A stretch of DNA of 32,000 nt from Methylorubrum extorquens (GTDB lineage: Bacteria; Pseudomonadota; Alphaproteobacteria; Rhizobiales; Beijerinckiaceae), in contig LT962688.1 in assembly GCA_900234795.1 (NCBI GenBank), forward strand, positions 3,480,001-3,512,000, in the 5' to 3' direction. Shown in pieces: positions 1 to 32,000 of the stretch; position 1 is the stretch's first letter, and each line of letters starts with the position of its first letter. The notes beneath the pieces were generated by a model. The model saw only the letters and a list, made by a program, of their open reading frames with translations, ran no database searches and was not told the origin of the DNA. Both the position numbers and the translations under genes were made by a program.

Positions 1-165
1 GACCTGCGCCGCGAAGTCTCGATGAACATCAAGCGCCTGATGGATCTCGGCTGCTACCGCGGCCTGCGTCACCGCAAGCAGCTCCCGGTCCGCGGCCAGC
101 GCACGCACACCAACGCCCGCACCCGCAAGGGTAAGGCGAAGCCGATCGCCGGCAAGAAGAAGTAA
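1..165 (+). CDS. rpsM: 30S ribosomal protein S13, 3' end (5' part lies outside the window)
   Basis: Frame 1 reads [54 protein letters not shown], the conserved S13 C-terminus. The TAA stop is at 163-165, and rpsK follows as in the alpha operon. Confidence 0.9.
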
Positions 166-335
166 TTTTTTGGCATTCGGAGGCCGTGCTTCGCTCGGCC
201 TCCTTCGCGTCGCGCCGGATGTCCCGTTTCGGGGGCCGGCGTGGCGGACCGGTCGTTCAAGGCCGCGCCGCCAAATCCCAAAAGAATCCCGAGCGCCTGG
301 AAGTACGGGCGTGATTGAAGGACGAAAGCGAAAAG

Positions 336-725
336 ATGGCTAAGGAACCGACCCGCGTCCGCCGGCGCGAACGCAAGAACATCGTCTCGGGCGTGGCGCA
401 CGTCGCCGCCTCGTTCAACAACACGATGATCACCATCACCGACGCGCAGGGCAACACGATCTCGTGGTCGTCCGCTGGCGCGATGGGCTTCAAGGGCTCG
501 CGCAAGTCGACCCCGTACGCTGCCCAGGTTGCCGCCGAGGACGCGGCCCGCAAGGCCTCCGAGCACGGCATGCGCACCCTCGAGGTCGAGGTCTCCGGCC
601 CCGGTTCGGGCCGTGAGTCGGCGCTGCGTGCGCTTCAGGCCGCGGGCTTCACCGTGACCTCGATCCGCGACGTCACCTCGATCCCGCATAACGGCTGCCG
701 GCCGCGCAAGCGCCGCCGCGTCTGA
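336..725 (+). CDS. rpsK: 30S ribosomal protein S11
   Basis: The track ORF 315..725 starts at a TTG. The ATG at 336 gives [36 protein letters not shown]...[14 protein letters not shown], which looks S11-like over its full length, and a purine-rich stretch precedes it. Confidence 0.93.
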
Positions 726-762
726 TCGCACGACACCGGAGCATCCCCGAGCGGAGAAGCCC

Positions 763-1644
763 ATGGCGGACGGATCGAAGCCCCTACCCGGCGTGCTGCG
801 TTGGAACCTCGGCGACCTCACGGTCACCGCGCTCAACGACGGCTGGTTTCAGGGCTCCCTCGATCTCGTCACGGGCATCCCTCGGGACGAGGCCGGCGCG
901 CTCCAGCGCGCCGGCTTCCGTCCGGAGGCTCCGGTCGTCACGCTCAACGCGTTCCTCGTCACCGGTGCCGGCCGCAAGCCGGTACTGATCGATTCCGGGT
1001 ATGGCCATTTCGGCCCCGACACCATGGGCCGGGTGCCCGCCGCCCTCGCGCTCGCCGGTGTCGCGCCGGAGGAGATCGAAACGGTGCTCCTAACCCATCT
1101 CCATCCCGACCATGCGGGCGGGCTGGTGAAGGCGGATGGCAGCGCGGCCTACCCGAACGCGGAACTCGTCGTGCATGCGACGGAAGCCGCGCATTGGCTT
1201 CCCGATGCGGCGCTGTCGCGGGCTCCGGACGAGGCGAAGCCGTATTTCGAGAACGCCCGCAAAGCAGTGGCGCCCTACGGTGCGCGGCTGCGCAAGCACG
1301 AGGGTGGCGAGCTGGTCTCCGGCATCACCGCCGTTCCGCTGCCCGGCCACACGCCCGGCCATTGCGGCATGCGGATCGTATCAGGGGACAAGTCCCTGCT
1401 GATGTGGACCGACGTGGTGCATATGCCGGCGATCCAGTTCAAGCAGCCGGAGGCGGGTGTCGCCTTCGATGTGGACGGGGATCAGGCGCGGGCGACCCGC
1501 AAGCGCGTGCTCGACGAGGTGGCGACGGAGAAGACCCTCATCGCCGGCTCGCATCTCGAGTTCCCGGCGCTGGGATATGTGACCCGCGACGGCGCGGGCT
1601 ACCGCTTCGTTCCCGCTCTCTGGGTGGCGGGCGAGACGGCTTAG
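763..1644 (+). CDS. MBL-fold metallo-hydrolase (AHL-lactonase-like family)
   Basis: 293-aa ORF with the HxHxDH zinc motif ([10 protein letters not shown]) and a later His motif (PLPGHTPGH). A GGAGA Shine-Dalgarno sits just upstream of the ATG, and the gene starts only 37 nt after the rpsK stop. Confidence 0.8.
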
Positions 1645-1742
1645 ATTTTTTGGGACCGGTCCGGATGCTCCCCGAGCATTCCAGGGCCGGCCGTAGCGCT
1701 TTCCGGGACGCCGGCGGCGTGGGTTTGGCAAGAGGTAGGACC

Positions 1743-2762
1743 GTGGTCATTCAGAAGAACTGGCAAGAGCTCATCAAGCCGAACAAGCTGCAGGTGACGG
1801 CCGGCGACGATCCCAAGCGGGTCGCCACCGTCGTGGCCGAGCCGCTCGAGCGCGGCTTCGGCACGACGCTCGGCAACAGCCTGCGCCGCGTGCTGCTCTC
1901 CTCGCTTCAGGGCGCTGCCGTCACCTCCGTCCAGATCGACGGCGTGCTGCACGAGTTCTCGTCGATCCCCGGCGTGCGTGAGGACGTGACCGACATCGTC
2001 CTCAACATCAAGACCATCGCCATCCGCTCGCAGACGGATCAGCCCAAGCGCATGACCCTGCGCAAGACGGGCCCCGGCCTCGTCACCGCGGGCGACATCG
2101 GCGCCGTCGGCGACATCCAGATCCTGAACCCCGACCTCGTGATCTGCACCCTGGACGACGGGGCCGAGATCCGCATGGAGTTCACGGTCGCCACGGGCAA
2201 GGGCTACGTCCCGGCCGAGCGCAACCGCCCCGAGGACGCGCCGATCGGCTTGATCCCGGTCGATGCGCTCTACTCGCCGGTGACCAAGGTCAGCTACCGC
2301 GTCGAGACCACCCGTGAGGGCCAGGATCTCGACAAGGACAAGCTGACGATGACGCTCGAGACCAACGGCGCCGTGTCGCCGGAGGATGCGCTGGCCTACG
2401 CCGCTCGCATCATCCAGGACCAGCTCCAGGTCTTCGTGAACTTCGAAGAGCCCCGCAAGGAAGAGGCCGCGCCGCTCGCGCCGCAGCTCCCCTTCAACCC
2501 GGCGCTGCTCAAGAAGGTGGACGAGCTCGAACTGTCGGTCCGTTCGGCGAACTGCCTGAAGAACGACAACATCGTCTATATCGGCGACCTCATCCAGAAG
2601 TCGGAGGGCGAGATGCTGCGCACCCCGAACTTCGGCCGCAAGTCGCTCAACGAGATCAAGGAAGTGCTCGCCGGCATGGGCCTGCACCTCGGCATGGACG
2701 TTCCCGGCTGGCCGCCGGAGAACATCGAGGATCTCGCCAAGCGCTTCGAAGAGCACTACTGA
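1743..2762 (+). CDS. rpoA: DNA-directed RNA polymerase subunit alpha
   Basis: This is the 3' part of track ORF 801..2762. The GTG at 1743 is preceded by GAGGTAGG. The product [18 protein letters not shown]...[19 protein letters not shown]... is 339 aa, with a typical RpoA N-terminal domain and C-terminal domain. Confidence 0.93.
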
Positions 2763-2943
2763 GGCGAAGCCGCCTCGGGCCGGACTTGGTGGCGCTGCAC
2801 GGCGTCGTTTGTTTGGTCGCCTCGACCCGGTGCTGAGCCGCTGGGTCGGCGCTCCCTCCAGCCCCAGCAAAGCCGGGGCGGGCACTCCCAAAAAGATCCC
2901 GCCGCTGGGTTACGCGGATTGTCTGAAAACAGCCCCCAGGGCA

Positions 2944-2972
2944 CTCGGCCGTACCGTGGCACGGCGGCCGAG
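2944..2972 (+). other. Strong stem-loop in the rpoA-rplQ spacer (function unknown)
   Basis: CTCGGCCG(ta)CCGT-ggc-ACGG-CGGCCGAG forms 8+4 bp. It ends 20 nt before the rplQ ATG, has no U tract after it, and is followed by a GAGAAGGA Shine-Dalgarno. Confidence 0.4.
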
Positions 2973-2992
2973 ACTGAGAAGGACCAGCCACC

Positions 2993-3409
2993 ATGCGTCA
3001 CGGCTATCGCGGTCGCCGCTTCAATCGCACGACCGAGCATCGTAAGGCGATGTTCGCCAACATGTCCGCCGCGCTGATCAAGCACGAGCAGATCGTCACC
3101 ACCCTGCCGAAGGCCAAGGATCTGCGTCCGGTCATCGAGAAGCTGATCTCGCTCGGCCGTACCGACAGCATCCACGCCCGCCGCCTTGCCATGGCCCAGA
3201 TCCGCGACGCGGACATGGTCAAGAAGCTCTTCTCGGTGCTCGGCCCGCGCTACCAGTCGCGTCCGGGTGGCTACTGCCGCATCATGAAGGCCGGCTTCCG
3301 CTACGGCGACAACGCTCCGATGGCCGTCATCGAGTTCGTGGATCGCGACGTCGACGCCCGCGGTAAGGATTCCGGTCCGACTTCGGTCGAGACGGCCGAA
3401 GCCGCCTGA
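2993..3409 (+). CDS. rplQ: 50S ribosomal protein L17
   Basis: 138-aa [49 protein letters not shown]..., a canonical L17 and the last gene of the alpha operon. Confidence 0.95.
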
Positions 3410-3462
3410 GGCCGGCTCCCCCGCTTTGCGGGGGAACGCATGACATGATGATCGATGCGAAA

Positions 3463-3485
3463 GGCGGCCCGACGGCCGCCTTTTT
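3463..3485 (+). terminator. Rho-independent terminator of the alpha operon
   Basis: GGCGGCC-cgac-GGCCGCC is followed by TTTTT, about 55 nt after the rplQ stop. A second GC hairpin without a U tract (CCCCCGC-ttt-GCGGGGG) lies at 3418-3434. Confidence 0.75.
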
Positions 3486-3698
3486 GCGTGTTCGGCCGGG
3501 AGAGGTAAAAAAGCGAGTGTTCGAACCGGCGGTGGAGAAACCGCCGGGGAGCCGACACTGGGACAATTGGGCATGTGCCTTGCTGTATTGCATCCGCTAT
3601 CGTCGGGTGCGCGGCAGGGTTGAGGATCACCGGTAGGCCGGCGCCCCTTCCCCGGTGCGGCAGGCCGGAAGGCGTTGTCGAACGGCAGGATGTGAACC

Positions 3699-4163
3699 GT
3701 GAATGCTCCCAACGAGAGCGCAGAGGTACTGAGGGATCCGCTGCTGCTGGACAACCAGCTCTGCTACGCGCTCTACGCCGCGGCCCACCGGATGACGAAA
3801 TCCTATCGGCCGATGCTGGAACGGATGGGGCTGACCTACCCGCAATATCTCGTGCTTCTCGTGCTCTGGGAGAACGACGGCGTCACCGTGTCCGAGATCG
3901 GCCGGCGCCTTCGTCTCGATTCCGGCACGCTCACGCCGGTGCTCAAACGGCTGGAGACGAGCGGATTGCTGAATCGCAATCGTCGTCAGTCCGATGAGCG
4001 CGAGGTCGAGATCGCGCTGACCGATCAGGGCCGGGCGCTTCGCTCGGAGGCGATCGCCGTACGCCAGTCCGTCATGTGTCAGCTCAACATGTCGGAGCCA
4101 GAGATTCAGGCGATGCGGGCCGACCTGAATGCCCTCATCGAAAACCTTTCGACGGCGGGCTGA
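3699..4163 (+). CDS. ohrR: Organic hydroperoxide resistance regulator, MarR family (2-Cys OhrR type)
   Basis: GTG start. The 154-aa product has the [10 protein letters not shown] motif, with Cys22 in the position of the peroxide-sensing cysteine, and a second Cys at residue 127, as recalled for Xanthomonas OhrR. The [13 protein letters not shown]...[14 protein letters not shown] core closely resembles B. subtilis OhrR from memory. Confidence 0.85.
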
Positions 4164-4409
4164 CCGAGCCGGCGTGCCTCGGTTCGCAGCCATTTTGCCG
4201 GATAAATTTCGGTTGAGTAGCGGCCTAAGATTCCGTTAGTGACCCCCCTGTCGCTCATCGTCCGGATGCGACGGCAGCCTCGATCGCAGCGACGTGCCTT
4301 CCCGTCATCATTCTTTCAAGGAAGTTTGGCCTTGTCTGTGCCCGCTCGGGACAGGCCCGGCGGCAAGCGCTAAGCGCGAACCGCGCCGGCCGCAGGGCGT
4401 TTCAGCAGC

Positions 4410-4868
4410 ATGACGGCCGGCCCGATCGATAGCAGCCGCGAAGCGCGGCCCCAGGTCGGCGTGTTGCCGATGCGCCGGACACCGGAGGGTGGCACGGAGG
4501 TTCTGCTCGTCACCTCGCGGGAGACGCGCCGCTGGGTCATCCCGAAGGGCTGGCCGATGAAGGGGCGCAAGCCCTTCGAGGCGGCGGCCCAGGAGGCCTA
4601 TGAGGAAGCCGGTGTCGTCGGCCGCGTCGGCAAGCAACCGATCGGCTTCTATCTCTACGAGAAGCGCCTGAAGAACCGCGACGCGGTTCTTTGCCAAGTG
4701 AAGGTGTTTCCTCTCGAGGTGCGCAAGCAGCTCAAGAAGTTTCCCGAACGCGGCCAGCGCGATGCCCGTTGGTTCACGCCCTCGGAGGCCGCCGACATGG
4801 TGATCGAGGCCGGTCTTGCCGGCCTGATCCGTGCCGCCGGAAACCGCGATCCGAAGCGAAAGGGCTGA
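4410..4868 (+). CDS. NUDIX hydrolase
   Basis: 152-aa ORF with a Nudix box, GWPMKGRKPFEAAAQEAYEEAGV (Gx5Ex7REUxEExGU pattern). Confidence 0.8.
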   Translation: MTAGPIDSSREARPQVGVLPMRRTPEGGTEVLLVTSRETRRWVIPKGWPMKGRKPFEAAAQEAYEEAGVVGRVGKQPIGFYLYEKRLKNRDAVLCQVKVFPLEVRKQLKKFPERGQRDARWFTPSEAADMVIEAGLAGLIRAAGNRDPKRKG

Positions 4869-5081
4869 GCGGCGGTCCTGCGCCCCCCCTCAGTGCCGTG
4901 TCGGGGCGCCTACGGGCGCCTGCAGCGGGCGGAGCGTGGTTTCCGCAGCCCATGCCGCCAGCCTGAGTGAGCAAGCGCCTCACACGCCCCGTCCAGCCAT
5001 CGCAGGACGAGCGATGCCGATGCCGGCCCTACCATACCCGTTCCCTGGTCCATGACTGACTTCAGCGGCCGATCGGCAGAT

Positions 5082-6470
5082 CTAGAGGTCGTCACAGCAG
5101 CCGTCGAAGGGCGGCGCCTGCTTGCCGGCACGCTCGGGCCCGCCGGACGCCAGGCCGACGATGCGGCGACCGATGCGGTTGCGGCTGCCGACGGCCTCGC
5201 CGAGGACGGACTCGACCTTCGCGACCGTAATTCGGTTGCCCGTCCCCGCGGCGATCGTGGCTTGGGCGAGACGACGGACCATCTCCTTGATGAAAGCGGC
5301 GCTCGCTCCTTCCGATCGGGTGACAACGGCATCGATCGCCCCCTCCTCGAAATCGATGGCGTCTCCGTAGAGGCTGACAAGCCGGGTACGGCAGGCCGCG
5401 TCCGGGTTTGCGATCTCGATCGCCTCGTCCACGCGGCCGGGGCGCGAGGCGAGCGCCTCCTCGATCTCCTCTGGCCGGTTGGTGGTGAGGATGAACAGCA
5501 CGTCGGCGTCGTCGTGCAGGCCGTCCATCTCGTTCAGCAGGCGGTTGAGGAGCACCTCCGTCTTCGGACTGTTCATACCCTCGCGGGAGCGGCCGACCAG
5601 ATCGACATCCTCCAGCACGACGATGCTGGGTTGGAGAGTGCGTGCGAGCAGCATGTAGCGATCTAGGTAGACAACCTCCTCTGCCGTGATGAGCACCGTC
5701 GTGCGCTCGGGTAGGTTCGAGGCGATGTACCGGATCACATGCGTCTTGCCGGTGCCGGGCGGCCCGTACAGCAGAAGTCCCTTCCGCGTCGATTGCCCGA
5801 GCCGCTTCAGCGCGTCGCGATGCCGGTCGAACTCGAAGACGTGCCGGTCGAGCCGAGCCATCGTCGCGGTTTCGAGGATCACGGCCTCGCGCGGGATGAA
5901 GGGAAGCTTGTGCACCTGCATGGCCGCCTTCATGCCGGAATAGTCCGATCCGGATTCGAAGGAGAGAACTTTGCCGCGATAGAGCGTCGAGTTCGCACCG
6001 GCCGACTGAACGGCGGCGAGGAAGCCGCGCGCGAAGGCCAGCGAAGCCGGATCCGGCAGCGTCGCGATTTCGACCTGGGCGAAGGTTCCTTCACCGTATT
6101 TGGAATAATGCGAGAGCAGGACTGCGACGGGGCGCTGCTCAACGTGGAACAGCCACAAGCCGTTGTTGAGAGCGGCGAAAGGCTCCGCCTCGCCGACATC
6201 CATGTCCTGATACTGCAGCGGCGTGACGGAGATCGTGTACTGACCCTGACGGACAAGCAGACTGGAAATCGTCAGCGGCAGTTGGTCGTAGATTTGGTGC
6301 ACACCCAGCAGCACAGAGGCGACCGAGCCGATCTCAGCCACAACGGTCGCCTGAAGGTCAGGCAGCAGATGGGCGCCGAACTGCCGGCGGGAACTCGTGA
6401 TGCCGTTGACCTGCTCGGCTCCGAAATGCGCGACGAGCGCTTCCCAGGCTTGGTCGAAGTTGCGGGACAT
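5082..6470 (-). CDS. Classical-clade AAA+ ATPase (Bcs1/FtsH/Cdc48-like module) with an uncharacterised ~220-aa N-terminal domain
   Basis: 462-aa ORF with Walker A GPPGTGKT, a Bcs1-style Walker B IVVLEDVD, and an SRPGRVD second region of homology. A strong AAGGAG Shine-Dalgarno sits 7 nt upstream of the ATG. I see no recognisable motif in residues 1-220. Confidence 0.8.
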   Translation of the reverse strand: MSRNFDQAWEALVAHFGAEQVNGITSSRRQFGAHLLPDLQATVVAEIGSVASVLLGVHQIYDQLPLTISSLLVRQGQYTISVTPLQYQDMDVGEAEPFAALNNGLWLFHVEQRPVAVLLSHYSKYGEGTFAQVEIATLPDPASLAFARGFLAAVQSAGANSTLYRGKVLSFESGSDYSGMKAAMQVHKLPFIPREAVILETATMARLDRHVFEFDRHRDALKRLGQSTRKGLLLYGPPGTGKTHVIRYIASNLPERTTVLITAEEVVYLDRYMLLARTLQPSIVVLEDVDLVGRSREGMNSPKTEVLLNRLLNEMDGLHDDADVLFILTTNRPEEIEEALASRPGRVDEAIEIANPDAACRTRLVSLYGDAIDFEEGAIDAVVTRSEGASAAFIKEMVRRLAQATIAAGTGNRITVAKVESVLGEAVGSRNRIGRRIVGLASGGPERAGKQAPPFDGCCDDL

Positions 6471-7053
6471 CCCTGCGCTCCTTCAGGGGCCGCCGCACCT
6501 TCGCAGGGCCCTTCAAAGAGCGTGTCGATCGAGCGCCGAAAAACAGCACCCGAGCAGGTGACAAAACCGATCGCTCCAAACAGCGATCCATGAAACAAAC
6601 GAACTGATCAATCCTCTGCATCACATCGCGTCTCGGAAGAACATTTTGAGGCGTCGACTGGTCTGTCGATACAACTGGACGTGTCCCCTCGCCCTTCGCG
6701 TGCTTGCCGACCCAAGTTTCAGGGCATGCGCGCGACCTTCTAAAAGGGCAAAACTTCCGTGGGTGCTCGAGACATCGGCCATTGGCGCGAGCAGCGCCTG
6801 CAAGTTCCCGCGGCCGAGCTTCGGCCGAAGCCGATCGGCACCGTTCAGCGAAACGCTGCCGGCAGAACGCTTCGGCCATGAGAGTACGGCGGCGACTCAC
6901 GCCCATGCCACACGCGTAAGGCCTACCGTTGCGGCAGGGCCGGTGATCCGCACTTCAGCCTCACCAGGAACGACGGAGCCGCCCGAGGATGACGACGTGA
7001 CCGTCGTGGCCGAGGATGCACGCCGCGGGCATGCAGCGCCGGTTTCCCGCGGA

Positions 7054-7090
7054 CGAACGAAAACGGGCGCGGAGCTTTCGCTCCACGCCC
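7054..7090 (-). terminator. Rho-independent terminator immediately after rpsQ
   Basis: On the - strand, GGGCGUGGAGC-gaaa-GCUCCGCGCCC is followed by GUUUUCGUU, starting 27 nt after the rpsQ stop. The one non-Watson-Crick pair is G.U on the - transcript but C.A on the + strand, which indicates function on the - strand. Confidence 0.7.
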
Positions 7091-7117
7091 GCACCGTCAC
7101 TGTTATGGGTCAGGCTT

Positions 7118-7384
7118 TTAAGCCGCCGTGCCGGCCGCTTCGGCCGCCGCAGCCTGGTCCTCGACCAGCTTCCAGGTCTTGGTCTTGGAGTAGGGACGGG
7201 ACTCCTCGATGAACACCGTCTGGCCGATCTTGGCCGCATTGGCCTCGTCGTGCGCATGGTAGTTCTTCGAACGGCGAACCGTCTTCTTCATCACCGGGTG
7301 GGTGAAGCGACGCTCCACCTTCACGACGATGGTCTTATCGGTCTTGTCGCTGACGACGACGCCTTGAAGGACGCGCTTGGGCAT
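7118..7384 (-). CDS. rpsQ: 30S ribosomal protein S17
   Basis: [47 protein letters not shown]..., a canonical S17. Confidence 0.95.
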
Positions 7385-7395
7385 GTGGAATCTCC

Positions 7396-7611
7396 TCAGG
7401 CCTTGGCCGCGTCCAGCGTCTTCTGACGCTGCAGCGTGCGGACACGGGCGATGTCGCGGCGGACCTCACGGACCCGGGCGACGTTCTCAAGTTGGCCCGT
7501 CGCGCCCTGGAAGCGCAGGTTGAACTGCTCCTTCTTCAGGCTGATGAGCTCGTCGGAAAGCTGATCCGCCGACAGAGCGCGCAGATCAGACAGTCTCTGG
7601 TCGGACTTCAT
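7396..7611 (-). CDS. rpmC: 50S ribosomal protein L29
   Basis: 71-aa ORF ...[36 protein letters not shown]..., lying between rplP and rpsQ. Confidence 0.93.
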
Positions 7612-7623
7612 GATCTCTTCCTA

Positions 7624-8037
7624 TCAATCAGCGATGCGCTGGATGACGCGGGTGCGCACCGGCAGCTTCGCGGCTCCGAGGCGCAGGGCCTCGCGGGCGA
7701 TGTCCTCGGCAACGCCATCCACCTCGAACATGATGCGGCCGGGATGGACCCGGGCCGCCCAATATTCCGGCGCACCCTTACCGGAGCCCATGCGGACCTC
7801 GGTGGGCTTGGCGGTGACGGGCAGATCCGGGAACACCCGGATCCACACCCGGCCCTGACGCTTCATCTCGCGGGTGATCGCGCGGCGGGCCGCCTCGATC
7901 TGCCGCGCGGTGATGCGCTCGGGCTCCAGGCACTTGAGGCCGAACTGGCCGAAGTTCAGCTCGAAGCCGCCCTTGGCCGCGCCACTGATGCGACCCTTGA
8001 ACTGCTTACGAAATTTGGTCTTCTTGGGTTGCAGCAT
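7624..8037 (-). CDS. rplP: 50S ribosomal protein L16
   Basis: [24 protein letters not shown]...[21 protein letters not shown]..., a canonical L16. Confidence 0.95.
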
Positions 8038-8070
8038 GGCAGCCTCTCAAGATTTCTGCTTGATCGAGCG

Positions 8071-8817
8071 TCAGGCGTGCGACGGCTCGCGGCGGCCGCG
8101 GCCACCCCGGTCGTCACCGTCACGCTCGCGGCGCCCGCCGGAACGGCCACCCTCTTCCTGGGCCTTCTTGTCCTGCGCCATCGGGTCGTGCTCGAGGATC
8201 TCGCCCTTGAACACCCACACCTTGATGCCGCACGTCCCGTAGGTTGTGAAGGCAGTGGCGGTGCCGTAATCGACGTCCGCGCGAAGCGTATGCAGGGGCA
8301 CGCGGCCCTCGCGGTACCACTCGGTGCGGGCGATCTCCGCGCCACCGAGACGGCCGGCGCAGTTGATGCGGATGCCCTCGGCGCCGAGACGCATGGCCGA
8401 CTGCACGGCGCGCTTCATGGCGCGACGGAAGGCGACACGGCGCTCGAGCTGCTGCGCGATCGACTCGGCCACCAGGGTGGCATCGATCTCAGGCTTACGC
8501 ACCTCGACGATGTTGATGGTCACGTCGGCCTTGGTCATCGTGCCGACGAGCTTACGCAGCTTCTCGATGTCCGCGCCCTTCTTGCCGATCACCACGCCCG
8601 GACGGCCCGAGTGGATGGTGACGCGGCACTTCCGGTGCGGGCGCTCGATGACGATCTTCGAGACGGCGGCCTGCTTGAGCTGCTTCATGAGGGCGGCGCG
8701 GATGGCCACGTCCTCATGCATCAGCTTGGCATACTCGCCCTTCTCGGCGAACCAGCGGGAATCCCAGGTCCGGTTGATGCCGAGACGCAGGCCGATCGGA
8801 TTGATCTTCTGACCCAT
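8071..8817 (-). CDS. rpsC: 30S ribosomal protein S3
   Basis: [24 protein letters not shown]..., with a basic Gly/Arg-rich C-terminal extension. Confidence 0.95.
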
Positions 8818-8828
8818 CGGTAAACTCC

Positions 8829-9212
8829 TCAGGCCGCTTCAGCGCGCACTTCGCGAACCACGATCGTGAGGTTCGCAAAGGGCTTCAGGATGCGCGCGCC
8901 GCGACCGCGGGCACGGGCGTGGAAGCGCTTGAGCACCAGCGCCTTGCCGACGAAGGCCTGGGAGACGACGAGATCGTCCACGTCGAGATCGTGGTTGTTC
9001 TCGGCGTTGGCGATCGCGCTCTCCAAGCACTTCTTCACATCGCGGGCGATGCGCTTGCGGGAGAATTCGAGATCGGCAAGGGCCGTATCGACCTTCTTGC
9101 CGCGGATCAACGCCGCCACGAGGTTGAGCTTCTGGGGCGACACGCGGAGCATCCGCGCGACGGCCTTCGCCTCGTTCTCGGGGAGCGCGCGGGGGGTGGC
9201 AGGCTTGCCCAT
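8829..9212 (-). CDS. rplV: 50S ribosomal protein L22
   Basis: Track ORF 8829..9344 is over-extended into rpsS. The ATG at 9212 gives [41 protein letters not shown]... (127 aa), starting 1 nt after the rpsS stop. Confidence 0.93.
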
Positions 9213-9213
9213 C

Positions 9214-9492
9214 TCAGCGCCTCTTTGCCTTCTTGTCGGCCGCGTGACCGGGGAAGGTGCGGGTCGGCGAGAACTCGCCGAACTTGTGACCGACCATCTC
9301 CTCGGTGACGTAGACCGGGATATGCTTGTGTCCGTTGTGCACACCGAAGGTGATGCCCACGAACTGCGGAAGGATCGTGGAGCGACGGCTCCAGATCTTG
9401 ACGACCTCGTTGCGGCTGCCGCCGCGGGCGGCGTCGGCCTTCTTGAGGAGGTAGCCGTCGACGAACGGCCCTTTCCAGAGGGAACGTGCCAT
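9214..9492 (-). CDS. rpsS: 30S ribosomal protein S19
   Basis: [20 protein letters not shown]...[29 protein letters not shown]... Confidence 0.95.
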
Positions 9493-9497
9493 GGCTG

Positions 9498-10334
9498 TTA
9501 CTTCTTGCGGTTATGGCGGCTGGACAGGATGAAGGTGTCGGTCCGCTTGTTGGACCGGGTCTTCTTCCCCTTGGTGGGCACGCCCCAGGGCGTGACCGGG
9601 TTCCGGCCGCCCGAGGTACGACCCTCGCCGCCGCCGTGCGGGTGATCCACCGGGTTCATGGCGACGCCGCGAACGTGCGGACGCTTGCCGAGCCAGCGGT
9701 TACGGCCGGCCTTGCCCAGCGAGATGTTCATGTGGTCCGGGTTCGAGACCGCACCCACGGTCGCGAAGCACTGACCGTGCACGAGGCGCTGCTCGCCCGA
9801 GTTCAGGCGCAGCGTCACGTAGCCCTGGTCGCGTCCGACGATCTGAGCGTAGTTGCCGGCGGAGCGGGCGATCGCGCCGCCCTTGCCGATCTTCAGCTCG
9901 ACGTTGTGGACGATGGTGCCCACCGGCATGGAGCCGATCGGCGCCGCATTGCCCGGCTTCACGTCGACGCTCTCACCGGCGATCACCTTGTCACCCGGCG
10001 ACAGGCGCTGGGGGGCGAGGATGTAGCTCTGCTTCCCATCGGGGAAGGTGATGAGCGCGATGAACGCCGTCCGGTTCGGATCGTACTCGATCCGCTCCAC
10101 CGTCGCGGGAACGTTGAGGTTCTCGCGACGCTTGAAGTCGACGTTGCGCAGGACCCGCTTGTGGCCACCGCCGCGGAAGCGGACGGTGATGCGGCCCAGG
10201 TTGTTGCGGCCGCCCGAGGAGCTCTTGCCCTCGGTCAGCGCCTTCACCGGCTTGCCCTTGTAGAGCTCACGGCGATCGACGAGCACGAGCTGGCGCAGGC
10301 TCGGCGTGACCGGTTTGAATGTCTTCAAGGCCAT
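9498..10334 (-). CDS. rplB: 50S ribosomal protein L2
   Basis: 278-aa product [17 protein letters not shown]...[22 protein letters not shown]... Confidence 0.95.
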
Positions 10335-10359
10335 CGGCTTGATCCTAACGCTTCAAGTC

Positions 10360-10656
10360 TCAGAGGCCGGTCGTGACGTCGATCGTATCACCCTCGGCGA
10401 GGGTCACGATCGCCTTCTTCACGTCCGAACGCTGCCCGCGCTGCCCGCGGAAGAACTTCTTCTTGCCCTTGGTCGTGAGCGTGTTCACGCCCGTGACCTT
10501 GACGTCGAACAGACGCTCGACCGCTTCCTTGATCTGCGGCTTGGTGGCCTTCGGGGCAACCCGGAAGACGACCTTGTTCTGCTCGGTGAGGTTGGTCGCC
10601 TTCTCCGTGATCACGGGGGAGACGATGATGTCGTAGTGGCGCGGATCGGCACTCAT
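10360..10656 (-). CDS. rplW: 50S ribosomal protein L23
   Basis: 98-aa product ...[47 protein letters not shown]... Its start overlaps the rplD stop. Confidence 0.93.
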
Positions 10657-11276
10657 TTGAAACGCTCCTCCAGCGCATCGACGGCGGCGCGCGTCAGCAC
10701 GAGCGTGTCGCGGCGCAGGATGTCGTAGACGTTGATGCCCTGGACGGGCAGCACATCGATCTTCGGAATGGCGCGGGCGGCGCGGCCGAAGTTCTCGTCC
10801 ACTTCAGAGCCGCCGATGATCAGCGCGCTCGACAGACCGAGCTTCTCGAAGCGCTCGATCATGGCCTTGGTCTTGTGGTTGTCGACCTTGATGTCGTCGA
10901 CGACGATCAGGGTCGACGCCTTGGCCTTGGCCGAGAGGGCGTGCTTGAGCGCCAGCGCGCGGACCTTCTTGGGAAGGTCGTGGCTGTGGTCGCGCACCAC
11001 CGGACCGAAGGCCCGGCCACCGCCGCGGAACTGCGGAGCGGAGGCAGCGCCGTGACGGGCGTTGCCAGTGCCCTTCTGCTTGTACAGCTTCTTCGACGTG
11101 CGATCGACGTCCGAGCGGTTCTTGACGGCGTGCGTGCCGGCGCGCCGCTTGGCAAGCTGGTAGCGCACCATCCGCTGCAGGATGTCGGCGCGCGGCTCGA
11201 GGCCGTAGATCGCCTCGTTGAGCTCGACCGAGCCGGCGGAGCCGCCGTCGAGCGTGGTGATATCGAGTTTCATCAC
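10653..11276 (-). CDS. rplD: 50S ribosomal protein L4
   Basis: 207-aa product [15 protein letters not shown]...[27 protein letters not shown]... Its start overlaps the rplC stop (ATGA). Confidence 0.94.
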
Positions 11277-12013
11277 GCGTTCTCCTCGGACGCCGGAGCC
11301 TCGGGGGCCGCCTCGACCTGGGACGCGCCGGCAGAGCCGTTCTCACGGAACTTGCCCGGCAGCGGCACATCGGCCGGCAGCTTGCGCTTGACCGAGTCGC
11401 GAACCTGGATCCAGCCGCCGGCGACGCCGGGGACAGCGCCTTCGACGAGGATGAGGCCGCGCTCCGGATCGGTGCGGACGACCTTGAGGTTCTGCGTGGT
11501 CACACGCTCGACGCCCAGGTGACCCGGCATCTTCTTGTTCTTGAAGGTCTTGCCCGGATCCTGACGGCCACCGGTCGAACCGATCGAACGGTGGGAGATC
11601 GACACGCCGTGGGTGGCGCGCAGACCGCCGAAGTTCCAGCGCTTCATACCGCCGGCAAACCCCTTACCCGTGCTGGTGCCCGTCACATCGACGAACTGGC
11701 CCGGGATGAAGTGGTCGGCCGTGATTTCGGCACCGACCGGGATCAGCGCGTCCTCGGACACGCGGAACTCGGCGAGCTTCTTCTTGGGCTCGACCTTGGC
11801 GACCGCGAAGCGGCCGCGCTCGGCCTGCGACACGTTCTTTACCTTGGCCTTGCCGACGCCGACCTGGAGAGCGACGTAGCCATCCTTCTCGGTCGTGCGG
11901 TGTGCCACAACTTGGCACTGATCAATCTGGAGCACAGTGACGGGCACATGCTCGCCAGCGTCTGTAAAGACGCGGGTCATGCCGACCTTCCGTGCGATGA
12001 CGCCTGAGCGCAT
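11273..12013 (-). CDS. rplC: 50S ribosomal protein L3
   Basis: 246-aa product [29 protein letters not shown]...[23 protein letters not shown]... Confidence 0.95.
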
Positions 12014-12063
12014 AGGTCTCTCCCTCGCGCGATGAAACGGTAAGCTCTAAATCCGACGCGGAC

Positions 12064-12372
12064 TTAGAGCTTGATCTCCACGTCCACGCCAGCGGCGAGG
12101 TCGAGCTTCATCAGCGCGTCCACGGTCTGCGGCGTCGGGTCGACGATATCGAGCACCCGCTTGTGCGTGCGCATCTCGAACTGCTCGCGCGACTTCTTAT
12201 CGATGTGCGGCGAACGGTTCACCGTGAACTTCTCGATATGGGTCGGCAGCGGGATCGGGCCCCGGATCTGCGCGCCGGTCCGGCGCGCGGTCGAGACGAT
12301 TTCCTTGGTGGACGCATCGAGGATGCGGTGATCGAACGCCTTAAGGCGAATGCGGATGTTCTGACCGTTCAT
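12064..12372 (-). CDS. rpsJ: 30S ribosomal protein S10
   Basis: [44 protein letters not shown]... Confidence 0.95.
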
Positions 12373-12451
12373 GACCTGACCTCGGCGGAAACGTTGAGGA
12401 GCGGGCGCGAGGGCCCGCCCCTCTTACGTCCCCTGTCGATGATGCTTGCGG

Positions 12452-13644
<1,193 letters not shown>

Positions 13645-13697
13645 CAGGGCCTCCTAATCGTCAGTGTCGTTGATCGAGGAAGTTTGACGCGTTCGCG

Positions 13698-15773
13698 TCA
13701 GGCGTACTTGGCAATGACCTTGTCGGCCTCGCCGCGCGGCACTTCCTCGTAATGGTCGAACTGCATCGTGAAGTTGGCGCGTCCCTGGGAGAAGGAGCGC
13801 AACTGGTTCACGTAGCCGAACATGTTGGCCAGCGGCACCATCGCGTTGATGACGTTGGCGTTGCCGCGCATGTCCTGGCCTTGGATCTGGCCGCGGCGGG
13901 AGTTGAGGTCGCCGATGACCGAGCCGGTATACTCTTCCGGCGAAACCACTTCGACCTTCATCACCGGCTCGAGCAGAACCGATCCGCCCTTCTGCAGCGC
14001 CTCGCGGAAGGCGGCGCGGGAGGCGATTTCGAAGGCCAGCGCCGAGGAGTCGACGTCGTGGTAGGCGCCGTCGATCAGCTCGACCTTGACGTCGACCACG
14101 GGGAAGCCGGCGAGCACGCCCGCGCCGAGGACCGAGTTGAGGCCCTTCTCGACGCCGGGGATGTACTCCTTCGGCACCGCACCGCCGACGATCTTCGACT
14201 CGAAGGCGAAGCCGGCGCCCGGCTCGTTCGGCTCGACCACGAACTTCACCCGGGCGAACTGACCGGTACCACCGGTCTGCTTCTTGTGGGTGTAGTCGAT
14301 CTCCTGACGGCGGGTCAGCTTCTCGCGGTACGCCACCTGCGGCTGACCGATATTCGCGTCGACCTTATAGGTACGGCGCAGGATATCGACCTTGATGTCG
14401 AGGTGGAGCTCGCCCATCCCGCGAAGGATGGTCTGGCCGGATTCCTGGTCGGTCGAGACCCGGAAGGACGGATCCTCGGCGGCGAGCTTCGAGAGCGCGA
14501 TGCCGAGCTTCTCCTGATCGGCCTTCGACTTGGGCTCGACGGCGATCTCGATGACGGGTTCGGGGAACTCCATCTTCTCGAGGATCACCGCGTCCTTCGG
14601 ATCGCACAGCGTATCGCCGGTGCGGGTGTCCTTGAGACCGGCCAGGGCGACGATGTCGCCGGCGAAGGCTTCCTTCACGTCCTCACGGTTGTTGGCGTGC
14701 ATCAGCAACATGCGGCCGACGCGCTCTTTCTTGTCGCGCGACGAGTTGATGACGTTGGCGCCCGACTCGACCTTGCCGGAATAGACGCGGCAGAAGGTGA
14801 TCGTTCCGACGTGGGGATCGTCCATGATCTTGAAGGCGAGCATGGAGAAGGGATCGCTGTCGGTCGGGTGGCGAACCACCTCTTCCTCGGTCTTGAAGTC
14901 GAGGCCCTTGATCTCGCCGCGGTCGGCGGGAGACGGCAGGTAATCGACGACGGCGTCGAGGAGCGGCTGCACGCCCTTGTTCTTGAAGGCCGAGCCGCAG
15001 AGCACCGGATGGAAGGCACGAAGCTGCACCGCCTTGCGCACGAGCTTGCGCAGGGTCTCCTCGTCCGGCTCCACGCCGTCGAGGTAGGCGGTCATCGCGT
15101 CGTCGTCGAGCTCGACGCAGGCCTCGATCATCTTGGTGCGGTACTCGATCGCCTGATCGGCGAGATCGGCCGGGATCTCCTCCTCGGAGAAGTTGGCGCC
15201 GAGCGCCTCACCCGACCAAACGATCGCCTTCATCTTGATGAGGTCGATCACGCCCTTGAAGCTGGACTCGGCACCGATCGGCAGCTGCAGGCAGACGGGC
15301 TTACCGGCGACGCGGCCGATGATGTCGGCGACGCACTTGAAGAAGTCGGCGCCGATCTTGTCCATCTTGTTGACGAACACGACGCGCGGCACGTCGTACT
15401 TGTCGGCCTGACGCCACACGGTCTCGGTCTGGGGCTCGACGCCCTGGTTGCCGTCGAGCACGCAGACGGCGCCGTCGAGCACGCGGAGCGAGCGCTCCAC
15501 CTCGATGGTGAAGTCGACGTGACCGGGGGTGTCGATGATGTTCAGGCGCTTGTCGCGCCAGAAGCAGGTGGTCGCAGCCGAGGTGATCGTGATGCCACGC
15601 TCCTGCTCCTGCTCCATCCAGTCCATCGTCGCCGCGCCCTCATGGACTTCGCCGATCTTATGGGACTTGCCGGTGTAGTAGAGGATCCGCTCGGTCGTCG
15701 TGGTCTTGCCGGCATCGATGTGAGCCATGATGCCGAAGTTACGGTAGTCCTCGATCGCATGCGTGCGGGGCAT
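13698..15773 (-). CDS. fusA: Elongation factor G
   Basis: 691-aa product [63 protein letters not shown]... Confidence 0.96.
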
Positions 15774-15836
15774 CGGGGTCTCTCCGGGAGAATGCGGGCT
15801 TGGAGCGCGGCCCGGTGGCCGCGCTCGACAGGCGAA

Positions 15837-16307
15837 TTACCAGCGGTAGTGCGAGAAGGCGCGGTTGGCCTCGGCCATCCGGTGGGTGTCTTCACGCTTC
15901 TTGACCGCGTTGCCGCGGTTGTTGGCGGCGTCGAGCAGCTCGGCGGAGAGACGCTCGATCATGGTCCGGTCGTTGCGGCCGCGGGCGGCCTGGATCAGCC
16001 AGCGGATCGCGAGAGCCTGACGGCGCTCGGTGCGGACTTCGACGGGAACCTGGTAGGTCGCGCCACCGACGCGGCGGGAGCGGACCTCGATGGCCGGGGC
16101 GACGTTGTCGAGCGCGGCGCGGAACACCTCGATCGGGTTGGCGCGGGCGCGGTTCTCGACGATGTCGAACGCGCCGTAGACGATCCGCTCGGCGGTCGAC
16201 TTCTTGCCCTCGTACATGATGGAATTCATGAACTTGGTCAGGACGACGTCGCCGTACTTGGCGTCCGGGATGATCTCGCGCTTCTCGGCAGAGTGACGAC
16301 GGGACAT
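15837..16307 (-). CDS. rpsG: 30S ribosomal protein S7
   Basis: 156-aa product [47 protein letters not shown]... Confidence 0.95.
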
Positions 16308-16413
16308 CTGTTTGCTCTCAGATTAATCGACTTAAGCACCTCGCGCAGGCCGCCTTGAGCGTAAACGCCGGCGACATCCTTGCGAGGCCGTGGAAATGGC
16401 CGTCCGGAGATTC

Positions 16414-16785
16414 TTACTTCGGACGCTTTGCACCGTACTTCGAACGGCGCTGCTTGCGGTTCTTGACGCCCTGCGTGTCGAGCACGCCGCGCAGGATGTG
16501 GTAGCGCACACCCGGAAGGTCCTTCACGCGGCCGCCGCGGATCATGACCACGGAGTGCTCCTGAAGGTTATGCCCCTCACCGGGGATGTAACCGATCACC
16601 TCGAAGCCGTTGGTCAGGCGCACCTTGGCGACCTTACGAAGCGCCGAGTTCGGCTTCTTCGGGGTCGTGGTGTAGACGCGCGTGCAGACGCCGCGCTTCT
16701 GCGGGCAGGCGTTGAGCGCCGGCACCTTGTTGCGCGCCTTCTGCGCCTTGCGCGGCTGGGCGATCAGTTGGTTGATCGTCGGCAT
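16414..16785 (-). CDS. rpsL: 30S ribosomal protein S12
   Basis: 123-aa product [52 protein letters not shown]... Confidence 0.96.
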
Positions 16786-17173
16786 CCTGTGCCCTCTTCA
16801 TCCGGCCGCGCAGGGCGGCCACCGTCTGAAACCTGTCGAAGCCCCTTGCGGAGCGGCCGGGCCCCGGGCGAACCCGCGGCAAAACGAATAGCGCCAGAGG
16901 CCGATCAAGGCCTTTGACGATGGTGAGGCAGAGGATCACGCCGTGAACGACGCGTTCTTACCCGCTGATCTGACGAATACGTCAGGTTTTGATGCCGGTA
17001 TCGGTCTGACGACGGTCGCCGAAGCCCCTGGCCTCGACCCGAAAGCGACTCTCGATCCACCGGAGTGGCGCGCTTCTACGCGGGGTGGCCGGGCCCGTCA
17101 ATGCCCGGAGAGGATAAAGTTCGATGAACGGACGTCCGATCTGCGTTCCGGACGGTGATCGGCCGCTCGGTTG

Positions 17174-20100
17174 TTATTCGGCGGCGCTGGGCAGGCGGAA
17201 CGCGTCGATTCCGCGCCGATCCGGGTTGATTTCAGCCAACGCCCGCTTGGCGGTTTCCAGCGGATGCTCGGCCTCGATTCGCACCGAGCCGAGATCCGGG
17301 CTTTTGTAGACGGTGACGACCGTATCCATCACTTCGGTCAGCGTCGTGCGCTTGTCCTCGGGCGCGGCGATGAGGAGTTGCAGGCCCCAGGCGCGGAAGA
17401 GATCGACCAGCGACTGGCTGTTGCGCACGTCGAGTTTCGAGAAGGCTTCATCGAGAAGGCAGAGGCCGAGGCCCGGTGTCTCGTCGCCGGGGCGGTCGCC
17501 GGGATAATAGGCCGAGGCCATGGAGGCTGCGATCGCGACGTAGAACGGCGCCTGCGCCTCGCCGCCCGAACCGCGTAGCGCCCGGCTCGACAGGGTGGTG
17601 CGGTTGCCCGCCCGGTCGCGCATGCCGATCTCGTAGACGAAGTAGTTGCGGTAATCGGCCAGCCGCGCCGCGTTCTCCTCGCCCTCGATCAGCGCCGTAA
17701 TCTCGGCAAGTGCGGCGGCGAGCGGGCTGTTATTCGGTCCGCCCTCAGCGCCATTGTCGGGGCTCGGCAGCACCGCCTGCGCCGCATCGGGCGAGCGCGC
17801 GACTTCCGTGGCGAGCGCGTGGACGGCGGCGTAGCGGCGGTCCACCTCCGCCTCGAAGGCGTAGGTTTGGCCGGTGAAGGTCTGCGACGCCAGCCGCTCG
17901 TTGAGGGCGTCGAGCCGGGCACGCATCCGCTCGAACTTGTCGGCGAGCCGGGTCAGCAGATCCTCGGTCATGAGGCGGCGCATCTCGGCCTCCGCCCGGA
18001 GCGACTGGTCGCGGTAGCGGCGCAGTTCGTGCCCCGCCACCTCGTCGCGCTCGCGGGTCGCCCAGGCATAGCCGAACGAGGCCGGCTGCTCGCCCGAACC
18101 GAGCGGGTTCTCGACGCGCCACGCGGCGCAATACTCGGCAAGATCCCGCTCGGCGGCTCGACCCTGGTTGCGCACGCTGTCGGCGGCCTCGCGGGCGGAA
18201 GCGCGGGCCTGCGAGGCCAGCGACGCCAGCGCCTTGGTATCGAGCGCGGCGCGGTCCGCCCGTGCCGCGGCGATCCCGGCCACCGTGTCCGGCACGTCGG
18301 CGGGAACGGTGCCGGTGAGACGGATGCGGACGGTGTCGCCGGAGGTCCAGCGCTTGAGCGCCGTGCGGTAGGCTAGGAACGCGGTGCGTGCCGCCTCCCT
18401 CCCCTGCGCGACACGGGCCTTCAGCCCCGCCTCCTCGGCGAGCGCGGCGTCGCGCTTGGGCTCCAGCACCTGAACGAGTTCGGTGAGATAGGCGGAGCGC
18501 TCCTTCTGAAGCTCCTTCAGCTCCGCCTCGATCACGCCGGCATCGGCGCGGGCGACGGTCTCCTGCTCGGTGGAAAGGCTGCGGCGGCGGCCCTCGATGG
18601 CGTCGGCCTCGGCGCGCAGGGCTTCGAGATCGATCGGTGCTTCCGCCAGCCGGCTCCGCAGCAGCGCGGCGATGCGGGCGGCCTCGCGCATCACCGTGGC
18701 CTCGGCCCGCAGGGTCCGCGCCTCCTCGCGCGCCTCCTCGAGACGGCGGCGGGTCTCGGCGGTGGGCCCGCGCTGGCCGCGGGTCATCATCAGCGGCACG
18801 GGGCGCACGACCGAATAGGCCATGCCCGAAGTCGAGCGCCCGCTCGGCGCCACGGCGCGGCTCATGTTCCGGAGCGCGGCATCATCGGGCGCGAGATCGT
18901 AGCCGCCGAGCCGCGCGGCGAGGAAGGCCTCGGCGTGGTCGCTGTCGGTCTCGATCAGGCCCATCGGCCCGTCATCGAAGCGCCGCGCGGCGCGCCGCGC
19001 CGTATCGGTGGTCTTCACCAGGAGACAGCGGAAGAACTGATTCTTTCGGGACTCGAGCAGGGCGAAGGCGCGGTCCAGCCGGTCGGGCTCGACCACTAGC
19101 GCCTCGCGGGCGCGGCCGAGCAGGCCTTCGAGCGCCGGGCCCCATTTCGGATCGACGATCTCGGCGAGTTCGCAGATCGGCGCCGCCTCAATGCCGAGCC
19201 GGCCCAACTCCTCGCGGAACGCCTCCGTGTCGGAGGACAGGCGTGCAGCGGAGGAACGGCCGGCATTCACCTGCCCATCGAGGCCGCGAACCTCGTTCTC
19301 GCGCTCGCGGGCCTTGAGGGCGAGGTCTTCCGCTTCCTCTTCCAGGATGCCGGACACGTCCGGCATCTGCGCCAGCCCTTCGAGCAGACCTTTCAGCGGC
19401 CCATCGACCCGGAGAATGTCCTCCGGCGGCGCCTCGCGGCGGAGGCCTGAGCGGGCGCAGGCCTCGACGATGCGCGCCGCCTGAAGATCGATCCGGCGCA
19501 AGGGACCGGCAATGGCGCTGAGGCGGCCGGCATCCTGCACGAGGCCGACGATCCCGGCGAGGCGGTTGGTCAGGTCGCGCCGGTCGCGGGCGACCACGGC
19601 GAGACCGGCATGGGAGGCCGCAAGCCGCGCCTCCGCCACGCTGCCGACGATCAACGCCTTTCGGGCGGCGATCTCGGTGTCGATCTCGCGCACGAAGCCC
19701 TGGCTCGTCGCCACGCTTTCGCGGGCGATGCGCAGGCGCTCCGACGTCTCGGCGAGCAGGCGGCGGGCCTCCGCATGGTCGAGAATGCGGCGGCGCAGAT
19801 CCGCACCGGCGGCGCGCATCTCGTCGAGGGCGGCGGTAAGGCTTGCCCGGGCCCAGCCCTCGTAGCGCGCGCAGATGCGTGAGAGGTGGGCGAGGCGCTT
19901 CTCCAGTTCCTCGATGGTCTCCAGCAGGCGCCGCCACGTCTCGATCGACTGGCGGATGCGGGCGACATCGAGCGGCTCGGCCTCCAGCACGAAGCTGCGC
20001 ACGAAGGCGCTGGTGTCGAAGATCGGCTTGAACGCCACCGCATTGGAGAAGGTGCGCAGGAACTGGCGCGGATCGGGCACGGCCGCCCCCTCGCGCAGGG

Positions 20101-20653
20101 TCGCCAGCACGGCGGCGGTGAAGCGCTCGCCGGAGGTGCGGAACTCCTCGAACGTATCGGCCCGGCGGCGGAGGTCGGCGGCGATCTCGGCCCAGGGCGC
20201 GACGAAGCTGCCCTCGCTCGTCTCGCGCACGTAATCGGCGATCTCGAAACGGTGGCCGACGGCGATGAAGCGCGAAAGCGTCTCTTCCTTCGGCTCCTCG
20301 GAGCGGGCGGCGAGCGCCAGCCCGACCGTGACGATGCGGCCGCTCGAAGGGTTCTCGAACACGAGCGCAATAAGGGTTTCGCAGGCCTCGCGCGTCGGGC
20401 GCCCGCCCTCGGCCGGGTCGCTGATCCAGCCGAGGCAGTAGTCGCGCACTGTGCGTGCGCTGCGGCCCGAGGCGGAGGCGTTGAGCGCGAGCCGGCTCGC
20501 ATTGTTGCCGGCCAGCACCGTGCCGACCGCGTCGAAGATCGTCGACTTGCCCGCCCCCGTGGGACCGACAAGCGCCGCCGCGCCCCGAATCCGGATCTGC
20601 TCGCGCCGGATGAGGTACCAATTCGAGATCGCAATATCGGTGAGGCGGTACAC
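17174..20653 (-). CDS. jetC: SMC-like ATPase, JetC/MksB-like (Wadjet/MksBEF family candidate)
   Basis: 1159-aa ORF with a GTG start, which is fixed by an in-frame TAA four codons upstream. The N-terminus MYRLTDIAISNWYLIR...LVGPTGAGKSTIFDAV carries Walker A. About 900 aa of Ala/Arg/Glu-rich coiled coil contain a central hinge-like block (VDPKWGPALEGLLGRAREALVVEP). The C-terminus has the ABC signature (GSGGEAQ) and Walker B (LCLLDEAF). Confidence 0.65.
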   Translation of the reverse strand: MYRLTDIAISNWYLIRREQIRIRGAAALVGPTGAGKSTIFDAVGTVLAGNNASRLALNASASGRSARTVRDYCLGWISDPAEGGRPTREACETLIALVFENPSSGRIVTVGLALAARSEEPKEETLSRFIAVGHRFEIADYVRETSEGSFVAPWAEIAADLRRRADTFEEFRTSGERFTAAVLATLREGAAVPDPRQFLRTFSNAVAFKPIFDTSAFVRSFVLEAEPLDVARIRQSIETWRRLLETIEELEKRLAHLSRICARYEGWARASLTAALDEMRAAGADLRRRILDHAEARRLLAETSERLRIARESVATSQGFVREIDTEIAARKALIVGSVAEARLAASHAGLAVVARDRRDLTNRLAGIVGLVQDAGRLSAIAGPLRRIDLQAARIVEACARSGLRREAPPEDILRVDGPLKGLLEGLAQMPDVSGILEEEAEDLALKARERENEVRGLDGQVNAGRSSAARLSSDTEAFREELGRLGIEAAPICELAEIVDPKWGPALEGLLGRAREALVVEPDRLDRAFALLESRKNQFFRCLLVKTTDTARRAARRFDDGPMGLIETDSDHAEAFLAARLGGYDLAPDDAALRNMSRAVAPSGRSTSGMAYSVVRPVPLMMTRGQRGPTAETRRRLEEAREEARTLRAEATVMREAARIAALLRSRLAEAPIDLEALRAEADAIEGRRRSLSTEQETVARADAGVIEAELKELQKERSAYLTELVQVLEPKRDAALAEEAGLKARVAQGREAARTAFLAYRTALKRWTSGDTVRIRLTGTVPADVPDTVAGIAAARADRAALDTKALASLASQARASAREAADSVRNQGRAAERDLAEYCAAWRVENPLGSGEQPASFGYAWATRERDEVAGHELRRYRDQSLRAEAEMRRLMTEDLLTRLADKFERMRARLDALNERLASQTFTGQTYAFEAEVDRRYAAVHALATEVARSPDAAQAVLPSPDNGAEGGPNNSPLAAALAEITALIEGEENAARLADYRNYFVYEIGMRDRAGNRTTLSSRALRGSGGEAQAPFYVAIAASMASAYYPGDRPGDETPGLGLCLLDEAFSKLDVRNSQSLVDLFRAWGLQLLIAAPEDKRTTLTEVMDTVVTVYKSPDLGSVRIEAEHPLETAKRALAEINPDRRGIDAFRLPSAAE

Positions 20654-21086
20654 CAGCCCGGCCGCTTATCCCGAGGTTGAACGAGAGACAGCGCAATGGA
20701 CGCTACGCCTCGCACACGCAAGGGCGGGATCGCGGCGGGCCGCGGACGCCGCCCGATCGGCACAATCTGAGGATGCCCAACCGTCGATGCACGACCGCTC
20801 CGAGCGGCCGACGGCTTCGATACAGCAATCACCGACCCGTGATTTGACGGGGCCGCGTCGATCCGAGACCAGAGCCACTCGGCTGAGCGTCGGGCCCCGA
20901 CGCACGAAACAACTATCGCAGATCTCTTGCAACGGCAGGTTCATAAAACCTGTTCGATTACTGCCTTTCAAAGCCCCCTGCGTACTCTGACACATGCGAG
21001 AAACACTGATTTTGACGCAACCCCAATACGATCCGTGCCATACGGTGAATTGCGCTCTCCGACCGTCCAGAACTCCGATCGCTGAA

Positions 21087-21194
21087 ATGTCCGCCCGCCG
21101 TCCACGCCTGACTTACGGTGTTCTGTTTATTGTCGCCTCGATTGTTCTATGGGGCACGGCATCATGGGTTGCAGGCAGTATCATCTGGGTCTGA
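21087..21194 (+). CDS. Hypothetical 35-aa single-pass membrane peptide (speculative)
   Basis: MSARRPRLTYGVLFIVASIVLWGTASWVAGSIIWV has a basic N-terminus followed by one hydrophobic helix. It lies in a visibly lower-GC islet and is the ATG-initiated part of track ORF 20994..21194. Confidence 0.25.
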   Translation: MSARRPRLTYGVLFIVASIVLWGTASWVAGSIIWV

Positions 21195-21201
21195 GACCGG
21201 C

Positions 21202-21429
21202 TTAGACGTCTTTCCTGCAAGCGATGTAGCCTCCCACAACATAGCCACCCTGCAACGCGCAGAGGGAGGCGGCGATCATCAACAGGTCGGCCAGCACCAA
21301 CTGGCCACTGTAAAAGTGATAAATGATCCGCGCGATGATGACAAAGAAACTCGCGACGGCAAGCATCCCCCAGTGATAAAACATGCCGATCAGTATACCG
21401 GCAATAACGAGAAGCGGGATCGCTAGCAC
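21202..21429 (-). CDS. Hypothetical 75-aa polytopic membrane protein (about 3 predicted hydrophobic helices)
   Basis: GTG start. Almost the whole sequence is hydrophobic (LAIPLLVIAGILIGMFY / GMLAVASFFVIIARIIYHFY / LVLADLLMIAASLCALQGGYVVGGYIA). Its AT-rich codons (att, tat, ttt, agt) are unlike the rest of the window. It converges on the 35-aa ORF with a 7-nt gap. Confidence 0.35.
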   Translation of the reverse strand: MLAIPLLVIAGILIGMFYHWGMLAVASFFVIIARIIYHFYSGQLVLADLLMIAASLCALQGGYVVGGYIACRKDV

Positions 21430-21693
21430 GGGATCATGACCCTATCCTGCCGGATCGGCATCTGAGAGCCTTTTTGACGAAATCTTTCCTTAGGTTACCG
21501 CCGCGGCCGATCGCGCGCAAAGGGTCACTTGGCTTAAAACTAGGCGAATTCTGCAGGTTCCCCCTTTATCGAACGGCATCGTTAACGGACCGGTCACCCT
21601 AAGGTTGGGCGTCCGGCCGGGAAGGCATCAGCTTGGTGCCGCTGCGTATCGATCCGCATATCCGCGTATCCGGCGGTCGTCGGAAGGGCATAG

Positions 21694-21952
21694 GCTGTCC
21701 GCCGGCGCCGCACGTTTGTCCGCGATTGCGCCGAAGACGAGCCTATCGCCCGCCGCCGCGGCATCGGCGACACCCTGGTCGAGGCCAGCATCGGCTTCGC
21801 CCGCGAGACGAACTTATGCCCGCCACGGCTTCGCCTGCGACGAGACAGCGACCCATATCGGCTTCGGTAGGCCGGTCGAGGGTGAAACCTGGATGCTGCC
21901 CTTAGGCGAGACGGGGCAGGCACTGGGGCAAGCACCGGAGCAGGCCACGTGA
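21694..21952 (+). pseudogene. GNAT-family acetyltransferase remnant (truncated, frame-shifted, internally deleted)
   Basis: One + frame reads ...DEPIARRRGIGDTLVEASIGFARETN, which resembles GNAT motif A (R-x-x-G-x-G). From about 21810 the adjacent frame reads YARHGFACDETATHIGFGRPVEGETWMLPL, a typical GNAT C-terminal (Y-x-x-x-GF) segment. The 25-30 residues expected between the two are missing, and there is no intact N-terminal half. Confidence 0.3.
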
Positions 21953-22033
21953 CGGGGGCGATGCCCCCGCCACATCGGTTATGTCACGCCGAGCCCCCGA
22001 TCCCCGCTCCGGACAGACCCTCTCGCGGGAAGC

Positions 22034-22665
22034 TTAGCCGCCAAAATTCTTGGCGAGCCACGCCCCGGAGGCGGCCAGATCGGCCTGGGACAGGCCGTGC
22101 CCGGCCGGATTGACCGTGTGGGTCACCGCCGCGCCCGCCTGCTCGAGGCGCGCGGCGAGCCGTTCGGCATTCTCGGCCGGCACGATTGGGTCGAGAGCGC
22201 CCGAGAGAGCAGCAGCACCGGGCGGCCGGCGAGGTCGGCCGGCGGGCTTTCGGCGAGCGGCACCATCGCCCGCAGCAGAACCGCCCCGGCCAACACCTCC
22301 GGGTGCAGGAGCAGGGTCGCCGCGGCGATGTTGGCCCCGTTCGAGAAACCAACCGCCACCGGCGCGGCGAGCCCGTAGGCCGCGCGCGCCTGCGCGACGA
22401 AGGCGGCAAGGTCGCCGGCGCGGCGGCGGACATCCGCCTCGTCGAACACGCCTTCCGCGAGACGGCGGAAGAAGCGTGGCATGCCGTTCTCCAGAACCGG
22501 CCCGCGGGGCGAGAGCAGCGCGGAGCCGAGCGAGAGCGCGCGACCGAGGGAGAGCAGGTCGCTCTCGTCACCGCCCGTGCCGTGCAGCAGCAGGAGCGGC
22601 GGCGCGCGGTCGTCGGTGCCGGGCTCGAAGCGGTGGATGAAGTCGAAGGTGACGCCGTTCGTCAT
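22034..22665 (-). pseudogene. Phospholipase/carboxylesterase-family alpha/beta hydrolase (MhqD-like), with one frame break as sequenced
   Basis: ORF 22123..22665 gives MTNGVTFDF...LLLLHGTGGDESDL...VGFSNGAN (nucleophile elbow) up to ...PVLLLS. The conserved C-terminus GALDPIVPAENAERLAARLEQAGAAVTHTVNPAGHGLSQADLAASGAWLAKNFGG* continues in another frame down to the TAA at 22034-22036. The span is 632 nt, so 1 nt is missing, probably at the C3 run at 22200-22202. Confidence 0.75.
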
Positions 22666-22741
22666 GGCTGTCTCCGTTCCGTCTGAGGAGGGTGCGACCG
22701 CCCGGACAGGATCCGGGCGGCCGCGAAGGTGGGCGGTCGGT

Positions 22742-23671
22742 TCAGGCGACCTTCGGCAGCACCGCCTCGATCCGCCCGCGATGCGGCTCGAGGAAGGGCG
22801 GCAGCTTCAGCGCGGTCCCGAGTTCCGCCACCGACTCGTCGATGGCAAAGCCCGGCGCGTCGGTCGCGATCTCGAACAGCACGCCGCCCGGTTCGCGGAA
22901 GTAGACCGAGCGGAAGTACTGCCGGTCGCGCTGCTCGGTCACGGACAGGCCGTGCCGATCGCTCAGCCGCTCCGTCATCGCCGCCTGCGCCGCGTCGTCG
23001 GCGGCACGGAAGGCGATGTGGTGGACCGAGCCCGCCCCCTGCCGGCCGGGCAGGAAATCGCCGACCGCCCGAAGCGTCACGAACCCGCCGAGGCCCGCCC
23101 CGCTCGTCAGCCGGATCTGGCTGCCCTCGCGGGCGGCCTCCGTAAAGCCGAGCACGTCCGTGAGGATCGCAGCGGTCGCCTCCGCCCCGCGCAGGAGCAG
23201 GGTGACGCCGTGGAAGCCGCGAATCGCGGTTTCCGGCGCGATGCCCTCGGACGTCCAGGCCGGCTCGGCCTCCGCCCCCTCGACGCCGACGAGCGCCAGC
23301 GGCATCCCGTCGGGATCGCGGAAGCGCAGCACCGTCTCGCCGAAGACCGTTACCGGCGCCTCGTGCGAGACGTTCAGCGACACGAAGCGGTGCGTCCAGG
23401 CGCCAATCGCGGCGCGCGGCACGCGGAAAGCGGTCTCCGACACCTGCCCGATGCCGACGCGGCCGGGGGCCGCCTGGGCGATCGGGAAGAAGGTGAGGAT
23501 CGTGCCGGGCGCGCCCGCCTCGTCGCCGAAATAAAGGTGGTAGGTGCCGGGATCGTCGAAGTTGACGGTCTTCTTCACCAGCCGCAGGCCGAGTACGCGG
23601 GTGTGGAAGTCGATGGTGCGGGCCGTATCGCTCGCAAACGCCGTGACGTGGTGGATGCCGTGCGCGCTCAT
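22742..23671 (-). CDS. Two-domain VOC-family ring-cleaving dioxygenase (glyoxalase/extradiol dioxygenase fold, MhqO/YfiE-like)
   Basis: Track ORF 22742..24346 is over-extended. The ATG at 23671 is preceded by AGGAGA. The product is MSAHGIHHVTAFASD...FFPIAQ...GFHGVTLLL...GSVHHIAFRAADD...YFRSVYFREPGGVLFEIATD (309 aa), with the VOC modules in tandem. Confidence 0.8.
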   Translation of the reverse strand: MSAHGIHHVTAFASDTARTIDFHTRVLGLRLVKKTVNFDDPGTYHLYFGDEAGAPGTILTFFPIAQAAPGRVGIGQVSETAFRVPRAAIGAWTHRFVSLNVSHEAPVTVFGETVLRFRDPDGMPLALVGVEGAEAEPAWTSEGIAPETAIRGFHGVTLLLRGAEATAAILTDVLGFTEAAREGSQIRLTSGAGLGGFVTLRAVGDFLPGRQGAGSVHHIAFRAADDAAQAAMTERLSDRHGLSVTEQRDRQYFRSVYFREPGGVLFEIATDAPGFAIDESVAELGTALKLPPFLEPHRGRIEAVLPKVA

Positions 23672-23768
23672 GGTGCGGGTCTCCTGTTCGAGAGGATCGC
23701 CGCGGGATCCGTGTCCGGGCTGCGATCGGTGTGAGCGCGATCTGGCCCTTGCCTGCTCGCCTGAAAAT

Positions 23769-23794
23769 GGAAACGATTGAAACGCATCGTTTCC
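23769..23794. promoter_or_regulatory. Candidate LysR-type operator in the divergent dioxygenase/lysR intergenic region
   Basis: Perfect 9-bp inverted repeat GGAAACGAT-N8-ATCGTTTCC, 12 nt upstream of the lysR ATG and about 100 nt upstream of the dioxygenase start. Confidence 0.45.
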
Positions 23795-23805
23795 GGATTT
23801 TAGCC

Positions 23806-24747
23806 ATGGCAAAACTTCCCGATTTCGAGGCCTGGGCCGTGTTCGCGGTGGTGGCCGACGCCCTCTCCTTCGCCCGGGCGGCCGACGAACTCGGGCTGTC
23901 GAAGGCGACCGTCTCGAAGGCGGTCGCGCGCTTGGAGGGACGCCTCGGCGCGCGTCTGTTCCACCGCACCTCCCGCCGCCTCGCGCTGACCGAAGCCGGC
24001 CGTCTGGCGCGTGAGGACGCGGCGGGGCTGCTGGCCGCGGGCGAGGCGGCGGAGGCCCGCGCGCTCGACGCCAACGGCGTTCCGCGGGGGCGGGTGCGGC
24101 TCGCAGCCCCCATGTCGTTCGGGGTCGCCCATGTTGCGCCGGTGCTGCCAGAATTCCTGGCCGCGCACGCGCAAGTCTCGGTCGATCTGCACCTGTCCGA
24201 CGCGCTGGTCGATCTCGTCGGCGGCGGGTTCGATCTCGGCCTGCGGATCGCCGCTTTGCCCGATTCTTCGCTCCGGGTGCGGCGGCTCTGCGGGGTGCGC
24301 CGCTCGCTCGTGGCGACGCCCGCTTATCTGGCGCGCTACGGGCCACCGCAGCATCCGGAGGATCTGAAGGCGCGCGCCTGCCTCGGCTACGCCTACCTGC
24401 CGACGCCGGACCGCTGGCCCTTCACCAACGCGGCCGGCGAAACCGTCACGATCGTGCCCGAAGGCCCGCTGCGGGCCAACAATGCCGACGCCCTGGTGCC
24501 GGCCCTGCGCGCCGGGCTCGGCCTCGCGGTGCAACCGGATTTCACGATCTGGGAGGATCTGAAGTCGGGCCGCCTGGAGCGGGTGATGCCGGACTGGCAG
24601 CCGCCGCCGATCGCCCTCAACCTCGTGATGCCGCCCGGTCTGCCGCGCCCGGCGCGGGTCTCGGCGCTGATCGCCTTCCTGGAACGGGCCTTCTCCACCG
24701 CGCCCTGGGCGCAGGAGGAGGCTTCGCCTCAGATCGATGTGCGTTGA
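23806..24747 (+). CDS. LysR-family transcriptional regulator
   Basis: The ATG at 23806 gives MAKLPDFEAWAVFAVVADALSFARAADELGLSKATVSKAVARLEGRLGARLFHRTSRRLALTEAG..., a classic LysR N-terminal HTH followed by a substrate-binding domain. It is divergent from the dioxygenase-esterase pair. Confidence 0.88.
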   Translation: MAKLPDFEAWAVFAVVADALSFARAADELGLSKATVSKAVARLEGRLGARLFHRTSRRLALTEAGRLAREDAAGLLAAGEAAEARALDANGVPRGRVRLAAPMSFGVAHVAPVLPEFLAAHAQVSVDLHLSDALVDLVGGGFDLGLRIAALPDSSLRVRRLCGVRRSLVATPAYLARYGPPQHPEDLKARACLGYAYLPTPDRWPFTNAAGETVTIVPEGPLRANNADALVPALRAGLGLAVQPDFTIWEDLKSGRLERVMPDWQPPPIALNLVMPPGLPRPARVSALIAFLERAFSTAPWAQEEASPQIDVR

Positions 24748-24792
24748 CCCCGCCCGTCGGTCGGGATCAACGCGCTCGGCGGACGACCGCCG

Positions 24793-24841
24793 CCACGCAT
24801 TCGCGTGGGCGAATGGCGATGAGACGGGCTCATCGCCATTC
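24793..24841. terminator. Tandem hairpins between the convergent lysR and jetB-like genes (possible bidirectional terminator or insulator)
   Basis: CCACGC-attc-GCGTGG lies at 24793-24808. A perfect 13-bp stem, GAATGGCGATGAG-acggg-CTCATCGCCATTC, lies at 24811-24841 and ends 4 nt from the jetB-like stop. Neither strand has a U tract. Confidence 0.4.
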
Positions 24842-24845
24842 GGTC

Positions 24846-25481
24846 TCAGACGCCCCTTCCCTTCCCGGCGGAGGCCCAGGCGCGGACCTGATCCATCCAG
24901 GCATCCGGCGAGAGCACGGTGATGCCCGGCATCACCATCAGCGGGGTGACCCGCTCGGCCCGGTCGCGCTCGCCCAGCCGCAGGGCGCCCTTGCGGGCGA
25001 ACAGGCGCAGGATCTCGATCAGGCGCGCCTCGTCCGGGGGCTCGGTGCGGGCAGCAGAGCGGATCGCGTCGGCGATGTCGTCAGTGGTGCATTCCACCGT
25101 GCCGTCGGTGGAGACCCGGTGATCGCGCAGGCCCTCCTCGTAGGCGAGCCGGAGTGCCAGCAGCACCAGTGTCTCGTCCTTGCGCAGGCGCTCGCCCTGC
25201 GCATCGTGGCGCACGCCGTCCGGCGGCAGGGCGAGAAACACCATCTGATCGCGGTGGGCGACCTCGAAGCGGTAGCCGAGGCAGGCGAAGTAGTCGCGGA
25301 AGAACGGCGCGTAGTGCCGGGCGAGTTCGTAGGAACGGCCGATGCCGGTGGTCGCGGCGTAGATGCACTGGCTCTTCAGCATCACCTGAAGCGCACGGGT
25401 CAGCTCCTCCTCGCTCGGCGCGGCGCTGCCGGGCGGGGGCATCTCCTCGCCGTCGAGGATCGCGCGGAAGGGTTCGAGCAT
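24846..25481 (-). CDS. jetB: JetB/MksE-like (KITE subunit, DUF4194-like) candidate
   Basis: 211-aa acidic, helical protein. It sits directly downstream of the JetA-like gene, has a weak Shine-Dalgarno, and has an in-frame TGA 12 nt upstream of its ATG, a coupling arrangement. The size and position fit JetB. The family assignment is from memory and has not been searched. Confidence 0.5.
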   Translation of the reverse strand: MLEPFRAILDGEEMPPPGSAAPSEEELTRALQVMLKSQCIYAATTGIGRSYELARHYAPFFRDYFACLGYRFEVAHRDQMVFLALPPDGVRHDAQGERLRKDETLVLLALRLAYEEGLRDHRVSTDGTVECTTDDIADAIRSAARTEPPDEARLIEILRLFARKGALRLGERDRAERVTPLMVMPGITVLSPDAWMDQVRAWASAGKGRGV

Positions 25482-25493
25482 CGGGTTGTCCGT

Positions 25494-26908
25494 TCAGCCT
25501 GCTTTGCCGGCTCCGCGCCGGGCAGCGGGGGGGCGGTATGCGCTCGATCATGAAGTCCGGACAGTCGAGCCAGCCGTTGGAGACGCGGCCCTCGATCCGG
25601 GCGACGCGGTAGCGGCTGCGCAGGACGCCGTCGAACAGCACGTCGATCTCGCGCAGGCGCTGGAAGACGACGAAGGCATCGACGTCATCGACCTGGATGT
25701 CCGAGCCGCGCAGGGCCTTCACCTGAGCGAGCCGGGCGTCGAGATAGGCGACGATGCGCTCCGGCGTCACGGTGATGCGGCGGCGGAATTCGTCCTTGGC
25801 GGCGATGAACGCCTCGATCGCCGGATCGATGTCGATCTCCGGCAGCGGCTCGTACTCGATGATCCGGCGCGGCATGCGCGGATTCGTGAGCTGCGGCGGG
25901 CCGATCGGCGGGCGCAACAGCGAGATCTGCGGCAAGGGCAGGCCGGCGAGGTCGTCCTCGCCCGCGCCGACCGCGCGGAGCGCCGCCGCCGCCCGCTCGA
26001 TCCGGGCCGAGTCGCGCGGGTCGCGGTAGCGGAGCGCGGCCGAGATGCGCCGCTCCAGCCGGGCGACCACCTCGGCCACCGCATCGAGATGCGGGTCGAG
26101 GCCCTCGAAGATCGAGAGGATTTCAACGAGATCGGTGCGCACCATCCGCTCGGCTGCCGTGATGTCGGCGGCGCGGCCCCTCGCGCAGGTTGCCGTCGGC
26201 CAGCGCCCTGAGCGTCAGCGGATCGCGCAGGGCGCGCCCGGCCTCACGCACGATGCCGGAGCGGAAGCGGAACGGGTTGAAGCGGGTGTGCAGCGTCCGG
26301 TAGTCGGAGACGAGGTGACGCTCGACGAACTCCTCGAAATAGAGCCGGAAGGCCGCGCTGAGATCGGGCTCGCGCAGGATGCGCTCTTCGAGCTTGCGCA
26401 TGGCACCGGCCAGGCCGCGCAGGTGGCCGAGGAAGGTGCGCGAGGCTTTCGCCGCGTTGCGCAGCGCCTCAGAGCGGTCGGCGGGGCTGGCGATGGCGCT
26501 CTCCAGCGCGCTCAGGACTTCGAGCACCGCGCCGCCGTAGGAGCGGGTCTCGCCGCGCTCGATCCGGGCCAGTTCCTCGATCAGCAGCCGCGCGTCGGGG
26601 TCGAAATCGACCACCGGCACGTAGCGCTCGCGCCGCTCCACCAGCCAGCCCGCCTCGATCAGCCGCCGGAACACCGCCGAGCGCCGCTCGATCGGATCGA
26701 CCGGCGTCGCCTCGTCGTCGGCAATCTCGGCCTGGCTCCAGCCGGCGGAGAAATCGCCGATGGCGGCCAGCAACTCGCTCTTGCGCAGCGGCTCGGCGGC
26801 ATCGCCGAACACGCGGGCATGCAGGTGCAGCAGCAGGGCCGCGTTGAAGGCGCGGCTCGGCGAGGCGAGCGGTCGGAAGAGGTCGTCGGCGAGATGAGTA
26901 AACAGCAT
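25494..26908 (-). pseudogene. JetA/MksF-like (kleisin-like) candidate, with two frame breaks as sequenced
   Basis: The ATG at 26908 opens MLFTHLADDLFRPLASPSRAFNAALLLHLHARVF... in the frame of ORF 26123..27004. The reading continues in the frame of ORF 25081..26145 (...AADITAAERMVRTDLVEILSIFEGLDPHLD...). Skipping one base near the C4 run at 26177-26180 joins the two. Skipping one base in the G7 run at 25527-25533 makes the protein end ...MIERIPPPAARRGAGKAG* at the TGA at 25494-25496, 12 nt before the jetB-like ATG. The total is then about 470 aa. Confidence 0.45.
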
Positions 26909-27045
26909 GACGGGACGGGCGCGACCACAACCCGCTCGGGCGCCGCGGGTCAATGCTCGCGCCGCTCTATCCCCCCTTGATCCCTGATTGATCCCTTCTT
27001 GCATCGACCGCGGCGTGCATCCGTTGTCTCGACAGACGCCGCCCG

Positions 27046-27735
27046 ATGGAGCCCAAAGAAATGCGCATCGAAACTGTCTTCCTGTTCGATCTCGACGGCA
27101 CGCTGGTCGACAGCGTCTACCAGCACGTGCTCGCCTGGAAGGAGGCGCTCGACGCGGAAGGGATTCCGCTCTCGGTCTGGCGCATCCACCGCAAGATCGG
27201 GCTGAGCGGGGGCCTGTTCACCAACCAGCTCCTGCGCGAGACCGGGCTCGCCATCGATCCGGATCGGATCGACCGGCTGCGGCGGTTGCACGCGGAGGCC
27301 TATGGCCGGCTGTCGAAGGGCGTGGTGCCGCTGCCGGGCGCCAGGGAACTGCTCGCCACGCTGACCGAGAACCGCATCCCCTGGGCCATCGCCACCAGCG
27401 GGCGGATGGAGACCGCCGGCCACAACCTCGTGGCGCTCGGCGTCGATCCCGAACAGGTGCCGGTGGTGACGCGGGACCTCGTGAAATACGCCAAGCCCGA
27501 TCCGGATCTGTTCCTCGCCGCCGCCGCGCGGCTGAACGCGCCCATCGAGCACGCGGTGATCGTCGGCGATTCGATCTGGGACATGCTGGCGGCCCGGCGC
27601 TGCCGCGGGCTCGGGGTCGGCCTGCTCTCGGGTGGATACGGCACCGAAGAGCTGGAACGCTCCGGCGCGGTCAGGGTCTACGACGACCCCGCGATGCTTC
27701 TGGAACACCTCGACGAAGTCGGAGGCCGACGCTGA
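27046..27735 (+). CDS. HAD-superfamily hydrolase, subfamily IA (phosphatase)
   Basis: 229-aa product with motif I FLFDLDGTLVDS, motif II IATSG, motif III K..KPDPD and motif IV VGDSIWDM. Confidence 0.85.
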   Translation: MEPKEMRIETVFLFDLDGTLVDSVYQHVLAWKEALDAEGIPLSVWRIHRKIGLSGGLFTNQLLRETGLAIDPDRIDRLRRLHAEAYGRLSKGVVPLPGARELLATLTENRIPWAIATSGRMETAGHNLVALGVDPEQVPVVTRDLVKYAKPDPDLFLAAAARLNAPIEHAVIVGDSIWDMLAARRCRGLGVGLLSGGYGTEELERSGAVRVYDDPAMLLEHLDEVGGRR

Positions 27736-27960
27736 GCGCTGAGCGCGCACTATGGCCAAGGCTAAGCCGAAGATCCGCTGCGCTCGGCCCCGGTCAAGGG
27801 CCCACAATGTGACCCTGACGATTGGATGAACGGCCCCTTGCACCTTCGTTCATGCGACAGGACGTAGCGTGAGCTTCGGGACATCGGGAGTGAACCGAAT
27901 CCAGGCCGTACCCGTTGGGGTGCCAATGGATCGATGATCCACCCTTTTCGGAGAGACGTC

Positions 27961-28350
27961 ATGAAGAAGCTTGCGATTCTGTCCGCCGTGGCCGTCCTCG
28001 GCGTCGGCGCCCTGTCCTCCACCGATGCCGAGGCCCGCTGGCGCGGTCGTGGCGGCGGCGGTGGCGCGATCGCGGCCGGCGTCATCGGCGGACTCGCGGC
28101 CGGCGCGCTCGTCGGTGCGGCCGCCTCGAATGCCTACGGCTACGGCGGCTATGGTGATGGCTACGGTTACGGCGGTGGCTACGGCTATGCCCGCCCGGTC
28201 GCCGGTTACGGGTATGGCTATGCCCGTCCCGCCTACGGCTACGGCTACCGCAACGTCGGCTATTACGATGGCGGCTACTACGCGCCGCGTCGTGCCTACG
28301 GTGGCTATTCCTGGGGCGGCCCGGCCTACGATTACGGCTACGGCTGGTAA
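27961..28350 (+). CDS. Secreted glycine/tyrosine-repeat protein
   Basis: The ATG at 27961 is preceded by GGAGAG. The signal peptide is MKKLAILSAVAVLGVGALSSTDAEA. A Gly/Ala-rich hydrophobic stretch follows, then GYGY-type repeats (GYGGYGDGYGYGGGYGYARPVAGYGYGYARPAYGYGYRNVGYYDGGYY...YDYGYGW). Confidence 0.7.
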   Translation: MKKLAILSAVAVLGVGALSSTDAEARWRGRGGGGGAIAAGVIGGLAAGALVGAAASNAYGYGGYGDGYGYGGGYGYARPVAGYGYGYARPAYGYGYRNVGYYDGGYYAPRRAYGGYSWGGPAYDYGYGW

Positions 28351-28384
28351 GTCTTCCAGGCCTGACAGCCTCTCATAACGAAAC

Positions 28385-28409
28385 GGCCGCGCCCCATCCG
28401 GGCGCGGCC
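28385..28409. terminator. Bidirectional rho-independent terminator
   Basis: GGCCGCGCCC-catcc-GGGCGCGGCC is flanked by A-rich sequence upstream (CATAACGAAAC) and T-rich sequence downstream (ATTTCGCGTTT). It lies between the convergent stops at 28350 and 28420. Confidence 0.65.
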
Positions 28410-28419
28410 ATTTCGCGTT

Positions 28420-29310
28420 TCAGGCAGCGGCGTCGCGGGCGGCGATGGTCTCGGACCAGACCACGGCGCGGCGGGCCACGCCGATATGCTGGCGCTCGTA
28501 CATGCGGCCCTCGACCTTGATCGCCGCGCGCTTGGCGTTTTCCGGCAGGTTGAAGGCCTCGATCACGAGGCGGGCACGGCGCACCTCCTCCTCCGTCGGA
28601 GCGAAGGAGGTGTTGGCGGGCTCGAGCTGATTCGGATGGATCAGAGTCTTGCCGTCGAAGCCGAGGTCGCGCGCCTGCCGGCACTCCTCGCGGCAACCCT
28701 CAGGATCGGCGATGTCGTTCCACACGCCGTCGAGGACGATCAGCCCCTCGGCGCGGGCCGCGGCCAGGGTCAGCATCATCCAGGGCAGCATCGGCACGCG
28801 CCCGCGCACCAGCTGCGCCCAGGTGTCCTTGGCCAGATCGTTGGTGCCGAGCACGAAACCGGTGAGCCGGTTGCGACGGTCGCGGCGCGCCTTGGCGATC
28901 TCGTGGATGTTGAGGATCGCGGCCGGGGTCTCGATCATCGCCCAGACGGCGATGGAATCGGGGGCGTCGAGCGCCTCCAGCGCATCGGCCACGCTTTCCA
29001 GCACCGCGGGCGAGGACACCTTCGGCATCAGGATCGCGTCGGGCTTGGCCTGGATCGCCGCGCGCAGGTCGCCATCGCCCCAGGGCGTCTGAGGGGCGTT
29101 CACCCGGATCACGAGTTCGCGATGGCCGTAGCCGCCACCCTTCACCGCGGCGCAGACCTGATCGCGGGCCAGCTCCTTCTCCTCCATGGAGACGGCGTCC
29201 TCGAGATCCAGGATCAGCGAGTCGGCGGGCAGCGTCTTCGCTTTATCGAGCGCCCGCTGGTTCGATCCCGGCATGTAGAGAACACTGCGGCGCAACCGCA
29301 AATCGGACAT
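28420..29310 (-). CDS. HpcH/HpaI aldolase / citrate-lyase beta (CitE)-like CoA-ester lyase or thioesterase
   Basis: The ATG at 29310 is preceded by GAGGAG. The 296-aa product is MSDLRLRRSVLYMPGSNQRALDKAKTLPADSLILDLEDAV...AMIETPAAILN...GTNDLAKD...DGKTLIHPNQ, with CitE-family motifs. Confidence 0.8.
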   Translation of the reverse strand: MSDLRLRRSVLYMPGSNQRALDKAKTLPADSLILDLEDAVSMEEKELARDQVCAAVKGGGYGHRELVIRVNAPQTPWGDGDLRAAIQAKPDAILMPKVSSPAVLESVADALEALDAPDSIAVWAMIETPAAILNIHEIAKARRDRRNRLTGFVLGTNDLAKDTWAQLVRGRVPMLPWMMLTLAAARAEGLIVLDGVWNDIADPEGCREECRQARDLGFDGKTLIHPNQLEPANTSFAPTEEEVRRARLVIEAFNLPENAKRAAIKVEGRMYERQHIGVARRAVVWSETIAARDAAA

Positions 29311-29569
29311 GTCTCGTCTCCTCGCAGGGGCCGGTGAGGGGCCCGGTGCGCCGCTCCCCACCCTCATTTGAATGCATAATACGAACAATCCCGATCGGTT
29401 GGAAGCGGCCGGAAGCGAAGCTATTTAACCGCGAGCGCCCGGTCACCGCCAGAGGGCGCAACTTCGCCTTGCGGCGCAGCCGTCCGGATCTCGGATCTCG
29501 GCCGACGCGCCTGAACCATCTTTCGGCCTCGCTCCCCCGTGGGGACGACGCTTCATCCAGGAGAGTCCC

Positions 29570-29959
29570 ATGCCCTTGATGCGTTTCGACCTGATCGAGG
29601 GCCGCAGCGACGCGGAACTGAAGGCGCTTCTCGACGCCGCGCACGAGGCGATGCTCGAAGCCTTTCAGGTGCCGCCGGGCGACCGCTACCAGATCGTGAC
29701 CGAGCACAAGCCCTCGCGGATGATCGTGGAGGATACCGGCCTCGACATCCCCCGCACGCGGAATGTGGTCGTGGTGCAGATGATCACCCGGCCGCGCGGG
29801 CGCGAGAAGAAGGAGCTGTTCTACCGGCTGCTGACCGAGAAGTTGCAGGCCGCCTGCGGCATCGCCCCCGCCGACGTGATGGTCTCGACGGTGGAGAACA
29901 CCGACGAGGATTGGTCGTTCGGGCACGGTCGGGCGCAGTTCCTCACCGGGGAATTGTGA
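29570..29959 (+). CDS. Tautomerase-superfamily protein (4-oxalocrotonate tautomerase-like, long form)
   Basis: 129-aa product starting MPLMRFDLIEGRSD, where the Pro after the initiator Met matches the catalytic Pro1. An AGGAGAG Shine-Dalgarno is present. The length fits the roughly 128-aa tautomerase family. Confidence 0.7.
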   Translation: MPLMRFDLIEGRSDAELKALLDAAHEAMLEAFQVPPGDRYQIVTEHKPSRMIVEDTGLDIPRTRNVVVVQMITRPRGREKKELFYRLLTEKLQAACGIAPADVMVSTVENTDEDWSFGHGRAQFLTGEL

Positions 29960-30845
29960 GCCCCGGCCGCACACCCTCCGCTACGAGCCAGTCGATGAGC
30001 GCGGTAAGCGCGGGCGACTTGTCGGCATCGAACGGCGTCAGGGCGAAGTAGGCGGCGCGCCCGACCCGGATGTCCGGAAAAGGCGCCACGAGCCGGCCCG
30101 CGGCGACCATCCGGTCGAGCACGGGAAACGGCCCGATGCCGAGACCCGCGCCGTCCTCAAGCGCCTGCAAGGTCACGAAGAAGTGGTCGAAGACCCGGCG
30201 GCGCACGCCGCCGGGGAGCGTCACCGCGGCGACCGTGAGCCAGTCGCTCCAATCCCCCGGCCGAGTCTCGGTGCCGAGGAGGATGTGACCGTCGAGGTCG
30301 CGCAACGTCGCGAGCGGTTTGTCCTGTAGCAAAGCGGCGCTTGCCACCAGCGTGTCGGTCTCCGTCAGGAAGGGCACGGCGCGGTGCTGTGGCCAGGGCT
30401 CGGGGCCGCGCCGGATCGCAAGGTCGAACCCGCCGCGCAGCGCATCCTGCAAGGTCGTCGTGGTGGTGACCCTGACCTCCGTGCCGGGACGAACCGCATG
30501 GAAGTCGTCGAGGCGCGGGATCAGCCAGCGCATCGCGAAGGTCGCAGGCGCGCTGACCCGCAGGACGCGCGGCGCCTGGGGCCGTCCGCACGCTTCGGCT
30601 GCCGCCGTGAGCCGGTCGAAGGACAGGCTGATCTCCTCGGCGAAGACGCGCGCTGCCGGGGTCGCCACCATCCGTCGGCCAACCCGCACGAACAGCCTTT
30701 GGCCGAGCCAGGTCTCCAGGGCGGCGATTTGCCGGCTCACCGCGCCGTGGGTCAGCCCGAGTTCGAGCCCGGCCTGCGCGTAGCTGCCGGCCCTGGCCGC
30801 GACTTCGAACACCTGCAACGCGTGCAGCGGCGGTAGCCGGCGCAT
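29943..30845 (-). CDS. LysR-family transcriptional regulator (GcvA-like)
   Basis: The ATG at 30845 (Shine-Dalgarno GAGGGGTGAGGG) gives MRRLPPLHALQVFEVAARAGSYAQAGLELGLTHGAVSRQIAALE... The track start is a GTG at 30854. The 3' end overlaps the convergent tautomerase gene by 17 nt. Confidence 0.85.
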   Translation of the reverse strand: MRRLPPLHALQVFEVAARAGSYAQAGLELGLTHGAVSRQIAALETWLGQRLFVRVGRRMVATPAARVFAEEISLSFDRLTAAAEACGRPQAPRVLRVSAPATFAMRWLIPRLDDFHAVRPGTEVRVTTTTTLQDALRGGFDLAIRRGPEPWPQHRAVPFLTETDTLVASAALLQDKPLATLRDLDGHILLGTETRPGDWSDWLTVAAVTLPGGVRRRVFDHFFVTLQALEDGAGLGIGPFPVLDRMVAAGRLVAPFPDIRVGRAAYFALTPFDADKSPALTALIDWLVAEGVRPGLTIPR

Positions 30846-30961
30846 GTCCCTCACCCCTCGATCCGTGAGAAAACCGCACGAAACCCGTGAGGCAAACGGC
30901 TCTCATCGCGCAAAACTCACAAGTCTAGGATCGCCGCGCAATCGCAGCCGGAGATTTTCGT

Positions 30962-32000
30962 GTGAGCCAAGCCGTTCGACTCGATGCATTCCAGCGGGCG
31001 GATCGCGCGTGCCTCGACCTCAAGCGGCGCAGCCTCGGCGGAGCCTGCCTCGCCCACGCCCTGCACGACGGCTACACCGACCTGCTCTACGTGCTGCTGC
31101 CGGTCTGGCAGGCGGAGTTCAGCCTCGGCTATGCCGGGCTCGCCGTCCTGCGCAGCCTCTACTACGCGACCATGGGCGGGTTGCAGATCCCCGCGGACCG
31201 GCTGGCGGCGCGCTGGCCGATCCGCATGAGCCTCGCCGTCTCGACCCTCGTCGCCGCCGCGGGCTTCGGTGCGATGGCACTGAGCGGCAGCCTATTCGGG
31301 CTCTGCGCCGGTCTGGTGCTCGCCGGGATCGGTGCGAGCCTCCAGCATCCCCGCGCCTCGCTCCTCGTCGCGCAGGCCTATGGAGGCGCCGCGCGCGGGC
31401 CGCTCGGGATCTACAATTTCGCCGGCGATCTCGGAAAGGCGGTGTTTCCGGTCGTCGTCGCGCTTCTGCTCGGGGTGATGGCGTGGCGGCCGGTCGCCGG
31501 GCTGATGGCGGCGGTCGGCCTCGCCGCGGCGCTGGCGCTGGTCTTCGTCCTGCCGCGGGGATCGCTGGCCGCTGCGCCCCCGCGCTCCGGCGGGAGCGGC
31601 GGCGAGGGCCGGGGCTTCTCCCTCCTGATGACAATCGGCGCCTTTGACACCGCCACGCGGATGGGCACGCTGCTGTTCCTGCCCTTCCTGCTGGAGGCGA
31701 AGGGCGGCACGGGCACGACCACCGGGCTCGCCCTCGCCCTGGTGTTTTCCGGCGGCGCCTTCGGCAAGGCGGTGTGCGGCTGGCTCGGCGAGCGGCTCGG
31801 TATCGTGCCGTGCGTCGTCGCGACCGAGACGGCCACCGCCGTGGGGGTCGCCGCGCTCCTCGTCCTGCCGCTCGGGCCGACCCTGGCCCTGCTGCCGCTC
31901 CTCGGCCTCGTCCTCAACGGCACCTCCTCCGTGCTCTACGGGACGGTGCCGGATCTCGCGCCGCGGGGGGATGTCGGCCGGGCGTTCGCGCTGTTCTACA
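30962..32000 (+). CDS. MFS transporter (3' end lies outside the window)
   Basis: This gene is absent from the ORF track because it runs off the window edge. The GTG at 30962 (GGAG about 10 nt upstream, in-frame TAG at 30926) opens a frame that stays open to 32000. The translation is repetitively hydrophobic: ...LLYVLLPVWQAEFSLGYAGLAVLRSLYYATMGGLQIPADRLAARW...LVLAGIGASLQHP...GIYNFAGDLGKAVFP... It is divergent from the LysR gene. Confidence 0.7.
   Translation, partial: MSQAVRLDAFQRADRACLDLKRRSLGGACLAHALHDGYTDLLYVLLPVWQAEFSLGYAGLAVLRSLYYATMGGLQIPADRLAARWPIRMSLAVSTLVAAAGFGAMALSGSLFGLCAGLVLAGIGASLQHPRASLLVAQAYGGAARGPLGIYNFAGDLGKAVFPVVVALLLGVMAWRPVAGLMAAVGLAAALALVFVLPRGSLAAAPPRSGGSGGEGRGFSLLMTIGAFDTATRMGTLLFLPFLLEAKGGTGTTTGLALALVFSGGAFGKAVCGWLGERLGIVPCVVATETATAVGVAALLVLPLGPTLALLPLLGLVLNGTSSVLYGTVPDLAPRGDVGRAFALFY

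Follow-up and report, generated by a model that had tools for sequence, protein, structure and literature searches.

MksBEF and MukBEF have been proposed in reviews to descend from Wadjet-like immunity systems via loss of the nuclease, an idea for which the main grounds are sequence divergence and structure. In enterobacteria, MukBEF takes the place of Smc-ScpAB. The smc gene commonly lies apart from scpAB. In mycobacteria, for example, smc and scpAB are unlinked (PMC11329512). Type I Wadjet (JetABCD, also called MksBEFG or EptABCD), represented by the systems of E. coli GF4-3 and P. aeruginosa PA14, restricts DNA circles smaller than about 100 kb (bioRxiv 10.1101/2022.10.04.510915), whereas MksBEF without MksG (P. 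aeruginosa MksBEF and M. smegmatis MksB) is a three-subunit, Muk-like SMC with no nuclease. The window analyzed here, 32,000 nucleotides of Methylorubrum extorquens DNA, encodes all three core Wadjet-type SMC subunits without the DNA-cutting subunit: jetA, jetB, and jetC lie on the minus strand in the same order as in type I Wadjet, and jetB and jetC are 4,192 bp apart, with other genes filling the gap. By subunit make-up, the locus is like MksBEF. The kind of system is already known, and what is new is a variant of the Wadjet/MksBEF family; the first-pass annotation, which had called such a locus unusual, overstated the case, as MksG-less three-gene MksBEF systems have been described (bioRxiv 10.1101/2022.10.04.510915; PMC10586767). 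We assign a probability of roughly 0.6 to the reading that the locus encodes a functional, nuclease-free SMC complex, type I Wadjet-derived and MksBEF-like, from two transcription units.

A split, nuclease-less, Wadjet/MksBEF-like JetA-JetB and JetC module had been proposed from three same-strand genes with the sizes and order of jetA, jetB, and jetC, and the proposal held up in profile and fold searches and in comparisons between genomes. All three genes were located on the minus strand, at 25494..26908 (jetA), 24846..25481 (jetB), and 17174..20653 (jetC), and were matched by PADLOC JetA1, JetB1, and JetC1 and by Pfam JetA, DUF4194, AAA_29, and SbcC_Walker_B; no NCBIfam model matched JetA, JetB, or JetC. 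The SMC-like, MukB-like ATPase gene jetC is intact and encodes 1159 aa, which JetC1 (PDLC00506) matches over positions 1-1149 of 1149 (1969 bits), and the Walker A (GPTGAGKST), signature (GSGGE), and Walker B (LLDEAF) motifs noted in the first-pass annotation are intact and conserved. In a likeness to type I Wadjet, the sole PDB sequence matches of JetC (phmmer, E <= 1e-3) were JetC chains (8as8, 9qxt, and 8dk1); unlike in MukBEF, which also differs in taxon, there was no match to MukB in the PDB, and the match to Pfam SMC_N (32 residues, 25.5 bits) was below the cut-off of 40, which sets JetC apart from the protein family of Smc-ScpAB. The MukE-like KITE subunit gene jetB (211 aa) starts 12 nt past the jetA stop codon and is matched by JetB1 (PDLC00475) over positions 1-208 of 210 (391 bits) and by DUF4194 (67 bits); JetB returned nothing meaningful against PDB sequences. 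Unlike type I Wadjet, the JetB of Methylobacterium has no acidic C-terminal tail, a feature of the other aligned JetBs. The MukF-like kleisin JetA was identified by JetA1 (PDLC00466) and Pfam JetA (PF18982), and because its profile gave only a spurious match, to FCHO2, among PDB sequences, its fold was searched instead. The best PDB fold matches of the AlphaFold model of a 99%-identical JetA (P0224) were MukF chains (9gm7_C, 9gm7_D, and 3rpu_X) and JetA chains (8q72_E and 8as8_E), a kleisin fold shared with MukBEF, as is the SMC/kleisin/KITE architecture, and with type I Wadjet.

Unlike type I Wadjet, the M. extorquens locus has no adjacent JetD Toprim nuclease (DUF3322 plus JetD_C). The position after jetC where jetD is expected is taken by rpsL (16414..16785, minus strand; Pfam Ribosom_S12_S23), the first gene of an rpsL-rpsG-fusA-tuf cluster in which S7, EF-G, and EF-Tu follow (Pfam); the annotated lack of a Toprim/DUF3322-DUF2220 (JetD) ORF after jetC therefore stands. 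Where rpsL comes after jetC, in 13 loci, 388-402 bp separate the two genes. In tblastn searches of the window and 80 loci (1.53 Mb), three JetD queries matched only their own three source loci, and Pfam and PADLOC scans of flanking ORFs at the Methylobacterium loci and those of JetD-less relatives found no JetD. The same approach applied to PLSDB was sensitive enough to detect JetDs as distant as those of Vibrio and Cohnella, and found none in the 2.83-Mb M. bullatum replicon that carries jetABC. Among the 120 JetD-profile matches listed, most of them nameless, other Hyphomicrobiales (Bradyrhizobium, Devosia, and Rhodopseudomonas) are present, and Methylobacterium, Methylorubrum, Microvirga, and Aureimonas are not among the names. 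Candidates for JetD elsewhere were rejected: a 403-aa ORF 3' of jetC at one locus (L021) is a trypsin-PDZ protease, and in R. leguminosarum jetC is followed by ORFs of FeeM-like and AbiEi-like proteins.

Eight relatives with JetC identities of 37-43% carry jetABC without jetD; these span at least five further named genera, including Microvirga, Antarcticirhabdus, Aureimonas, Agrobacterium (A. rubi), and Rhizobium (R. leguminosarum), and three metagenome contigs. In all five sampled outgroups, the nearest of which are canonical jetABCD operons, jetD overlaps or abuts jetC, and all JetD-less JetCs form one Hyphomicrobiales clade in a rough neighbor-joining tree. These comparisons indicate that loss of jetD is clade-wide in a Hyphomicrobiales lineage and, unlike in MksBEF, the loss can be placed in a tree beside JetD-bearing sisters. 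Several of the JetD-less relatives lie in megaplasmid or mobile-element-like regions, surrounded by thymidine kinase, AbiEii, DUF4262, GmrSD, and ART-PolyVal genes and many small ORFs, and such settings fit a role in conflict between elements as well as a housekeeping role. The Methylobacterium genes, unlike type I Wadjet, are chromosomal, widespread in the genus, and adjoin core genes such as the rpsL operon rather than lying in a defence island.

In Methylobacterium and Methylorubrum, jetB and jetC are 0.1 kb, 2 kb, or 4.2 kb apart or on different contigs, as in M. haplocladii, in which jetAB and jetC are both intact; at one locus (L051), jetA and jetB were not detected. The M. extorquens genes are not in the single operon of type I Wadjet, and the SMC gene lies apart from the kleisin and KITE genes, unlike in the published MksBEF examples, described as operons in the papers cited above, but as in Smc-ScpAB. 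The LysR/dioxygenase/esterase cassette, GNAT remnant, and low-GC islet annotated between jetB and jetC are all present. A LysR-family regulator gene on the opposite strand (23731..24747, plus strand; Pfam HTH_1 and LysR_substrate) divides the jetAB unit from the jetC unit, and is accompanied by a ring-cleaving dioxygenase gene of the glyoxalase/VOC family (22742..23680, minus strand; Pfam Glyoxalase), whose plasmid homologues carry the annotation "ring-cleaving dioxygenase", and by an alpha/beta-hydrolase (esterase) gene (22036..22665, minus strand; Pfam Abhydrolase families). The esterase gene is broken by a 2-bp CT insertion near 22205-22210 when compared to two related loci, L054 and L001, and the L001 homologue is intact (224 aa). 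Of a MarR-GNAT acetyltransferase gene, a remnant of the 3' part lies at 21690..21935 (plus strand), with window translations including ARRRGIGDTLVEASIGFARE and YARHGFACDETATHIGFGRPVEGETW that match the C-terminus of an intact 337-aa MarR-GNAT ORF in L001 (7893-8906). A membrane protein ORF of ~75 aa (21193..21420, minus strand) lies inside the low-GC stretch (about 20700-21600; GC 0.59-0.60), and L001 has a homologous 75-aa ORF on the jetC strand (9225-9452). Upstream sequence was available for 10 Methylorubrum-group loci, of which 9 share the split between jetB and jetC, and the intervening DNA is not a recent insertion private to this genome. Neither direct nor inverted terminal repeats were found at the ends of the 4.2 kb; a transposon origin is therefore unsupported.

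Strong hairpins had been annotated at the end of jetB, and folding places a hairpin cluster with no U tract between the convergent jetB and LysR genes (24745..24845, minus strand). The 106 nt past the jetB stop codon fold with -61.5 kcal/mol (z = -4.5; 0 of 200 shuffles fold as well), and a 14-nt inverted repeat at 24810-24842 forms a perfect 14-bp stem; the region differs in L054. This cluster is probably a transcription barrier or terminator. In the bullatum group, the ~500-bp spacer between jetA and jetB contains no inverted repeats in the two loci L007 and L009. A scan of 20400-27300 with the sigma-70 consensus returned no promoter, and the terminators that it called lay away from gene ends; promoter-like elements were therefore called by cross-species conservation. 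The jetC gene has its own GTG start, with a TAA four codons upstream at 20666-20668, as annotated, and a promoter-like element, CTTGCG-N17-CCATT (20695..20722, minus strand), lies 42-69 nt 5' of the GTG. The form CTTGC(G/A)-N17-CCA is conserved in 12 of 12 Methylorubrum loci and most other Methylobacterium loci, with or without an adjacent jetB, and sequence farther upstream diverges; the element is a candidate for a dedicated jetC promoter. A second element, TTGACC-N17-TTGTGG (26925..26953, minus strand), ends 17 nt before the ATG of jetA and may act as its promoter; the form TTGAC(C/T)-N17-(T/C)TGT is kept, between diverging flanks, in most Methylorubrum loci and in those of the bullatum group, and is missing from L054. 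Two of the explanations offered in the first-pass annotation, a nuclease-free MksBEF-type complex and a complex with parts expressed from separate transcription units, are compatible with each other, and both gained support, the latter from the conserved jetC element with its putative promoter function, the LysR gene, and the hairpins.

We infer that JetA and JetB would be produced from one transcription unit and JetC from its own promoter 4.2 kb away, that the three would assemble into the usual dimer-of-dimers motor, and that the motor would load on DNA and extrude loops, driven by the JetC ATPase. With jetD lost in the Hyphomicrobiales lineage, the locus would be organized like MksBEF; because a complex with no Toprim subunit would not cut DNA, its output would be DNA compaction, organization of the chromosome or a large replicon, or a non-cleaving effect on plasmids, rather than restriction by cleavage. 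A role in chromosome organization or segregation is suggested by precedent (PMC10586767; PMC11329512) and by the chromosomal, vertically inherited, and selected state of the genes. In M. extorquens AM1, JetA and JetB are intact (ACS39935.1 and ACS39936.1), and the strain carries circular plasmids of 44,195 and 24,943 bp, and the coexistence of such plasmids with intact JetA and JetB is consistent with a lack of cleavage activity.

The window itself offers some support for the decay suggested in the first-pass annotation, here taken as a dying Wadjet that has lost jetD, has since acquired frameshifts in jetA, and has had its jetC severed by an insertion: jetD is missing, 4.2 kb of other genes lie between jetB and jetC, and jetA is not one ORF but is interrupted by two frame breaks, so that PDLC00466 matches two pieces (positions 2-247 and 257-460 of 465; 430 and 286 bits). 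If the frameshifts are real, the strain would have no kleisin, and this would count against a functional complex. However, each break is the insertion of one base into a short homopolymer run, a G in a G4 run at 26177-26180 and a C in a C7 run at 25527-25533, and both insertions are missing from L054 and L001, as the first site is G3 in relatives and the second is C6 in L054 and no long run in L001. Deletion of one G and one C yields a JetA of 470 aa, which aligns to the intact L054 protein with 99.1% identity and no gaps. L054 comes from a relative whose DNA is about 92% identical, and Pfam JetA covers positions 14-433 of 434 in its JetA. Moreover, the 354-aa JetA fragment clusters with no other sequence, whereas the cluster to which the intact 470-aa protein of AM1, DM4, and other strains belongs has 128 sequences, those of JetB included. 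The breaks occur in this window only, tuf and the esterase gene of the same record are disrupted by similar insertions, and JetA is intact in other strains; the breaks therefore probably reflect errors of assembly and not decay. The G4 and C7 runs were also considered as sites of programmed frameshifting or phase variation, an idea that was rejected since the runs differ in relatives and the tuf and esterase insertions are alike. Furthermore, the three jet genes have omega values of 0.04-0.17 in Methylorubrum (0.09 for jetB, from 9 Methylorubrum sequences, and 0.11 for jetC; values for LysR, and in part for the dioxygenase, were extraction artifacts and are left out), and jetC has an omega of 0.07-0.15 and no internal stops across adjacent, 2-kb-gap, and unlinked arrangements, which indicates that jetC is intact and under purifying selection in every spacing class. 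With the split also common to nearly all of the Methylorubrum-group loci, decay is very improbable, and comparison with relatives indicates that the nuclease-free, split arrangement is conserved and under selection instead of marking a defence locus in decay.

JetABC could instead be the sensor of a plasmid-restriction system with its nuclease, JetD or an analogue, at an unlinked locus, just as jetC is unlinked from jetAB. Genes do become unlinked in this lineage, as in M. haplocladii, and a short N-terminal JetB helix is conserved across the JetD-less clade, which counts against the nuclease-free reading, as the corresponding helix of E. coli JetB is predicted to bind the aCAP domain of JetD (bioRxiv 10.1101/2023.11.03.565488). 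We nevertheless consider an unlinked nuclease quite unlikely, given that no JetD was found in the 1.53 Mb around jetABC (about 80 genomes) or in the M. bullatum replicon, that the four genera named above are missing from the named entries of the 120 JetD-profile matches listed, that all eight relatives share the loss while every outgroup has jetD at jetC, and that AM1 holds circular plasmids of 25 and 44 kb. An unlikely, though somewhat stronger, candidate is a factor for defence or competition that targets plasmids or other mobile DNA and leaves them uncut; small circles might be fully extruded and then compacted, silenced, or mis-segregated. Smc5/6 is proposed to act on viral episomes by a comparable non-cutting inactivation. 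Descent from the plasmid-sensing type I Wadjet, the megaplasmid or mobile-like settings of several JetD-less relatives beside AbiEii, GmrSD, and ART-PolyVal genes, and the discussion of non-cleaving inactivation as a possibility in bioRxiv 10.1101/2022.10.04.510915 all favor such a factor. However, this activity is not known for any JetABC and small plasmids are stably kept in AM1, and because the Methylobacterium genes are chromosomal, genus-wide, and beside core genes, a housekeeping role fits better.

The nuclease-free, MksBEF-like complex can tentatively be taken further, with somewhat less than even confidence: Methylobacterium and Methylorubrum may carry a domesticated Wadjet that lost its nuclease in a Hyphomicrobiales ancestor, settled permanently in the chromosome, and now acts as a second, DNA-organizing SMC with a housekeeping function while its subunit genes drifted apart. 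If so, it would be a traceable natural case of the proposed transition from JetABCD to MksBEF/MukBEF in a genetically tractable organism, and one in which the subunit genes drifted to complete unlinkage, like smc and scpAB. The step of nuclease loss is visible with its neighbors, namely JetD-bearing sisters and a JetD-less clade with some members on mobile elements. In a single genus, purifying selection acts on jet genes that have become fixed chromosomal residents, and the SMC gene has moved step by step out of linkage with the other two. Genetic manipulation of M. extorquens is easy, so that it suits the study of a JetABC motor without its nuclease. Defence-system finders that require all four genes would miss the JetD-less family, and finders that score single genes would call it "Wadjet" despite a probable lack of plasmid restriction.

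The three genes that the first-pass annotation had described as a split, nuclease-less Wadjet/MksBEF-like module were matched at their places on the minus strand by PADLOC and Pfam. The jetC gene (17174-20653, minus strand) encodes an SMC-like ATPase of 1159 aa from a GTG start, with a TAA four codons upstream. JetC matched the PADLOC profile JetC1 (PDLC00506) with 1969 bits over the full length of the model, and the Pfam domains AAA_29 and SbcC_Walker_B were both found in it. Its ATPase motifs (Walker A, GPTGAGKST; signature, GSGGE; Walker B, LLDEAF) are intact and are kept in relatives, and among PDB sequences only JetC chains are related to it. The KITE gene jetB (24846-25481, minus strand) encodes 211 aa and matched PADLOC JetB1 (391 bits) as well as Pfam DUF4194. 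The kleisin gene jetA (25494-26908, minus strand) is broken over three reading frames in the window, and two jetA pieces matched positions 2-247 and 257-460 of the 465-position profile JetA1 (PDLC00466). The structural comparison employed an AlphaFold model of P0224, an intact JetA 99% identical to that of the window (mean pLDDT 74.8); its top seven PDB fold matches were MukF and JetA chains, with TM-scores that were low because JetA has several flexibly linked domains.

The frame breaks in jetA were assessed by comparing the window with the two closest loci, L001 and L054. Relative to both, jetA carries one insertion that lengthens G3 to G4 (26177-26180) and another that lengthens C6 to C7 (25527-25533), and the esterase gene is broken by an additional CT near 22205-22210. 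Furthermore, tuf (12452-13644), which is intact in L001, contains two single-base insertions, around 13155-13175, that divide it into pieces of 176 and 220 aa. Insertions of 1-2 bp at short repeats in jetA, tuf and the esterase gene look like homopolymer-type assembly error. Deletion of the two jetA bases yields a 470-aa protein that aligns without gaps to L054 JetA at 99.1% identity; given this, and the insertions of the same type elsewhere in the window, errors of assembly are the most likely source of the frame breaks, which could otherwise only be very recent, and they do not point to decay. The broken genes carry fragment or unknown-protein annotation in the public M. extorquens record, and JetC, JetB, the 354-aa JetA fragment and the "EF-Tu (fragment)" of the window exactly match SOR30356.1, SOR30365.1, SOR30366.1 and SOR27545.1, respectively. 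The 354-aa fragment forms a singleton cluster; the intact 470-aa JetA that AM1, DM4 and further strains encode belongs to a cluster of 128 members, a number in which JetB sequences are also counted. Many Methylorubrum draft contigs (L002, L004, L006, L043, L054 and L056) stop about 3.7 kb after jetC, just past fusA, at the start of tuf; the probable reason is a second tuf copy in the genome, at which short-read assemblies break.

Downstream of jetC, about 390 bp are followed by rpsL, rpsG, fusA and tuf, and the genes in the remainder of the window are ribosomal, metabolic or for RNA polymerase. Searches with three JetD queries by tblastn across the window and 80 loci (1.53 Mb) matched only the three canonical loci from which the queries were taken, and Pfam and PADLOC scans revealed no JetD in the flanking ORFs. 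The earlier observation is confirmed, and its core reading, a JetA-JetB pair separated from JetC and lacking JetD, is supported. In PLSDB, where the JetD query recovers JetDs as remote as those of Vibrio and Cohnella, none was found on the 2.83-Mb replicon of M. bullatum or on the plasmids of R. leguminosarum and Salipiger, all of them jetABC-bearing. The named matches listed by a JetD profile search came from Bradyrhizobium, Devosia, Rhodopseudomonas and others, with no Methylobacterium or Methylorubrum among them; as most of the matches are unnamed, this absence is weak evidence.

JetC homologues fall into three identity bands: 64-99%, consisting of Methylobacterium and Methylorubrum only; 37-43%, from other Hyphomicrobiales; and 28-34%, from more distant relatives. 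In the middle band, jetA, jetB and jetC are tightly arranged and jetD is missing in all eight members sampled (Microvirga massiliensis, Antarcticirhabdus aurantiaca, Aureimonas phyllosphaerae, Agrobacterium rubi, R. leguminosarum pRlX5 and three metagenome contigs). In the lowest band, jetD overlaps or abuts the jetC stop in each of the five members checked (the outgroup homologues P0095, P0096 and P0097, Novosphingobium terrae and Erythrobacter aureus). In a rough neighbour-joining tree the JetD-less sequences form one clade whose nearest neighbours are P0096/P0097 and P0095, and the simplest reading of this topology would be that jetD was lost once, in the ancestor of the clade. The N-terminal helix of JetB (MLEPFRAILDGEE; 25440-25481) is conserved in the JetB alignment with or without JetD, including within the JetD-less clade; in E. 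coli JetB this helix is predicted to contact the aCAP domain of JetD (bioRxiv 10.1101/2023.11.03.565488). The helix may be kept for a different function, or a partner may be encoded at an unlinked site. The acidic C-terminal tail is lost in Methylobacterium JetBs and is present in all other JetBs aligned.

The arrangement of the window is common to nine of the ten Methylorubrum-group loci with upstream sequence, in the order HAD, jetA, jetB, LysR (opposite strand), dioxygenase, esterase, a variable stretch, jetC and rpsL. In the tenth (Methylorubrum subtropicum, L051 1-5700), jetC is intact and the LysR-dioxygenase-esterase cassette is present; the 10 kb upstream of jetC, where jetA and jetB lie in the other Methylorubrum loci, showed neither gene. 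Elsewhere in Methylobacterium, the distance between jetB and jetC is 0.1-0.2 kb in some groups; in others it is 2 kb, and an inserted chemotaxis-receptor gene occupies the opposite strand. No jetAB lies within 10 kb of jetC in the M. haplocladii group, and in M. haplocladii itself jetA-jetB are on BJZT01000043.1 and jetC is on BJZT01000035.1. Its jetA shares the left flank of the window's jetA (MFS, LysR, tautomerase, HpcH, HAD), and this shared gene order suggests that jetAB stayed put and that jetC was the mover. In Methylobacterium sp. J-090 a homologous cassette lies directly downstream of jetC (L012 13583-16421) rather than before it; compared with its position in the window (22036-24747), this points to local rearrangement rather than simple insertion. 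As to the jetA-jetB spacer, it is 12 nt in the window and a non-coding stretch of about 500 bp in the M. bullatum group (L007 8683-9193, with equivalents in L009, L010 and L023), and that of L012 holds a 40-nt inverted repeat (9094-9187).

Decay of a defence locus, one of the alternatives raised in the first-pass annotation, is rejected by the dN/dS values, as well as by the likely origin of the frame breaks. Within Methylorubrum, omega was 0.04 and 0.17 for the N- and C-terminal parts of jetA, 0.09 for jetB and 0.11 for jetC. By spacing class, jetC omega was 0.15 for adjacent genes, 0.10 for the 2-kb spacing and 0.07 for unlinked genes, with zero internal stops. JetC and the neighbouring fusA showed correlated divergence (Spearman 0.46), which is compatible with vertical inheritance. 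Altogether, the jetB-jetC split is old, graded and tolerated.

The 4,192 bp between jetB and jetC encode a LysR regulator, a ring-cleaving dioxygenase and an alpha/beta hydrolase, and the dioxygenase-hydrolase pair is also found on Skermanella and Paroceanicella plasmids. The gap also contains a 3' remnant of a MarR-GNAT gene, with an intact counterpart in M. thiocyanatum, and, in a low-GC stretch, a membrane-protein ORF of about 75 aa that M. thiocyanatum shares; no repeats were found in the gap flanks. Downstream of jetB a strongly folding hairpin cluster is followed by the convergent LysR gene. A CTTGC(G/A)-N17-CCA element, a putative jetC promoter on the basis of cross-locus conservation (20695-20722), is situated 40-70 nt before the jetC start in 12 of 12 Methylorubrum loci and most other Methylobacterium loci, and a separate conserved element, TTGAC(C/T)-N17-(T/C)TGT, precedes jetA, at 26925-26953 in the window. 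A sigma-70 scan found no promoter, and both elements are conserved motifs unmapped as promoters. The jetC element is kept whether or not jetB adjoins, while the sequence further upstream diverges; it is therefore probable that jetC was already served by a promoter of its own when the genes separated, and this would explain why the separation was tolerated.

By homology with the described Wadjet architecture (bioRxiv 10.1101/2022.10.04.510915 and 10.1101/2023.11.03.565488), JetA would dimerise and bridge two JetC dimers, JetB would bind the middle of JetA, and the JetC ATPase would power DNA loading and loop extrusion. Without JetD the complex would contain no nuclease, and its likeliest output would be DNA organisation or compaction. 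M. extorquens AM1, in which JetA and JetB are intact, keeps circular plasmids of 24.9 and 44.2 kb, a size class (below about 100 kb) that type I Wadjet restricts (bioRxiv 10.1101/2022.10.04.510915); these plasmids are consistent with an absence of cleavage. Because JetD and a single operon, two features of complete Wadjet, were not found, the locus is not to be filed as such. The description that fits best is an MksBEF-like complex derived from type I Wadjet, free of a nuclease and encoded by unlinked subunit genes. As such it is a natural and tractable example of how, as has been proposed, an immunity system could turn into a housekeeping SMC complex.

Several JetD-less relatives occupy mobile-element-like regions in which jetC is immediately followed by a FeeM-like gene, and a role of JetABC in conflicts between mobile elements is therefore possible. 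In the mobile-element- or plasmid-like relatives this gene, a GNAT-type N-acyl amino acid synthase, is encoded on the jetC strand, about 200 bp beyond jetC (L074 9659-10468; L078 9681-10397; L081 8672-9397; L082 8663-9454), and may be a conserved partner or cargo; AbiEii and DUF4262 genes often come after it. Elsewhere in the window, a 138-aa ORF (27934-28350, plus strand) with no Pfam match opens with a signal-peptide-like stretch and has a repetitive body rich in Gly and Tyr, with GYGYG motifs.
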